Virus record (IMG/VR): IMGVR_UViG_3300020048_000017
Coordinates: 64,001-128,000 of that record
Reading direction: 5' to 3' (one strand)
Source of the DNA: a virus
DNA length: 64,000 nt
Below are positions 1 through 64,000 of this stretch, one piece after another. A model generated the notes under the pieces. That model worked only from the letters and a program-made list of their open reading frames with translations. It was not told the origin of the DNA and searched no databases. The translations under genes and the position numbers were made by a program. Every line of letters starts with the position of its first letter. The first letter of the stretch is position 1.

Positions 1-157
1 GTCTCCAAACAATTTCTATCGTAAAAATTGCCGCGACTACTCGCTCGCTCCATAAGAAGAATGGACTCCCTTGTAAAGAGTCTGCCGACCCTGACGCAAT
101 TTCGAGAAAATACGTGCCAACCGAATACCAAATTAGCAATTTAAAAAATCTTTCCAT
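1..157 (-). CDS. Partial (runs off window) ion-transport / voltage-gated K+ channel-like membrane protein, S1-S2 helices
   Basis: Not in ORF track. Manual translation from ATG 157: MERFFKLLIWYSVGTYFLEIASGSADSLQGSPFFLWSERVVAAIFTIEIVWR. Two hydrophobic helices; the E-x6-F-T-x-E-x3-R pattern is typical of Ion_trans S2. Has its own TTGACA/TATATT promoter. Confidence 0.55.
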   Translation of the reverse strand, partial: MERFFKLLIWYSVGTYFLEIASGSADSLQGSPFFLWSERVVAAIFTIEIVWR

Positions 158-162
158 GTCGG

Positions 163-190
163 AATATAACACAATTTTTAAACTTGTCAA
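163..190 (-). promoter_or_regulatory. sigma70-like promoter TTGACA-N16-TATATT, probably leaderless
   Basis: -35 at 190-185, -10 at 168-163, ATG 5 nt downstream at 157. Confidence 0.7.
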
Positions 191-199
191 GAGATTTTC

Positions 200-206
200 G
201 TGTATT
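200..206 (+). promoter_or_regulatory. GTGTA(A/T) upstream motif, candidate phage-specific promoter
   Basis: GTGTATT ends 7 nt before endolysin ATG 214; the motif recurs before several other starts. Confidence 0.35.
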
Positions 207-213
207 TCTTAAT

Positions 214-1071
214 ATGGAAATACTCAGAGAAGGCAGTAAAGGTGGCAACGTTGTTAAATTGCAAAGGGCTCTTAATATTTTGGATGACGGAGATTTTGGG
301 TCTGTAACAAGATCTAGAGTTAAACTTTTCCAAGCTTCAAAAGGATTGTTCCCAGACGGGATTGTGGGCAAAGATACTTGGAAAGCTCTTGGTTTTTCAG
401 AAGGTGAGGCCTCTTCAAAAGGTCTGTCGGCAGATGACATCAAGGATATTATTCAAGCCAACCTACCTAAGCTCACTTCCAAGCTCAATAATAAGAATGA
501 TAAAATCGTTACTTTTGACCCTGAGGAACATTTGGTAGTTGTGGCTATAAGGGGTCTTAAGTCGGAAATGGGAGTTCCAAATCAAAATGATCGCCGAATT
601 TTTGATGACGGTCAGTTTGTATCGACTCCAAAAGGGGTTTTATTTTTCGAAGGTAATACCGACCCTAGTGGTTTTAGAAAAGGTTATGGAACAGGTTCTA
701 AAAAGGGAATGGCAATGCTAAACACTGGAGTTTGGTTTTACGGAAAAGGCCCTCATAATGGAAGGCCCTCTTTCAGGCAGTGCGCTCCAGTTGGAGTTAC
801 TAGAGATGGGTCTCCCCCTTATCAAGACTTTGGGTGGTTTGGAATAAATTGGCATTCAGCTTCTGACGTATCCACTTCATCTCTTGGGTGCCAAACAAAC
901 AAACCTTCTATTTTTGCGACCCTTCGTGATTACATTTATGAAGAACTAGAAACTTTTGATAACCCTAAAATGTGTCACGACTGGGCTAAAGATTTTAATA
1001 GTCCTGTTAAGGCGTTTCCTTATATTCTGATCGACGAACAAGAAAGACGGAAAGGAAACTTAGCTGTATGA
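214..1071 (+). CDS. Endolysin-like protein: N-terminal peptidoglycan-binding domain + L,D-transpeptidase (YkuD)-like catalytic domain
   Basis: LREGSKGGNVVKLQRAL..DGDFGSVTRSRVKLFQ..GLFPDGIVGKDTW is PG_binding_1; C-terminal GINWH..SSLGCQ His/Cys motif. ATG 214 preferred over TTG 184. Confidence 0.8.
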   Translation: MEILREGSKGGNVVKLQRALNILDDGDFGSVTRSRVKLFQASKGLFPDGIVGKDTWKALGFSEGEASSKGLSADDIKDIIQANLPKLTSKLNNKNDKIVTFDPEEHLVVVAIRGLKSEMGVPNQNDRRIFDDGQFVSTPKGVLFFEGNTDPSGFRKGYGTGSKKGMAMLNTGVWFYGKGPHNGRPSFRQCAPVGVTRDGSPPYQDFGWFGINWHSASDVSTSSLGCQTNKPSIFATLRDYIYEELETFDNPKMCHDWAKDFNSPVKAFPYILIDEQERRKGNLAV

Positions 1072-1226
1072 ATGACGATCACGTAGATATCATTTCTGAA
1101 CAATTTGAGTTCGCAATAGACAAATTAATTCAAGAGGGTTATTCAGAGGTTGATATTTTAAAAGGCTTGTCTTTGACCCTGTGGAGTTTTACTGAAAGTT
1201 TTGAGGAAATTGAAGACGAGTGTTGA
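1068..1226 (+). CDS. Small acidic hypothetical protein (52 aa)
   Basis: Not in track. ATG overlaps the endolysin stop (ATGA); MNDDHVDIISEQFEFAIDKLIQEGYSEVDILKGLSLTLWSFTESFEEIEDEC fills the gap. Confidence 0.6.
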   Translation: MNDDHVDIISEQFEFAIDKLIQEGYSEVDILKGLSLTLWSFTESFEEIEDEC

Positions 1227-2517
1227 ACCTTTAGCTATCTGCGTTGTTGCGCATGATGCTTATTTAGGTAATCTCAATCTAATCTTAAAGATGTGGGACT
1301 CTTTCGCACCTAAAGAGTGGCGTAGATTTGTATCTCTAGACGGTTGTCAATTTGATAATTCGAACCACACAAATTGGGAGGTTATTGAAAATGAAAAAAC
1401 TAATAGTCCGACTTTATCTAGAAACTCAGTTTTAAAGTTGTTAGATAGGGGTTATATACTTTATTGGGATGCAGATAACGTTCCAACTAAAGAATATGTA
1501 GATTCTATAGAAAGTCTTTTGACTTTGGAAAGTGATACGTTTTGCTGGTATCCAGATATGTATCTCCCTTACGAATCTTCTGATATTAGAGTCTTAAATT
1601 ATATAGATACTGCTTCGGTTATTAGAGTCGAACTTTTAAAAGCTATAGGAGGCTGGTCTTCGAATTTACAATGTTTACAAGATTGGGGACTTTATCTGAA
1701 AGCCCTTTCTCACGGTTTCAAATTCGAGCCCTTGAATTCTAGGTTCGTTTATTGTAAGCATGGCGACTCTCTGGGTTCCGGTTCTAAACCCAAAGAAGAC
1801 ATTCCTAAAATAAAAAGCGTAGGAGTAATCTGCCCTATGAGGGGCGACCGAAGTTTATCAAAAGTGTGGTTAGACTCCTTATCAGCTCATAACTTCCCCT
1901 CTAAAACTGGGGTAACTATCGTAGATAAAAGTGGAGACGAAAATTTCGCTCGGTGGTTAAAAATTCAAATGATTAACCTGCCTTTTGAAAGGGTTGCTTA
2001 CATAAAAGATGAACATCTTTCTGAACCCGCTTCTTTTTTTGAAATTCATAACACCGTGGGCAAATCTTACGCACTTGCTCTCAAGTCAACCCCAGAAGAT
2101 TTGATTCTCACTTGGGAAGATGACGTTACACCCCTTTCTCGGGAAGCTGCTAACTCTTTGATTTCAAATCTATTTCCAATTTCTCGATTTCATGTGCTTG
2201 GTGCTCTCGTTCCTTCTAGAGCGAATCCTAACAGATTGATTGCCAGTGAAAGTGGAGAAAAATGGTCAGGATTTATAGATGACACCGTTTCAAACATGAG
2301 GGAAATCGGGATGGTCGGTGGAGGTTTTACCCTGTGGCACCGTAGTGTTCTAGAAGAATTCGGTTTTCAAGGCTACCGATACATAGACGATCATCCCGCA
2401 GGTTGGGATGGGTGGCTTTGTAGAAGAATTAATTCTAAATACAAGATCGGTTTATATCCTGAAAAATGTCACCATGAGAGCGCTCGATCAGAGCTTTCTC
2501 AAAAAATCAGCGTATAA
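1201..2517 (+). CDS. Two-domain GT-A (family 2-like) glycosyltransferase
   Basis: YILYWDADN DxD motif, IGGW..LQCLQDWGLYLK; second GT-A-like half with LTWEDDV and GGGFTL. Confidence 0.8.
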   Translation: MRKLKTSVEPLAICVVAHDAYLGNLNLILKMWDSFAPKEWRRFVSLDGCQFDNSNHTNWEVIENEKTNSPTLSRNSVLKLLDRGYILYWDADNVPTKEYVDSIESLLTLESDTFCWYPDMYLPYESSDIRVLNYIDTASVIRVELLKAIGGWSSNLQCLQDWGLYLKALSHGFKFEPLNSRFVYCKHGDSLGSGSKPKEDIPKIKSVGVICPMRGDRSLSKVWLDSLSAHNFPSKTGVTIVDKSGDENFARWLKIQMINLPFERVAYIKDEHLSEPASFFEIHNTVGKSYALALKSTPEDLILTWEDDVTPLSREAANSLISNLFPISRFHVLGALVPSRANPNRLIASESGEKWSGFIDDTVSNMREIGMVGGGFTLWHRSVLEEFGFQGYRYIDDHPAGWDGWLCRRINSKYKIGLYPEKCHHESARSELSQKISV

Positions 2518-3342
2518 AGATTTGCCCATTTTATTAGCTAGGTTTTTGACTTGGCTTTTAGTTATCCAGCTATTTGAATAAGCCACTTCTTCTGGGCTAC
2601 CTATTAAGATTCCCTGTCTTTTTTGGACAGCCTTAACAAACTCTGCGGCGTCCATTAAGGAGTCTATCGTTCCCGTATCTAACCAAGCGCTGCCCTTTTT
2701 TAATTCCGAACACTCTAACAACCCTTGGTTTATGTAATAATTATTAATGTCGGTGATTTCGTATTCTAACCTAGAAGATGGTTTTAGAGACTTCGCTACG
2801 GATACTACCGAAGGTTCGTAAATATAAAGACCTACGGAAACCTTATTAGATTTTGGATGCTTGGGCTTTTCTTCAATAGAGATAATTCTACCAAACTCAT
2901 CTTTTTCTATCACCCCAAAACATTCTGGGTTGCTAACCGTTTGCGAAAAAATTACGGCAGATTTATTTCGTCCTACGTCCGCCATCCCTCTTTTTAAAGG
3001 ATTCGGCCAAAAAAGGTTATCTCCTAAAATCAGAGCCACTTCGCTATTATTTATGAAGTGTTCTCCAATTATAAATGCTTCCGCAATTCCTTTGGGTTCT
3101 GGCTGTGTAGCATAGGTTAAACTAATTCCCCATTGGTTCCCGTTGCCTAATAATTCATAAAAAGCATTTTGGTCCCGAGATGTGGTGATGATAAGAATGT
3201 CCAAAATTCCAGCAGACATTAATACCGACAAAGGATAGTAAATCATCGGTTTGTCATAAACCGGAAGAAGCTGTTTTGAAGTAACTAAAGTAATAGGGTT
3301 TAGTCTAGTTCCCGCACCCCCAGCTAATATGATACCTTTCAT
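2488..3342 (-). CDS. rfbA: Glucose-1-phosphate thymidylyltransferase
   Basis: GIILAGGAGTRLNPIT..SKQLLPVYDKPMIYYPLS, LILGDN, EEKP, WLDTGT. Confidence 0.97.
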   Translation of the reverse strand: MKGIILAGGAGTRLNPITLVTSKQLLPVYDKPMIYYPLSVLMSAGILDILIITTSRDQNAFYELLGNGNQWGISLTYATQPEPKGIAEAFIIGEHFINNSEVALILGDNLFWPNPLKRGMADVGRNKSAVIFSQTVSNPECFGVIEKDEFGRIISIEEKPKHPKSNKVSVGLYIYEPSVVSVAKSLKPSSRLEYEITDINNYYINQGLLECSELKKGSAWLDTGTIDSLMDAAEFVKAVQKRQGILIGSPEEVAYSNSWITKSQVKNLANKMGKSLYADFLRKL

Positions 3343-4259
3343 GTATAAAATTCCACAGTCTTTTTAAGAGCTTCTTCAAAATTACTCCTAGCTTTCCAGC
3401 CCAAAATCTCCATCTTCAGCGTGTTGATAGCGTATCTTAAATCGTGACCCTGTCGATCCTCAACAAACGCTATATCATAGGTTTTCCCAATAACCTTTCC
3501 TATCCTATCTATTAGCTCTAAATTGGATAGTTCGTTATTCGCCCCTATATTATAAGTCTCTCCTGACTTCCCATGCTCCGATAAGTAAATCAATGCTTCA
3601 CAATGGTCCTCTACAAAGATCCAATCTCTCACATTTGATCCATTCCCGTAAACAGGAATCGGAATATTTTGAATAATCCGGCTAATTACTTTAGGGATGA
3701 GTTTTTCAAAGTTCTGTCTGGGACCAAAATTGTTAGAACAATGCGTGATGATATTATCCATCCCATAAGTCCGATGGTAAGCCTTTACAAAATGATCAGA
3801 AGCGGCCTTTGAAGCGGAGTATGGAGAGCTTGGATTAAAAGGAGTATTTTCCATAAAAGGATCTTGCCCCATTTTTAAATCTCCATACACTTCGTCTGTT
3901 GATACGTGGATAAATCTAATACCCTTATTAAGACATTGATTCAACAAGTTAACTGTTCCGTTAACGTTCGTCTCAGTGAACAAGCTAGGGTTGTAAATAG
4001 AATTATCGACATGTGTCTCGGCGGCTAAATGAAACAAGGTATCTATTTTAGCATCTGATTTATACTTAAAGTAACTTTTTATGCAATCGGGTTTTCGGAT
4101 ATCGGCCAGATAGAAGACAGCCCTTTTGTCCACATTTCCCAATTCACTAGCGTAAGTAAGAGAATCCACGACGTAAACGTTCACGCCTTTGTCGCACAAC
4201 ATTCTCACTAAGCAAGATCCAATGAATCCTGCCCCGCCAGTTACAATAACGTTCTTCAT
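3339..4259 (-). CDS. rfbB: dTDP-glucose 4,6-dehydratase
   Basis: VTGGAGFIGS, HLAAETHVD, HVSTDEVYG, PYSASKA, GHDLRY; ATG 4259 overlaps upstream stop. Confidence 0.96.
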   Translation of the reverse strand: MKNVIVTGGAGFIGSCLVRMLCDKGVNVYVVDSLTYASELGNVDKRAVFYLADIRKPDCIKSYFKYKSDAKIDTLFHLAAETHVDNSIYNPSLFTETNVNGTVNLLNQCLNKGIRFIHVSTDEVYGDLKMGQDPFMENTPFNPSSPYSASKAASDHFVKAYHRTYGMDNIITHCSNNFGPRQNFEKLIPKVISRIIQNIPIPVYGNGSNVRDWIFVEDHCEALIYLSEHGKSGETYNIGANNELSNLELIDRIGKVIGKTYDIAFVEDRQGHDLRYAINTLKMEILGWKARSNFEEALKKTVEFYT

Positions 4260-4996
4260 AGATACTTTTTGTAAATCTTTAAGCAAACGTTATCCGCAAA
4301 AGCTTGATCAAATTTAAAAGAAATCTTTCTTTGGTCGTAGATGCTAAACAGCTCTCTCCTAGCCTCTTCTACCAATTCCCTAGCTTGTTCTGGAGTATAG
4401 TTGACTGGATTGAATTTGATATCCTTAACTAATTCAAAATGTGGATTCTGAGTGAAGTCGGTTTCAAAATAACCTTTAGTATAGAAAGTCACGGCAGAAT
4501 AAATTAGCCGCAAAGCCTGACAAGCGTTCTTGTAACTATAGCCATAGGTGTCTAGATTATTCTTGCGTTTACTTCCAAGTAGTCCGGTTCTTTCACCCAT
4601 CATTAGGCGAATCTCGTTACCGATGTAGCCTTGCTCCCTTTGAGCCTTCCCGTCGCCGCCAGTTAGGGAAACAAAAAACCTCTCGCTATCAATGAGCTTC
4701 TCTCTATTTTCAGAGATCAGATTCCATTCCGGAGAAACCTCCATCCACTTTTCGTTGAAAAGTAACTCCATAACGGTAGAATTGGTTTTACGGAGAAGGC
4801 GAAGGAAGTGGCGAAGCTCGTAATAAACTTCGTCCACTTCCCCCTTCCGGTCGATAGTATCGAATCGATCCGTATCCAACCCGATAATTCTGGATAAATC
4901 AGTATTCAAATATACGCCCCTCCAATCAACGTCCGACTCTGGCGAGTTGAGACCATACATATTAGAGCCGCCAAGACACTTACAAAGAAAGTTCAT
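4256..4996 (-). CDS. Pol-beta superfamily nucleotidyltransferase, RlaP (RNA-ligase-associated) type
   Basis: GGSNMYGLNSPESDVDWRGVY (GS..YG....SDxD) motif; directly downstream of an RNA ligase. Confidence 0.8.
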   Translation of the reverse strand: MNFLCKCLGGSNMYGLNSPESDVDWRGVYLNTDLSRIIGLDTDRFDTIDRKGEVDEVYYELRHFLRLLRKTNSTVMELLFNEKWMEVSPEWNLISENREKLIDSERFFVSLTGGDGKAQREQGYIGNEIRLMMGERTGLLGSKRKNNLDTYGYSYKNACQALRLIYSAVTFYTKGYFETDFTQNPHFELVKDIKFNPVNYTPEQARELVEEARRELFSIYDQRKISFKFDQAFADNVCLKIYKKYL

Positions 4997-6089
4997 ATTT
5001 TATATATTTGATTTTAGATTTTTCGTCTAGGTATTTTTTATCCAAGATGCTGAAAGCGAGACCTCTGTAAGTTGAGTCGATTCTGTCCTGAATCCATAGG
5101 GCTTGAGTCTTTCGATCCTCCCCATAAATTTCAAGCAGCTCCGTCTCTAACTTGCTAACAAGGTGGTTCACCCGCTCCCAAGCTTCGTGGACTTTTTCCA
5201 AATCCTCTTTACACCGCTCTGCAACCTCAAAGCTGATAGTCGTCTCGATCAAGGTATAAGCCTCTTTTAAGGGAGGGGTTCCCGCAGATACGTAGAAATC
5301 TACCACATGCTTTATAGAAGCTAGTTCGGATTTGAGTCTATGGATTCTAAGGTAATCATCAGCCTTGATCTTTAAAAGAGACTGCCCCTTTTGAGAATAA
5401 GTTACGACACCTTCTTTTCCCACCCACAGGGTAACGTCATCGATCATTTTTTTGATTGAATCAAAATGAAACCTTTCGGGGCGAGATAAACCTTTTTCTT
5501 CTGCAAACTTGTCAAGCTCAGATTGAGTCCACAAAGAATAATCCTCATGATTTACTGCTCCGATTAAGACAAGATTTAACTTATCGTGTTTTATCACGAT
5601 TTGGTTGACAGTAGACTCCCATTCAAAAAGGAGAGAATACGGGCAAGTATCTCCTTCCAGTTCAAAAGCCGAAGGAAATTGTTTTTTTAGTTCTTGGATT
5701 TCGAATCCGTTTTCCAAGTCCTCCGCATTAGAGGTTCCTCTAGTCCGATGAATTAATTCACCTTTATATTTAGAAACAATAAGCAGTGAGCCGTCTCTTT
5801 TTTCAAGAACCTCTATCCCGCCGTTAGCCTTAGTGCTGAACGGAATATAAGTTAGATCCGGAGATTCCCCCCAGTTGAAAAACTTGGGAAACCCCAATGA
5901 AACCGGAGAGAGATCTTCCTTGCGGAAGATAACGCTCCGTAAACAAAGGTTGTGTTTGTTCCAGATAGCCCCAGCTTTTTTAGGGGTGACTAGAACGCAC
6001 TCCTCACCAGCTATAAGGATTGTCTTTTGGGAGAACCCCTCCAGATCCGAATGAAGTAAACTTTCTTTGATTTGGTTCTGGAATTTCAT
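4980..6089 (-). CDS. RNA ligase, T4 Rnl1-like
   Basis: FPKFFNWGE, motif I EKRDGSL, LLFEWES, motif IV EGVV, motif V LKIK; ATG 6089 is the likely start. Confidence 0.85.
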   Translation of the reverse strand: MKFQNQIKESLLHSDLEGFSQKTILIAGEECVLVTPKKAGAIWNKHNLCLRSVIFRKEDLSPVSLGFPKFFNWGESPDLTYIPFSTKANGGIEVLEKRDGSLLIVSKYKGELIHRTRGTSNAEDLENGFEIQELKKQFPSAFELEGDTCPYSLLFEWESTVNQIVIKHDKLNLVLIGAVNHEDYSLWTQSELDKFAEEKGLSRPERFHFDSIKKMIDDVTLWVGKEGVVTYSQKGQSLLKIKADDYLRIHRLKSELASIKHVVDFYVSAGTPPLKEAYTLIETTISFEVAERCKEDLEKVHEAWERVNHLVSKLETELLEIYGEDRKTQALWIQDRIDSTYRGLAFSILDKKYLDEKSKIKYIKYELSL

Positions 6090-6741
6090 TTTGGAGAGGT
6101 TTGAAAAGATCTTGCAAAGCAAATGTTCCGGCAAAAAGATCTACGAGATCAAAAAGGGAGTTCGCGAAGGCAAGGTCTTCTTTTGAAAGTTTTGAAAGTT
6201 CTTTATTGAGTTGGTCTCTAACGCTAAGAGCTAATTCACAACTCTCTTTTAATTGTTTCTCCCTATCTACTGGGATTTTCTCTCCGTTAATGTATACGAC
6301 TACTCTATCATTGATTTCCTCTTTGTCAAGCTCTAATTTCTTAAGAGCCCTATCTAGTGCAATTTGCACCCCGATTTTTTTGACGTAAGTGTCCTCTTTT
6401 GAGCATCGGGCTTTACCTGTAGCAGTCCTGCCGTTGGGTGTTGTGATGCAAACTTCCGTGCGACCACCCTTAGGGAGTTCTGGAAAGATGAGTCTTTCGT
6501 CTCGTCGTCGCTTGTGGTAAACGCCAACTTTGTAACCGCTTTTTCTTAGTGTTTCTACTGTGTCTTTCATTTTATTACTTTCTTCAAATCTCCCGACCGG
6601 AAACATCTCATTGCCGATTAGAATTAGTTTTTCTCCTGTTTTTACATCAAGTCTGGCGTATTCTTGTTTTAGCCATTCTTTAGGAGTCTCGTTCCATTCT
6701 TCGATGGGAAGATATTCATCCTCTTCCTGTTCCTTTTTCAT
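6004..6741 (-). CDS. Hypothetical phage protein
   Basis: Contains TGKARCSKEDTYVKKIGVQIALDRA, a GxAxCxxxD..G..IA..RA pattern common in uncharacterised phage proteins. Confidence 0.6.
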   Translation of the reverse strand: MKKEQEEDEYLPIEEWNETPKEWLKQEYARLDVKTGEKLILIGNEMFPVGRFEESNKMKDTVETLRKSGYKVGVYHKRRRDERLIFPELPKGGRTEVCITTPNGRTATGKARCSKEDTYVKKIGVQIALDRALKKLELDKEEINDRVVVYINGEKIPVDREKQLKESCELALSVRDQLNKELSKLSKEDLAFANSLFDLVDLFAGTFALQDLFKPLQNEIPEPNQRKFTSFGSGGVLPKDNPYSW

Positions 6742-6877
6742 GTTCTGGAATGGTCGCATCGTGAACCATGTTTGATAGCTTATCACCACAAATCCAAAAT
6801 GTCAACCAGTAAATTACTTCGGATAGCGGATGGGCGATTAAATTATGCACGGGCCAATTTTTATACAATTTCTTCAT
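6716..6877 (-). CDS. Small hypothetical protein (53 aa)
   Basis: Not in track. MKKLYKNWPVHNLIAHPLSEVIYWLTFWICGDKLSNMVHDATIPEHEKGTGRG; His-rich, fills the apparent intergenic gap. Confidence 0.65.
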   Translation of the reverse strand: MKKLYKNWPVHNLIAHPLSEVIYWLTFWICGDKLSNMVHDATIPEHEKGTGRG

Positions 6878-6955
6878 CTCTAAGTTTGTTTTATCTAAAT
6901 TTCGTTTTTTGTTTAGACACCTCTAATATCGTTTGCAATTCGTGTATATACTTGT

Positions 6956-7633
6956 ATGCCCTTTAACCTTTCCTCCGCAGAAAATTTCCACAATCTAAAA
7001 TATGATTACTCAAAAGTTGATTATAAAAATGTAGATACAAAGGTTTTGATTATTTGCCCAGATCACGGAGAGTTCTTACAAACTCCTTACAAACATATTA
7101 ATATGGGTCAGGGCTGTCCTAAGTGTAAAGGCGTGAAACTCTCTAAAGACCGCAGGTTCTCTAAAGAGCAATTTGAAATTTCTGCCAGAGAAATTCATGG
7201 ATCTAAATACAATTATGAGAAGGTTCTGTATAAGAATATGCACACCAATATAGAAATTTTATGTCCCCAACATGGGGAGTTTTTTCAAAAGCCTTCGAAT
7301 CATATCTTTGATAAAAACGGTTGCCCGAAGTGTGGTTACAATGTCTCAAAATCTGAAGATTTGTGGCTTGATAGCCTTGGAATCTCAAAAGAGTTTCGTC
7401 AAAAAACTATTAAAATTCAAGATAAACGATTTAAAACCGACGCATACACCCCTTATAACAACACTGTTTATGAGTTCTTTGGATTTTTCTGGCATGGTCA
7501 TCCAGACTATTTTAACCCCGAAGACATGAACCCTCGCAATAAACAAAAGTTTGGAGATTTATATAAAGCTACTCTGAATAAAATCTCCGCCATTGAAAAT
7601 GCGGGGTTTAATCTAGTTTTTACTTGGGGTTAA
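6956..7633 (+). CDS. Putative free-standing homing endonuclease: two CPxHG/GCPKC Zn repeats + Vsr/DUF559-like nuclease
   Basis: IICPDHGEF..GCPKC and ILCPQHGEF..GCPKC repeats; D..VYEFFGFFWHG catalytic end; opposite strand to neighbours. Confidence 0.75.
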   Translation: MPFNLSSAENFHNLKYDYSKVDYKNVDTKVLIICPDHGEFLQTPYKHINMGQGCPKCKGVKLSKDRRFSKEQFEISAREIHGSKYNYEKVLYKNMHTNIEILCPQHGEFFQKPSNHIFDKNGCPKCGYNVSKSEDLWLDSLGISKEFRQKTIKIQDKRFKTDAYTPYNNTVYEFFGFFWHGHPDYFNPEDMNPRNKQKFGDLYKATLNKISAIENAGFNLVFTWG

Positions 7634-9120
7634 ACATATTGAGCAAGGTTGTCTCTAACTTCTTGAAGTGTCCAATCTTTAATTAACTTGCCGTCTCGAA
7701 AGACGGTTTTGAGTTCGCCACCTTGTTCTTGTTCTTTAGTAACTTGATCAGTCAGCACATATTCCCCATCAACAAGATCAACTCTTAGAAGACCTTTGGC
7801 GGATTTTTTCATACCCGTATCGGTAATTGGATCTTTAAAGATCTCCCTGAATTCTCCATTAACGCTACAGGCGGTGGCTTTCGCGGCCCACGAAAGGGTA
7901 TCGCGAGTTACGTTGAACATGTATGCCCCACTGCCTATGCCGCAAAAACAACAATTCGAAGCAAACCCCATTTCCTTTAACCTCGCGAAGATTTTATCGG
8001 TGAGTTGGACCGATAGAGCCTCCCCATACAAAAGCCCAATCGTTGGATGAAGCTCCTTGTAACCTTTATCGTTAACGGTTCCTCCAAAAATATCCCATAG
8101 AAGTTGAACACAACCCTTGTGCTCTGGAGTTCCTTCTTTTGCTTCGGGATCGCCGCAAATAATTTCCAAAGGAGTTTTTGGCGAAGAGTCGGGCCTGATA
8201 ACCACCTTCCCGTCTCGCTTAAGAATATCTTCTTTCAGTGCCGGAAGGTATTCGGTTATAACAGTCCAAAGATTCCAAGTGTCGCTCACAAGCGAAAGGA
8301 TACCTGTAGGAAACGTTTCTGTGATCCACTTTTTGTAATTAGCGAATTCGTTCTCTTTGCCCCCTGCGCAAACGCAAGCGTGCTCATTCGCAACAACCCC
8401 CCCGCCGATATATTCTTTTTCGCAGTCAGCATTGTAATAATCTTCCAAGAAATCAATCGCGGGAACGTTGTCAGTTCCGGTAAAACTTAAGAGGTGCCCC
8501 GCCCCCGAAAGACAAGCGTCTTGCATTCCTCCAGATCCCCTTAGTTGGAAATCGTGAAACTGATAATTCACAACCGAAGGATCGACTCCCGTTTCTAAGG
8601 CGTATTTGAGCCCTACGTTTTTGTATCGTCTTGCGATTGTGGCACTAGTCGAAGCTTTCCAAACCGAATTCGAAAGCGCGTCTTCCACATAGTTAACGAG
8701 CCAAAAATAACCTTTAACAGTTTCTTGAAGAGTGAAAAATGGAACTCCTGCGTTAATTTTCGAGCCTTCTGGCAGAGCCTTAATCTCTAATGGCAGATAG
8801 CCTAAATCGTGCAAATCTTCGATATGTTTAGTATCGACGATACCCACCCCCAACGAGGTATCCATTCGTCTTTTATAACGCTTGATAACTACATCCTTAG
8901 GTTTATTGAAAAACTCGTCATTCCAAAGGTCTATAAGAAACCATTTGAGAAAGTATTGAAGGCCAAAAATAACAATCTTATCGTCAAGTCCTTCGATTTT
9001 CGGAAGATACTTTGTAGACCTTGGTGTGAAATTTTCATAAAGCAAATCGGTGCCTTCTTCGTGGAAGGCAATCCTATTAGTCTTATAAAAATCGACGGCG
9101 TGTAGCGGATTTAGTTTCAT
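7630..9120 (-). CDS. nadV: Nicotinamide phosphoribosyltransferase-family protein (likely Namat of NARP1)
   Basis: DFYKT, FHDFQLRG, FTGTDNVPA, ANEHA, SLVSDTW, VVIRPDSS, KKSAKG. Confidence 0.9.
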   Translation of the reverse strand: MKLNPLHAVDFYKTNRIAFHEEGTDLLYENFTPRSTKYLPKIEGLDDKIVIFGLQYFLKWFLIDLWNDEFFNKPKDVVIKRYKRRMDTSLGVGIVDTKHIEDLHDLGYLPLEIKALPEGSKINAGVPFFTLQETVKGYFWLVNYVEDALSNSVWKASTSATIARRYKNVGLKYALETGVDPSVVNYQFHDFQLRGSGGMQDACLSGAGHLLSFTGTDNVPAIDFLEDYYNADCEKEYIGGGVVANEHACVCAGGKENEFANYKKWITETFPTGILSLVSDTWNLWTVITEYLPALKEDILKRDGKVVIRPDSSPKTPLEIICGDPEAKEGTPEHKGCVQLLWDIFGGTVNDKGYKELHPTIGLLYGEALSVQLTDKIFARLKEMGFASNCCFCGIGSGAYMFNVTRDTLSWAAKATACSVNGEFREIFKDPITDTGMKKSAKGLLRVDLVDGEYVLTDQVTKEQEQGGELKTVFRDGKLIKDWTLQEVRDNLAQYV

Positions 9121-9228
9121 ATTTTTTAAGAATTTTGTATATTGTCGCGTGTAATATTATGGTATGACACAATCAGAAAGATTTGATAAATTTTTAGAAC
9201 GAGCGAGGTAGGGGAGGGTTTGAAGGAT

Positions 9229-10038
9229 TCAAGCGAAAACGTCAACTACTGTGATATTCTCTCGCGATTCAAAGATAGTTTCGAAATCTGCTTGCGAATT
9301 AGTTGTGAAAATGTGATCATAAACAGTGGCTAATGAAGCCAGACCGTTATCAATATCTGTGTGAGCTACCGCTAGGTTGATTTTCTTGGCACCCCTCTCG
9401 GTCAGAGCTTTGTGAAGACCAAAGAACGTCCCCCCTTTAGCGCAAACGTCATCGACCACAAGATAAGTCAGATCTGGATCGAGGTTATCATAAGGCACCT
9501 CAATACTTTTAATTTGACCATTCGTAACGTCGCGGACCTTATTAGCTTGGATCATGTTAAACCCAAACTCTTTAGCCACTCCTAAAGTCCTTTTTGCCGC
9601 CCCTGCATCAGGAGCTACCAGAACGGTCCTTTGCACCATCCGTTCGTGCATTTTAGGGCAAACGGCTTCATTAAAAACATCCTGCAATTCCCTAATAACC
9701 AAATTATCAATAACAGCCCCGATTACGTCGGAATGAGGAACTACGGTGTGAATTTCGTCGAACCCAAGATAATTAATAGCTTGGCCAATTACTTTAGCCG
9801 AAAAAGGCTCTCCGTAGACACATACTCGATCTTGTCGAGCCGAAGGAATATAAGGAATGTTTAGAATAACTTTCCCCCTATAACCTGTATTATACAGGGC
9901 GTTTTTTTGATAAGCGACCTTTATAAAGTCGAACCCTTGCGAATCAATCACAACGGTATCTCCAAAGTGCTCTCCAATCAAACAATGGTAACTACCGTCT
10001 GGGAATCGAAGTTCCTTTTCAATTTTAAGCTTTTGCAT
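9229..10038 (-). CDS. prs: Ribose-phosphate pyrophosphokinase-family protein (likely Adps of NARP1)
   Basis: IPYIPSARQDR, PHSDV, VAPDAGAAKR, VVDDVCAKGGTF; ATG 10038 lies 5 nt after a promoter -10. Confidence 0.88.
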   Translation of the reverse strand: MQKLKIEKELRFPDGSYHCLIGEHFGDTVVIDSQGFDFIKVAYQKNALYNTGYRGKVILNIPYIPSARQDRVCVYGEPFSAKVIGQAINYLGFDEIHTVVPHSDVIGAVIDNLVIRELQDVFNEAVCPKMHERMVQRTVLVAPDAGAAKRTLGVAKEFGFNMIQANKVRDVTNGQIKSIEVPYDNLDPDLTYLVVDDVCAKGGTFFGLHKALTERGAKKINLAVAHTDIDNGLASLATVYDHIFTTNSQADFETIFESRENITVVDVFA

Positions 10039-10043
10039 GTCCG

Positions 10044-10071
10044 AACTTAACACGGTTCGGGGCTTTGTCAA
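10044..10071 (-). promoter_or_regulatory. sigma70-like promoter TTGACA-N16-TAAGTT, probably leaderless
   Basis: -35 at 10071-10066, -10 at 10049-10044, ATG 10038. Confidence 0.65.
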
Positions 10072-10075
10072 GCGG

Positions 10076-10222
10076 TTAAAACACTTTTTTATCGTCTTTT
10101 CTTTCGTCTTCTACCGAGGTCTCTCGGACTTTAAGTAATCTATGCTGGGTAACATATTCGCAATGCCGACACTTGAACGTTTTCCGTTCAGAATATCTCT
10201 CCAACACGGTTCCTAGTCTCAT
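10076..10222 (-). CDS. Small hypothetical protein (48 aa) with CxxC
   Basis: Not in track. ATGA overlap with the ligase stop; MRLGTVLERYSERKTFKCRHCEYVTQHRLLKVRETSVEDERKDDKKSV. Confidence 0.5.
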   Translation of the reverse strand: MRLGTVLERYSERKTFKCRHCEYVTQHRLLKVRETSVEDERKDDKKVF

Positions 10223-11457
10223 GAAAGAATTTCTACACCTTTGTCAAACAATTCGGTTTCAGTAAGTAGGAATCTGCTGGATTTAAATTTATAAGCCTTA
10301 AATTCAAGACCTTCCTTTCTAACAACTACCCCTTCTTCTGGGACTGCGTTTTTACACATGAAACAATCCTTCTCATTGAATTCTTCTTTCATTTTTAGAA
10401 CCCAATCTTTTCTCCAGTCGTCTTGAGTAATATCCACGCCTCTGAGAATACAGTAATCTCGAACTAAGCCACTGTAAAATACCTTTGGCATTTCTAGCCC
10501 GTTTTTCAGGCAGAATTCTGCAATCTGAGGAGTCGAGAATTCAATAGTTCTGCCTTCTGGAGAAGTGTAGGTAATTCTGTAAACCAGAATCTTATTAAAT
10601 GGCCCTCCCACAGCATTCGGATCACAACCATAGTCGTAACCACTTTGAATAATTCCACCAGTGACATTGTAACCAACAATCTCTCCATAAATAGCGAGAC
10701 CGTTATAAAGCACCGGATCTAGAGTTTTGGTAGCCTCTACCCAAAGATCGTATTTTTTACAATCCATTCTTTTGATAGTATTACGACTAGACGAAACGAG
10801 TTCGTATTTTGGCGACAAATTGAATTTCCAGAACTTTCTATTTTTCAAGACTCTTCTAGAAGTAAACGAAGTCCCATGAACTTTGTAAGAGATCGAAATA
10901 ATGTCATCCAAATTAAACTCTCTCATATTTCTAACAAGATGAGAAGTGTCTTTATGGAATGAGAATTGTCCTTCTGGAAAAGCGTAGATAGACATAGCTT
11001 TACTACCTCCTACCGGACCTCCGCTATTGTTGGTTTTGGGCACGTATTTTTCGCAGACTTCTTCACCATCAATCAAATTAAAAGTGTCGCCCTCTTTGAG
11101 TTTCGAAGGGTCGCAGAATCCGCTAAGAGAACTCAGAGGCATGATAAGACCTTCTGACAATTCACCTCTCAGTCTCATGGCTTTAACCCGTCCGCTCTTC
11201 TCGAAGAATCCAACTTTCTCTTTATTGTTATTCATTTCCGAGTCTTTGTAAATAGAATTCTCACTAAGAAACTTGTGGGAAATCTTACACTCGACAGGAA
11301 AATAAACCATGAGTCCTTCTTGGGCGCTAAGATCAGTGATCACGTTATTGAAGTTTACACTCCAACAAAGTAGTTTATCCGCGTTGTTATGTTTGCGAGG
11401 ATTTTTTGTCCTTACAATGACTGCTGAGTAATTCTCGTTTGTAATTTTTAGCTTCAT
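10219..11457 (-). CDS. RNA ligase with N-terminal OB domain (DRB0094/Rnl2-like)
   Basis: HNNADKL..LVYFP..RVKAMRLRGELSEGL OB module; motif I KVHGTS; YGEIVG; EGVVVR; FKAYK. Confidence 0.85.
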   Translation of the reverse strand: MKLKITNENYSAVIVRTKNPRKHNNADKLLCWSVNFNNVITDLSAQEGLMVYFPVECKISHKFLSENSIYKDSEMNNNKEKVGFFEKSGRVKAMRLRGELSEGLIMPLSSLSGFCDPSKLKEGDTFNLIDGEEVCEKYVPKTNNSGGPVGGSKAMSIYAFPEGQFSFHKDTSHLVRNMREFNLDDIISISYKVHGTSFTSRRVLKNRKFWKFNLSPKYELVSSSRNTIKRMDCKKYDLWVEATKTLDPVLYNGLAIYGEIVGYNVTGGIIQSGYDYGCDPNAVGGPFNKILVYRITYTSPEGRTIEFSTPQIAEFCLKNGLEMPKVFYSGLVRDYCILRGVDITQDDWRKDWVLKMKEEFNEKDCFMCKNAVPEEGVVVRKEGLEFKAYKFKSSRFLLTETELFDKGVEILS

Positions 11458-11963
11458 TTTTGTGCGTCTACGACGATACTTTCTATTTCGTTAAATTCGT
11501 GCCCAATTACTTTGTGATGATTATCAATGCCTCTTAATTCTGGGAAATTGGATTGCCCCGTTTTCTGTATAGTTACCGTGAACCCAAGACTTCCCAGCAC
11601 TGCTTCTAGGATCTCTTCGCTATACCAAGTTTGGTGTCCGTGTTGTAGGGTAATAGCCTCCACTCCTTCTTTGCCCCATCCACTTTGTTGAACGAAGCTT
11701 CTGTAACTATCGTTTTGGTTTTTGAAAATCTGGACTACTGATGGAACGGCGACCCTTAAAACTCCACCCTTTTTTAAAATTCTTCTAGCCTCCTCGAAGA
11801 ACCTGTAAGCCTCTTGGATACCTACGTGTTCTACGCAATGTTCGATAAATAGAAAGTCTGTGGATTCGTCCCTCCAAGGGAGCCTCTTTGTAATGTCTAC
11901 GTCGGCATCATGGTTCGTCCACCCGCCTAAGAAGTTTGTGCCGCAGCCTAGTTGAATTTTCAT
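11454..11963 (-). CDS. Class I SAM-dependent methyltransferase
   Basis: QLGCG motif I, EHCVEH, RILKKGGVLRVAVP. Confidence 0.85.
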   Translation of the reverse strand: MKIQLGCGTNFLGGWTNHDADVDITKRLPWRDESTDFLFIEHCVEHVGIQEAYRFFEEARRILKKGGVLRVAVPSVVQIFKNQNDSYRSFVQQSGWGKEGVEAITLQHGHQTWYSEEILEAVLGSLGFTVTIQKTGQSNFPELRGIDNHHKVIGHEFNEIESIVVDAQK

Positions 11964-12640
11964 TCTGTAAAATTAACAATCAAGACTTCTTCTTCTGTAA
12001 GTTTTTGAATATAGAAGGCCTCTCCGCTTTCTAATGACCTTTTCAAATTTTGGGGCTTTGATCTCCCATAACCCATTTTAGTAAAAGCGAACCTATTCGA
12101 AAATGATTGATTAAGAATAGAGGCGAATTTACTTTCGGGCCTGATGTAACCTCTTCCCGCGTCATTCCCTCCGAAGTGAGTATAAGCGTTTACGAAATCC
12201 AAAATCGCAGAATGTCTAACTAAGAAAAGACTTTGCTCTAAGGCCTGTCCATCTGCGTGAACTGACTGTCCTACAACGATCTCTTTGGCGTGAGAGTAAA
12301 GTTCATCGACCCAATCTCCGAAGGCGAGGCAGTCTTGCTCTTTATAAATAAAGTCTGTATTATTTGAATAAGCTAAGTAAGCGCCCGTTATAAACGACAT
12401 GCTCCAGCCGCAAAATTTCTTATTTGGATAGTCGTTTACATCCAGATCGTGAACGTGACCTAGATTATAAGACAGGTCAATCCATTTGCCCCATTTTTCC
12501 TCTGGACAAAAATCGGAATTAACATTGATTACAAAAATGTCTTTCGGTTCGCTGAACTTATGAGTATTCTTCCACCAAGTTTCGAAAAACTTAGCCCGAG
12601 CGGTGTCGGGTCCGTAATAACCTGTTGCGATAGTATACAT
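11960..12640 (-). CDS. Putative glycosyltransferase-like protein
   Basis: DFIYKEQDCL resembles a degenerate GT-A DxD region; lies next to a methyltransferase. Confidence 0.4.
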   Translation of the reverse strand: MYTIATGYYGPDTARAKFFETWWKNTHKFSEPKDIFVINVNSDFCPEEKWGKWIDLSYNLGHVHDLDVNDYPNKKFCGWSMSFITGAYLAYSNNTDFIYKEQDCLAFGDWVDELYSHAKEIVVGQSVHADGQALEQSLFLVRHSAILDFVNAYTHFGGNDAGRGYIRPESKFASILNQSFSNRFAFTKMGYGRSKPQNLKRSLESGEAFYIQKLTEEEVLIVNFTE

Positions 12641-13158
12641 TAGTGTCCGTTGTTAATTTTATACTTTCTATTTAGAAAGTCTGTAAATTGTTGTTCGTCT
12701 TGTTCTCTAACGCAAAACCTAATTTTCGTAGGCTCGTCCTCAAAATATTTGTAAAATAAATCCCACATAACTGAAAAATCCCCACCTCCAATTCCACAAC
12801 CTATAAACGCTGGAACTTTAATTACAGCACCTTCGTAACCAGCGAATTTAAAGTCTTCACTTAGGTTTTCAAGAATTTCTTCCCAAGCTTCGTAATCAGT
12901 ATCGTGTTTCAAAAACAAACTTCCGATTGAATACTGACCGTAAGCATTGATTACAGATACGTCTCCACAATCGACAATTTCGTAAGTTCCAAGTTTATTC
13001 TCGTTCCCCCACTCTGTGGCTAAGTCGGCAGCAGCCGCTTTAGGAAAGCGTCTAGCCATCTCGGCAGAGAGCCCGCCGTGAACATGAAAACAGTTTTTCT
13101 GCTCCATGATAAAATCTCCCTCTACGTCAAAGAGGTCTCCGTAAACATACTCGATCAT
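12640..13158 (-). CDS. Macrodomain ADP-ribose-processing protein (Poa1p-like)
   Basis: YVYGDLF, NC..GGLSAEMARRFP, INAYGQY, PAFIGCGIGGGDF. Confidence 0.88.
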   Translation of the reverse strand: MIEYVYGDLFDVEGDFIMEQKNCFHVHGGLSAEMARRFPKAAAADLATEWGNENKLGTYEIVDCGDVSVINAYGQYSIGSLFLKHDTDYEAWEEILENLSEDFKFAGYEGAVIKVPAFIGCGIGGGDFSVMWDLFYKYFEDEPTKIRFCVREQDEQQFTDFLNRKYKINNGH

Positions 13159-13163
13159 GAGGG

Positions 13164-13191
13164 ATTATAACCCTCTTTGAGAGCTTGTCAA
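13164..13191 (-). promoter_or_regulatory. sigma70 consensus promoter TTGACA-N16-TATAAT, probably leaderless
   Basis: -35 at 13191-13186, -10 at 13169-13164, ATG 13158. Confidence 0.8.
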
Positions 13192-13535
13192 GTCTTTTCT
13201 AAGATTTGGACGCTACTTTTTCCGTTATTGATCCCAAATTGGAATAAAATGAAATTTCCATAAGTCACCCAGTTGAACTCAAAGCCATTTTCGTCTCGGC
13301 CCTTTTTGTCGTCAAGCTTCGAAAGAAACCATCCGTCAAATTCTAAGTGGTCTAAAAACCCCTCTTCATCGAATGGAAATTTTCCGAACCTTTTATCTAA
13401 GTCCCAATCTTTAATATCTTGGAAAAACGAAATTTCTTCGAATTCTTCTGTTTTTGCGCCGCTTGTTAATTTAAAACCCGATTCTGTCTCTTTAAGGGTT
13501 TTTTTACTATCTTCAAAAAATAATGATAATGTCAT
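13188..13535 (-). CDS. Hypothetical protein
   Basis: ORF in tightly packed operon with overlapping start/stop. Confidence 0.6.
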   Translation of the reverse strand: MTLSLFFEDSKKTLKETESGFKLTSGAKTEEFEEISFFQDIKDWDLDKRFGKFPFDEEGFLDHLEFDGWFLSKLDDKKGRDENGFEFNWVTYGNFILFQFGINNGKSSVQILEKT

Positions 13536-13813
13536 TTTAAAAAATCTTGGAATTGTTTCTTTTCGATATCGAGTTCTTCATGATCTTTACAAAAATTTAA
13601 AGCTTGAATTAATGAGTCTTTTTTAAGATTGAAGTGGGCTCCTGTTTTAAAATTCTTAATAATAAATAAAAAATGGCTTAAATCTAAAAGCCAAGATATC
13701 TCCTGCTTCTTTTCTTTAAAAATATCCCTTAGGGCAACCTGTCTTTCTAGGAACCCATCGATCTTATCGGGATTGGCCGCAAAAGACTTAATTAAAAAAT
13801 CATCAAAATTCAT
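13532..13813 (-). CDS. Hypothetical protein
   Basis: ORF with start/stop overlaps on both sides. Confidence 0.6.
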   Translation of the reverse strand: MNFDDFLIKSFAANPDKIDGFLERQVALRDIFKEKKQEISWLLDLSHFLFIIKNFKTGAHFNLKKDSLIQALNFCKDHEELDIEKKQFQDFLK

Positions 13814-14589
13814 TAAAATGTAATTACGTCGTATATTTCTTCAAACTCCGAAAACTCTACCATATCTAAAATGCCGCCTTTTTCATCGGTTCTCAAAAGT
13901 TTCGCCGCTCCCTCTCCTCTATCTACATTTCTACTTTTACTGAAACCTATTAAGTAGTCGTCTCTTTGTTTATCAAAGCCCCTTAAATATCCAGTTAAGG
14001 AAAATTGCGGTTTTAAATTTTTATAAAGCGTTGAAGTTTTAGATTCGAGGAAGTATAAATCTAGACCTTTGACTTTTAAAGAATGAGGATGTTGAAGGCC
14101 TGTTATAACGGAAGGTCCGTTTAAAATCTCTACGCCGCCATTTGTTGCATCCTTTTTGTTTGATCCACTCTCTCCGAAATTTGAGAAAATTAATTGGTTT
14201 CGGAAAACCTCTATAGAATTTATGTGAAACTTGTCCGTCCCAAATCCTTTTGTGAAAAATAATTCGGTTTTATCAGATGCTAAATTCCCATTTTCGACTT
14301 TAATCCTACCGATTGAATCGTTGTATGTCCCAACTAAATATAAATAACCATCCCATTCTAAAATGGAATGGATATCTCTAAGGCCAGTTCTAAACATATT
14401 TACAACTTCATAATTATCTGAAATTTTGTAAATGTTTATGCCGTCGCTTACTACGAAAAACCCTCCTTTTGTTTTTACTATTCCGGTCGTCGAGATTCCT
14501 AAGTTAACTTTCTCAATAACTTCAAAAGAGTCATTTAAGATTGCTAAAGAATCTTTTCTACCAGCATTACAAAAGGAAACGGCGATCAT
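13813..14589 (-). CDS. Beta-propeller protein, DUF4915/TIGR03032-like
   Basis: DIHSI, KFHINSI, GLQHPHS..LYFLES, GYLRG, YLIGFSKSR blade motifs. Confidence 0.65.
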   Translation of the reverse strand: MIAVSFCNAGRKDSLAILNDSFEVIEKVNLGISTTGIVKTKGGFFVVSDGINIYKISDNYEVVNMFRTGLRDIHSILEWDGYLYLVGTYNDSIGRIKVENGNLASDKTELFFTKGFGTDKFHINSIEVFRNQLIFSNFGESGSNKKDATNGGVEILNGPSVITGLQHPHSLKVKGLDLYFLESKTSTLYKNLKPQFSLTGYLRGFDKQRDDYLIGFSKSRNVDRGEGAAKLLRTDEKGGILDMVEFSEFEEIYDVITF

Positions 14590-14999
14590 TCAAAAACTAC
14601 CGAAAGTCCGTCAATAAATCTGGGCATCGAGCCTTCCGTGGCTTTGTCGCAAGTCACTTTAATAACGCTTTTACCTCGGAGAGTTTTAGCAAGCTTTGCA
14701 TTAGCGCTCGTAATAACTGGTGGGGAATAAACATTTATAAATTTATCTAACGTCACTCGGTCCGAATCGCTAAAATCCCCAGAAGGACTCTTTGAATCAA
14801 CTCCTTCAAAATCTGGAACAAACTCTTCTTGAACTTCTGCCGCCACTTCTTCAGTTACTTCAACAGTTACTTCAACAGCCTCCTCATTAGATTCTTGAGC
14901 GATTTCTTCAACCTCAACATTCGCTACTTCTACTTTCGGTGTTTTCTTTACTGTTTTTTTGCTTGCTGCTTTTTTCATTTTACTTTTGCTTTTTATCAA
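14586..14999 (-). CDS. Hypothetical protein, Lys-rich N-terminus then Glu/Val-rich tract
   Basis: MIKSKSKMKKAASKK..VEVANVEVEEIAQESNEEAVEVTVEVTEEV. Confidence 0.65.
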   Translation of the reverse strand: MIKSKSKMKKAASKKTVKKTPKVEVANVEVEEIAQESNEEAVEVTVEVTEEVAAEVQEEFVPDFEGVDSKSPSGDFSDSDRVTLDKFINVYSPPVITSANAKLAKTLRGKSVIKVTCDKATEGSMPRFIDGLSVVFE

Positions 15000-15507
15000 A
15001 CTTTAAAAATCCTGATTTTTGAGCAGAACCCTCTGAAGAGGTTGGTTCAACGGCTTTCGTAAAACTATTTCTAATTTCTTCTAATAGAAGCCCTAGTTTG
15101 TTCGCGCCCGTTCCGGTCTCTTTAACTCCCCAAAAATCATCGCCCCAGTGGTTTGCGTTAATTAGGCTTTTTGACTTAGTCTTTATAAGCTTTTCTTTCA
15201 AACCTTGATCTAAAAACTTTGATTCAAGAACTTCTTTCATAATAGACTCTCTTGCGTCCATCCAGTTGCTAGGGATGGGAAGGTCTCTGGCTATATCTCT
15301 AGTCTGGTAAGGGTCTGCTTCCTGCAAGGTTTTGATAGACTCTTCTGTCGAACATCTTGCTGAGTAAAAAGCATTTGCGGCAGACGGAAATTCACGACCT
15401 TTGTATTTTACAACACAAGGAAAATTTAAAGCTAGGAACTCGAAATCTTCCAAAAAGCCAAAAACTTTACTTTCGTCCGAACTAACATATTTGAGAATAG
15501 GATTCAT
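14980..15507 (-). CDS. NADAR (YbiA-like) family protein
   Basis: FPSAANAFYSAR, WMDARESIMKEVLESKF, LINANHWGDDFWG, GANKLGLLLEEIR. Confidence 0.88.
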   Translation of the reverse strand: MNPILKYVSSDESKVFGFLEDFEFLALNFPCVVKYKGREFPSAANAFYSARCSTEESIKTLQEADPYQTRDIARDLPIPSNWMDARESIMKEVLESKFLDQGLKEKLIKTKSKSLINANHWGDDFWGVKETGTGANKLGLLLEEIRNSFTKAVEPTSSEGSAQKSGFLKFDKKQK

Positions 15508-15514
15508 AGTATAA

Positions 15515-15521
15515 ATTACAC
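15515..15521 (-). promoter_or_regulatory. GTGTAAT upstream motif
   Basis: GTGTAATTTATA, 7 nt before ATG 15507; the same 12-mer lies before nrdB. Confidence 0.45.
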
Positions 15522-15773
15522 CTAAGATAGGAGTTCTGCCGGAATAAGTGGGGTAATATCATCACCGATGTTAAACGAAACTTCCTCGGTTTCTGCGATA
15601 AAATCAAATAATTTACGTATTTTGATTAAAAATGGAGTCTCTCCTTCTATTAAAATTACATACTCCCCATTGAAGTATGTAACTCTAGAAGTAACAACTA
15701 AATCTAAACATAAGACCTTATATAAGGAACCCTCCTGAACGCATTCTCTAACTCTTTGTATAGTAGCTTTCAT
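15522..15773 (-). CDS. Hypothetical protein
   Basis: ORF in operon. Confidence 0.55.
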   Translation of the reverse strand: MKATIQRVRECVQEGSLYKVLCLDLVVTSRVTYFNGEYVILIEGETPFLIKIRKLFDFIAETEEVSFNIGDDITPLIPAELLS

Positions 15774-16264
15774 GCAAATGAGTTCAGTTTATTAATTTGA
15801 ATTCCAATACCATCTCTACTCATTACTAAATTATCGTCTATATCTCCCGCTTTGTGTTTGGTTCCCACTGTCTTCAAAGTCTCTTTGTTTACCCATCCTA
15901 AAATCCAAACCTTTTTCAAACTCTTCAAACATCTTACAAAAATATAGCCGTCGCATTTTTGGTCAATATAAGTGTTGATTGTGCAGTTGAAATTTCCTTT
16001 GGGTTTTACTGTGGTCATTTTTGTTTTGATATCCCATTTTTTACCCTTGTCATCCATAATATCAAAATCGTATGGATTGTATTCTGTTGGATGTAGTTTC
16101 CAACCTTTCTGTTCAAAATAATCTCCACAAACCACCTCTCCCAAAAAAGCATATAGATTTCTAGCCCCGCCCATGATCGAACTGGCGTTTAGCTTGAAGT
16201 TCTTAGCTAGGTCTTCCGCCCTAGATCTTTGATCTTCGGTTGTATTAAACTCTAAAATCTTCAT
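15770..16264 (-). CDS. PD-(D/E)XK nuclease-like protein
   Basis: LGEVVC..DFDIMDDKGKKWDIKTK (D..D-x-K) pattern. Confidence 0.55.
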   Translation of the reverse strand: MKILEFNTTEDQRSRAEDLAKNFKLNASSIMGGARNLYAFLGEVVCGDYFEQKGWKLHPTEYNPYDFDIMDDKGKKWDIKTKMTTVKPKGNFNCTINTYIDQKCDGYIFVRCLKSLKKVWILGWVNKETLKTVGTKHKAGDIDDNLVMSRDGIGIQINKLNSFA

Positions 16265-16266
16265 TC

Positions 16267-16671
16267 TTAATTCCTTTCATAATCTTCCTCCCTGATTCTT
16301 CTGATAATATCAGAAGTATGTTCCATAGAAGGCTTCAAATAAAAGGCCACATCCTCTGGGATTTCTAACCACTCTTTGCTCCCTCTCCATTCTTCTGATG
16401 TAAAGAATATATCACAAGGAAACTTGGAAAAAAGTTCGAGTGCTGTCCCAGAAAACAGAAGGGCTTCATCTACACATTTTAAACTTTTTATAATTCTAAG
16501 TCTATTATATTGAGTAAATACCGGAAGTCGTTTTCTGCAATCTTTGGTCTCTCTAACACCAACTATTAAAAAATCGCACTTCTCTCTGCATCGTTCTAAA
16601 AATTCCAAATGACCTACATGAAAAAGGTCGAAAGTTCCGCTAGTTAATCCTACCTTCATTCTTCTTCCCAA
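16267..16671 (-). CDS. Cytidylyltransferase (TagD/RfaE-like HxGH family)
   Basis: SGTFDLFHVGHLEFL, LIVGV, R..IIKSLKCVDE, HTSDIIRRI. Confidence 0.9.
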   Translation of the reverse strand: MGRRMKVGLTSGTFDLFHVGHLEFLERCREKCDFLIVGVRETKDCRKRLPVFTQYNRLRIIKSLKCVDEALLFSGTALELFSKFPCDIFFTSEEWRGSKEWLEIPEDVAFYLKPSMEHTSDIIRRIREEDYERN

Positions 16672-17735
16672 TTTCTATCTACTTGCCTTAAATGTCCTTC
16701 AAATTCTCCAGTAGGTTCATGGAACGTATATAGATGAACGTGCTTTCCATCTCTGCGAATAATGTGGTCAGAGGGGCAGTGAGGCAATCCTCCAATTTTG
16801 ATACCGTTCGGTTGCCACCTATTCCAAATAATAAATAGATCTTCCGTCCCCTTACCTTCGTATCCGTGAAAATCAATGAGAGATAATGCTTTATTTCCAC
16901 AAAGGGTATTTCCAAATCCACACCAATCTGAAGGGATAATAGCACCCTTTCCTATACTGGGATAAGCGTAATCTAGCCAGCCCCTTTTCTTCCATCCAAA
17001 CTTGGAAGTGACACTAAACACATTTCCGTCAGGAGGACATTTTTTTTCAATATAGTTATCCCATCTTCTAATCTTATTAAAGATTGTTTTTCTTTCTTGA
17101 AGGGAAATATCCTTAAAAGGTTCGTTTTCGTTTTTAACTTTTTCTTCCAACTCAATTTCTAGAGTTTTAAGCTTTTTCTCTAAATCCTTAACTCTTTTAG
17201 AAACTCTCTCTGGAACAATTTTCTCCTCTGGATAGAAGTTTGGAAGAATTTGTCTTTGAGGAGTCCCATGTCCTAGCATGAATGGACCCCCACCTTGAGA
17301 AGGGTAGGGACAGGCTGCGACTCCATAATAACCCCTATCGAAATTCAATAAGTCTACCATACACCTAAGGCTATTAGGTTTTGGAATAACGTCGCTATCT
17401 AAAGACCAATAATAATCAGCTTGAAACTTCTGAGCTTCCAAGGCTCCAAGAGTTCTCATTTTAGCGATTAATAACTGAGCGGATTTTTTATAATTTGGCA
17501 AATCAAACTCTACTTTATCCAAAGTAATATGTTCAACTTGCCAATTTTTCGGCAAATTATGTTTATAGAAAATCTCCAATTTTTCCATTCTCTCATTTCC
17601 GCAAGAGACTAAAATTAAAAGACCTTCAACATCCTCTCCGAAATAACTCATATTTGCACAAACTGCCGTAGCCTGAGTTTTTACAGCATAAGCGTAATCC
17701 CTCGTAGCATTTATGTTAATCGCTAGTTTTTTCAT
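16656..17735 (-). CDS. GT-A fold glycosyltransferase-like protein with coiled-coil insert
   Basis: YYWSLDSDV DxD, CGFGNTL, GTEDL; ATG 17735 overlaps upstream stop. Confidence 0.6.
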   Translation of the reverse strand: MKKLAININATRDYAYAVKTQATAVCANMSYFGEDVEGLLILVSCGNERMEKLEIFYKHNLPKNWQVEHITLDKVEFDLPNYKKSAQLLIAKMRTLGALEAQKFQADYYWSLDSDVIPKPNSLRCMVDLLNFDRGYYGVAACPYPSQGGGPFMLGHGTPQRQILPNFYPEEKIVPERVSKRVKDLEKKLKTLEIELEEKVKNENEPFKDISLQERKTIFNKIRRWDNYIEKKCPPDGNVFSVTSKFGWKKRGWLDYAYPSIGKGAIIPSDWCGFGNTLCGNKALSLIDFHGYEGKGTEDLFIIWNRWQPNGIKIGGLPHCPSDHIIRRDGKHVHLYTFHEPTGEFEGHLRQVDRNWEEE

Positions 17736-18580
17736 TTCCAACGAGAAAGCTGAACAAAGATAAGTGGAAAGTATTTAGAAGGAACATCTTTTGGAGATTT
17801 CCAAGCTTCGACTCCTGTAAAATCATGCTCCTCCACTTTCGAAAGTTTCTCTTTAAACTCCTCAAAAGTCATCCCAAGCTTTCCGATCTTGTCTTCTAAA
17901 GCACTTGCGGGACCAGCACTAATACTTGTAGTTGCCTCCTCTGGCTTCTCAAAAGCTATCTCATCCTGAGTGACTATATAAACTCTTAGAAAGTTTCTAA
18001 CGGCTCTCCCGAAAGCTCTGTTCGATGCGATGGCAGTTAAATAGTTCGTTCCGAAATCTTTCGAACAATTTCCTACATGGGCATCTGCCGTTCCTGTGTA
18101 TGTCACAGGTTGCATACCTGTTTCGTAATTAGGAGTCCAAACAATCTTGCACTCTACACTAACAAACTCTGGGGAAGAATAAACCACTTTTTCTTCAACG
18201 GAAGTAAACCCTCTAAGGGCTGCTAGTTCTCTATAACCCGTAAGTTTGATAATTAAGTCATCCTCCCGAGCCTTAGCTTTCAGCTCTACAAACTCTTCTT
18301 TAGATAGAGACTCTACATCGATAGGATTTTCTTTCTTTAGAAACTTTTCTCTATTTAAAAGAATGTGTTCTTCAGGGATCATGCCCCTCCAATCGACAAG
18401 CCCCGTTCCTAAAAACTTATACTCCAAGTTTTTTCTCAATCCTTGACTATCAAATTCAATAGAGGGTGCTCTTAGAACTTCCTCTGTAGCTTTAATGGTT
18501 CTTTTTGCTCTGGGAGCTTTTTCCGCAGTCTTCTTAGCGGCGGGTTTTTGCACGGTGGCTTTAGTAGTAGCTTTTCTCAT
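17732..18580 (-). CDS. Rad52/Sak-like single-strand annealing protein (putative)
   Basis: VSVECKI..TYTGTADA..AIASNRAFGRAVRNFL resembles the SSAP core; Lys/Ala-rich N-terminal tail. Confidence 0.5.
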   Translation of the reverse strand: MRKATTKATVQKPAAKKTAEKAPRAKRTIKATEEVLRAPSIEFDSQGLRKNLEYKFLGTGLVDWRGMIPEEHILLNREKFLKKENPIDVESLSKEEFVELKAKAREDDLIIKLTGYRELAALRGFTSVEEKVVYSSPEFVSVECKIVWTPNYETGMQPVTYTGTADAHVGNCSKDFGTNYLTAIASNRAFGRAVRNFLRVYIVTQDEIAFEKPEEATTSISAGPASALEDKIGKLGMTFEEFKEKLSKVEEHDFTGVEAWKSPKDVPSKYFPLIFVQLSRWK

Positions 18581-19728
18581 GGAATAAAAATGTAGTAGTT
18601 GTTGCTATCTTTCCAGAACGTTTCGTCTTTTGTTATAGGTATTTGCATTAGGTTTTCACCCAACGAGTTGAGGGGTAACTTAGCATTTAAATGCCACTCT
18701 GACAAGTAAAATTTTCCACCAGAGCAAAGTATTTTCGATGACTTGACTACGCTATTTGAAAAATCACCTTCTAACATTTCAGGTCTAACTATTTTCTTAG
18801 GCGCGTTGAAACTAAGTAAATCAAACTTCAAATTATCTAGTATGTCGCCGTTTTCTGTCACGACTGTATAATCAATCCCAGACTGGGACACCTCTTCAAC
18901 AAATTTAATATCTACCTCCTCATTAACTTTGTAAAGCATCGTGATTAAGTTTGGCCGGATTGCCCTTAAAGGATTCAGGTCCAATCTCCTATCTGTAATC
19001 AGCGATACTTTCCTGTCCTTGGCTATGTGTGGTAGCATTTCCTGAGAGCCACCTAAGTCTAACCGAATATTCACGATATTGTTAATAAAAAGGTTGTTTG
19101 GAAGAGGGTGGTCCGGAACAACTTCTATGATTGGGTTTTGGTAATTAGGTCCAATGTGTAAAGTTTTTTGTTTTGATTTTGGCAGTCCTAAAATACCTAA
19201 AACTCCATTTGCGATTTCTTCCGGAGTGATATAATTAATGGTTTTCGGGAATTCCTTAGGACTATGGGTTGCCCTGAGCGAATTCCTATGAGAATTAATA
19301 AAGACACTTTTAGGGTGATGGTAAAAAGGTGCGCAAACTTCTGCTAGAGTAGATCCGTATACTGAAACGCTTGGGGAGCCTAGCGCACCAGCGTTGTGAA
19401 CCCACAACGAATCGTTATCGATATGAACTAAGGAGTTAGCTACTACGTAGTTTCCTTGGTAAAGATTTGTTTTGCCTCTCAAGTCCTCACAGTGGGGAAG
19501 GAGTTGTTCCGAATGGGTTCCGATCTGAACAAACTTAACTCCGCTCAACCTCTTCCTGAGAATCTCTATAACCTCGGAAAAGTAATCATAGTTTTTACTT
19601 TCCATACCTGATCCATTATGGATAGATATGTATTCTCCTAAAACGGGGTAGTAACTCTGAAAGGGTTCCACAGGTTTCTCTGGAAGTTTTACTCCGCAGT
19701 TGTTAGCATAAATTTCCGCTAATTTCAT
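18577..19728 (-). CDS. GT9 (heptosyltransferase-like) C-terminal half plus extra domain
   Basis: YISIHNGSG..KNYDYF, FVQIG, DLRGKTNL, HIDNDSLWVHNAGALGSPSVSVYGST. Confidence 0.75.
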   Translation of the reverse strand: MKLAEIYANNCGVKLPEKPVEPFQSYYPVLGEYISIHNGSGMESKNYDYFSEVIEILRKRLSGVKFVQIGTHSEQLLPHCEDLRGKTNLYQGNYVVANSLVHIDNDSLWVHNAGALGSPSVSVYGSTLAEVCAPFYHHPKSVFINSHRNSLRATHSPKEFPKTINYITPEEIANGVLGILGLPKSKQKTLHIGPNYQNPIIEVVPDHPLPNNLFINNIVNIRLDLGGSQEMLPHIAKDRKVSLITDRRLDLNPLRAIRPNLITMLYKVNEEVDIKFVEEVSQSGIDYTVVTENGDILDNLKFDLLSFNAPKKIVRPEMLEGDFSNSVVKSSKILCSGGKFYLSEWHLNAKLPLNSLGENLMQIPITKDETFWKDSNNYYIFIP

Positions 19729-20108
19729 TATAATTCGTTATGTATTTTTAAATGACAGTTTGCACAGACTACCTCGCATTTTTCAATTTCCTTCAGTATT
19801 TTTTTTAAGCTGCACCCTGAAGATAACATCTTTGAGATGCTTGATTCTTTTTCTTCCGAATTCACATGATGGAACTGTAAAACTCTCGGATCGGATTCTG
19901 AGCACAAGTGGCAACCTTTGCTTACTTTATAATTATCTATTTCAAACTTATTTTTTATCCTATTGTCTCTTGCCCAAGACCTTTTATTATCTGAAAAGTG
20001 TCTGGATACAGAGCTTCTAGGTCTATTTAATACAGAGGCTATCTGGACGATAGTTTTCCCTTGAGCTTTTAATTCCTGAACTTCCTCTTTAAACTCATTG
20101 CAACTCAT
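19728..20108 (-). CDS. HNH endonuclease with N-terminal HTH (putative homing endonuclease)
   Basis: IASVLNRPRSSVSRH HTH; CHLC..LQFHH..CEVVCANCH..H. Confidence 0.85.
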   Translation of the reverse strand: MSCNEFKEEVQELKAQGKTIVQIASVLNRPRSSVSRHFSDNKRSWARDNRIKNKFEIDNYKVSKGCHLCSESDPRVLQFHHVNSEEKESSISKMLSSGCSLKKILKEIEKCEVVCANCHLKIHNEL

Positions 20109-21984
20109 TCTTGTCAAGCCCGTTATGAGTATAGTTTGGGAACCTTTGTGTTGCAAAAAATGGTGCGAAGAACATGTCTACCACACCAATATTAGAACCG
20201 ATACCTTCCCAAAGTTGAAAGTTTTCAAACTCTGAAGAGTAAGGGATAAGTTTGTAACCTAGAGGCTTGAATATTTGAAAGTTTTCTGGTTTTGTGCAAA
20301 CGTATATTTCATAATCGGCATAAAGTCTTTTCAAAGAATCTAAGACATTTAAACTGATATAACAATCCCCTAAGCTTTGAGGCATCATGTAACATAATTT
20401 CTTGTTATCGTTTTTCTCAATATAATCTGTCAAAAGCTTTGGACTATTCATGGCGTTATCGTTTTGAGCCTGATTTACAAAAAAATTGTAGATATCTTCT
20501 CTCGACGCGCCATTTTTCATTGACTCAAGCCAATCGTTAACCCCTTTCGAATCTTGAGATTCGTTCATGTTTAAAACCCCAGAATAAATATCTATAAGCC
20601 ACTCTGTGTCATTTTGAATTTCCGGCATCGGATACTCTGGATTTTTCTTTTCCTTTGCAAACTTATAGTCATAAGTATTCTCGGGAAGGTTGTCCACAAA
20701 GTCTTCAAAGAACTTGCCGAATTTTTCATCGCTGAATTCCTTAGTTGCCCACTCAGAACCTTTAAGTCCTTTTAATTTAAAACTTGCGGGATTTTTTTCC
20801 AGCTTTGTCATAAAGTTCTTTATAGACTCCGGTTTAGTGGAAGCTTTGATAAAATTGGAACCAACCTCTCTATAGGTATCGAAACCAATAGAGTATACGA
20901 AGTCCTTATCTGTGTATTCTGTTCCGCAAGAATACGGAACTGTAGCGACTGGTAGTCCAGCCATCATAGCTTCGATGATGGGCATTTCTAATCCTCCAGA
21001 AGTCATTGGGTGGATATAACCATCCATCATGTTATACACAATATTCATTTGCGACTCAGAAATTCCAATTGCTGGATTCGGAGTTACCATGGAGCTAGGA
21101 TGACCACAGGAATAGCAGTTAGTCTGAACTCCTACAAATGGGCTTACTGTAAATACTTTACAATTTGCACAGACATAAGTTGTCAAAACTTTGTCTTGAG
21201 GAATCCCAAACTCTTTTACAAACTCCTGAATATTCCAACCTTGAGACTCTGCCCAGCTAGTGTGTAGTAAAATCTTACCGTTTCCGCCAGCAGCTAGGTA
21301 TTTAGAAAAACCTTCTAAAAGAGATCCTACTAACTTCCTCAACTGATTTCTAAAAACAAAGCCGAAAACTTTTTCATCAGGTTTGATACCTACTGAAGTT
21401 CTGAACTTTTGTCTTTCTTCTTCCTCCATGGGGTGGAAAGCTTTATTTCCCACAGCGCCATAAACAGTCTTGACGTTATCGACGCCCTCTGCTTTTAGAG
21501 CTTTTTCTGCGAAACTTGCCCATACCCAGAAGTTTTCACATTTTTTAGCAGCTTCAATAGCCAAGGGATAAATCGGTAGAGAATCTAGCGTAGTCCAAAT
21601 GACGCAAGGAAATTTGTCCCACCATGGTTTATTCCAATATCCGTTAAATGCCCAGATATCTTCTGCCCCAAGATAAACGTCTGGCTTTTCTAATTCAATA
21701 ACCTTATCGATGTTCCCAGCCCCATAACTTACATGTCTTAAAAGAGCGTGATCTTGGATACCTTCAAGCTCTCTAGGGTTGTCAGGCAACGCTCCGTAGC
21801 ACTTCCATGGGACCTCTTTACAGCGATCATCGGACCAAGTTAAAGGTCCTGCGGCATACTCGACAATATCGTATTTACCAGTTTTCCAGAGGTAAGAAAG
21901 GACGGCTAAGGAATTTCTTCCAAAGCCTGATTTCATTTTGCTCCAGCTCCCGTGTATTAAAATCTTTTTTTTCTTCCCTTCCAT
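20095..21984 (-). CDS. Multidomain GT4 glycosyltransferase (Zn-ribbon insert, DUF4214-like segment, GT9 N-half-like tail)
   Basis: SGFGRNS, FRNQLRK, CANC..CYSC, SGGLEMPIIEAMMAGLPV; C-terminal MPQSLGDCYISLNVLDSLKRLY. Confidence 0.85.
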   Translation of the reverse strand: MEGKKKKILIHGSWSKMKSGFGRNSLAVLSYLWKTGKYDIVEYAAGPLTWSDDRCKEVPWKCYGALPDNPRELEGIQDHALLRHVSYGAGNIDKVIELEKPDVYLGAEDIWAFNGYWNKPWWDKFPCVIWTTLDSLPIYPLAIEAAKKCENFWVWASFAEKALKAEGVDNVKTVYGAVGNKAFHPMEEEERQKFRTSVGIKPDEKVFGFVFRNQLRKLVGSLLEGFSKYLAAGGNGKILLHTSWAESQGWNIQEFVKEFGIPQDKVLTTYVCANCKVFTVSPFVGVQTNCYSCGHPSSMVTPNPAIGISESQMNIVYNMMDGYIHPMTSGGLEMPIIEAMMAGLPVATVPYSCGTEYTDKDFVYSIGFDTYREVGSNFIKASTKPESIKNFMTKLEKNPASFKLKGLKGSEWATKEFSDEKFGKFFEDFVDNLPENTYDYKFAKEKKNPEYPMPEIQNDTEWLIDIYSGVLNMNESQDSKGVNDWLESMKNGASREDIYNFFVNQAQNDNAMNSPKLLTDYIEKNDNKKLCYMMPQSLGDCYISLNVLDSLKRLYADYEIYVCTKPENFQIFKPLGYKLIPYSSEFENFQLWEGIGSNIGVVDMFFAPFFATQRFPNYTHNGLDKNELQ

Positions 21985-22044
21985 ACCTTGTATATGCGAT
22001 GCCTAGAAAATTAGTCAAATTTCAAGATCTTACCAAGGGGAGAT

Positions 22045-22554
22045 TTAGTTAGAAGTTTCCGATGGCCCAGTTTCTCTTTGTTTAGCAGCCTTAACTTGGT
22101 CACTATACATACCACTGAAAACGTGGTCTAGAGAATATCTGAGAAACTCTTTAAGCAATTGGCATTCGTTAAAATCGAAGCCAATCAAAAAGTTTTTCCT
22201 TTCGGAAGTTCCCTCTTGCTTACTAATAGCAAGGCTGAAGCCAATTTGTTTCCCGTCTCTCACATACGGAGAGAAGTTGATTGTGGCAGATCCTTTTGCA
22301 GACGAATGATAGAAACCCTTTTCAGCCGCTGCTGTGTTTTGCTCGATTGCTCGAATTAACGCAGCCGCCTCAATAAGGCTTAGCTTGATATTTACCTTAT
22401 CTCCATTCTTGAAAGAACCTGTAGAGGACTGATTATCCCATCCGGTCTGTTTGACCATCTCGATGAAAATTCCCTTTTTATCTCCCTTTGAATTAAACGA
22501 AAAGTTCGCGAGGGAACCCTTGACTGACTTGGTTGGTTTATAGAACGGTAACAT
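22045..22554 (-). CDS. Hypothetical protein, possible PC4/Whirly-like ssDNA-binding fold
   Basis: Duplicated beta-beta-beta-helix pattern (IFIEMVKQTGWD..VNIKLSLIEAAALI; FSLAISK..FLIGFDFNECQLL); own promoter. Confidence 0.35.
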   Translation of the reverse strand: MLPFYKPTKSVKGSLANFSFNSKGDKKGIFIEMVKQTGWDNQSSTGSFKNGDKVNIKLSLIEAAALIRAIEQNTAAAEKGFYHSSAKGSATINFSPYVRDGKQIGFSLAISKQEGTSERKNFLIGFDFNECQLLKEFLRYSLDHVFSGMYSDQVKAAKQRETGPSETSN

Positions 22555-22596
22555 TGATTTTTAGTGTTTTTTCGCCTGTGGCAATTGATTATGGAT

Positions 22597-22624
22597 ATTA
22601 TAACTTCTATAGTTGATTTGTCAA
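22597..22624 (-). promoter_or_regulatory. sigma70 consensus promoter TTGACA-N16-TATAAT
   Basis: -35 at 22624-22619 overlaps the dnaE-C stop; -10 at 22602-22597; 31/37 nt identical to the 36458 promoter. Confidence 0.8.
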
Positions 22625-23799
22625 CCTTTTAAATCGGCTAATTTCATATATATTTTCTCGTCGAGGAACCTGACCTTCGTGATGATCATACAATCATTCC
22701 ATTTCTTTCCTGATATAATCACTCTAGAGCCGTCCCTAAGCTTTGAGTAGGTATCTCCTTTTACGAATTCAAATACATCTGGTTCGAACATCATACATGC
22801 TACTACGCCTGTATCGTCCTCGATGTCAATTTTCAGATATTGTTTTCCGCTTTTCGCTTTCTGATATTTCATCTCGGCGATTTCGCCACAAATGTGATAG
22901 AAGTATTCGCTACTTTCGGCAAAACCTTTCGCAGAAGTTAATTCCCCAGAATGTGAGTTTTTACAAACCTTTCTGAGTGAAGTTGAATAACTATAACCTA
23001 ACAACTCTTTTTCATACACATAGTTTGCAAATTCTGGAAACGAACTATTTTGCTTAAAGATCTCTCTATATGGAGCCGCCGCAGCCGTTAAAGTCTCCAT
23101 TCTAGAACTTCTGATCATCTGTTTGCCAGCATCAGTTTTCCAGTTAAGCATATCTTTAACAATATCAAACACTGAGTAGTTGTATTCTTCACCATGTTGA
23201 AGTGCATAGTCTTTTTCGCGAAGGGTTAGCAAACCAAACAACTGCGCTTCGTAGACCATGGAAGCTCTTGAGTCGCCACCTCTAAGGTGAGAGTCTAAAG
23301 TCCCCGCTTGGATAAGCGCCGAAATAATCCCGATGTTTAAGCTACAATCTTTCGCAGCTTTAAAAACTTGAAACTTATTCTCTCTTTCTCTTGAAACGAA
23401 GTCTTTAAGACCTCCAATACTTTTGTCAGAGATACCTTTAATGGATTTCAAACCATATCTAATATCAGAACCCTCTTTAGTAAATTCTACTTGTGACTTC
23501 GACAAATCAGGAGGAAGGATCTTAATGTTAAAATAAGAAAGCTCTTTATTAATTAGCGCGATCTCTTCTCTATTATCGCCTTTTTGCTCAGCGGCATTAA
23601 GGCACTCAATAAAGAATTCCTGAGGATACTTATATTTTACGTAAGTGCTCGAAGCCGAGAGTGTCGCGTAAGCGGCACTGTGACTATTTGAAGTTGCCAA
23701 ACCTTCACAATAAAAATTATGATCAGGGTGGTTAACTTCGAAATCCAGAGTCTTCTTTACTCCGATTTTTTTATAATATTTAACTCTAGTAGTTTGCAT
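22621..23799 (-). CDS. dnaE: DNA polymerase III alpha, C-terminal fragment with N-terminal split-intein IntC
   Basis: 38-aa IntC ending TSN, then extein SHSAAYA; ILPPDLSKS, IRYGLKSIKGI HhH, LIQAGTLD, C-terminal OB fold. Confidence 0.92.
   Translation of the reverse strand: MQTTRVKYYKKIGVKKTLDFEVNHPDHNFYCEGLATSNSHSAAYATLSASSTYVKYKYPQEFFIECLNAAEQKGDNREEIALINKELSYFNIKILPPDLSKSQVEFTKEGSDIRYGLKSIKGISDKSIGGLKDFVSRERENKFQVFKAAKDCSLNIGIISALIQAGTLDSHLRGGDSRASMVYEAQLFGLLTLREKDYALQHGEEYNYSVFDIVKDMLNWKTDAGKQMIRSSRMETLTAAAAPYREIFKQNSSFPEFANYVYEKELLGYSYSTSLRKVCKNSHSGELTSAKGFAESSEYFYHICGEIAEMKYQKAKSGKQYLKIDIEDDTGVVACMMFEPDVFEFVKGDTYSKLRDGSRVIISGKKWNDCMIITKVRFLDEKIYMKLADLKG
23686..23799 (-). mobile_element. 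Split intein, C-fragment (38 aa)
   Basis: MQTTRVKYYKKIGVKKTLDFEVNHPDHNFYCEGLATSN|S: block F (D.EV..HNF), terminal Asn, +1 Ser. Confidence 0.92.
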
Positions 23800-24734
23800 T
23801 TTAAATCTTCTTTAAACGAACCGTCGTTAATTTCGGGTTCCCATATTTCTATAATTTTCCATCCGTGACGATCTACACAGAATTTTTTCTTAGCTTTGTC
23901 TCGTCCAAAATTTCTTCTTTGAGTTGCTGTCTTTGGCCCGTTTGGGTATATCCTCGGGTCGATATGGAAATAGCTTCCTTGACATTCGATAGCAACCTTA
24001 ACTTCTGGAAAAGCAAAATCAAACGAATAATATACAAATTGATACTCTTCTTCGATTGCTTGCACAAGGTCTTCTTTTATCTCGGCTAAAAAATCTCGCA
24101 TTTTAACATGAATAGAAGACTCTCTTTTGAAACGCCCTTCTGACCATAGCCTTGCCGTGTTTTCTCTTAGCTTCTTTTTTGTTTCGTCCGAATGTTTGTG
24201 TCCGGTATGTCCGTGAACTTCTCTTTTTTTTCCGGCCTCAGATTGTTTCTTTTTTGTAGCTTCGGAAGTTTTCTGGCCCCTTCTTTTATCAGCTACTTTT
24301 CTAACTCTTTCGTCTGATTTGTCTAAACCTTTATTCCACGACTCTTTTCCATACATTGGGTTGTTTTCACCCATCCTGTCTTTAGATAACTTTTCGCAAC
24401 CCTTTTTAAAACTGGGACAATTTTCTTTATTTACCGCTCCTTTTGCGAAAAGGCTAACAGTTACTCCCTTTCCGCTTACTTTGTATCCCAAATCAGTGTC
24501 TTTAACTTTGCATTTAGGCCAATTAAAGTCATGAAACTTTTTTAAATAATCCTTTAAAGAAAGGTCACAATCTGTTTTTAAATGAAGAATAAATTTATCA
24601 ATATAATATGCTCCATGCGCCCGAGTGGGATACATTTCTATTATGTGAGCTTTAAGCATTCCGCTCGCCAAACACTTATCAAAGATATTTGAAGGTATGA
24701 GCCTGTTTGTTTCAGTTAGTTCAATCTTATTCAC
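23757..24734 (-). mobile_element. Homing endonuclease gene between the split-intein halves (NUMOD3-like repeats + Vsr-like nuclease)
   Basis: NPMYGKESWNKG, GQKTSEATKKKQSE, GHKHSDETKKKLRE repeats; DFAF..VAIECQGSYFH..RDK.K catalytic domain. Confidence 0.85.
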
Positions 24735-24735
24735 G

Positions 24736-26499
24736 CTAAGGAATACACACTATCTCATGGTTGTTCTCGATTATTTCTGATATTTTTCTCATTTGCCCGT
24801 CTTCGCATAGAAATTTATGATCCATAGAGCATCGGATAACTCTTCCGTCCTCCATAGAAAACTCCCATAATTCAGCCTCGCCTTCAATAATGTCGATTAC
24901 CTCTACATAAACGTCCTCGCCCTTTCGAGTATCGTATCCAAGAATTTTCTCCCCAACCGTAATCTCACACATTGTCTTGAGGCCGAGTTCAGAGTCTACC
25001 ACAGAAGAAGGGTCTAAGCATTTATTAAAACTATAATGAGAGGAGTCTTGAAGAACCTTCCATAGAACGTCACCAATCGCTGGGTCCAATCCTTGCTCTT
25101 CGATTTTCTGGCGGATCTTCTCCTGCCAAACTTTGGCTTCTTCGACTTTCTTTTTACCGACGCAACGACGCACGGTTTCAGAGTCTTGTAAAGAGAATCC
25201 AATCTGGTGAACCATCTTCATAAGTTGCTCTTGGAATACTGGTATAGAACCAGTTTCTTTAAGCGTCTCATCAAAATACTCATGGATAGATTCAAATTCT
25301 CCTGTATCTGTATATCTTGCGAATTGATCTACATACGCTAGAGCGCCAGGACGCGCTAATGCAATAACGGAAGATAATTGACTTAAGTTTCTTGGTTTAA
25401 CTTTGTTCAATACTCTAAAGTTACAGTCTGCTCCAATCTGAAATAATCCATAAGGAGTAGGCATTTCTTTTTGGTAGTGTTCGTAGATCTCTGGGTTTTC
25501 TACATCGATCTCGTCATACTTGATACCGATGCGATCACAAACTCTCGCGAGAAGAGTTAAGTCTTGGAGTCCTAACAAATCGACTTTAATACAAAGGATC
25601 TGAGCGTAGTTCATATCGAACGACGAAATCAAATCTCCTTCTTTATTAAGTTCCAAAGGAATAATTTCTTTAAGGATCTTATCATCATAAGCTACTAGAT
25701 AACCAGATGCGTGAGAACTCTTGTTCTTGATCAGCCCCTCGATTTTCTTCGAAATATCAAAGATCCTTGGGTTTTCATCAAAAAACTCTTTAATCTTTTT
25801 GCTCTCTTTGTAAGACTCTTCTACAGTGAAAACTTTACCGAATAATTCAGGAACAGCTTTGGCAAGTTCTTCTGCGGTTTCGTTATTAAAGCCCCCGACG
25901 ATTTTACAACATTCTTTGATAACCGCCCGACCCTTTAGAGTTGAGGTCGTTGAAAGTTTACAACACTTATTAGGATACTTGCTAAACAAATACTCCACAA
26001 CTTTGTGTCTATATTCGTGCGAAATATCGATATCAACATCGGGAGCCATAAGACCGTCGATGTATCTAACTCCGTCAATGATCTCAGACTTAGCCCGAGT
26101 TTCAGAAACGAAACGCTCGAAGTAAAGTTCGTATTCGATAGGGTCAATACCTGTCACGCCAATACAATAAAGCACTAGGGACGCTGGGCAAGAACCCCGC
26201 CCTTTACCTACTGGAATTTTATTCTTTTTGCAGAAATTTAGAATGTCCCAGATTAGAATAATGTAATCTGTGAATCCGGTTTTACGATAAACGTCTAGTT
26301 CGTATTCAAGACGCTCTGTATACTTAGGGTCGTCGATTCCTAAGTTCTTTAGCCCCGCTCTTGAAAGCGACGTAAGGAAGTCCTCGGAATTCACTCCTTC
26401 TTCGACGTTGGCTAAACGATAGTCGTCTACCGTTAGTTCTACCTCTGGTAGTCTGAGACCTTTAATCTGAAGGTCATAATTTTCAAAAGTTGGGATCAT
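24736..26499 (-). CDS. dnaE: DNA polymerase III alpha catalytic fragment (no PHP) with C-terminal split-intein IntN
   Basis: GKGRGS, LYFERF, PDVDID, HASG, KVDLLGL, VFQEQLM, ends YSFNK then CLD intein start. Confidence 0.95.
   Translation of the reverse strand: MIPTFENYDLQIKGLRLPEVELTVDDYRLANVEEGVNSEDFLTSLSRAGLKNLGIDDPKYTERLEYELDVYRKTGFTDYIILIWDILNFCKKNKIPVGKGRGSCPASLVLYCIGVTGIDPIEYELYFERFVSETRAKSEIIDGVRYIDGLMAPDVDIDISHEYRHKVVEYLFSKYPNKCCKLSTTSTLKGRAVIKECCKIVGGFNNETAEELAKAVPELFGKVFTVEESYKESKKIKEFFDENPRIFDISKKIEGLIKNKSSHASGYLVAYDDKILKEIIPLELNKEGDLISSFDMNYAQILCIKVDLLGLQDLTLLARVCDRIGIKYDEIDVENPEIYEHYQKEMPTPYGLFQIGADCNFRVLNKVKPRNLSQLSSVIALARPGALAYVDQFARYTDTGEFESIHEYFDETLKETGSIPVFQEQLMKMVHQIGFSLQDSETVRRCVGKKKVEEAKVWQEKIRQKIEEQGLDPAIGDVLWKVLQDSSHYSFNKCLDPSSVVDSELGLKTMCEITVGEKILGYDTRKGEDVYVEVIDIIEGEAELWEFSMEDGRVIRCSMDHKFLCEDGQMRKISEIIENNHEIVCIP
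24739..25020 (-). mobile_element. Split intein, N-fragment (94 aa)
   Basis: Starts CLDPSSVVDSELGLK (block A), has block B IRCSMDHKF, stop immediately after. Confidence 0.92.
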
Positions 26500-27125
26500 A
26501 TATCGTAAATGTTAATGAATTGTTTCATTACTTTGTAGTTAATAAATACGTCGTAGTCGGCTTTATGTGCGAGCTTCTCGTCAATCTCAATTGAGAACTC
26601 TTTAGCTAAGTCTGTTAATTTATTACTTCTTCCTCTCGTCTGTTGCATGGTAAACTGCCAAGCTAGAAAGTTTTCGAAATCCGGCTTAACGTTTCCTTTG
26701 TAACCTTTAGCTAGTGATAGCGTGTCGATAGAACGCTCTAGGTAATCCCAAGAGTGTTTTGCTCCGCAACCCTTTCTGGCAACTTTATCCATGTAAATAT
26801 CAAAGCCTAAAATATTATGGCCAAAATTAATAATGGAAGGGTCGTCTAAATATTCTGAAAATTCCTCGAATACTTTCTTAGGATCTTCTGCTAGGTCTTT
26901 ATATTTTTCCAAATCAAAACCTGTTACTTTCGCGGCTTCTGGATTCACATTAATATCGTCCCAACGAATATACCTATCGAAAGACTCAATAGTCTTATCC
27001 CCTTTATATAACACGTATGCCAACTGCCAAGGTCTTGAGCGAACTAGGTTGAGGCCTTCTGTTTCCGTATCCCAGCCCAAGTATAATTGGTTGGGAAGGT
27101 TTCTTAAAAAATCTTCTTTAATCAT
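26496..27125 (-). CDS. DEDDh 3'-5' exonuclease (DnaQ/epsilon-like proofreader)
   Basis: WDTETEG (ExoI), GHNILGFD (ExoII), HKADYDV (ExoIII). Confidence 0.9.
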   Translation of the reverse strand: MIKEDFLRNLPNQLYLGWDTETEGLNLVRSRPWQLAYVLYKGDKTIESFDRYIRWDDINVNPEAAKVTGFDLEKYKDLAEDPKKVFEEFSEYLDDPSIINFGHNILGFDIYMDKVARKGCGAKHSWDYLERSIDTLSLAKGYKGNVKPDFENFLAWQFTMQQTRGRSNKLTDLAKEFSIEIDEKLAHKADYDVFINYKVMKQFINIYDI

Positions 27126-27808
27126 TTTGCGTAAAAGTTATCTGAGCCACAGTGGTCTAAATTTGGTCTTCCCAAGTCTCCACCATTATAGGACCGTTTA
27201 TTCATCGTCTTGACCGTTTGCCAAGCGTCAAACCAATCTGGGTTTGGATAAAAGCAGCTTTGAACATCTAACGTCTCTAATCCTTCCGACTCCGCAAGTT
27301 CTTTAACCTTCTTTGTGAGGATTCCATCAAACGGAAGGTCGTTATCTTCAATAGCTAGAACCGGTTTAATAGATACGTCGAAGATACAAGACTTGCCTTC
27401 TAAGTAATTCTTGAACAAGAAGCTATCGTAAAATGGAATAACCATCCAAAGGTCTTCTGTCCAAAGGTTTTTAATTTCTTCTGAGGTAAGCCATTTTTCT
27501 TTCTTCGTTTCTTGATACGAATACATTTTTACTAAAGCCTTGTAACCTTCTGTGTTCTTAGCAAACACTCCAAATTTAGAAAGGTTATCTTTATCTTCAC
27601 CGTGAGTAAGCAAAACTCCAAATCTAATCGGAATCCCTACCTTCTCTGCATTGAAGTAAGCTTCTGCAAAACCTGTCATAGAATCTTCCAACAGAAAGAC
27701 TTCTTTAAGTCCAAGGTTTTTAGAAACCTCAAACACGCTTCTTCCCCCCTCTGTTTCTAGGGTTAAAACGGACTTACCAATTGAGTAATGAGTTTTAAAA
27801 ATATTCAT
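27122..27808 (-). CDS. Stand-alone PHP domain of Pol III alpha
   Basis: KTHYSIGKS..LLEDSMTGFAEAY..IPIRFGV..FAKNTEGYKALVKM matches the DnaE N-terminal PHP. Confidence 0.8.
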   Translation of the reverse strand: MNIFKTHYSIGKSVLTLETEGGRSVFEVSKNLGLKEVFLLEDSMTGFAEAYFNAEKVGIPIRFGVLLTHGEDKDNLSKFGVFAKNTEGYKALVKMYSYQETKKEKWLTSEEIKNLWTEDLWMVIPFYDSFLFKNYLEGKSCIFDVSIKPVLAIEDNDLPFDGILTKKVKELAESEGLETLDVQSCFYPNPDWFDAWQTVKTMNKRSYNGGDLGRPNLDHCGSDNFYAK

Positions 27809-28755
27809 CTGTTTTCCCACCCGAATTTTGGGCAACCTGTATATAGTCTTGTTTTTATTACCTGACCTTCTTTCGATGTCAGCTTAGCTTTTTCTCTATG
27901 CGACTGAAGAACTTTTCCGTTGTCGTCAAGGATGACATAATACTTGACTTCATTTCTAAACGGACATTTCCATTTTTTCGGATTTCTTCCGCAAAGCCAC
28001 TTAGTCTCCTGAGAGTCCGCAGCAAAATTTGACATAGCCTTTTCGAGATTGTAATCTTTTAAAACTTGGCCCATGTATTTAAGATACTCTTCAACACCAA
28101 GAAGGGAGTCTTCGAGAACCTTGCCTTCAAGGGAAATTCTTTGAAGGGGTTTTTGGACAAACTTGAGGAAAAGAAAGTCACAATCAATTCTAGTTAAATT
28201 CGGGTATAGCTTCTTCAAGTAAAGCATATACATCAATGCTTGAATACTAAAGCCCAATTCTTTCTCCGAGAATTTAATCTTACTCGTTTTGTAATCTACG
28301 ATTCTAGCATGATCTCCACTGATACCGTGCTTATCAATGAAGCCGATCATTCTGTAATGATCCTCTGTGTGGTCAAATGCTAACTCAGGATCTGCTAAAT
28401 CAAACTCTTCTAAAAAGAAATCAAACTTTAAGCCGACCATTATGAAAGTCGAGATCATGTCCCAATTCTCTTCATCCAAAATTAATTCATAATGATGAGA
28501 TTGCGCCCGAACCATCCTTTTAATAGACGGGATCACAAACGGGTCTTTCGCGGCTAACATTTGTTCTACATACTCCTGCCTCTTTGGCTTCTCTACCCTC
28601 TGGAGACATTCTAGCACTGCGTGAGTTACGCTACCTCTTCTCGCTCCGTCGTTCGATACGTCGGGAACCTTAAGCTCGTATTTGCAGTAATATCTCCAAG
28701 AGCACTCTGAGGCGCACTTCACTCTAGATGCTGATAGTCTTACGTGTTCAACCAT
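27805..28755 (-). CDS. PD-(D/E)XK exonuclease, Cas4/RecB(AddB)-like
   Basis: LSASR..C, GSVTHAVLE, GFIDK, IVDYKTS, QALMY, C-terminal Cys (CGR..C.F, GCP). Confidence 0.85.
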   Translation of the reverse strand: MVEHVRLSASRVKCASECSWRYYCKYELKVPDVSNDGARRGSVTHAVLECLQRVEKPKRQEYVEQMLAAKDPFVIPSIKRMVRAQSHHYELILDEENWDMISTFIMVGLKFDFFLEEFDLADPELAFDHTEDHYRMIGFIDKHGISGDHARIVDYKTSKIKFSEKELGFSIQALMYMLYLKKLYPNLTRIDCDFLFLKFVQKPLQRISLEGKVLEDSLLGVEEYLKYMGQVLKDYNLEKAMSNFAADSQETKWLCGRNPKKWKCPFRNEVKYYVILDDNGKVLQSHREKAKLTSKEGQVIKTRLYTGCPKFGWENR

Positions 28756-29653
28756 ATTTTTCAATCCAATCTTTAATTACTCCTTGTTGAAGCATGTCTG
28801 AGAAGTCCCCGTGGAAAGGCAACCTTAATTCTACTTCGTCAAAAATGCAAGTCAATTTCTCTACTATTTTATCAGCGGCGTTGTTGCCGATGTTGTTATT
28901 ATCTGGCTCGTTATTTAGTGATACATAGATTCGATCTACGTTCATGGCTATAAGCTCCGAAGTAATTACCTTACTGAGCTTTACACCAAATAAAACAATA
29001 ACATTTTTAATGCCGCACTCCCAGAGTGCCAACATATCCCCGATACTTTCTACTAAGTAGACTTCTCTTTTCTCTACTATGTATTCTCTATTTAAAAATA
29101 ATGGATAGAGCCAATTTCTCGTCTTCCCTTTGTTCTTCCATTTTGGAGCCATTCCCTTGAGTAAAGCCCTTCCTGAGAATCCAATTAGTGTTCCATCCTT
29201 ATCGAAGATTGGAAATGTGTATCGGTTTCTCATAAAACCTACCATGGAAACCCCTCCTTGAAACTGCTCAAGGGTTTCTTTAGTAATTAGCCTATCTAAG
29301 AAATGTTTATGGTGAGGAAGGAGAGTTCCCACAGACCTCATGTGAAAAGTTTCTACAATCTTGTCCGAAAGAATCGGAGATGTATCTACCTCTATTTTTC
29401 CATCGATACCCTTGCCTTCTAGAAACTTATATGCTTCTGAAAACGGAACATTTAAAGTTTTCTTAACTAAGAGTGCTAGACTTCCAGAGTCATTAGTTCC
29501 CCAGTCTTTGAATCCTCCATCTTTTTTATTGACCTGCAACGACATTGGATTATCGCTAGAACGATACAGAGGCCTCATACGAAGATACTCTCCATCGTCA
29601 GAGAATCGGTAACCCATCTCTGATAAAATTTCAGCAACACTGGCGGTCATCAA
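28748..29653 (-). CDS. dnaG: DNA primase (DnaG-like TOPRIM)
   Basis: RNRYTFPI..IGFSGR, PKWKN, YLVESIGDML, LNNE; the N-terminal Zn-binding region lacks Cys. Confidence 0.85.
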   Translation of the reverse strand: MMTASVAEILSEMGYRFSDDGEYLRMRPLYRSSDNPMSLQVNKKDGGFKDWGTNDSGSLALLVKKTLNVPFSEAYKFLEGKGIDGKIEVDTSPILSDKIVETFHMRSVGTLLPHHKHFLDRLITKETLEQFQGGVSMVGFMRNRYTFPIFDKDGTLIGFSGRALLKGMAPKWKNKGKTRNWLYPLFLNREYIVEKREVYLVESIGDMLALWECGIKNVIVLFGVKLSKVITSELIAMNVDRIYVSLNNEPDNNNIGNNAADKIVEKLTCIFDEVELRLPFHGDFSDMLQQGVIKDWIEKYG

Positions 29654-31089
29654 AAGTATTTCTTTTTAGTGTCGTCGTCCTTATCCAGTTTTACTTCAGA
29701 CTCCATGTAAGCCACTACTTCTCTAAGAGTGCAAAGTTCCTCTACATGGAAGTCTTGGAAATTTAAATGAAGGTTAATTCTTTTAAAATCCCCATTAGGC
29801 ATCTTTACAAGATCCACAAAGCCCATCCCATTTTCCCCTTGATTTCGAGACTCTGTAACTTCTAAGATATGAGTTCCAAATTTACTACCTTCTTCGGCGA
29901 GATCTTCTGGAGTCTTTGGTTTTAACATCGCTAACATATTAACAAACCATTTGATTTGATTGGACATGGCTATCGATCCAGAGGCATTTGTTTGGACGGC
30001 ACTAATGATTGGGCATTTCAATTCTTGAGCCAAATCTTTTAGCTTCGTAGCTTTGTCACCCATTACTTGGTGCTCTTTCCAAGCGTCTGAAATACTTTCT
30101 CCAGTGAGCTTTAAGTAATCGTAAAAGATAATTGTTTTTTTACCCAACCTAGCTTGTTTAATGTGCCACCTTCTAGTAATAGAAATGATTTCATTAATGG
30201 GCTTATTAGCAACGTAAAGGTGTTCTACGTTTTTATTTCTACTGTCTACAATTTTCTTAAGCGCGTCTCTAACTTTCTTTTCGAGAGCGGGCTCTTTTCT
30301 CCAAGATCCGTTCCGTAAATAGAATTCGTGAACGCCACTCTGCTTAAAGGCTTGCCTAAGCATAACCTCTTCTGCTGTAAGCTCTGTATCAAGATATAAG
30401 GCTACAAGATTATCATCCTCAGTGGTCTTCTCGCAGATATCCATCAGGAAGGTTGACTTACCTGCTTTCGGAGGCGCACAGAAGACATAAAGCCCCCCGT
30501 TAAGAAAATCCCCATAAAGCTTGCGAAACCACTTATAAGGAGCTTTGATACCTACGTCCTGAGGGTGGTTTCCCCTTTCTTCGATGAAATCTGAGATCGA
30601 ATCAAAGATATTGACAGGTTCGTTTTCTGGCTCAAAGACATTAATAGACTTTGAGAACCTGTCTTCAATTTTCCCAACAACTTCCGCAATATTTTTATCT
30701 AGGTTTCCATTAACAATTTTCTCAAGATCCTTTGACATGTCAGACATGTCTCTAAGCATCGAGAATTTCTTAAGCTCCTTAAACCTTTCTACGAAAGCGT
30801 CCTCTACAATCCTATCACTTTTAGAAATCGCTAGGATATAATCGCCAATGGCAACATCGTGGATATTTGTAATTCCAAGAGAGCTGAGTCTCGCAGTGAG
30901 TAAGACTGAATCGATAGGCTTACCCTCCGCAACAAAATTTGCGATAGCACTAAAAATGGCACCATTGACATTCGTATAAAAATCAGTTGGTTTGATAAAG
31001 GGTAATACATCGGTAACTTTTTTTGGGAATTGTAGACAACCTGATAGGCAGGCTCTTTCTAAATCTTTTGAATGTAATTTAACTGACAT
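29650..31089 (-). CDS. dnaB: Replicative DNA helicase (DnaB family)
   Basis: N-terminal LERACLSGCL domain, Walker A APPKAGKS, YLDTEL, IFYDYLK, SAVQTN, SRNQG. Confidence 0.9.
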   Translation of the reverse strand: MSVKLHSKDLERACLSGCLQFPKKVTDVLPFIKPTDFYTNVNGAIFSAIANFVAEGKPIDSVLLTARLSSLGITNIHDVAIGDYILAISKSDRIVEDAFVERFKELKKFSMLRDMSDMSKDLEKIVNGNLDKNIAEVVGKIEDRFSKSINVFEPENEPVNIFDSISDFIEERGNHPQDVGIKAPYKWFRKLYGDFLNGGLYVFCAPPKAGKSTFLMDICEKTTEDDNLVALYLDTELTAEEVMLRQAFKQSGVHEFYLRNGSWRKEPALEKKVRDALKKIVDSRNKNVEHLYVANKPINEIISITRRWHIKQARLGKKTIIFYDYLKLTGESISDAWKEHQVMGDKATKLKDLAQELKCPIISAVQTNASGSIAMSNQIKWFVNMLAMLKPKTPEDLAEEGSKFGTHILEVTESRNQGENGMGFVDLVKMPNGDFKRINLHLNFQDFHVEELCTLREVVAYMESEVKLDKDDDTKKKYF

Positions 31090-31634
31090 TAGCTTAAAAA
31101 GTCTTTAAGTGATTTGGGTTTTTCGATAACTTTATCCTCTCCGACTTTAAAGTCGAGGAATTCGATTTCTTCTTCTGGTTCTGATTTCTGTGGAGCAATT
31201 TCTTTACACTTCCACATTGAGTATCTTTTATCTATCTGGTCTTTAATAAAACTATTGAAGAAATAATTAAGAGTCCAAACGTCTACTTTAGTCTTGATGG
31301 AAAAGATAAATTCTTCTTCGTATTTTGCCAATAGTCTATCGGCATTTCTCATCTCTAGCGGCCAATTAATTTTGGAGGTATTCTTGATAAAGAAAAGAAC
31401 GATCTTTTTCCTAAGCCCAGAATCGGCGCTATATTTTTTCGGTTCGGTTTTGAATTTAATTTTGTCCTTAGACATCATGAACTCAATCTCGATAAAGGCT
31501 TTTGGGCCAATACCTTTTAAGCCTTTTACTTCCTTCCTAGTCTTTAGGGCTAGTCCAACGTAATCGCTTATGCCAGCAGAAAGAAGTTTCTTCCTAGTGG
31601 TTTCCGAAATATCCCCGAACATGTTAGTTGTCAC
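31089..31634 (-). CDS. Protein with N-terminal RNAP alpha-CTD/HhH-like domain
   Basis: ISETTRKKLLSAGISDYVGLALKTRKEVKGLKGIGPKAFIEI matches the alpha-CTD helix pattern. Confidence 0.55.
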   Translation of the reverse strand: MTTNMFGDISETTRKKLLSAGISDYVGLALKTRKEVKGLKGIGPKAFIEIEFMMSKDKIKFKTEPKKYSADSGLRKKIVLFFIKNTSKINWPLEMRNADRLLAKYEEEFIFSIKTKVDVWTLNYFFNSFIKDQIDKRYSMWKCKEIAPQKSEPEEEIEFLDFKVGEDKVIEKPKSLKDFLS

Positions 31635-31854
31635 CGTTAAGATTCATCATTTGGCCAAGAAGACCTGATTCGAAAGCCACGCCTGCGGCTTTAGCGTGCA
31701 TTAAAAGACCAGCTAAAGTAACCCCGTTACAATGAGGTATGAAAGAAGAGTTACCATCTTTGTCTGTGTAGAAAATTATAAAGCCGTTACTTGTATGTTC
31801 ATTCAACTCTTGTAAAATTCTGTTTGGAATATCTCCTTCTGCGCTTTTCTTCAT
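31624..31854 (-). CDS. Hypothetical protein
   Basis: ORF in operon. Confidence 0.6.
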   Translation of the reverse strand: MKKSAEGDIPNRILQELNEHTSNGFIIFYTDKDGNSSFIPHCNGVTLAGLLMHAKAAGVAFESGLLGQMMNLNGDN

Positions 31855-32297
31855 AAAACTTTTCGCAACTCTATGTCGTATTTTTCTTCTATTAATTGTT
31901 TAAACTTTTCTGGGTCTTTGTCTAATAAAGACTCTTCTTCAGCGAAGACTTCTATCAACTTAAAGCCGTTAATCTCGCACCACTCAAGTTTCTTTAAGTC
32001 CCTATGAATCTGATCTAAGAACTTGCCCCGATCATTGTTATGGAAGAATGGGTTGAACTTACCGTGTTGACTACCATGTATCTCTACGGCTAAATGCTCG
32101 CTTGCGTTAAACATGTCTAAGCGTAAACGAGTCCCTGCTAAGGGCATCTCCTCATAGCATACGTCGTAATACCAGAACTGTTTGAAAAACTCTTTAACTT
32201 TTCTCTGAAATTTACTCAGAGACTTGTCATCCCACTTGATCCGATTTTTCTGGATATTTTTGTAAGTGAGTTGACCATTCAGTTTTTTAAACTTCAT
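31851..32297 (-). CDS. Vsr/DUF559-like endonuclease
   Basis: LRLDMF..LAVEIHGSQH..RDLKKLEWC. Confidence 0.75.
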   Translation of the reverse strand: MKFKKLNGQLTYKNIQKNRIKWDDKSLSKFQRKVKEFFKQFWYYDVCYEEMPLAGTRLRLDMFNASEHLAVEIHGSQHGKFNPFFHNNDRGKFLDQIHRDLKKLEWCEINGFKLIEVFAEEESLLDKDPEKFKQLIEEKYDIELRKVL

Positions 32298-33430
32298 TTA
32301 ATAAGTTCTAGAATATATCTATAAATCAATTGCGCCAAATCTGGATTTTCCTCTAGAAAACCTACGAATCCAAAGTGACCTTGGACTTTCTTACTAAGTA
32401 GGTCTGTATTGATACCAGCTTTCTCTGCGGAGTCTTTAAACAACTCTCCTTGAATATTGAACCAAGATCCTCCTTTTAATACTAGCCCCCACTCTAGGGC
32501 CATATCTACGATTTCGTTAGCTTTCCAAACTCCTCCTACGTGGTTATATTTTACTGGGATCGCAAGCTTACTTCCGGTTACTTCGTTGTAACTCTTTCTG
32601 AAATCAATCTCTGTATAGCGACCAATAATAGTTTCTCCATCTTTGATTAGCTTAGGAGCGTTTTTCTCCCAAGCTTGACCCATGTGGGCAATGAGGTCTC
32701 CGTAGAACTCTGGGGCCTTACCTCCTCCCGCTTTATTACCAGCTCCACCAAAACCCGTCATGTTACCTGCTCGAATCTGCGAGCAGATATATAGATGGTG
32801 ACCCTTTACGTGAATTGGTAAGGAGAGTTTTTTGAATGACATAGAAGTTACCCTAGCCACCCCAGCCCTAGCTTCCGCTTCGTCTAGAGTCTTTCCTCGC
32901 TCGTCGCCAGTGGTCAAAGCGTTAATACTATCTACAATGAAGAAATACTTAAACCCATTCGGGTTGGCATTAATTTGATTCTGGATGTTTTGTAAAACAA
33001 ATTCTGCGGCATTAGATTTAACTACGATAAGTCTATCCTTATCGATGCCCGACATACGAATTTTCTTTTCAGTAAGCCTGCCTTCGGCATCATAAAAAAC
33101 GACCCATCCTTTTTCTTCAAAATGATCTTGCCAGTTTTTACCCCAGAGTAATCCTTGAGCGGTCTTTCCACTCTCGCGGTCCCCTACGAACATTGACATA
33201 GACCCAGCATTATAACCGCCGTCTAAGTGCATATCTAATTTATAAGATCCTGTCGGAATCTTAATGTCCGTCTCGAAACCATTATCTACATGTTCATAAA
33301 CCGAACCGTAATATCCCTCGGTATCTTTAAAGAAACTTTCGATCTGTCCAATCGGGGAGATTTTGCCATCCAAGATTGGAGTTTCTTCATTACTCTCCTT
33401 CGCTTTCTTTTCTCTCTTCGTAGTGTTCAC
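32294..33430 (-). CDS. recA: RecA/UvsX recombinase
   Basis: IPTGSYKLDMHLDGG, GDRESGKT, FYDAEG, IVDSINAL, GGKAPEFY. Confidence 0.92.
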   Translation of the reverse strand: MNTTKREKKAKESNEETPILDGKISPIGQIESFFKDTEGYYGSVYEHVDNGFETDIKIPTGSYKLDMHLDGGYNAGSMSMFVGDRESGKTAQGLLWGKNWQDHFEEKGWVVFYDAEGRLTEKKIRMSGIDKDRLIVVKSNAAEFVLQNIQNQINANPNGFKYFFIVDSINALTTGDERGKTLDEAEARAGVARVTSMSFKKLSLPIHVKGHHLYICSQIRAGNMTGFGGAGNKAGGGKAPEFYGDLIAHMGQAWEKNAPKLIKDGETIIGRYTEIDFRKSYNEVTGSKLAIPVKYNHVGGVWKANEIVDMALEWGLVLKGGSWFNIQGELFKDSAEKAGINTDLLSKKVQGHFGFVGFLEENPDLAQLIYRYILELIK

Positions 33431-33578
33431 AATATTTACAAATGTCTGGTGTTAATCCTTCAATGTTTAACCTATAGCATGAATAACCTTCTCTAACTGT
33501 AGATCCGCAACATGGCGAAGATTCATATACTACAGATTCTTTAGACCTATTCTTGCAGGTTTCAAATTTATTTTCCAT
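33390..33578 (-). CDS. Small Cys-rich hypothetical protein
   Basis: 62 aa with C, CC, C and CxxC; fills the operon gap. Confidence 0.55.
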   Translation of the reverse strand: MENKFETCKNRSKESVVYESSPCCGSTVREGYSCYRLNIEGLTPDICKYCEHYEERKESEGE

Positions 33579-34758
33579 AACTTATAGCTCTTTTTAGAAT
33601 TGTCAACCCGTTGTTGATGAGAATTTTTTCACATATAGACCAATGGGGGTTTTCATCTAAAAATTCATCTATAGCAAGAACTAAACCCTGAGGTTGTTTT
33701 TTAAAATCAGTTTCCCCTTCGTCCTTATACCCGAAACTTTCAGTATCGTGAAGAGCTATATATTTTCTAGCCTTATTACCATGTCTAGCAAGTTCTTCTT
33801 TGAGTTGGTCGTATCGATGCAATGTGTCTATAAACAAAAAGTCAGTCTCTTCAATCTCGAAACCTTCCTCTATAACGTTTTGTTGAACGAAAGAATATTC
33901 TATACCTGCTTTTTTCGCTAATACTAAAGCGGTCAAAATATTAGGACTTGTAAACAAGTCGTAAGAAATCATTTTATCGGGACTAGCTGCTAAAAAGGCC
34001 CATGAGGAAACTACGTCTCTGACGCCCATTTCGGTAATATAGGCACACTCCCTTGCATAGCCGTTTAACGTCGGCAGGAGAGCGTTTATATCGCTAGGAC
34101 GGTTACAATGAACCGAGTATGCTGCCAAGATATCCATTTTCGGACGTTCCGACTGATACTTATTCATGAATGATAAATTCTCTTCCAAGTCATGTTTCAT
34201 AGTCCATGCAAGACTTGAACACTCTTCCCTATTATTGGGATGAACAGGTTCTCGTTCGTTGATTAAATAAAACCTTCCTCCAATTTTTTCCAGAGCGTTG
34301 AACATAGTTTTCTCCATCCCTAATTGATCGAAGTCTAATTGTTCAAAGAGATTTCCATACGCAATATTACAAAAGAAAATATCAGAAGATAAATAAGCTG
34401 GATCATGCCAATAGTTTCCAGCATAAGGAACTTTGTAATGAGTTAGGTATGCAAAAATTTTATTAATAACGTCTTCGTTACATAGCCACGAATCTATTGC
34501 TAATTTTACAAAAAGGTCGGAAGGTGTGTCCCTTTCGATTAGGTTTTCATAGCCGCCTTTGATTAAATTAAACTCTCCTTTCTGAAGTCCTTCACTGGGA
34601 ATCCTAACGTCACAAACAAAATCTTTATCAACTCCACTGTAGGCTAGACAATAAATCGGCTCGATAGTCGTGTATGAATCGATCAAGCTTTTCAGGTGTG
34701 GCCAGTAATCTTCCTTGTCGTAACAAGTAATAATAAAGTTGATTTTAACTTTTTTCAT
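33568..34758 (-). CDS. Fusion: GT-like N-terminal domain + SAM methyltransferase (Methyltransf_24-like)
   Basis: C-half ITEMGVRDVVSSWAF, ISYDL, FLFIDTLH.Y, IALHDT; N-half FVKLAIDSW. Confidence 0.75.
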   Translation of the reverse strand: MKKVKINFIITCYDKEDYWPHLKSLIDSYTTIEPIYCLAYSGVDKDFVCDVRIPSEGLQKGEFNLIKGGYENLIERDTPSDLFVKLAIDSWLCNEDVINKIFAYLTHYKVPYAGNYWHDPAYLSSDIFFCNIAYGNLFEQLDFDQLGMEKTMFNALEKIGGRFYLINEREPVHPNNREECSSLAWTMKHDLEENLSFMNKYQSERPKMDILAAYSVHCNRPSDINALLPTLNGYARECAYITEMGVRDVVSSWAFLAASPDKMISYDLFTSPNILTALVLAKKAGIEYSFVQQNVIEEGFEIEETDFLFIDTLHRYDQLKEELARHGNKARKYIALHDTESFGYKDEGETDFKKQPQGLVLAIDEFLDENPHWSICEKILINNGLTILKRAISYGK

Positions 34759-34759
34759 T

Positions 34760-35050
34760 TTATTTGAAATTGATTCTATCTAGATTTGCTTTATTAGCAA
34801 TGCGACAATTTCCGCTTTCGTCTTCCATCACTGAAGAATCTTCGGTTTCGAGGGTCGTTCCGAATGTCCCAATAAGAGCCTCGCACGCTTTCCAAGAGAT
34901 TCTTTCTGTCGATTGGCTGTCTATGATAGTCGGGATAAAAATTCTACAGTCATTAGCTTCGGGTTTAGATTTATTGTAAATCTTATCGTAATTACTACGA
35001 TACTTTTCCCCATCTACTGGTCTCGGCTTGTCTCCTTTTCCTGCGCTCAT
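34760..35050 (-). CDS. Hypothetical phage protein
   Basis: Starts with the common small-phage-protein motif GKGDKPRP..YRSNYDKIY. Confidence 0.6.
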   Translation of the reverse strand: MSAGKGDKPRPVDGEKYRSNYDKIYNKSKPEANDCRIFIPTIIDSQSTERISWKACEALIGTFGTTLETEDSSVMEDESGNCRIANKANLDRINFK

Positions 35051-35586
35051 CTATACTCTTCTTTAAAAAGTCTCCACCTATTACTATCTATCTTTACCTC
35101 TCCTGCGTCGATCTTTCGAAGCATCTCAAGTAGATCATCGAAGTTGTTGTAAAAGAATCTCACCGGAAGTAACCCTAGTAACCAAAGAGGGGTTTTTTCT
35201 ACACCTCCTTCAATACAAACAAAAATAGGTTTCTTTTGCTGATTAGCCGCCACAATTTCGTGCATAGAACCAAACGTAGGAACTTCTGGATTAATATACG
35301 CTATAAGGAAATCCGCCCTGTCTACCATCGCTAAATCGGCTGCGATGATTTCCTTCATGTGTTCGTGGACCTTCCAGAGATGACCTGATTCCCGCCACTC
35401 TTTCATTAATTTTTGAGATTCTTTGTCTTCCTTAACAGCAGACTCGAAAGGCCTTTTGTAAGGATTAAAGCAAGTTACTCCAAGACTACCTAAAAACTTG
35501 TCGCAGCGATCCCGCCATGTCTCTCCGTCAGAGACATATTCCATTGCGCCAATGTTATACGACTTTGTTTTCTTTAAAATATTCAT
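35047..35586 (-). CDS. Nucleoside 2-deoxyribosyltransferase-like protein
   Basis: YNIGAME..WR..CFNP, DLAMVDRADFLIA, GSMHE. Confidence 0.8.
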   Translation of the reverse strand: MNILKKTKSYNIGAMEYVSDGETWRDRCDKFLGSLGVTCFNPYKRPFESAVKEDKESQKLMKEWRESGHLWKVHEHMKEIIAADLAMVDRADFLIAYINPEVPTFGSMHEIVAANQQKKPIFVCIEGGVEKTPLWLLGLLPVRFFYNNFDDLLEMLRKIDAGEVKIDSNRWRLFKEEYR

Positions 35587-35742
35587 TTAGTCCATTAGTT
35601 TTAATCTCTCATCAAGAGTCGCGTTGATCTTTTTAAGGATCTCAGTTTCCTTTTTACCGCTCGCAGATTCTAAATCAAGGGCTAGTTTAGAAAGGATCTT
35701 ATCAAGTTGAGCTATAAGCTCTTCGCTACTTTGATTACTCAC
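35587..35742 (-). CDS. Small helical hypothetical protein (51 aa)
   Basis: Not in track. GTG start, SNQSSEELIAQLDKILSKLALDLE..LKLMD; stop abuts next ATG. Confidence 0.55.
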   Translation of the reverse strand: MSNQSSEELIAQLDKILSKLALDLESASGKKETEILKKINATLDERLKLMD

Positions 35743-35977
35743 TTACTTCCATCCTTCCTTCTAATTCCCCTTCTCGAAACTCTTGAGCCACTAGATTTGA
35801 GAGTTTTGCCATGAATTGCTCTTGATCTCTAGGTTCTACGGAAGTCTGAAAAACGTATGCCACTGTAGCTATAATTCCAGCAACCAGTTCCTCGTCGAAT
35901 GCAAAGTCTGATTCTACGAATCTCGCTTCGCAAGAGTCTTCTTCTTCGTCGTAATAAATTTCAAATATCTTTTTCAT
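35735..35977 (-). CDS. Acidic hypothetical protein
   Basis: 80 aa, strongly Asp/Glu-rich. Confidence 0.6.
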   Translation of the reverse strand: MKKIFEIYYDEEEDSCEARFVESDFAFDEELVAGIIATVAYVFQTSVEPRDQEQFMAKLSNLVAQEFREGELEGRMEVSE

Positions 35978-36420
35978 GATTGTTTATGTAATTCTTCGTT
36001 GATAAGTTTATCAGGAGTTTCCCAATTTGCTGGTTTCATCCATTTTCCATCGGTGCGTTTGTAAGACCCTTCTCCGAACTTGGCCATATTAGCGTCTTGA
36101 ACGATTTGCTCGATGGGTTCCATATCGATCCCATAACAAAGCGCCGCTCCGTAATTTACATAGCTGATATCAGCGATAGAATCGGCAACTAACACCATGT
36201 CTACGTCCCCATTAAGGACATATTGAATTTGAGTTTCATCGATAGCCGCTCCATTTAAAGAGACCTTAACCCCACTCGCTTCTGCGAGTTCTAAAGTCTC
36301 CTCTAGCAAAAGCTTTACTCTTAAAACCCTTTCGTCGAAAGGGGCTACCGTAGGTTTGCTTCTGACTGTTTGACCAGCCGCCAGCATGAAGTCTTTTACT
36401 CCTTTTTGAATTTTGTCCAT
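35974..36420 (-). CDS. MazG-like NTP pyrophosphohydrolase
   Basis: RVKLLLEETLELAEA, VADSIADISYV, VQDANMAK, GKWMKP. Confidence 0.85.
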   Translation of the reverse strand: MDKIQKGVKDFMLAAGQTVRSKPTVAPFDERVLRVKLLLEETLELAEASGVKVSLNGAAIDETQIQYVLNGDVDMVLVADSIADISYVNYGAALCYGIDMEPIEQIVQDANMAKFGEGSYKRTDGKWMKPANWETPDKLINEELHKQS

Positions 36421-36430
36421 AATTATGGAT

Positions 36431-36458
36431 ATTATAACCTCTTATGACGATTTGTCAA
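36431..36458 (-). promoter_or_regulatory. sigma70 consensus promoter TTGACA-N16-TATAAT
   Basis: -35 at 36458-36453, -10 at 36436-36431, ATG 36420. Confidence 0.8.
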
Positions 36459-36461
36459 GTG

Positions 36462-38105
36462 TTATCCTTCACAACTTGAACATTCGTTCAGCTTTCGGTA
36501 GAAAGCCTGTGCGGCATTAATACTTTTTTGATAGTAGAGAGTTTTAATCCCGTTCTCCCACGCAAAAATAAGAAGATCATTAATGTCTTTAGTCTTAGTG
36601 TCTGGCGGGATCATTAAGTTCAAACTTTGACCTTGATCTATAAACTTTTGTCTTTGAGCTGCTTGAATAACGGTTTCTCTAGGACTAATTTCAGTGAATG
36701 TTCTAAACACATCTTTCTCGTCTTGAGATAGGAAGTCCAAATGTTGAACTGATCCGTTTTTCAAAAGGATCGAATCCCAGACTTCGTCTGTATTTTTTTC
36801 CTTATTACATAATAGATTTTCTAAATAAGGATTTTTAATCGTTGCGTTAAATTTCGCAAGATCCTTTACATAGTAATTAGAATGATAAGGTTCAATGGAT
36901 TGACTTACCTGACCTAAGATAAATGCTGAAGAAGTATTCGGAGCGATAGCGTGTCTAGTCACCCATCGTTCGCCGTAGCCTTTTAACATCGGTGGTTCGC
37001 CAAGTTCTTTAGCGGCCTTTCTAGAAGCCTCTAGAGACTTCCTGTTCATGTTCTCGAAAATTTCCGAGTTCCACATCTTAGCTTCTAAGGACTCAAATGC
37101 AACCATCTTGCTTTGAAGGAATGAATGCCAACCCGTAGCTCCGATACCAATAGCCCTTTGGTTCTCGGCGAATTTAACGGCCCTATCCATAAAATCGATC
37201 TTCGAAGCTTTTTGGATGAATTCAGTCAAAACGGCATCTAAGAAATACGCCATGATCTCTACTGCGTCAGTATCTTTCCACTCTTCGTAATGAAGAAGGT
37301 TCATCGAAGAAAGACAGCATACGAATGACTCTTCTTCGTTAGAAGAAAGCATTATTTCTGAGCAGACATTTGAGCCATGAATTTTTCGACCTTTATCTTT
37401 GTAAACTTTCGGGGCTCCGTTATTTACATTGTCGCTGAAAAAGATATAAGGAATTCCTACTTCAGATCTACTCTTTAAGACTTTTGCCCAGATTTCTCTT
37501 TTAGGCCTGTCCCCATCGATCATTTCCCTCATCCACTGATCTTCCACACAGACTCCTGTGAAAAGCTCTTGAATTGGACTACCCTCTTGCTTGACTTTAA
37601 GGAACTCGTCTAAGTCTCCATGGCCGATGGGCAGGTAACATCCCATAACACCCCTTCTAACAGCCGCTTGCTTGCACGTAAGCATCGTTGTGTCAAAGAG
37701 CCTCATAAAGTTCACAACCCCCTCTGACTTACCTCCTGCGGAAATTGCCGAGCCTCTAGGTCTGAGATTGCCGAAGAATCCCGAACAACCCCCTCCCATT
37801 TTGGTCATCATTCCAACCTCTGCCACATTGTAAAGAATGGAGTCCATCCTGTCCTCGATATAGCTATTGAAACAAGAAATCGGCAAGCCGCGATCTCTCC
37901 CGAAGTTTGCCCAAACCGGAGTTGAGAGAAGAAACCAACCCTTCTCCATACACTCCAAAAATCTCTCGGCAAAATCTTTTCTGTTTAGAATTTTTTGAGC
38001 CGCGTGAGCGATATCCTCGATTCTCGATTCAGGGGTTTCCCCCTCTGTCAAGTATCCGTTTTTTAAGAAAATCTTGGACGGTTTAGTAAGCCATTTATAT
38101 TTCAT
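36462..38105 (-). CDS. nrdA: Class I ribonucleotide reductase alpha subunit (short, no ATP cone)
   Basis: LPISC, GSNVCSEI, CCLSS, AIAPNTSS, TLYY, C-terminal CSSCEG. Confidence 0.95.
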   Translation of the reverse strand: MKYKWLTKPSKIFLKNGYLTEGETPESRIEDIAHAAQKILNRKDFAERFLECMEKGWFLLSTPVWANFGRDRGLPISCFNSYIEDRMDSILYNVAEVGMMTKMGGGCSGFFGNLRPRGSAISAGGKSEGVVNFMRLFDTTMLTCKQAAVRRGVMGCYLPIGHGDLDEFLKVKQEGSPIQELFTGVCVEDQWMREMIDGDRPKREIWAKVLKSRSEVGIPYIFFSDNVNNGAPKVYKDKGRKIHGSNVCSEIMLSSNEEESFVCCLSSMNLLHYEEWKDTDAVEIMAYFLDAVLTEFIQKASKIDFMDRAVKFAENQRAIGIGATGWHSFLQSKMVAFESLEAKMWNSEIFENMNRKSLEASRKAAKELGEPPMLKGYGERWVTRHAIAPNTSSAFILGQVSQSIEPYHSNYYVKDLAKFNATIKNPYLENLLCNKEKNTDEVWDSILLKNGSVQHLDFLSQDEKDVFRTFTEISPRETVIQAAQRQKFIDQGQSLNLMIPPDTKTKDINDLLIFAWENGIKTLYYQKSINAAQAFYRKLNECSSCEG

Positions 38106-39085
38106 TAAAATAAGTCGTCTGCGGTAATTGATTTGTTTTTTCTTGAGTAACTAACAGGTCTTTGATCAAAGAAATCAAAATGCGCGTCACTAATAAGACC
38201 TTCGTTAAACCATTTGGTTTTCTTTAGGATCGCCGGATCAACTTCAAATTGTGGTTGATACAAAATGCCAGAAAGAGATTGGTTAAGTCTTTCTTTGGTG
38301 AACTGTTTAATTTGTTCGACGCTGATGAAATCTAAATCTCCTTCATCAAAAATCCAATCAATTACTTTTTCTTCAGCCGCGTAAGCTCTGGTGCTGTAAT
38401 TAATAACCATTGTCTCTAACTCTGGTGTAAAAAACTCTGGGTTACTTTTACGAATATCATTGATCACGAATGTTCCGAAGGCCGCGTGAATACTTTCTTC
38501 TTTGGAAGTGGCCGCTACAGCATTGTTGATATCTTTTAATTTCTTTCTATGTTTATTGAAAGACATAAGAATAAAAAACTGACTAAATAAAGAAACGTTT
38601 TCGATAAAAAGTGAAAACAAAATAATTGATTTCAAAAACTTCTCCTCAAGACGAGCATTCGAAAAATCTTTATACTTCTTCAAATAATTGTGCCTGTCTA
38701 TAATAACTGGCTCATCATACATCTTAGCGAACTCTTCGTTCAGACCCAAGATTTCCAAAAGGTGGGAGTAAGCTCTACTGTGTCTAACCTCTGATTCCGC
38801 GAATGTTGCGCCCACCATAAACACCTCAGGCTTGGGAAGGTGGTCTCCGATTTTTAGAAAAAACGCCTTTACAGATACTTCAATTTGTGAAATAAGTAAG
38901 AGGCATTTTGTAACAATTTTTCTTTCGTAGTCGGAAAGTTCGTGATGGAATTCCTGAACATCTTGGGTGAAAGACCACTCCTTATGGGTCCAGTAAGACT
39001 CTCCGATGGCGTCACAAAATTGTTCTAGTTCAGGGTAGCAAAATGGTTTAAAATGTTCGCGGGGTTCAAAAAGACTTCGTTGCAT
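38105..39085 (-). CDS. nrdB: Class I ribonucleotide reductase beta subunit
   Basis: SQIE, ESEVRHSRAY (radical Tyr present), FIENVSLFSQF, EESIH, HFDFF. Confidence 0.95.
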   Translation of the reverse strand: MQRSLFEPREHFKPFCYPELEQFCDAIGESYWTHKEWSFTQDVQEFHHELSDYERKIVTKCLLLISQIEVSVKAFFLKIGDHLPKPEVFMVGATFAESEVRHSRAYSHLLEILGLNEEFAKMYDEPVIIDRHNYLKKYKDFSNARLEEKFLKSIILFSLFIENVSLFSQFFILMSFNKHRKKLKDINNAVAATSKEESIHAAFGTFVINDIRKSNPEFFTPELETMVINYSTRAYAAEEKVIDWIFDEGDLDFISVEQIKQFTKERLNQSLSGILYQPQFEVDPAILKKTKWFNEGLISDAHFDFFDQRPVSYSRKNKSITADDLF

Positions 39086-39095
39086 AGGAATATAA

Positions 39096-39102
39096 ATTAC
39101 AC
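39096..39102 (-). promoter_or_regulatory. GTGTAAT upstream motif
   Basis: GTGTAATTTATA, 10 nt before nrdB ATG, immediately after a terminator. Confidence 0.45.
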
Positions 39103-39105
39103 TTC

Positions 39106-39140
39106 AAAAAAGGGCATCAAACATTTAATTTGAATGCCCC
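39106..39140 (-). terminator. Intrinsic terminator
   Basis: Minus strand GGGCATTCAAA..TTTGATGCCC stem followed by TTTTTT. Confidence 0.65.
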
Positions 39141-39179
39141 GATTTTTCTCGAAAATACGAGATAAGTTGTGTATTGCGG

Positions 39180-39395
39180 TTAGCAAAATTTACCCAATTC
39201 AGTAAAGTTAATTGGGTCGAGTTTGATTTGATTACTACCTACCGACCTTGTCTCACCAGTTACCTTATGTAGGACTAAAGCCAAGTGTTCTTGGATAACT
39301 TGAATCTGATCTTCATCGAGACTTTCTAGTTGTTCTCCGGATTCGGCGATTTCAAAATAACCAGAAAGCCAGTAGCAAAAATTTTCTGGGCTCAT
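39180..39395 (-). CDS. Hypothetical phage protein
   Basis: MSPENFCYWLSGYFE..QIQVIQEHLALV, a recurrent small phage protein pattern. Confidence 0.7.
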   Translation of the reverse strand: MSPENFCYWLSGYFEIAESGEQLESLDEDQIQVIQEHLALVLHKVTGETRSVGSNQIKLDPINFTELGKFC

Positions 39396-39730
39396 TTATC
39401 TAATTCGTGTTTTTTACCTTTTCTCTTTTCAGAGTAGTTTTTAAATTCTTTTTTCAAGACGGGATCTTTGTCTCCAATTTTATCTGCCCTTTTTTCGGAC
39501 CACTCTTTTGATCTATCCCAGAGGTCACCGATGGTCCCCCCGTTAGAAGTCTTCTTCAAGAAATCTCTCTCTGAGAAAACGTCAACGTTAGAATCTATAG
39601 AAGCTTGTGGCACTGTCCATACGCGAATCCAAGAAACTCCGTCTTCTTCATACGAATGTTGATCCTTCATCTTTTGGAAGATTTCTTTAATCTCTTCCGT
39701 GTCTGGGTGCTTGTATAGATACGCAGGCAT
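39392..39730 (-). CDS. FmdB-like hypothetical protein (Cys-less)
   Basis: MPAYLY..EIFQKM..RVWTVP; ATG 39730 overlaps upstream stop. Confidence 0.55.
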   Translation of the reverse strand: MPAYLYKHPDTEEIKEIFQKMKDQHSYEEDGVSWIRVWTVPQASIDSNVDVFSERDFLKKTSNGGTIGDLWDRSKEWSEKRADKIGDKDPVLKKEFKNYSEKRKGKKHELDK

Positions 39731-40803
39731 TATAGGTGTTCTAAAATTGTGTCTACGGTTCTGTCCCAAGTAAATTCTTTGGCTAGAGCTTCACCCTTAG
39801 GGTTCGGTGTTTTCGCCAGTTCTGCCGCTTTATCAAGAGCTATGTCAAGATCTTCATCTGAAAAATCTGCCCACTCACCTTGATTAACGAAATAACCTTG
39901 TCTAAAAAAGACTCCGTCTTCTGCCTGTCTAGTTCCACTAGGTTCAACCAAGATGGCATTCGACTCGTTGGCAAAATCTTTATGAACGTGTGCGTTTAAA
40001 CACACCGACCACTTCCCGAGGCATAACGATTGAAACGTAGGTAAGTTAAAACCTTCGCAAGAAGACATTCCCGTCAAGTCTACGTCCGCAGCATTAAGCA
40101 CATCATTATACTCTTCAAGCGTTTTTCTAAAGTCAACAAAGTTTACATTGAAGGGCTGCTCTCCGTTAGGAAACGTAGAAGCAATTAGAGACTTCATTTG
40201 CTGTTCAGGTAAGAACGCATTTGAAATTGCGCAGTTCAACGCAAAGTTATCTTTATTGCCAAATTTTTTGATCCACGCGGACAGAATCCTGATAGTGTTT
40301 TTTCTAGATTCCAGCTTGCCATATAAGCCGAAGGTTTTGACATTTTTTCCTAAATACCTTTTGCCGGTTTTATGAAAATGATAGCCATCAAAACCTAAGG
40401 GACAATATGCCACATTCGTAAGTCCGTGATTTTCAAAAACTTTCTTTGTGTAATTTGAAGTAACGAAGACAGTTTTTTGCTGCTTCAAAATATTAGTCTC
40501 TACACTTGTTAGGCGATCCGTTTCGTGGAACGTTAAACTACAAGGTTGTTCTTGAAAAGACTCTGATAGCCCTTGGATATGCCAGAGTTTTAAGCCTTTA
40601 TCTTTTCTGGAATGATCCGTAATCCCCCTCTCAATAGAACTTGTCAGCCAAGCCATGAACTCCTCAGAGACGTTGAAGGCTGACAGATCAGTGCCCCCAA
40701 TTGGGAGGACTGAGACTTCTTCGCCTCTTTCAAATAGTGTCCGAAGAATATTGAAAGAGACGTTCCCAAAGCTTAGGGAATTGAGAGGTAAATTAAAGGT
40801 CAT
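39730..40803 (-). CDS. GT4 glycosyltransferase
   Basis: SFGNVS, GKLESRKN, SSCEGFNLPTFQSLCLGK, FTWDRTV. Confidence 0.85.
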   Translation of the reverse strand: MTFNLPLNSLSFGNVSFNILRTLFERGEEVSVLPIGGTDLSAFNVSEEFMAWLTSSIERGITDHSRKDKGLKLWHIQGLSESFQEQPCSLTFHETDRLTSVETNILKQQKTVFVTSNYTKKVFENHGLTNVAYCPLGFDGYHFHKTGKRYLGKNVKTFGLYGKLESRKNTIRILSAWIKKFGNKDNFALNCAISNAFLPEQQMKSLIASTFPNGEQPFNVNFVDFRKTLEEYNDVLNAADVDLTGMSSCEGFNLPTFQSLCLGKWSVCLNAHVHKDFANESNAILVEPSGTRQAEDGVFFRQGYFVNQGEWADFSDEDLDIALDKAAELAKTPNPKGEALAKEFTWDRTVDTILEHL

Positions 40804-40804
40804 C

Positions 40805-41218
40805 TTAGAAAGGAACGTCGTCGTCGTCAGCGACCTCTACAACAGCGGGTTTAGAAGGTGTTGATGATGCTGAAGCTTGTTCTGCGTCGTCTTTTTTACC
40901 ACCAACGAAAGTGAAGTTCTCACCGATAACCTTAAGTTTCGATCTCTTCTCTCCTTCGTTACCTTCCCAAGTGTCTAGTGACAGACGGCCTTCGATAAGA
41001 AGTTGGCGACCTTTCTTAGTATGTTCCGCGAGTATCTCGGCCTGTTTACCCCAGAAGGTAACATCTACAAAAGTTGTTTCCTCTTTCTTCTCTCCGTTAG
41101 AAGTAAACTGTCGATTCAGAGCGATACCGAGATCTACTACGGAGTTGCCTGATGAACCGATGGTTCTTAGTTCTGGATCTCTAGTGAGATTCCCCATGAT
41201 GATGACTTTATTTAGCAT
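40805..41218 (-). CDS. ssb: Single-stranded DNA-binding protein (bacterial type)
   Basis: LNKVIIMGNLTRDPELR, WGKQAE, IEGRL, acidic tail DDDDVPF. Confidence 0.95.
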   Translation of the reverse strand: MLNKVIIMGNLTRDPELRTIGSSGNSVVDLGIALNRQFTSNGEKKEETTFVDVTFWGKQAEILAEHTKKGRQLLIEGRLSLDTWEGNEGEKRSKLKVIGENFTFVGGKKDDAEQASASSTPSKPAVVEVADDDDVPF

Positions 41219-41504
41219 AATTCAGTTTTTTTATTGTGAGTTCTATAACTAGTGAAAATATAGCACCTGCTAGAGCGATTGTCAAGGACTTACTTAGTAA
41301 AAGATTTACCCAGAAGGCAAAGCAGTATGCGCAGAATAATGGGTATAGTAAATTATATACTACTTTTTCAAAGATTTTTGATGGCTGAGATTTTGCAATA
41401 TTGAACCTTTCTTTTGTGGGGTCGCTAACAATTTTCCCTAAATCTGTATAATTATAAAGATAGAATAACGAGTATGCGAATAGGAATTGTATCAAGATTT
41501 CCAT
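41208..41504 (-). CDS. Small membrane protein with CxxC
   Basis: Hydrophobic helices flanking LFCAYCFAFW. Confidence 0.6.
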   Translation of the reverse strand: MEILIQFLFAYSLFYLYNYTDLGKIVSDPTKERFNIAKSQPSKIFEKVVYNLLYPLFCAYCFAFWVNLLLSKSLTIALAGAIFSLVIELTIKKLNYAK

Positions 41505-42076
41505 AATTTTTCAATTGCGTCGGTTAAAGATTTAACGCTGTTGGTGAGCTTTTCTAAGTCGGTTTCGAGTCTTAGCACGATATCCGCTTTTTCAAAAAGG
41601 ATTGGATCGTTCTTCTCCTCGTCTTGGTTAGGCGGCTGTAAAAGAGATCCGTCAAGTAAGAACCTAGATAAATGAATCAGCGTTCCATCGTGAGAATGAA
41701 GCCAATCTACTTCATCAAAATCATATTCGGCATATCTAATATCTGTAACAATAGCTATGTCAAACGGTTGCTCTTGCTGAGCCTTTAACATTTTCTCGTA
41801 AAGAAGTGAAGTCCAATAAGTTCCGTTACTTTGAATTCTTTTAGCTCTGCCAAATTCAACCAATAATGGCCGGATCAATTCCTTGTCTTCGGGAGAGCAA
41901 TTTAAAATATCAATATTGAAATTATCGAACAGAAAGATACGCATCGCGTCTTTCAATTCATCAGCTAATGCAAACCTTTTAGCTACCAAACCTTCATTTT
42001 TATAAGCTTTGATTAAATTTGCGCAAAGAGTATCTTTTCCAACCCTTGCCACTCCTGTTATTCCGATTACTCTCAT
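41492..42076 (-). CDS. Deoxynucleoside monophosphate kinase
   Basis: GITGVARVGKDT P-loop, FALADELK, RPLL..G, VTDIRY. Confidence 0.85.
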   Translation of the reverse strand: MRVIGITGVARVGKDTLCANLIKAYKNEGLVAKRFALADELKDAMRIFLFDNFNIDILNCSPEDKELIRPLLVEFGRAKRIQSNGTYWTSLLYEKMLKAQQEQPFDIAIVTDIRYAEYDFDEVDWLHSHDGTLIHLSRFLLDGSLLQPPNQDEEKNDPILFEKADIVLRLETDLEKLTNSVKSLTDAIEKLWKS

Positions 42077-42573
42077 GTGAGTGAAAAAGTGTTATCGTCG
42101 CCACCTTCCTCATCAGAAGGTTCAGTGATGTGTAAGGGAACGTCTGTAGAGAACGTTAGGTTGAGAACTGATATTAAAGCCTCTAAAACGGGCGCATCGA
42201 TATCTAAAGGATTTAATGGTCTAAATAAACCAACATCTTTTATCAAGGAGGGCATCACAGTATTATAAAGATAAGCGGCACTGGATAAGCTGTCCAATGA
42301 TAGCGTGAAAGTCTTTTTGTAATTCCAAATTTCGTCCCTTAAGAAGTAAGTGAGAGTTCCCGTTTGTCCAGAATACTCAACGAGAACACCTTCTTTTTCT
42401 AGCTCCTTCAGAGCTAAATGCTGAAGTTTATCCTTAGGTCTTACTAATTTCGTGGGATCTACCTCGATGCCCATGGTCTGGTCGTTTATAAAAAGGTCAA
42501 GACACTCATTTCTGAAGAAGTTGAGAGATCGGCTCTCGCCATCATTATCGCACATAATTAGTTGAATATCCAT
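42073..42573 (-). CDS. Hypothetical protein
   Basis: ORF with own promoter at 42584-42611. Confidence 0.65.
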   Translation of the reverse strand: MDIQLIMCDNDGESRSLNFFRNECLDLFINDQTMGIEVDPTKLVRPKDKLQHLALKELEKEGVLVEYSGQTGTLTYFLRDEIWNYKKTFTLSLDSLSSAAYLYNTVMPSLIKDVGLFRPLNPLDIDAPVLEALISVLNLTFSTDVPLHITEPSDEEGGDDNTFSLT

Positions 42574-42583
42574 AATATCAATA

Positions 42584-42611
42584 ATTATAGCCCATTACTC
42601 TAAATTGTCAA
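42584..42611 (-). promoter_or_regulatory. sigma70 consensus promoter TTGACA-N16-TATAAT
   Basis: -35 at 42611-42606, -10 at 42589-42584. Confidence 0.75.
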
Positions 42612-42849
42612 GGAAAATTTTAGAGAAACCATAACTTTTCACAATTTCTATAACGGGCTTGGCCGCAATCTGATTATAATCTGGGGGAAAGTCCACCCCT
42701 AGAAAGTCACACATATCCATATTCCACGGGGACATTTTGGACATTATGTTTTTAGAAAAAGGAATCTGTCCTCGTTCAATCTTGGAAAGAGTTTTTAGAC
42801 AAGACTTTAATCTTGAGTGTTTGATCTTACGGATTCTCTTAGATATCAT
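42595..42849 (-). CDS. Small protein with very basic N-terminus
   Basis: MISKRIRKIKHSRLKSCLKTLSKIERG; starts directly 3' of the structured RNA. Confidence 0.6.
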   Translation of the reverse strand: MISKRIRKIKHSRLKSCLKTLSKIERGQIPFSKNIMSKMSPWNMDMCDFLGVDFPPDYNQIAAKPVIEIVKSYGFSKIFLDNLE

Positions 42850-43200
42850 AGGTTCCCGCTCTCTAATTCTTATTAATTCCCTTTAATTCTCTTAGCCACC
42901 TCTATTTCTTTTAGGAAATAGAGATTAAGCAATACTGGTCCATAGCGAAGGCAAGGCTTCGCCTGAACCAATACGCCTAATCCCGAATACTTCTTTTGAG
43001 GTCTTCAGTAGATTACAACTATTGTTGCAGCAATATTGGTGTTAAACAAACGAAATCCTGTAACATCAATCCTTAGACCCTCCAATATAAACTTGTAGGA
43101 TTTCGTCTGGTCCGGCTTGTTTTTCAGGTATGGTCTCCCTAGCGACAAGATGGTCCGAAGTCTTTTTAACCCAGCTCTTGGACTCGGAGCGGGAGGATTA
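42850..43200 (-). ncRNA. Unclassified ~350-nt structured RNA or leader
   Basis: Terminal 8-bp helix (43194-43187 with 42861-42854); 11-bp stem (43107-43097 with 43059-43049); 28-bp hairpin 42984-42921 with six G-U pairs; 9-bp hairpin 42923-42900; promoter directly upstream; no ATG-initiated long ORF. Confidence 0.7.
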
Positions 43201-43205
43201 TGATC

Positions 43206-43233
43206 ATTTTACACCTTAATTTTGAAAAGTCAA
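43206..43233 (-). promoter_or_regulatory. sigma70-like promoter TTGACT-N16-TAAAAT (also contains GTGTAA)
   Basis: -35 at 43233-43228, -10 at 43211-43206; predicted +1 near 43200. Confidence 0.7.
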
Positions 43234-43242
43234 GAAGAAAAA

Positions 43243-45642
43243 TCAAAATCGAGCAGTGTGGAGGCCTCTCCCGACTTCATAAACTGGAAGCTGATTACAA
43301 ACTAAGGCCTCTCCGTTAGCAAAGATACTCTGGGAGTAAGACAGGGATGTATTAAAAAACTCCAACGTTTGAGAACTTCCAGAGGCATATTTAGTAGCAA
43401 AAAGATGACCTTTGTAAAATAACGTCCAGCTTTGAGAAGACTCTGGTAAATAACCCCCTAAAAATGAATTGTCTCTTCGAAAATTACTTAAGTTAGAACA
43501 ACTATTAAGTAATAATACATTTAAAGTATTTTTTTGTTCGATTCTCGATTCTCCATCCTTCTTATACACGGTGTAATATATTTTTAAATTCTTATCATTG
43601 ATTATTGAAGATTCGGTAGTGAACTCAGGTAAATAAGATATTAAAATGGTTGTAGAGATTGTTTTTGTAGACAAAGCATCCAAAAAATAAGAACTTGTAT
43701 AAGAACCAATAGGTGTTTCCCCGTCAGTTTCGTAATTAGAGTCGTAACCAGTCGATGCAAAACTTATAGGATTATTTGTAGACCCAATTTTAGTAATAGA
43801 TGCGGTTTCGTAATCAACAAAAGGTAAACATGCGAGGCCTAAGACTTTAGTTTGATTTTTATTTCTATAAAGATAAGAAGAAGTTTTAGGTGTTAAAACA
43901 TCTTGTTCATTGTAAGATATTTCGACGTACTCATATAATTTTTCAGAATTAAACCCAATAACACCCGCTTTAAATTCAGGAACGATTGCGTAATACCCAC
44001 CAAAGTAGTTTTCAAAAAAGACATTTGATAATTGACCAAGTGAGTTGGTTCCGAACTCCTGAAATGTCTTTGCTTCCGATACACTAAACGAGTATCCCTC
44101 TTGCCCAAGTATTTGATAAGACTTTCCTATATAATTATCACCATCTCTAGACTCCCACTCTCCAGCCGTTGAATAATCGGTGGAAAAAGCAGAAGAGCTA
44201 TCTTCAGGATTAAAATAACTTGTGATATTATTAATATAATTACTAGCAAAAGTAGTGTCAAACTTTTTAATAACATCTATCTCGGTTGTTGTGAAATTTT
44301 TAGGATCGCTTTTTAATAAAATAACTTCTTTTACAATACTGTACGATGATCTTATTCCCGACCTAGTTCCAACTCCATACTCTTTATTAACATTATTTAA
44401 AACCCCCCCAGAAGACCCTCGTTCGATTAGAGAAAACGAACGTATTTCTTGAATACGAAAGGTCGAATCGTCCGACCTAGTAAGATTAATAGTGTCTTCG
44501 TAATTAATAGTGGTTGGAGCAATTATTTCGAAACTAACCACAGAATCGTTCCCAGATCCCACTTGCGCCGAAATCGAGAAACTGCCCATGTTTATAGAGG
44601 TGCCTTTATCCGTCCACTTATATTGACCAGCAGTTGTTTTAAGGCATTGAGAGAATTTAAAAAATGGAGAAATACGGCTATAAGCGCCAGCGTAATTAAA
44701 AACTTGAAATCTTTCTAATTCATTATGATAATCTTCAACAAAAGTATTGATAGTATACCTGCCTACTTGGCGACCACCACTAGGAAGTTCGTATTCTTCA
44801 GTTTGAGTCCCGAAACTTTCCCCAAAGAATTCATAAGTATACGTAAAAACAGATGGAATAAAAGTTTTAGTTTTGCAAGGAACAAAATTTATAACAGTGG
44901 TTGTTCCAGTTGTTGTGTAAGAGCCATTTGAAATCGAAAATGTATTTTTATCTGGGTATGTCGCGATATAATTAATAGTAGTGGGTAGGTTATTAATTGA
45001 AAATTCTTTTGTATAAGTGCTATTATAATTTTCTCGAACAGCAACCTTAAAAGTATTGTTCGAAGTATTTTCAAAAACTGTTGAAAAACTGGAGCTGGAA
45101 ACTTCTCCATTTACGACATTACTTACAGTAGACTTGTAAGATGCTCCACTTTCATTCCTAACATTATAATATTTAGTAACCGCAGACCCTATAACTGTGG
45201 TTTCGTTATTAATTTCATATCCGTTGTCAAAATCGTCGCCCGTCTCAACTCTTGAAGTTTGAGTTTCCCCATTAACGGTGGTGGTGACTATATTAGTTTG
45301 ACCCCATTCCCCAGTATGGACAACTGAAGAATTATTCTTATACTCATAAGTCCTAGCCACAGTGATCCCGCCTTGTTGCGTCTGATTTACACCATCTACC
45401 TGCTCTTCGGCCTGAGTGGTTCTACGAACTTCTTCGTTTAAAAATTGAGTATTTTTAACTTCTTTAGAGTTATTATGAGAAGTTGTTAAAGTCTCATTAT
45501 CGACAGCGTTTGAATCCACGGTTTTGCCGACCTCGACCCTGCTAAAAGAAGTTATATAAGAGCGAGTTGTAAGATAGTTTTCCGACTTACCATAACTAAC
45601 AGGGAAGGATTCCGCCGTAGTATATTTAGATTCATAACGCAT
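43243..45642 (-). CDS. Putative tail fibre / structural protein, Ser/Thr-rich
   Basis: 799 aa, beta-rich T/S/N/Y composition, last gene of the tail module. Confidence 0.55.
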   Translation of the reverse strand: MRYESKYTTAESFPVSYGKSENYLTTRSYITSFSRVEVGKTVDSNAVDNETLTTSHNNSKEVKNTQFLNEEVRRTTQAEEQVDGVNQTQQGGITVARTYEYKNNSSVVHTGEWGQTNIVTTTVNGETQTSRVETGDDFDNGYEINNETTVIGSAVTKYYNVRNESGASYKSTVSNVVNGEVSSSSFSTVFENTSNNTFKVAVRENYNSTYTKEFSINNLPTTINYIATYPDKNTFSISNGSYTTTGTTTVINFVPCKTKTFIPSVFTYTYEFFGESFGTQTEEYELPSGGRQVGRYTINTFVEDYHNELERFQVFNYAGAYSRISPFFKFSQCLKTTAGQYKWTDKGTSINMGSFSISAQVGSGNDSVVSFEIIAPTTINYEDTINLTRSDDSTFRIQEIRSFSLIERGSSGGVLNNVNKEYGVGTRSGIRSSYSIVKEVILLKSDPKNFTTTEIDVIKKFDTTFASNYINNITSYFNPEDSSSAFSTDYSTAGEWESRDGDNYIGKSYQILGQEGYSFSVSEAKTFQEFGTNSLGQLSNVFFENYFGGYYAIVPEFKAGVIGFNSEKLYEYVEISYNEQDVLTPKTSSYLYRNKNQTKVLGLACLPFVDYETASITKIGSTNNPISFASTGYDSNYETDGETPIGSYTSSYFLDALSTKTISTTILISYLPEFTTESSIINDKNLKIYYTVYKKDGESRIEQKNTLNVLLLNSCSNLSNFRRDNSFLGGYLPESSQSWTLFYKGHLFATKYASGSSQTLEFFNTSLSYSQSIFANGEALVCNQLPVYEVGRGLHTARF

Positions 45643-46093
45643 TTATTTTCCAAGTATAAAAATTTTTAAAGTTCCTTTGACCCGCTTGAGTGGGAATAAC
45701 GCCATCGACCCTAGATACTATAGGAATTACAGAAAGGGGCTCTTTAAATCTAGCCAATGCCTGACCATTTGAAATTCTGGCAAAAAATATATCAAATTCC
45801 GCTGGTGGTATATTTTCAGCATCATCAATAGGTTCCGGCATGGTGGTGGAAAATTGTAATTCAAAACTAGATATAGATCCACCCGAACAACTTACGGATA
45901 ATATTAAAAATCCGTTAGATTGAACTTCTACCCATTCGTTTATATTAGAAGCCGTTATATTATTAATAATACCATCCAAAAGACGATAGTAAACCGTATC
46001 GTCCTCTCGCTTAGTCTCTAAATTCCAGATTTGACAAGACTGATTAGAGCCCCCTTCGAAATATGCTTTTTTAGGTCTCCAAGGTTTTGCCAT
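45632..46093 (-). CDS. Hypothetical structural protein
   Basis: Located in tail operon with overlapping start/stop. Confidence 0.55.
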   Translation of the reverse strand: MAKPWRPKKAYFEGGSNQSCQIWNLETKREDDTVYYRLLDGIINNITASNINEWVEVQSNGFLILSVSCSGGSISSFELQFSTTMPEPIDDAENIPPAEFDIFFARISNGQALARFKEPLSVIPIVSRVDGVIPTQAGQRNFKNFYTWKINAL

Positions 46094-48549
46094 TATCTTC
46101 CAGATATAAAAATCTCCTCCAAGTTGTAGCCGTCATATACACTTAACCTTGCTATTGATGGGGCTAAATTTAAACTCCTATCATAATACACTTCAATGAA
46201 AGGAGAGTTAAATATATTTTGTTTAGTAATCATCCCCCCAGAATTTGAAAATTTGCCAGAAACACCTCCTTCGAACCAGCCGCTTTCTTTGTAGTCATAA
46301 AAAGTATTTCCAATTCCCGTTTTAAGATTCCACATATCCACAAATGGGATTGGAACCTCCGGACCCAACATTCTCCCAGAACCGATGCCCGTCCCTTCTA
46401 ACAAGGTAAAGACCCCAGAAACAGCACCTTCAACAAGTCCCGTTCCAGTAACGCAAGTCGTTCCCGTAAGGCATCTAGATATTCCGTAATCCCCAGTAAT
46501 AGGAGCTTGTCCTGAAGTTATGCCTGAGGAATAAGGAACGAGAAACAATCTCATAAAGTTCGTATCGTAAGCAGGATCATCAGAAGTTTCTGGAAGTATT
46601 ATCCTTCCCGAAATGTTAATCTCCCCTGTGAAATCGAACCCTGTTAGATTTGTAAAGTTCTTTTTATAAACTGTAAAATTTCTAAAAGCATATTCATCTA
46701 ACTCCACAGTCTCTTCCCTTTCGAATTCGTTAATATAACCCGTTTGCAAAATGGCTCCATTTTGCCGATCACTTACAGTAATAGCTATAGAAGATACATC
46801 TAAAGCCACTCCAAATGGATCTAGTTCATAAATCCATCCAGACAGCCAGACGGAACAAGGTTTACCAGATCCTATTAAATAATCTTGGAATTGGGAGAAC
46901 TTAAATTCGTATAAATTCCCTGATTGAACACCATAATAGTCTGTTAGTCTTGTTACCGTAGGGGCCACATCTCCAACATATACTCCAGACCGTTTTACAC
47001 ATTCAATATATTCATAGTTATGCAAACCTGTTAAAGACCCTATTAAAAAATCACACCCAGAAGAAGTGTTTATCGATCCTGTCGCAGTCCCCCGAATAAC
47101 TCCTGAAAAATAATTGTCAGAATTTGGTATTAAACCAGAACCTGTAATATTTATTGGCTCTGAATAATAACCAGTTGGAACATAATAAGCAGTAAAAAAA
47201 GTAGGTATAAAACCACTCCATCCATCTTCCTTGTAAAAATAATTCTTATTTTCTAAAATAGAAGTTGCCCCGCTATATTCCCCGCATATAGTGGTAGTTA
47301 TTTCCTCTGAGATTAATTGGCTTCCGATTCCAGCGATCCTCCCTTCGGAACTATATAAATAACCCGTTTGTAAAAGATTCCCAGTAACGTCAATATTAAC
47401 TCCCCCCGAAGTAACAACCCCCGTGTAAGTATTTTGGAAAACGTAGTATCCACTACCTTCTAAAACCGTGCCGGTTAAATTGACATTTACATAATCATTA
47501 TAAATTTGACCAGAGGACGGACCAGAATAAACTAATCCTGTTCTTAAGACGTTACCCGTCCAAACGGACAGCCCCGTGTGACAATAAGTTTTACTAACTG
47601 CCCCAGTAGCGCTTCCCGAGAAAACATAACCAGATAGGCCAGTTACGTCTGTCAAGTAGTTTACAACGGGTTTACTCATAGTCCCACAACCCTTTAACAT
47701 GCCTGATATATTACCGGAAACTATACCAGTCTCTAAGGATCTTATTTGAGAAGATAGTCCTCCAGAAACGAAACTTAATTCAACTTGCAAATTCCTATCA
47801 GGGCCTTGAAAAAACGAAGTTACGTTGAAAAGCTTACTACCCGCAGATTTAAAAAAAGTATCTTGGTTAGGAGATACAGAGAAGAATTCAGACCCATCGA
47901 CAAATGATGATGGGATATTTGCATTGACCGAAAATGGACCGAAATTAGAGATAAAGTCAATCTTCACACCTGATGTCGGAGTTGGGGTATTTTCCAAACT
48001 AACCAACCTAACTAAACATCCGTTATCACAGATCCCAGAGTCCCACCCAGTTACGGCAAACTTAGAGGAAGAGTTAACGTCTATAGATGCGTCAAAAATC
48101 AGGAATCTCCTATCGGGAAATCCATTAGTAAGCAATCCCGAAACAATCGTGTTGCCAGAATTAGAACTATTTAATATAGCAAAATCTAAAACCGGCTCTT
48201 TACCACTAACAATTACATCACAATCTATAACAGAATTTGTAGATATAGAAAGGTTCTCAAAAACCCCCGTAGGCTTAGTCCCGCCGTTTATCAATAGATT
48301 AGAGCCGTCATAAAGATTATAAAGGTTGTTTGAATAAAATACTTTTAAATTCTTAGAACCGTTGTTGATCGATCCGAATTGTTCATCACAGATAGAAAGT
48401 AGACCTTCTCTGCACGAAACACCAAAAAAAGAATCCCCACTCAACCCTATGTCGAAATCCCCAATATTATTTTGAAAATTAACACGAATATCCATAACTC
48501 CACCCGATTGAGTGGATATGCTACGGTTATTATTTCCTGAAATTATCAT
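46093..48549 (-). CDS. Putative virion structural protein, strongly Ser/Thr-Gly enriched
   Basis: 818 aa with about 60 SG/TG dipeptides by hand count. Confidence 0.55.
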   Translation of the reverse strand: MIISGNNNRSISTQSGGVMDIRVNFQNNIGDFDIGLSGDSFFGVSCREGLLSICDEQFGSINNGSKNLKVFYSNNLYNLYDGSNLLINGGTKPTGVFENLSISTNSVIDCDVIVSGKEPVLDFAILNSSNSGNTIVSGLLTNGFPDRRFLIFDASIDVNSSSKFAVTGWDSGICDNGCLVRLVSLENTPTPTSGVKIDFISNFGPFSVNANIPSSFVDGSEFFSVSPNQDTFFKSAGSKLFNVTSFFQGPDRNLQVELSFVSGGLSSQIRSLETGIVSGNISGMLKGCGTMSKPVVNYLTDVTGLSGYVFSGSATGAVSKTYCHTGLSVWTGNVLRTGLVYSGPSSGQIYNDYVNVNLTGTVLEGSGYYVFQNTYTGVVTSGGVNIDVTGNLLQTGYLYSSEGRIAGIGSQLISEEITTTICGEYSGATSILENKNYFYKEDGWSGFIPTFFTAYYVPTGYYSEPINITGSGLIPNSDNYFSGVIRGTATGSINTSSGCDFLIGSLTGLHNYEYIECVKRSGVYVGDVAPTVTRLTDYYGVQSGNLYEFKFSQFQDYLIGSGKPCSVWLSGWIYELDPFGVALDVSSIAITVSDRQNGAILQTGYINEFEREETVELDEYAFRNFTVYKKNFTNLTGFDFTGEINISGRIILPETSDDPAYDTNFMRLFLVPYSSGITSGQAPITGDYGISRCLTGTTCVTGTGLVEGAVSGVFTLLEGTGIGSGRMLGPEVPIPFVDMWNLKTGIGNTFYDYKESGWFEGGVSGKFSNSGGMITKQNIFNSPFIEVYYDRSLNLAPSIARLSVYDGYNLEEIFISGR

Positions 48550-51275
48550 ATAGTTGGATAGCCCCCTTCGCTAGGGTAGTCTTTGTCAGGTTGACCCCAC
48601 CTTCTTTGCAATTGCTCGTTACCAAAAATCGGCCCATTGTTTCTCATCTCTAAACGGATTCTTGGGTCAGGAGGTATCGGAATTGAGTTTTTAAAGGAGA
48701 TAGTGGAAACGGGGGAGTCCCCATATAGTCTTACACTAATACTCCTAAAACCATCCTCAATATCGAAGTCCGAAGTAGGAATCCCGTTCATTTCAATTTG
48801 TAATTCGATTGTTTCTTGAGTTTGATTAACTTTTAATGGACTTATATAATCTTCGATAGACTCTTTAATTTTGCCTAACTCTGGAATACATCCTAATTCA
48901 ACCTCATCGTAATAATATTCCTCAATATCAGACTCAGATATTGATACAGGAACCATGTTTGATTGTAACGTATTACCCGCCGATAAGTGGGTGTAAGTTT
49001 GAAGGACTTCAATTTTTGGCAAAATCATGTGAGTTGTTACCGAAGCGTTGTTATTTATAAATACGTAATACCCTCCTGCGTAAGGTATATGTTCCGAAGT
49101 TCCAGAACCCTCTTGCTCTCTAACTGTTGATTGTGGAGGCATCCAAAATACAATATTTTCAATTTGGATTTTTTTAGCTTGAGTAGAACGCAATCCTATT
49201 TTAACTGGTGTTTGATAACCTTCAATTTCAACTTGTTTGGTTTTGTCTTTTGGGTGCCAATCGTAAGTTTGAAGATTACTTATAGTGAGAGCCCCAGAAT
49301 TTTTACTATCTTTGTATTTCTTTACTAAAAAAATTTTATCCTTATCGGTCCAACCTCCATTTAATTTAGCTCTTTCGCTATATTTACCCTCCAGTTGGGG
49401 GTGATCATTTTTAAAGTCTTGGGAACCCAAACTCTCACCCTCTCCTAGCGATACCGATACAATACTTGTAACTTCAATGGGGACTAAGTTATCACAGATC
49501 TCGATCAGCTTCTCTAAATCATCACCTTCTTGAACTGGCGGAATCCAAATTGGAGATCTTTCTACTAAAATTAAAGAATCTTTATTCTCTCCTTCCTCGT
49601 TAGTCAATTCGGATACGTAACTTTCAGGATTAGACGTAGTAAAGAATTTTGTAAAATCTAAACCAATTTCCGCTTGTTCGTAATAATTAGCAGAGTCTCC
49701 CCCAGCAGGGGTGACGGAAGGAGCATTCCCTTGAATAGAGTCATACTTTCTAATGAAAAATTTACCCAAGAATTCCGAACCGATAGCAGCTTCCCATTCA
49801 TATCGGGTAGAGAACTTCTCATCATTTCGGTTACCTATAAATAAAAAGAAATCTTCCGCACCCTCTTCTTCTAGATTTTCATAAAGGGCCTGCACATCAC
49901 CGCCCAAGGCTGTCGCCAACTTTTTAAAACCTTCAGGATTAATCTCTTTAGAAAATACTTTTTTTACAGTTAAGTCTAACAAAGGTAAAGAACATTTTCC
50001 TAAAACTAGATCATCTGCGTAATCCATATCGAAATATGAAGTGTAGCCAATAGACACTCCATTGATCCCTTCTACGTTTTTACTAGTTTCCACTCTTTCA
50101 TTAGCAGACTCGTCTCCAACGATTCCATATACATTTAAAAATGCTACAGCCTCTCTTAGTCTAGGGGAATACATTCCAGCCATACACAATAGCTCCATCA
50201 AATCATACTCAGGCAATCCCCAAGATCCGTTAGTTCCTATGTAAGCGTTCGTCACCTGTGACATAGGTTCTGTTGGAGATATTAAATCCTTTAAATTTAA
50301 AGCCCTACAAACAATTCTTTTTCCAAATTGATACTGACATTGGTAGTCTCTTTCTTGACCCTCTCTGCCGAAATAACCAAGAACGTTATTAGAATAAGTC
50401 CCCTCTAAACTCCTAGAGCGGGAAATATTAGTAATGTTGCAATCATTCTCTAAACCTTTAGTGTTAATAGAAATACCTGCTTCAAGTGATAAGATTTTAA
50501 TAACCCCAGCTTCCCAATAATAAGACCAGCCAAAATCTCTACACCAGTTGTTTAGCACCTCTCTTAAAGTTCCCGTATAGTTAGTTTTATAGTTCTCAAC
50601 CCCTTGCAAAGATGAGAATTGCTGAATTCTAATTGGGGGCCACCCATTATTAATAGCAGTAACAAGATCTAAAAAAGAATACTCGACCTCCAAGATTCGA
50701 GTTTCTCGGAGTTTTTCGCAATCGATTCTACGCATTTTTTTCTCATACTCTTTAACCAGTTCTATAGGAGAGTCTTTACAAGGGTCGCAAGGATCGACCT
50801 TAAAATCTAATTCGTCATCACCACAAGGGTCTATAAAATCCCCAACAATAACAAAAGGGTCGGAGCCGTAGAAATTTCCTCGCCTCCAACTTTTAAAGTC
50901 TTTGTCCCCAATTTTAATTTTTTTAACAGTAGACTGGTGGTGTTTACCCCATAATCCAACGAGAATCTTATCCAAGATAAAGCTTCCATCAACCAAATTT
51001 ATTTTAATAACATTATCCCCAGAAGGAGAGCAGTTTCTCTCTTCAGAGATGGGGAACCCCACAAAATTCATAGAACCTACAGAGATTTCCATCGGAGATT
51101 GAACTGACAAGGGGATCATTTCAAGAACCGAATCTTTGTCGATTAATGACACAGACATTCTAGAAGATTGTTTAAGATTTCCAACTTGGTAGTCTACACC
51201 TACGACCTTTATTTTATCGGACAAGCCATTGATTTTGATTTGGCCAATATTTTGAATAGAACAACTTTCACTCAT
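48546..51275 (-). CDS. Putative baseplate hub / tail-tip protein
   Basis: Position after TMP and tail paralogs; TLREVLNNWCRDFGWSYYW resembles gpD/gp27 hub segments. Confidence 0.4.
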   Translation of the reverse strand: MSESCSIQNIGQIKINGLSDKIKVVGVDYQVGNLKQSSRMSVSLIDKDSVLEMIPLSVQSPMEISVGSMNFVGFPISEERNCSPSGDNVIKINLVDGSFILDKILVGLWGKHHQSTVKKIKIGDKDFKSWRRGNFYGSDPFVIVGDFIDPCGDDELDFKVDPCDPCKDSPIELVKEYEKKMRRIDCEKLRETRILEVEYSFLDLVTAINNGWPPIRIQQFSSLQGVENYKTNYTGTLREVLNNWCRDFGWSYYWEAGVIKILSLEAGISINTKGLENDCNITNISRSRSLEGTYSNNVLGYFGREGQERDYQCQYQFGKRIVCRALNLKDLISPTEPMSQVTNAYIGTNGSWGLPEYDLMELLCMAGMYSPRLREAVAFLNVYGIVGDESANERVETSKNVEGINGVSIGYTSYFDMDYADDLVLGKCSLPLLDLTVKKVFSKEINPEGFKKLATALGGDVQALYENLEEEGAEDFFLFIGNRNDEKFSTRYEWEAAIGSEFLGKFFIRKYDSIQGNAPSVTPAGGDSANYYEQAEIGLDFTKFFTTSNPESYVSELTNEEGENKDSLILVERSPIWIPPVQEGDDLEKLIEICDNLVPIEVTSIVSVSLGEGESLGSQDFKNDHPQLEGKYSERAKLNGGWTDKDKIFLVKKYKDSKNSGALTISNLQTYDWHPKDKTKQVEIEGYQTPVKIGLRSTQAKKIQIENIVFWMPPQSTVREQEGSGTSEHIPYAGGYYVFINNNASVTTHMILPKIEVLQTYTHLSAGNTLQSNMVPVSISESDIEEYYYDEVELGCIPELGKIKESIEDYISPLKVNQTQETIELQIEMNGIPTSDFDIEDGFRSISVRLYGDSPVSTISFKNSIPIPPDPRIRLEMRNNGPIFGNEQLQRRWGQPDKDYPSEGGYPTI

Positions 51276-51340
51276 TTAAAAATACATAAACAATAATTCG
51301 ACACTGTGGATAGATAATAATAGATTTCTATTAATAGCAA

Positions 51341-52882
51341 TTAGGTTAGAGGGGGCACGAAACCAGAAACGTTAAAATAGTCACCTTCGTTTCCATAGAT
51401 TAAATCTCCAGAAAAACAACCCAAAGAATTTTGCCCAAAACCCTCTTGAATAGAACTAAGTTTAGAGAATTTGGAAAGAGGAGTTCTCAATCTGTTCACG
51501 AAACACATTAAGTAATCATCATAAAAACCAGTTTGTAAAAATTTTTGAGAGGTGTGGAAAACTTCAATTTCATCATCAAAATGTATCTCTACAAGTTTAC
51601 CAGAAGAATTAGAGAAATTATCAGTTTGCATTACAAAATCTCCTAATTTCACAGAATAATCTATACCACTAATTAATATCGATCCATTTAAAAATAAAAT
51701 AGAGTTGCCATTGCTAGGAATCGGAATAGAACCCGATACGAGATCCCCAGACGCAATTTCTTGAATACTATACGAATGAGACAAGGAATCTAAAACTCCT
51801 ACAGCAGATAAGTTTGAACCACTTTTTATAAACAGGTTAGAAGAATAAAGGTAGTCACTTACTTTATTTTGAAGAAAACCATCATAAAAGAAAAGAGTGT
51901 CACTAAAATTTAAAGTTTCCTGACTTCTAAAGTAACCATTTACAGCGTCAAAAAATATATTTGAATTTGGCTTTATAATTGGGTTAGCTTTAAAACCTAC
52001 GCAATACAAAGACTCTACACCGGAACACGAATCATATTTAATTCCAGATTTCATGAAACCCTTCATAAAGCCAAAATCGATAACAGAGGGAGTTTCGACT
52101 AAGGTATAAGATGATGAAGGACTCCAACCCGAAACGTAGCCACTTTCATTGCAATGAGCAGAACCAAAAGCAAACCCAGAGTTTTCAACGAGGGTGATCG
52201 AGTAAGGATCTCTAAAAAAACCGCTCGATAAAACTTCTAGCTGCCTAGCGTTAAGAGCTGTTCTTAATAAAACAGCCTCATCAATATATCCACTAAAGGG
52301 TTCTAGCCCCGACACCAGAGAATTTCCTATGTTTAAATTTTCGAAATTGTTTAAATTACATGAAAAAGGGAAGGACTTACTAGAACTTTTGAGAGATAGG
52401 GATGACGGATCGTAAGAATGACAAGTAATTACATTACCTGCTTTTGTAAATCCTAATAAATTTTTATCAGAAAGTGGGAGATCGAAAGCCTCGGAATAAA
52501 GATACCCATTAGAATCTTTAGTAGTAATTAAAACATCATTTATAGAGTTAATAGAGACTACGATACCGGAACTCTTTGAAGAGTCCATTGTCGAAAAGAG
52601 AGTTTGGGGGCTATTAGAAAGTTTCTGGGACAAAAGAAACATCGACCAGTTGTTATCCCTTAGAGAGTTATAACCAGACACGGAAATACCGCCATCTTGA
52701 AAATACCCAGAACCACTATAGTCCCAAAAGTCGGGTAGATTATTAATTCCCCCTGATAGTGAAGAATTTCCAGAGTAAACCGGAACAAAATGCCCCGTTT
52801 CGGCAAAATTATAATGAAAGGCTAAGTCTCCAATACTTAGCCCCAACCTTTCATAAAAGAAGCCGAATCCATCCCTTGCCAT
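51341..52882 (-). CDS. Tail protein with concanavalin A/LamG-like domain
   Basis: NWSMFL..TLFS, LNIGN..FSGYIDEAVLLRTAL...L LamG C-terminal pattern; ATG 52882 follows an AAGG SD. Confidence 0.65.
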   Translation of the reverse strand: MARDGFGFFYERLGLSIGDLAFHYNFAETGHFVPVYSGNSSLSGGINNLPDFWDYSGSGYFQDGGISVSGYNSLRDNNWSMFLLSQKLSNSPQTLFSTMDSSKSSGIVVSINSINDVLITTKDSNGYLYSEAFDLPLSDKNLLGFTKAGNVITCHSYDPSSLSLKSSSKSFPFSCNLNNFENLNIGNSLVSGLEPFSGYIDEAVLLRTALNARQLEVLSSGFFRDPYSITLVENSGFAFGSAHCNESGYVSGWSPSSSYTLVETPSVIDFGFMKGFMKSGIKYDSCSGVESLYCVGFKANPIIKPNSNIFFDAVNGYFRSQETLNFSDTLFFYDGFLQNKVSDYLYSSNLFIKSGSNLSAVGVLDSLSHSYSIQEIASGDLVSGSIPIPSNGNSILFLNGSILISGIDYSVKLGDFVMQTDNFSNSSGKLVEIHFDDEIEVFHTSQKFLQTGFYDDYLMCFVNRLRTPLSKFSKLSSIQEGFGQNSLGCFSGDLIYGNEGDYFNVSGFVPPLT

Positions 52883-52935
52883 TTCCTTAAACCTTAAAAT
52901 AAGATACACGGAAAAGCCAGTCAAACGAACTCTGA

Positions 52936-54558
52936 TTAGACGTAAAGCACCCCGCTAGGAAAAACTGAATTTATTTTAGAAGTCCAAGAGTATGAGAACG
53001 AAAAGCCCCTACCCTCATCTCCTATATTCTTTTCAAAAGACTGGCTGGTTAAAACAATGTCCTGTCCAGATACAAACCTAGAAGCCACTTGCTCAACCAT
53101 ACATTTTGTTACCACCTCTCCGGAAGCTAGAGATTCACATTTTTTGACCAAAGAGTTTCCGTTAATGGTAAATGTCGCCCTATTTAGATAATTTAAATCA
53201 TAAATAGAATAATGACCCTTGCAGATAGTCGGCCTTGCTGAATATTGAGGGATCGCCGGTTTTACGTCTATAGAATACCCAAAAGACTGTAAAGGATGAG
53301 GAGGAATTAAAGATAAGTCTAAATTCTCAAATTCCACAGATACGGTAAGTTGGCAAGAATCCTTGTTTTGAGAAACGCCGCTAGAGATAGGAGAGATTTT
53401 TAGAAACGTTCCAGAATTGTAATATTCGTTCCTTTCAGCAGCAAGTTGGTAATAGTTAAAAGAATTTGCGGCAGCTTGAAGAGCTTCCCAGCCAGCCTCG
53501 TTATTACACTTGCAATTTCCTCTCCATCCAAAATCGACTTCTATACTCGCGGTTTTAGAGGCATTTAGTTCGTCAAGATTCATCGAAAAAGAATCTTTGA
53601 AAAAGGGATTTGGTCTAGGGTCGTCATCAAAAGAATAAGTAAAATTTATAGAATTCTCCAGAGGGTCCTCTTCAATATTTACAGAAAGTTCTTTTGTGTT
53701 AAGTTCTCCGTCGAAAAGTTGAGAGTAGTGACCAGAGGTAATTTCATAAAAATCTAAAGTAGACATTCTAGACCTCAGAGCCCCGAGTTCAACATTATGA
53801 CCCCCAATTAAAGAACCTGCCAAACTTGCTTTAACGACACCTTCTTCTGAACCAGAGTCAAAACTAGAAGAGTATCTGAGAAGGCCCTCTCCGCTAAGAA
53901 CCGGATCGTAATCCCAAGTTTCAGATATAGAACACGAAGCATTAAGCCTGTCTACCGTTTGAGAAACCGTTTTTAAAACAGAATTGGAGACTCCCCCAGA
54001 AGAGATAAAATTCGGAGCAACTAAACCCTGAAGCCCAGAATGGGCCTGACAAAAATTGATAGCATTCTGAAGCGCATCCGTTTGGCTCGCGGAAGTGTTG
54101 AAACCTTTTGCAGAGACGTCATGCGAAATAGACACTATGTCATCACCTTGTTGACTAAAGGAAAAAACATTCTGAGGATCTAAGACTCCGTAGAAACCAC
54201 TGAAGAATCCACTAGGATAAGCTTCCAACTCTATAGAGAACGGAAGGAGGTAGGAGTAGTTAGACTCTTGAAAAGAGATACCTTTTATAAAGGTGACTGG
54301 TTGAGAATAAATAGTCTGCCCCTCTTCCTCAATTCGTAGTTCTTGGAAATTTTTTGAAAAACCAGATAGCAACAGGGCTTGTCTATTAAGCATTTCTCCA
54401 AAATTTGGACAGCCAGTTAAGATACCTTCTAAAGAGATACTTTCAGCGGTAGCCCATCTCTTTCCATACCTGACGAAACTCTCCTTTCTGGAAAGAAGAG
54501 GAGTGGGACATAATCCAGAAAAAATCGGAATATCTCCGTAATAAATTTCAGTTCTCAT
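52936..54558 (-). CDS. Putative tail protein (paralog of next ORF)
   Basis: 540 aa, repeated beta modules; aligns by eye with 54555..56180. Confidence 0.55.
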   Translation of the reverse strand: MRTEIYYGDIPIFSGLCPTPLLSRKESFVRYGKRWATAESISLEGILTGCPNFGEMLNRQALLLSGFSKNFQELRIEEEGQTIYSQPVTFIKGISFQESNYSYLLPFSIELEAYPSGFFSGFYGVLDPQNVFSFSQQGDDIVSISHDVSAKGFNTSASQTDALQNAINFCQAHSGLQGLVAPNFISSGGVSNSVLKTVSQTVDRLNASCSISETWDYDPVLSGEGLLRYSSSFDSGSEEGVVKASLAGSLIGGHNVELGALRSRMSTLDFYEITSGHYSQLFDGELNTKELSVNIEEDPLENSINFTYSFDDDPRPNPFFKDSFSMNLDELNASKTASIEVDFGWRGNCKCNNEAGWEALQAAANSFNYYQLAAERNEYYNSGTFLKISPISSGVSQNKDSCQLTVSVEFENLDLSLIPPHPLQSFGYSIDVKPAIPQYSARPTICKGHYSIYDLNYLNRATFTINGNSLVKKCESLASGEVVTKCMVEQVASRFVSGQDIVLTSQSFEKNIGDEGRGFSFSYSWTSKINSVFPSGVLYV

Positions 54559-56180
54559 CCGATGGTTTTATCAAATAACTCTTTATGTTTAACGTAATTA
54601 TAAGACACTTTTAAATTAAACCTTTTATCGACAGATGAGAAACTATAAGACGCATCATTTATAAATCCACAACGACCAGATTCAGGTTTTTCGAGATAGT
54701 CATACCCAAGATCTAAAAAATCATTAAGCGATGGAGTCCCCGTGGAAAGTATATTTACACTTGTGGAAATCTCTGATAGAGACGAATTCCCACTTCTACA
54801 ACCCCCCACGATCTCTTCTCCAAACCCAAGAATTTTAAACGTCTGATGAAGGGCAACCCCCTCGTTAACAGATATAGAGTGTCTCACCTCGGTAAAAGGG
54901 TCGGGCACTTTGTAAGCATTATCGCAAGAATAGTCGCGAGAGTAAGAAATTTGGCCTTCTGATTCAGAATCGTTGATAGAGAATTTAATTGGAACAAATC
55001 CCGAACAACATAATTGTCCCGCACCAGAAACGATATTCGCTATTCTAGCACCAGAGTTAGTGAGCATTGACTGGTAACAGTTCTTTGCGTTAGTATACTT
55101 TTGGTTATCAGGATACGTTCTTTTACCAAGACCTTTAATCTCAACTTTTTCAGAAATAACAGCCGCGCTAGTTGAGGAATTAGAGACGTTGTGAGTAATT
55201 CTGGTAATACAACCTGTGGAAATTGAATTGTCGTTACTGTAAGTAACATCGTAATCGATCATCCCAACAAACTCGTTAAATGAAACGCTTTGATTTACTG
55301 GCGAATTTATTAGCGGGCACCCGATATCATCGACAAAATTATAGTTAGATAAGACCCCACTGCACCTTGAGAATGTCCCTACTATAGAGCCGTCATAGCC
55401 GATCAAGGCGGATGTTATTTTCGGGCGAGTCGCCGCAAGTATACTACCTTTTTCAGTAACTACGGTTGAGTTATTCTCTTTAGTAAGTGAGTGTGCATAT
55501 TTCCAGATGAAAGGATCTCCAGATTGAAAGGCGAACTTTTCAGAAAAGGTATATGCGAAATTTATCGTATCATAAGACTCTGAGTAAATTCTGTTTCCAG
55601 AGCTGTAATAGGAAGGGTAGAAAACCTCCAGATCAGAGATGTTCATTCCGTTACCGAAAATAATGTCCGCTATATTTTTTGCAGTCTGGGTAGGATTAGT
55701 CTCAACACCGCTTTCCAAGGACAAGTTAAGGCTTCGAGAGTATTCGAAAGTTTGATCGGCACCTTTGTTAAAATCCCAAGATTCGGAAAAGTTTTGAAGA
55801 AAATGAATATCTTCCGCTTGGATACCGCTTACACCAGAATAATATTCACCATATACGTTGAACAAGTCCAGCTTTTCACATACTATAAAAGAGATGGAGT
55901 ATTTCTTGTCCCTTACATCCACGCCTTGATCGTAATCTATATTAGTTATATAGCCCGACCCAAAAAGTTGACCATTAAGAAATATAGGCTCGTAGTCTTT
56001 TAAATACGAAACTTGAGAGTTTATTTGGTTAGTGATTCCCGAAACCCCAGAGAAATTTTGATAATCAGTAAGTCGCCCTTTAACTGAGTAATTTTTCTCT
56101 TTTCTATATGACAGAACGTCACCAAGACTTACTAAGTTTTGGTCAAAGGATAGAAGTTCTGCACATTCTATGGAGATCAT
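54555..56180 (-). CDS. Putative tail protein directly downstream of TMP (distal-tail position)
   Basis: 541 aa; ATGA-coupled to TMP. Confidence 0.55.
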   Translation of the reverse strand: MISIECAELLSFDQNLVSLGDVLSYRKEKNYSVKGRLTDYQNFSGVSGITNQINSQVSYLKDYEPIFLNGQLFGSGYITNIDYDQGVDVRDKKYSISFIVCEKLDLFNVYGEYYSGVSGIQAEDIHFLQNFSESWDFNKGADQTFEYSRSLNLSLESGVETNPTQTAKNIADIIFGNGMNISDLEVFYPSYYSSGNRIYSESYDTINFAYTFSEKFAFQSGDPFIWKYAHSLTKENNSTVVTEKGSILAATRPKITSALIGYDGSIVGTFSRCSGVLSNYNFVDDIGCPLINSPVNQSVSFNEFVGMIDYDVTYSNDNSISTGCITRITHNVSNSSTSAAVISEKVEIKGLGKRTYPDNQKYTNAKNCYQSMLTNSGARIANIVSGAGQLCCSGFVPIKFSINDSESEGQISYSRDYSCDNAYKVPDPFTEVRHSISVNEGVALHQTFKILGFGEEIVGGCRSGNSSLSEISTSVNILSTGTPSLNDFLDLGYDYLEKPESGRCGFINDASYSFSSVDKRFNLKVSYNYVKHKELFDKTIG

Positions 56181-59100
56181 GCCGTATTAACAACCGAAGG
56201 AGCAAGTTTGTTGTTTCTGGCGAAGTTGTCGAGACCTCTTTGAAGTTGTTCTTGAAATTTAGCAAACTCAACATTAACAAGTTTTTCAACCTCTTGATTT
56301 TGACCACCATTGAAGGAAACATTAACCTCTAAAGGTCTTCCGCCATCAAGTCTTAAAGAAGTTTGAGAAGAACCTGAGGAAGACCCTTGTTTTAGTTTTT
56401 CTATTTCTTCTTTTAGTCTGTTTAATTCAGCAGGTGTCCCGTCCTTGTTTTCGATACGATTTTGTTTTAGGTAAATAGAATCCATTACCTCTCTAGGTAG
56501 AGCTGGTTTAACAGGACTATTAGAAGGCATAGGAATTAAACTCTGCCCTTCAGACATTCTAGAAAGGTTTTCGTCAATTAATTTAAGATCAGCCTCTAGC
56601 TCTTTTATTCTATTTTGAGCTTGAGGCTTTCTTAAAACCTTTCTGTCAATACTAATATACGGATTTATATCCTGCTTACCTTCACTTCTATAAAGTGCCG
56701 ATTCCTCCGGATACGTTTCAGGCATATTACGCGCCCATTCATCTATCTTCTCATTGATCTCATTTTGTCTTTCAGGAATCACAGAAGTTCTATCAACTGC
56801 CACTAAGTTCCGCTTTAGATTTTTTATTTTTGTAGACAATTTCCACGCATATTCAATGAGGGCGTTATGTTGCTCTTCAGAATACTCTATTTTTTCAGGA
56901 GCACTATTAGGGTCACTTTTAGGGTCACTTTTTTCGACCGAGGCTTTTTCGCGAGCACTTTTTTGAGCGTTAATTTCCCCCAACTGCCCATCCAGATCAT
57001 TAATTCTATTTAAAGTATTGGCGACTTTATCACCCTCCATTCCAAAGTTTTCTTTAACAACTCCAGCTCCAGAAAATGTATCAAAAGCAACAGGGTTTTT
57101 AACCGGATCGTTAAGCAAAGCATTTCTTTTCATAACTTGTTGGGCCGCCGCTTTTCCCAATTGAGTATCAGATGTTCCTCCAGCTCTTTTTTGAGCAGCT
57201 TCGTCGGCAGTATCTTGAATAATTCTACTCTTGCGTTCTCGCTCTTCTTTGGTGGCGTTTGCGTTAGCTATAATTTTATTATAAGCTTCCTTACGTTTAT
57301 CCTCTGGGGTCTTATATTGATCAAGAGGATTTGGAACAGCAGGAGTAGGAATTGTAGGAGCAGGAACCGCAGGAGCAGGAACCGCAGGAGTAGGAGCAGG
57401 AGCAGGAACCGCAGGAGCAGGAGTAGGAGCAGGAACCGCAGGAGTAGGAGCAGGAATTGTAGGGGCAGGAGCGGGAATTGTAGGGGCAGGAGTAGGAATT
57501 GTAGGAGTGGGAATTGTAGGGGCAGGAGTAGTTTTGTTACCACACTCGCACGCTTGTATTTCTTTTATTAAATCAGTTAAACGCTTATTAGAAATCTCTT
57601 TTAAGATTTTAATTATTTCTTTATTTTCATTAGAATTGTCATTACTAAATTTTTGAGTGATATTTATCAATCTCGATTCTTCAGAATGACCACCGACAGG
57701 AACGACCCCTCCAGCGGCAACTTTTGAAACTTTACCTAAGCTTTTTAAATTTTGAAGACCGCCGATTCTCTTCAACATATCTCGGTTAAAGATAGAATCC
57801 TGACCAGATCCTTGGAAATTCTCAACTAAGAATTCGTCCGTATTTGCAGTGACTCCATTTTTTAACAACACCGGAGAAGCTGAGGGCCTAGCTCCTCCTA
57901 CACCACTATTTATAAAGGATTTTTCTAATACTTTCGGCAACATTCCTCCAGCCGAAACTTTCGAGACGCTACCCATATTTTGAAGGTTTTTAAATCCGCC
58001 AATATTACGAACCATTTCTCTATTAAAGATGGCGTCTTTTTTCGACCCTCTAAAATTCCTAACCAGATATTCGTCAGTGTTAGCAACGATGCTTTCTTTT
58101 CCGCTTCCGGTGTTAACTCCATTCAGTAAAACTGGTTTGGCGGAAGACCTAGCCCCACCAACTCCTTTAGAGATTAAAGAGCTTTCCAAATCCATTGGAA
58201 GAAATCCAGATGCAAGAGACGGCGTGGCGGGGACTTGTAGTTGGGTCCGTAATGTTCTTGTTTTTTCTATTTCCCTTTCTAAAACTTTTTCAAGTGATTC
58301 AATTTCTTTCTCTAATTCTTTAATTCTTTCTGGAGAGGCTTTAGGAGCCTTTTCAATCTTCGTATTAACACCGTAACCAGTTGCTATAGATGTAGTTTCG
58401 TCACGTTCTGCTTTCGCAGCTTCGATTCTGGAAGTTAAGTTTCTTTGACTTATAATAGAATTCGACACTTTTTCTTGAACATTTTTTATCTTGACTTCTT
58501 CAAGAGCTTTTCTTCTTCCGCTGACCGAATTTTCAGACTCAATAAACTCATTTTGCAGGGCTCCGAATTTGTCATCGATTGCTTGTAAGAAATCTGCGGC
58601 ATCTTCTGTGTTTTGTCTTATTTGATCTTGAACATCTTTTTGCCCAGCTAGAGCAATCATTGCGTCAGCAGCTTCGCTTAAAGCGTTCTTTCCAGATTCT
58701 TTATCGATAACAGCTTCTCCGAAATCAGAAATTCCGCTTTCATCATTATCAGCCCTTACTCTAGAGATATTTTTCTCAGCTTCAGACTTTGATCCTTTTA
58801 AAAGATTGAAATCTAATACAGATTGTTTATCTTTTGATTTGGAAATTATGTCTCCTAGAGGATCTAGACTTATACTTTCGAGAGGGACTCCAGATTTTAA
58901 AGCATTTTCGATTTCCTGTGTGATTTTTTTGAAATCTTCCCTCTTAGAAACATCGCTTGGGGTTCCGCTTTTGAATTTTGAAAAATCATTTTGGAAAGAG
59001 GACCTAGCTTGTGTTGAAACTAAATTAGCTAAATCTTTAGCAGCAGTTTTTCCTTCAGGGAAAAGTTTAGATATTTGATCTTTTGCGTCTTTACCCAGAG

Positions 59101-62100
59101 CTTCTTTATCTCCGCCTTTTGCAAGACCCTCTTCTAATTTTGACAAAATGGTAGTCCCCGCAGAGTCTACATCTTCTCTAACAAGTCCATTAGAAATCCT
59201 TTCGAGCAAATCATTAAGCCTCGCCGAGATAAGTTTTTTAGATATCTCAAAGCCCTTTTCGTTAAAAGATTGGGTAGCCTCTTTGTCTTTAGGTTTGTCA
59301 CCTGATATAAATTCGTTAGCACTTAATCTGGCTTCGAAAAGCTTATTACCAGCCTCAAAAGGGTTACCCTTCGATACCGCGCCCAGCCCACCAAATAAGT
59401 TGGCAGTATTGGATTTTCTTATTCTTTCAAGGCTCGCAAATAGCTTCTCCCTTACTTTAGTAAGACTGTCTTCTAAATCTAAACCCGTCGAAGAAACTTG
59501 TTCTATAACTTCTGCTGTGCCAATTTGTTCTTCGTTAGAGGCATCTTCAACAACGGTCATTAAACCCTTTAAGCCTATATCCCCATTTTTAAAATCGGAA
59601 AAAAGATCGTTAATTCCCTTAACTCTTTCTTGCAATTCCTTTTGAGAAATTCTAGCTTCGCTTCCTGACTGACCAGCCTGACTTACTAGGCTTTCTTTTA
59701 AATTAAATGTTTTAGACCTAGCTTCGTTGATAGCTTCCGCTTTAGCAACAGCAGCCTCAACAAAACTATCAGCAACAGAGTTTGCTCCAGATTCGAAATT
59801 ATTGGTAGCTCTGAAAGATTTTAAAGAAAATTCTCGGTCAGCATTATTATTTAAAATTTTTGCAGAAAGGCTAACTCCTTTAGAAAAGTCTTGCAGTTTT
59901 TCTTTAGCTACAACTACAGCTTTAGCAACATCGTTTTCAGCTTCTACCCTTCTTTGGTTTATCGCTAAAGTTTTAAGATCGAGAGCTAAAGTTTCAGCAA
60001 GAATACCTTTGCTTTGACCTAACTTTTCAGACCATTCTGCAACAGTAGTCGCGGCATTATCCAGACCAAGGCCTTTCAATAGATCTTCAAAAGAACCCCC
60101 TTCTTGTAAGAATTTGTCTACGACAGGTTCAGCAGATATTGCGTTACTTGGACCAACCCCCCTGATTAGTTCGGAAATGATTTCAGAAGATGCGGAGTCG
60201 TAGCCGATACCTTTTAAATTTTCGTCCTTGCCACTAAATAATCTAGAGATTTTTGTAACTCCGTCTATCCTTTGGTCGTCCAAAGTTCTGAGCAAGGCTC
60301 CGAACTCCTTTTGAGAAACTGTTTTTCTAGAAGGATCGGAAATTTCTTCGAGAGCCTTTTGGAACTCGCTAAATTGATCTATTCCTTTGTCAGTCTCCTC
60401 TTTTGTAAACTGTCTTTCACTAATTCCAATTACTTTATTGCGAAGACCATCGTCTTTTATTTCAAATAAAGATTCTAGGGATTTAGAGGTTAACTCTTGT
60501 ATAGAAGAGGAGCTGGCCCCAGATTTAATAGCATCGTTAAGTTGATTTAAAGAAGTGATATATCCACGAACAGAATTAACCACTTCGTTAGTTGAATTTG
60601 CTTCCTCTTGAGCTTCTCTTTTTAAAGTTTCTGCCGACTTACCTACAGTAGAGTTATAGTCAACCACTCCTTTTAGGGCAATTCCCAGACCGGCAGCAGC
60701 AGCAGCGATTAAGCCGATTTGGTTAGGGAATGTAGCAAAAATTGCAGTAGCGGTAGACAGGGAGTTTGTCCAAGTTTCTATTTTTTGTTGCCCACCTTCG
60801 TCCGCCTCTTTTTTTAAAGCCTCTCCAGCTAAGGGGATTAAGAAGGACGCTCCGAAAGCTCCCATTTGACCCCTTTGTAAAGCGGCTCCGTATTTTGCAG
60901 ATCTTTGAGCTTTTAGTTCTTGGGCCTTTATTTTTTCCGATCTAAGGTCATTTCTACGATTTCTTTCTGCAATTCTGGAAGAAAGCGTGTCGTTATAACC
61001 CTGAGTGCCAAAAACTGGTCTATTAGGATCTATGTTACGAGTCTGCCTTGCAGCTTGTCTTTGTAAATCCTGATTAGTTTTAAAATCCTTACGAGCTTTT
61101 TCTAACTCCTCGGCATCGAGCTTAGCATTAATAGCATCAAGTTGTGCTTTTTTAGCTCTCTTCTTTCTCAAAACATCCTCTGGGTCATCGGGGGGTTTCG
61201 GAGGAACAGGCCCTTGCATACGACCTTCGTTAATAAGATCTTGCTCGACTTGTTTTTTAATAGCTTCGTTTTGAAGTTTTAATTCAGCCTTCTTTCTAGT
61301 CTCGTCATAAGTAAGAAGTCCCGTATTTGTAGGCGCGGCGGTTCCAGCGGCAATTTTAGCCTTAGCTCTTAAAGATTCGTTTCTCTTCTTGTCCGTTTCC
61401 TCTTGGGTAAACTTCTTAAGAAGAGCAGCTTCTTCTAGTCTAGAAGACCTTTTAGCCGTAACGGCTTTCAACCTAGCTTCGTATTCAGGTGTGCCCTTAG
61501 AGGTTAACGGTAATACCCCTCCAGACCTTTTAGATCTAGCAGCTTCGAAAGCTTTCTTAGCGGCTAATATGGGTTTTTTCTCTTCTCTGGTTCGTCTGCC
61601 AAGTTCAGTAGAAACAATTTTAGACTCTTTTGAAATTCTTTCTAAAGTTTTTGCGTTAGCTTTTTCTTTTCTAGCAAGGGTTTTAACGGTAGCGTCAAAA
61701 GTTTCTTTCTGCGCTAAGAGTTTTTCTTTTTTGGCTGGCTTAAGAGCATCTGTTTTAGTAAGATTACTTAACTCCATAAAAGAGTCTTGTTCTAATTGAT
61801 TAGAAATAATAGACGCTTTTTTTCTAGCAGAAGCCAAAATCTTTTGGTTTCGCTTTAACTCTTTCGCCATTAATTTATTAGCTTCAGAGTATTCTTTTAA
61901 ATTTTTAGCAAGCCCAATAGTTTCCTTTTCTACTTTAATAATACCTTTAGGGCCTCTTAATGGAACGTTTCCACCAGCTAAATTAGGGGTAAATCCACCA
62001 GCAGAAACTCTAGATACATCACCAAGGAATTTTAAATTTTTAAGCCCCCCAACGCTTCTTAACATGTCTTTATTAAAGACTGCGTCAGCACCAGATCCGT

Positions 62101-63883
62101 TATAATTTTTAATTATGTATTCATCGGTATTCGCTACAATAGTTTCTTTCCCCGCACCAGTGTTAAAACCTTTCACGACCACTGGCTTAGCGGAACTAGA
62201 AGCTCCCCCAACACCCTTTTTGATCATCTGGGACTCCTGATCAAAAGCTTGTGGTAAAAATCCTCCTGCGGCTCTTCTCACGGGCCTAGTGGGAATAGGT
62301 CTTCCCGTCGCAGCTCTGTTGACGTTAGTCGTCGTAGCCGCGAAGTAAGCCGCCTGTGCTCGCGTTTCCTGAGTAATCATTTTCATGACCCTCAAAATAG
62401 CTTGAGCTTGTTGCTCTTCAGTTTTAGCGGCAGAAATAATCGCTATATGAGATTCGTTCTGACTGTTTAAAACAGCTTCAATTTGAGCTTGGGTAATTGC
62501 ATATTTATTAGTGAATCCTCCAATAGCAGCAAGATCTTTAAGCGCTCCGCTAAAACCTACCGAGAAAGACTTGCCTATTTTGAACAAGGCCCCACCTAAA
62601 AGAACAAGGGCTGGTCCAGAAATAAACTCTCCGATACCCTTCAGGAGGATTTCCCCAATACCGCCATCTTTAAACTTTTCAAATTCTGCAAAAACTGTAT
62701 TTAATCCTCCTAAAATATTTCTAACTAAAGGCTCAATAGTTAAAGACCCCATCCCCGAATTAAATTGTTGGAGATTATTCTGGGTTCTAATGAAAAGTGC
62801 GTCAAGCGTTTCGTTAAGAATAGCAGTTCTTGTAGCAGCTTGGTTAGTAGAATTATTAGCAATATTTAAAGCCCCAGCGTAAACAGAATACTCAGAACTT
62901 AAATCCGCTAAAAGAGCTTGAAGAGTGTTAACTTGATAAATACCAGCAGTAGCTTCGGTGACCGAAGATTTTTGTGAAGAGCTTAAAGTTTGGAACTTTT
63001 TAGATAAGTCTGTTAAGATATCCAGAACGGGAAGGGTATCACCCTCCAAGTTTCTCACCGCAACTCCTAGACCCTCTAAAAGATCCAAGGTCTCCGAAGA
63101 CTTAGTTCTAGTAAAAATAGATTTAAGACCGTTACCAATAACCGCACCACCACGCGCAGTTCTTTCCTGAAGTGCGGTAATTATTGAAATAAGTTGGTTG
63201 AACTCAACGCCAGATTCAGCAGCGGCAGCGCCAGTTCTCTGAAGAGCATTTGCTAAGTCGTTTTCTGCAACAGCGTATGCGGCAGAAACACTCGCAAGTC
63301 TTTCGACAGCATCTGTAGAATTTAAAGCCTCGTTTCTGAAAGTGTTAACAATAGCAGTTAAAGAAGACACTGCGTCGGCAGTGCTAATTCCAGAAAGCCT
63401 AACGAGAGTTAAAGCGTCTTTAGTTCTTACTAAAGTATCATTTAAGTTTAGACCCTGTCTGGCAAATTCGTTAGCTACATCTGCCGCTGCCGAGAAAGCC
63501 GTGCCAGTTTGGTTAGCTACTTGGAAAACATCTTTTTGAAACTGTTTAAAGTTTCCAGAACTAGCTTGCAAAATAGATTGGATTTGAGCAAATGCAAGTT
63601 CAGTTTCTCTTACAGATTGAACCAGCGCTACGAAAGCTCTTTGAGTCCCGTAGATAGCAGATGAAACAGAAGCGATAGAAACAAATACTTCAGCAGACCT
63701 AGAGAGAGATTTTGATAATCTTTCACTTTGAACAGTAAGGCTAGATAGGGATCTACTTGCTTTTGAAGAACTTATAGAAAGTCCGTTGGAATTTATTTCA
63801 TTTTGGAGACGCGCATACGCAGCTCTGACGTCCCTCACCATAGGGGACACATCCGCACCAATGCTTAGAATTCCGTCTGCCAT
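56177..63883 (-). CDS. Tail tape measure protein (TP901-like N-terminus), 2568 aa
   Basis: ETELAFAQIQSIL..ANEFARQGL..ALTLVRLSG..TARGGAVIGNGLKSIFTR; long Ala/Leu/Lys helical body. Confidence 0.9.
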   Translation of the reverse strand: MADGILSIGADVSPMVRDVRAAYARLQNEINSNGLSISSSKASRSLSSLTVQSERLSKSLSRSAEVFVSIASVSSAIYGTQRAFVALVQSVRETELAFAQIQSILQASSGNFKQFQKDVFQVANQTGTAFSAAADVANEFARQGLNLNDTLVRTKDALTLVRLSGISTADAVSSLTAIVNTFRNEALNSTDAVERLASVSAAYAVAENDLANALQRTGAAAAESGVEFNQLISIITALQERTARGGAVIGNGLKSIFTRTKSSETLDLLEGLGVAVRNLEGDTLPVLDILTDLSKKFQTLSSSQKSSVTEATAGIYQVNTLQALLADLSSEYSVYAGALNIANNSTNQAATRTAILNETLDALFIRTQNNLQQFNSGMGSLTIEPLVRNILGGLNTVFAEFEKFKDGGIGEILLKGIGEFISGPALVLLGGALFKIGKSFSVGFSGALKDLAAIGGFTNKYAITQAQIEAVLNSQNESHIAIISAAKTEEQQAQAILRVMKMITQETRAQAAYFAATTTNVNRAATGRPIPTRPVRRAAGGFLPQAFDQESQMIKKGVGGASSSAKPVVVKGFNTGAGKETIVANTDEYIIKNYNGSGADAVFNKDMLRSVGGLKNLKFLGDVSRVSAGGFTPNLAGGNVPLRGPKGIIKVEKETIGLAKNLKEYSEANKLMAKELKRNQKILASARKKASIISNQLEQDSFMELSNLTKTDALKPAKKEKLLAQKETFDATVKTLARKEKANAKTLERISKESKIVSTELGRRTREEKKPILAAKKAFEAARSKRSGGVLPLTSKGTPEYEARLKAVTAKRSSRLEEAALLKKFTQEETDKKRNESLRAKAKIAAGTAAPTNTGLLTYDETRKKAELKLQNEAIKKQVEQDLINEGRMQGPVPPKPPDDPEDVLRKKRAKKAQLDAINAKLDAEELEKARKDFKTNQDLQRQAARQTRNIDPNRPVFGTQGYNDTLSSRIAERNRRNDLRSEKIKAQELKAQRSAKYGAALQRGQMGAFGASFLIPLAGEALKKEADEGGQQKIETWTNSLSTATAIFATFPNQIGLIAAAAAGLGIALKGVVDYNSTVGKSAETLKREAQEEANSTNEVVNSVRGYITSLNQLNDAIKSGASSSSIQELTSKSLESLFEIKDDGLRNKVIGISERQFTKEETDKGIDQFSEFQKALEEISDPSRKTVSQKEFGALLRTLDDQRIDGVTKISRLFSGKDENLKGIGYDSASSEIISELIRGVGPSNAISAEPVVDKFLQEGGSFEDLLKGLGLDNAATTVAEWSEKLGQSKGILAETLALDLKTLAINQRRVEAENDVAKAVVVAKEKLQDFSKGVSLSAKILNNNADREFSLKSFRATNNFESGANSVADSFVEAAVAKAEAINEARSKTFNLKESLVSQAGQSGSEARISQKELQERVKGINDLFSDFKNGDIGLKGLMTVVEDASNEEQIGTAEVIEQVSSTGLDLEDSLTKVREKLFASLERIRKSNTANLFGGLGAVSKGNPFEAGNKLFEARLSANEFISGDKPKDKEATQSFNEKGFEISKKLISARLNDLLERISNGLVREDVDSAGTTILSKLEEGLAKGGDKEALGKDAKDQISKLFPEGKTAAKDLANLVSTQARSSFQNDFSKFKSGTPSDVSKREDFKKITQEIENALKSGVPLESISLDPLGDIISKSKDKQSVLDFNLLKGSKSEAEKNISRVRADNDESGISDFGEAVIDKESGKNALSEAADAMIALAGQKDVQDQIRQNTEDAADFLQAIDDKFGALQNEFIESENSVSGRRKALEEVKIKNVQEKVSNSIISQRNLTSRIEAAKAERDETTSIATGYGVNTKIEKAPKASPERIKELEKEIESLEKVLEREIEKTRTLRTQLQVPATPSLASGFLPMDLESSLISKGVGGARSSAKPVLLNGVNTGSGKESIVANTDEYLVRNFRGSKKDAIFNREMVRNIGGFKNLQNMGSVSKVSAGGMLPKVLEKSFINSGVGGARPSASPVLLKNGVTANTDEFLVENFQGSGQDSIFNRDMLKRIGGLQNLKSLGKVSKVAAGGVVPVGGHSEESRLINITQKFSNDNSNENKEIIKILKEISNKRLTDLIKEIQACECGNKTTPAPTIPTPTIPTPAPTIPAPAPTIPAPTPAVPAPTPAPAVPAPAPTPAVPAPAVPAPTIPTPAVPNPLDQYKTPEDKRKEAYNKIIANANATKEERERKSRIIQDTADEAAQKRAGGTSDTQLGKAAAQQVMKRNALLNDPVKNPVAFDTFSGAGVVKENFGMEGDKVANTLNRINDLDGQLGEINAQKSAREKASVEKSDPKSDPNSAPEKIEYSEEQHNALIEYAWKLSTKIKNLKRNLVAVDRTSVIPERQNEINEKIDEWARNMPETYPEESALYRSEGKQDINPYISIDRKVLRKPQAQNRIKELEADLKLIDENLSRMSEGQSLIPMPSNSPVKPALPREVMDSIYLKQNRIENKDGTPAELNRLKEEIEKLKQGSSSGSSQTSLRLDGGRPLEVNVSFNGGQNQEVEKLVNVEFAKFQEQLQRGLDNFARNNKLAPSVVNTA
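57332..57530 (-). repeat. Tandem Pro-rich microrepeat (PAPTIP/PAVP) within TMP
   Basis: Degenerate GCAGGA/GTAGGA units on + strand encoding TPAPTIPTPTIPTPAPTIPAPAPTIPAPTPAVPAP. Confidence 0.9.
57704..62272 (-). repeat. Three copies of an ~80-95 aa domain in TMP
   Basis: Copies at 61991-62272, 57941-58213 and 57704-57940 share GG.LP..GVGGA..SA.PV..ANTDE(Y/F)..N..G..D..FN..M..GG..NL..V.AGG. Confidence 0.9.
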
Positions 63884-63901
63884 ACCTTATACCTTATAGT
63901 A

Positions 63902-63908
63902 ATTACAC
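63902..63908 (-). promoter_or_regulatory. GTGTAAT upstream motif before TMP
   Basis: GTGTAATTACTATAAGGTATAAGGT-ATG; similar spacing (GTGTAT, 21 nt) before ATG 52882. Confidence 0.4.
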
Positions 63909-64000
63909 TTTTTTAACTGTGTAATCTCATTAAAGTCTCCATATCTACTATTCCATTATTATTTAGCGCCGCTTTTTTAATTTCTGAGTCCATGTCTTTA

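Follow-up and report, generated by a model that had tools for sequence, protein, structure and literature searches.

The nearest described analogues of the locus reported here are the PL-nutL-N region of phage lambda and autogenous operators such as the leader of T4 gene 32. In PL-nutL-N, a structured leader that contains boxA and the 15-nt boxB hairpin comes after an early sigma-70 promoter, and the first gene encodes a small protein, N, which is disordered and has a basic N-terminus. In phage HK022, the put RNA (two stem-loops, ~70 nt) acts in cis right after an early promoter, folding as it leaves the polymerase and using no protein partner. Autogenous operators, among them the T4 gene 32 leader pseudoknot and the ribosomal-protein leaders, are structured 5' UTRs. 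GOLLD, ROOL, OLE, raiA and HEARO are large, highly conserved, complex RNAs of phages and environmental sequences. The lambda nut element is described in PMC2724277 and PMC2800207.

We analyzed a 64-kb stretch of phage DNA (the window), which comprises bases 64001–128000 of a 179,178-bp record that has direct terminal repeats and is estimated to be complete. Nearly all genes of the window lie on the minus strand. The closest cultured phages are Streptomyces phages, with a DnaE identity of only ~28%. At the junction of the structural and replication modules, an ORF-free stretch follows a 799-aa Ser/Thr/Asn-rich ORF (43243–45642) that has no family match and is itself preceded by other large structural-looking ORFs and a 2568-aa ORF. 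The 799-aa protein keeps a C-terminal block of ~120 aa (LLNSCSN...GG..P) across homologues and diverges in the remainder, as receptor-binding tail fibres often do. Downstream of the ORF-free stretch, a small gene heads the nucleotide-metabolism and replication genes in the order 84-aa basic ORF, 166-aa ORF, dNMP kinase, SSB and a glycosyltransferase-like gene, and homologous loci run on into ribonucleotide reductase genes. The locus has the following main features.

43206–43233, minus strand: sigma-70-type promoter found by promoter scan, with the -35 box TTGACT at 43233–43228, a 16-nt spacer and the -10 box TAAAAT at 43211–43206.
42865–43200, minus strand: conserved structured RNA core, ~336 nt, RNA position 1 being 43200; covariance model R1 (below) scores 147–360 bits in all homologues.
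42595–42849, minus strand: gene for an 84-aa Lys/Arg-rich protein (84–97 aa across the family), directly downstream of the RNA in 9/9 loci.
42584–42611, minus strand: second promoter, TTGACA-16-TATAAT, a 12/12 consensus match within the last codons of the small ORF.

The best handle for relatives was the 166-aa neighbour protein, for which word-based and exhaustive HMMER searches returned a handful of homologues; one further IMG/VR record was reached via DnaE. This gave nine distinct RNA sequences (the window, L072, L074, L106, L109, G001 (L076), L108, L110 and L116), the homologues being uncultured phage contigs of one narrow clade. Their loci share a layout of a large upstream ORF, a promoter, an ORF-free stretch of ~340 nt, an 84–97-aa basic ORF, a 160–190-aa ORF, dNMP kinase and SSB. 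A BLAST search of the locus against 50,697 GenBank phages gave no match, and scanning IMG/VR with the 799-aa neighbour or with the exact hairpin word found nothing. A 20-base 5' pattern retrieved G001 and one GC-rich chance match (L080) from IMG/VR; its 18-base version hit 24 loci on JGI metagenome contigs, all of them chance matches by nhmmer, and a longer gapped pattern found G001 only in IMG/VR and none in 185,579 species genomes. Model R1 had no match in 26 DnaE-relative phage records that are more distant, one of them a complete 134-kb genome, and the syntenic place in these distant relatives is a divergent promoter region. In the complete 134-kb relative (L114; G013:C1:109000–116000), the dNMP-kinase operon starts at a divergent intergenic region of ~400 nt (~2181–2585) that faces genes apparently of ribonucleotide-reductase size.

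Public contigs from soil and wastewater metagenomes align to the window with similarity limits at 43200 and 42838/42839 and with unlike flanks, and about a dozen lake or freshwater sequencing runs contain a roughly RNA-sized share of the sampled words. The predicted RNA family is narrow, yet it is present in freshwater, soil and wastewater data of several studies.

Several lines of comparison indicate that the ORF-free element at 43200–42865 (minus strand, ~336 nt) is a real RNA feature. The sequence-only reading, made from the letters of the window, had described the stretch as free of ORFs; no ORF is conserved, since every homologue has 2–10 stops per frame and a 47-aa TTG ORF of the window is broken in L074. 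Identity to the window is 99% in the RNA versus 72–87% in the flanking genes for L072, 88% versus 58–64% for L074, 81% versus 56–59% for L106 and 72% versus 54–56% for L109. Between the window and L072, the small ORF has a dS of 0.52 and a dN/dS of 0.10, whereas the RNA differs at ~1% of positions, indicating purifying selection on nearly every nucleotide, unpaired ones included. The same dN/dS value argues that the small ORF is a real gene.

As that reading had supposed, the RNA could not be assigned to a known family. Rfam 15 had no match at gathering score in the whole 64-kb window; at E up to 10, the region 42700–43350 gave only a chance miRNA match of 16 bits (gathering score, 86), and five homologous loci gave none at E up to 1. 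Rfam 15 covers tmRNA, RNase P, 6S, SRP, group I/II introns, T-box, cobalamin and other riboswitches, as well as GOLLD, ROOL, OLE, HEARO, raiA and self-cleaving ribozymes. ARAGORN detected no tRNA or tmRNA in the window. A tmRNA or tRNA-like molecule was rejected as a candidate, ARAGORN being negative and the acceptor-like helix between the 5' and 3' ends not being conserved. The RNA is previously uncatalogued with respect to Rfam 15, the unnamed candidates of a 10,006-csRNA survey (PMC10690425) not having been compared.

The promoter TTGACT-16-TAAAAT that had been read upstream of the element was recovered by the scan at 43233–43206. A promoter of the form TTGAC[AT]-N16/17-TAnnnT is present in 9/9 homologues, with exactly 5 variable nt between the -10 box and the first conserved RNA base. 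This constant register makes it almost certain that the RNA 5' end is the transcription start and that the pseudoknot PK1 (below) uses the very 5' end. From the RNA start to the start codon of the small ORF, the distance is 333–354 nt in every homologue, and a terminator-like site between the two was found neither nearby in the window scan nor in any homologue. Only L110, whose sequence is the most divergent, has an A/U-rich hairpin of 7 bp with a U-run behind it in the interval from the RNA to the small ORF (L110:2684–2722); this hairpin may be a weak attenuator. The earlier proposal for the element, a possibly new class of phage ncRNA or else a large leader with a regulatory role, is supported by the negative Rfam searches, the covariation described below and the promoter register in 9/9; between the two options, the data favour a large leader, because no homologue has a terminator before the next gene and the distance to that gene is held at 333–354 nt.

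We infer that the RNA is transcribed and accumulates. None of the listed sequencing runs that contain its words is recorded as RNA. One 158-nt contig, from a wastewater run labelled METAGENOMIC RNA-Seq, matches 42914–43070 with 3 differences, lies inside the RNA and has no flank matches; it is a weak hint of a transcript, the RNA nature of the run being a guess and the contig giving no strand, ends or level.

To obtain the conserved fold, a hand-curated structure was converted into covariance model R1 and all homologues were re-aligned. Standard pairs occupied 89.7% of cells in the nine sequences, compared with 80.2% in shuffles and 31–52% in slid controls. Both-side changes were found in 37 of 86 pairs, compared with 15.8 ± 2.6 in shuffles (0/500 reached 37) and 8–16 in slid controls; the latter are the fairer comparison, given the relatedness of the sequences and an alignment that was in part fitted to the model. 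The structure clearly beats the slid controls. Folding of both strands of 42850–43200 against shuffles gave an MFE of -107.8 kcal/mol and a z of -4.2 for the minus strand (0/100 shuffles as good) and a z of -2.2 for the plus strand. In the conserved structure, G-U cells numbered 90 and A-C cells 21, with 89.7% of cells paired on the minus strand and 80.0% on the other, which fixes the transcript strand as minus and bears out the earlier argument from G-U pairs that selection acts on an RNA strand. Compensatory changes above background and strand-specific G-U pairs, the general marks of a conserved structured RNA, are thus both present. A position at the structural/replication module junction would also suit a role of the DNA itself, for instance as a replication origin or packaging site, or hairpins that line up by chance. 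That explanation, already disfavoured, is extremely improbable in view of the 90-to-21 asymmetry, the compensatory changes in 37 pairs, the promoter in fixed register and the element being single-copy, with no direct repeats or iterons.

The fold resolves into eight helical elements and two pseudoknots, arranged as follows from the 5' end of the RNA.

43195–43200, minus strand: 5' strand of PK1, UAAUCC, the first six nucleotides of the RNA; its partner GGAUUG (43067–43072) is in the P3 loop.
43170–43193, minus strand: P1 hairpin, a 7-bp stem and a 9-nt loop with near-invariant GUCCA.
43111–43163, minus strand: 3' end of J1/2 and the composite P2/P2a/P2b arm (helix coordinates 43111–43159), with the PK2 5' strand AGACUU at 43158–43163.
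43050–43106, minus strand: P3 long helix, enclosing P3a (43073–43085), the PK2 3' strand (43075–43080) and the PK1 3' strand (43067–43072).
43036–43049, minus strand: P4 hairpin, variable and weak in the window; 3/3 counted pairs covary.
43015–43028, minus strand: P5 hairpin, GCAAC/GUUGU, with both-side changes in 3/4 pairs.
42990–43003, minus strand: J5/6, single-stranded, containing ACCUCAAA, which is invariant in all homologues.
42921–42984, minus strand: P6 hairpin, 27–28 bp in the window, with both-side changes in 10/26 pairs.
42901–42922, minus strand: P7 hairpin, with invariant CCUAAA in its loop (42908–42913).
42875–42888, minus strand: P8, a short A/U hairpin with 94.4% of cells paired and one covarying pair.
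42847–42874, minus strand: variable tail, translation-initiation region and ATG of the small ORF, with the clade-specific GAGCGGGA at 42854–42861.

PK1 is paired in 92.6% of cells, and its U-A to C-G change occurs in L109, G001 and L116, which are not one another's closest relatives. In P1, both sides changed in 4 of 7 pairs and 96.8% of cells are paired; the loop reads GUCCA in 8/9 sequences and GUCCG in L116. P2a covaries in 5/5 pairs, and the P2 arm is reduced to a short hairpin in L110 and L116. PK2, in which AGACUU just before P2 pairs with the P3a loop GGGUCU, is 100% paired with 2 covarying pairs, a support that is post hoc, as the pairing was found by a scan of all column pairs. P3 shows both-side changes in 5/7 counted pairs, P3a alternates between G-C and A-U (4 versus 5 sequences), and both pseudoknots are predicted to dock into the P3 internal loop. 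Clear 4–6-bp stems of different sequences stand at the place of P4 in other homologues. The P5 loop is of GNRA type in L074, L106, L109 and L108, and in P7 of L109 UGCUUC/GAAGCA substitutes for UAUUUC/GAAAUA.

Set against this fold, the sequence-only reading was right about the RNA, the promoter, the strand and the helices P6, P3 and P7, and was not confirmed on the terminal helix, the UAUUG stem and the partner of a pseudoknot. Its 11-bp and 9-bp helices are P3 and P7, both of which covary. The 64-nt hairpin at 42984–42921 is present as P6, with base and tip conserved; its middle third is clade-specific, being paired in the window-like clade only and replaced in G001 and L108 by an internal loop that holds the invariant UAUGGAC (42938–42944). 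The 8-bp helix UCCCGCUC/GAGCGGGA, which was to join the two ends, is found in the window, L072 and L074 only; with 62.7% pairing over 8 homologues, it does not exceed the shuffles or the slid controls, and its 5' strand serves instead as the 5' strand of the local covarying hairpin P1. In place of the UAUUG/CAAUA stem stands the covarying P5. The pseudoknot GGGUCU/AGACCU is broken in 3–4 of the 9 sequences, the GGGUCU loop pairing instead with the upstream AGACUU of PK2.

Other contacts within the RNA are suggested by its invariant segments. The P1-loop GUCCA (43178–43186) and UGGAC of P6 (42938–42944) are 100% complementary in 9/9 sequences, one A-to-G change keeping a G-U pair; both sides are near-invariant, so covariation is uninformative on the pairing. 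Within P6 of the window clade, UGGAC has another partner, a hint of competing pairings. A pairing of the P2b-loop CCAUA with UAUGG was rejected as a general feature, P2b being absent from L110 and L116. In the classical 11-nt receptor for GNRA tetraloops, the two strands read UAUGG and CCUAAG. The invariant UAUGG in the P6 3' strand (42938–42944) and CCUAAA in the P7 loop (42908–42913) resemble these strands, and a receptor-like tertiary contact with the GNRA-type P5 loops of four homologues may exist and offers a lead.

A compact tertiary fold of riboswitch, ribozyme or RNP-scaffold grade is indicated by how large the RNA is, by its two pseudoknots and by junctions that are invariant (GGUUAAAAAG, ACCUCAAA, UAUGGAC and CCUAAA). 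Such architecture could mean that the double-pseudoknot core binds a metabolite or cleaves itself, the RNA being a ligand-sensing riboswitch or a self-processing ribozyme. In its favour, both pseudoknots meet in a single internal loop, the invariant junctions are rich in purines, P5 carries GNRA-type loops, and the element lies upstream of nucleotide-metabolism genes. We nevertheless regard this as improbable, given that a conserved expression platform or switch helix was not found, that no Rfam riboswitch or ribozyme model matched, and that the gene directly controlled encodes a small basic protein, neither an enzyme nor a transporter.

That small protein has a pI of 9.7–11.5 across the family and carries 7–11 Lys/Arg among its first 25 residues. 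An AlphaFold2 model of the 84-aa protein is all-helical (pLDDT 91.9): a long helix at the N-terminus leads into a small bundle of helices. Searches of Pfam, PHROG, NCBIfam and PDB sequences gave no match; ESM Atlas returned only sub-threshold rows, Foldseek against PDB and BFVD nothing at E up to 0.001, and the best VIA-align Z, 5.8, is within noise for helical bundles. The second promoter, embedded in the end of its gene, serves the 166-aa, dNMP kinase and SSB genes, and a TTGACA-containing promoter-like sequence is visible at its place in homologues. The -35 box encodes a Phe-Leu-Asp stretch of the small protein, and its conserved 'FLD' C-terminus may be constrained by the DNA signal.

On this evidence, the element is a genuine, covariation-supported new family of structured RNA of ~336 nt, most likely a module of leader RNA and basic protein. 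The best-supported reading, to which we give a probability of roughly 0.4, is a cis-acting 5' leader that works with the protein encoded after it; it draws on a promoter register and a leader length that are both fixed, on the lack of a terminator, and on the basic protein strictly accompanying the RNA. RNA and small ORF occur together and adjacent in 9/9 loci, which places the RNA in the 5' UTR, where an autogenous operator is expected. In this mechanism, host RNA polymerase would start at the sigma-70-type promoter and the first six nucleotides would form the PK1 5' strand; the RNA would fold into its eight helical elements, tied by the two pseudoknots docking in the P3 internal loop, and the transcript would continue, without a terminator, into the gene of the very basic protein, which is small and helical. 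With its N-terminal helix, rich in Lys/Arg, this protein would then bind the folded leader and so set its own translation or mRNA stability. Leader and protein might also make up a ribonucleoprotein whose target is the machinery of transcription or translation.

Some observations count against the cis-acting leader. Thermodynamic folding did not show consistent sequestration of the start region, whose mean unpaired probability is 0.17–0.67 across homologues against whole-RNA means of 0.39–0.45, and only a subclade has the one obvious alternative pairing by which the ribosome site would be covered; simple occlusion of that site is thus, as far as predicted pairings go, not conserved. The RNA is far larger than known autoregulatory operators, and no relative of the small protein was detected among known RNA-binding folds. 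The strong second promoter right after the small ORF makes the leader unneeded for transcribing the downstream genes. The case also draws on nine distinct sequences of one narrow clade, in an alignment partly model-fitted.

A fold of this grade would also suit a trans-acting or RNP role, which we consider somewhat unlikely. In one form, the transcript would yield a stand-alone early ncRNA, possibly with the small protein as partner, which would be released by processing, for example by an RNase III cut in P6, and would then act on a host target in takeover, as a decoy or in anti-defence. Duplexes of 27–28 bp are typical RNase III substrates. P6 is such a duplex in the window, conservation extends to the unpaired junctions, as is typical of tertiary-structured or partner-contacting RNAs, and the 158-nt contig from the RNA-Seq-labelled run lies wholly within the RNA, a weak hint. 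However, searches for a terminator or a conserved processing signal were negative, the spacing from the RNA to the ORF start is kept within narrow limits, and P6 is no long perfect duplex in G001, L108 or L110. Antisense complementarity to the RNA elsewhere in the 179-kb phage genome was not above chance. A free ncRNA therefore seems unlikely. More tentatively still than the leader, the RNA could represent a class of large RNA not met before, with an architecture of riboswitch or ribozyme grade, forming with the basic protein an early-expressed phage RNP and no simple translational operator. Host or phage polymerase, the ribosome, a nuclease or a defence system are conceivable, again tentative, targets of such an early RNP.

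The order of promoter, structured leader and first gene with a basic N-terminus is also that of lambda PL-nutL-N, and the 5' end of the RNA coincides with the transcription start, as expected of an element that acts co-transcriptionally. It could thus modify polymerase, either as nascent RNA alone in the manner of HK022 put or together with the protein in the manner of lambda N/nut, and confer termination resistance across the early and replication genes. Yet no homologue has a boxA-like sequence (GCUCUUUA-like, up to one mismatch, at a conserved place). A scan for intrinsic-type terminators gave 13 terminator-like sites downstream against 13.9 expected, none convincing, and several strong internal promoters make read-through unnecessary. 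The small protein is predicted to be folded whereas N is disordered, and the RNA exceeds put and nut in size by a factor of four to five. A polymerase-modifying leader is, for these reasons, quite unlikely.

Few large RNAs have complex folds that covariation supports, and most of the known classes have proved to be ribozymes, riboswitches or RNP scaffolds. This one is tractable for experiment: it has a promoter-defined 5' end, two covariation-supported pseudoknots, extreme conservation and a dedicated neighbouring small basic protein, and RNA and protein can be produced in vitro although the phage is uncultured. The module may reveal how a clade of lake, soil and wastewater phages controls or protects its first transcripts, and entry in RNA family databases is warranted whatever the function of the RNA.

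Compared with known systems, the RNA resembles GOLLD, ROOL, OLE, raiA and HEARO in being a large, highly conserved, complex RNA of phages and environmental sequences; it differs in that none of their Rfam models match, in being shorter, in lacking flanking tRNAs, in being fused to a downstream ORF and in its very narrow distribution. With HK022 put it would share the place of a cis-acting RNA right after an early promoter, folding while leaving the polymerase, although put has two stem-loops and no protein partner, and our RNA is larger. The resemblance to lambda nutL/N lies in the early sigma-70 promoter, the structured leader and a first gene with an Arg/Lys-rich N-terminus, all three of which are found here, and in a long leader duplex that could be an RNase III site. 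The locus has no boxA, which separates it from the nut class; instead of the 15-nt boxB hairpin, it has ~336 nt with eight helical elements and two pseudoknots, and in contrast to N, the small protein is predicted to be a folded helical bundle, with no downstream terminators of the intrinsic type detected and, as far as these go, no visible need for antitermination. Autogenous operators are several times smaller and far less intricate, and the protein here is of no known family, mimicry of a known primary target not having been identified. Like the T4 gene 32 leader pseudoknot and the ribosomal-protein leaders, however, the RNA is a structured 5' UTR with a pseudoknot near its 5' end and an A/U-rich stretch before the start codon, and the gene for a basic, nucleic-acid-binding-like protein follows it directly.
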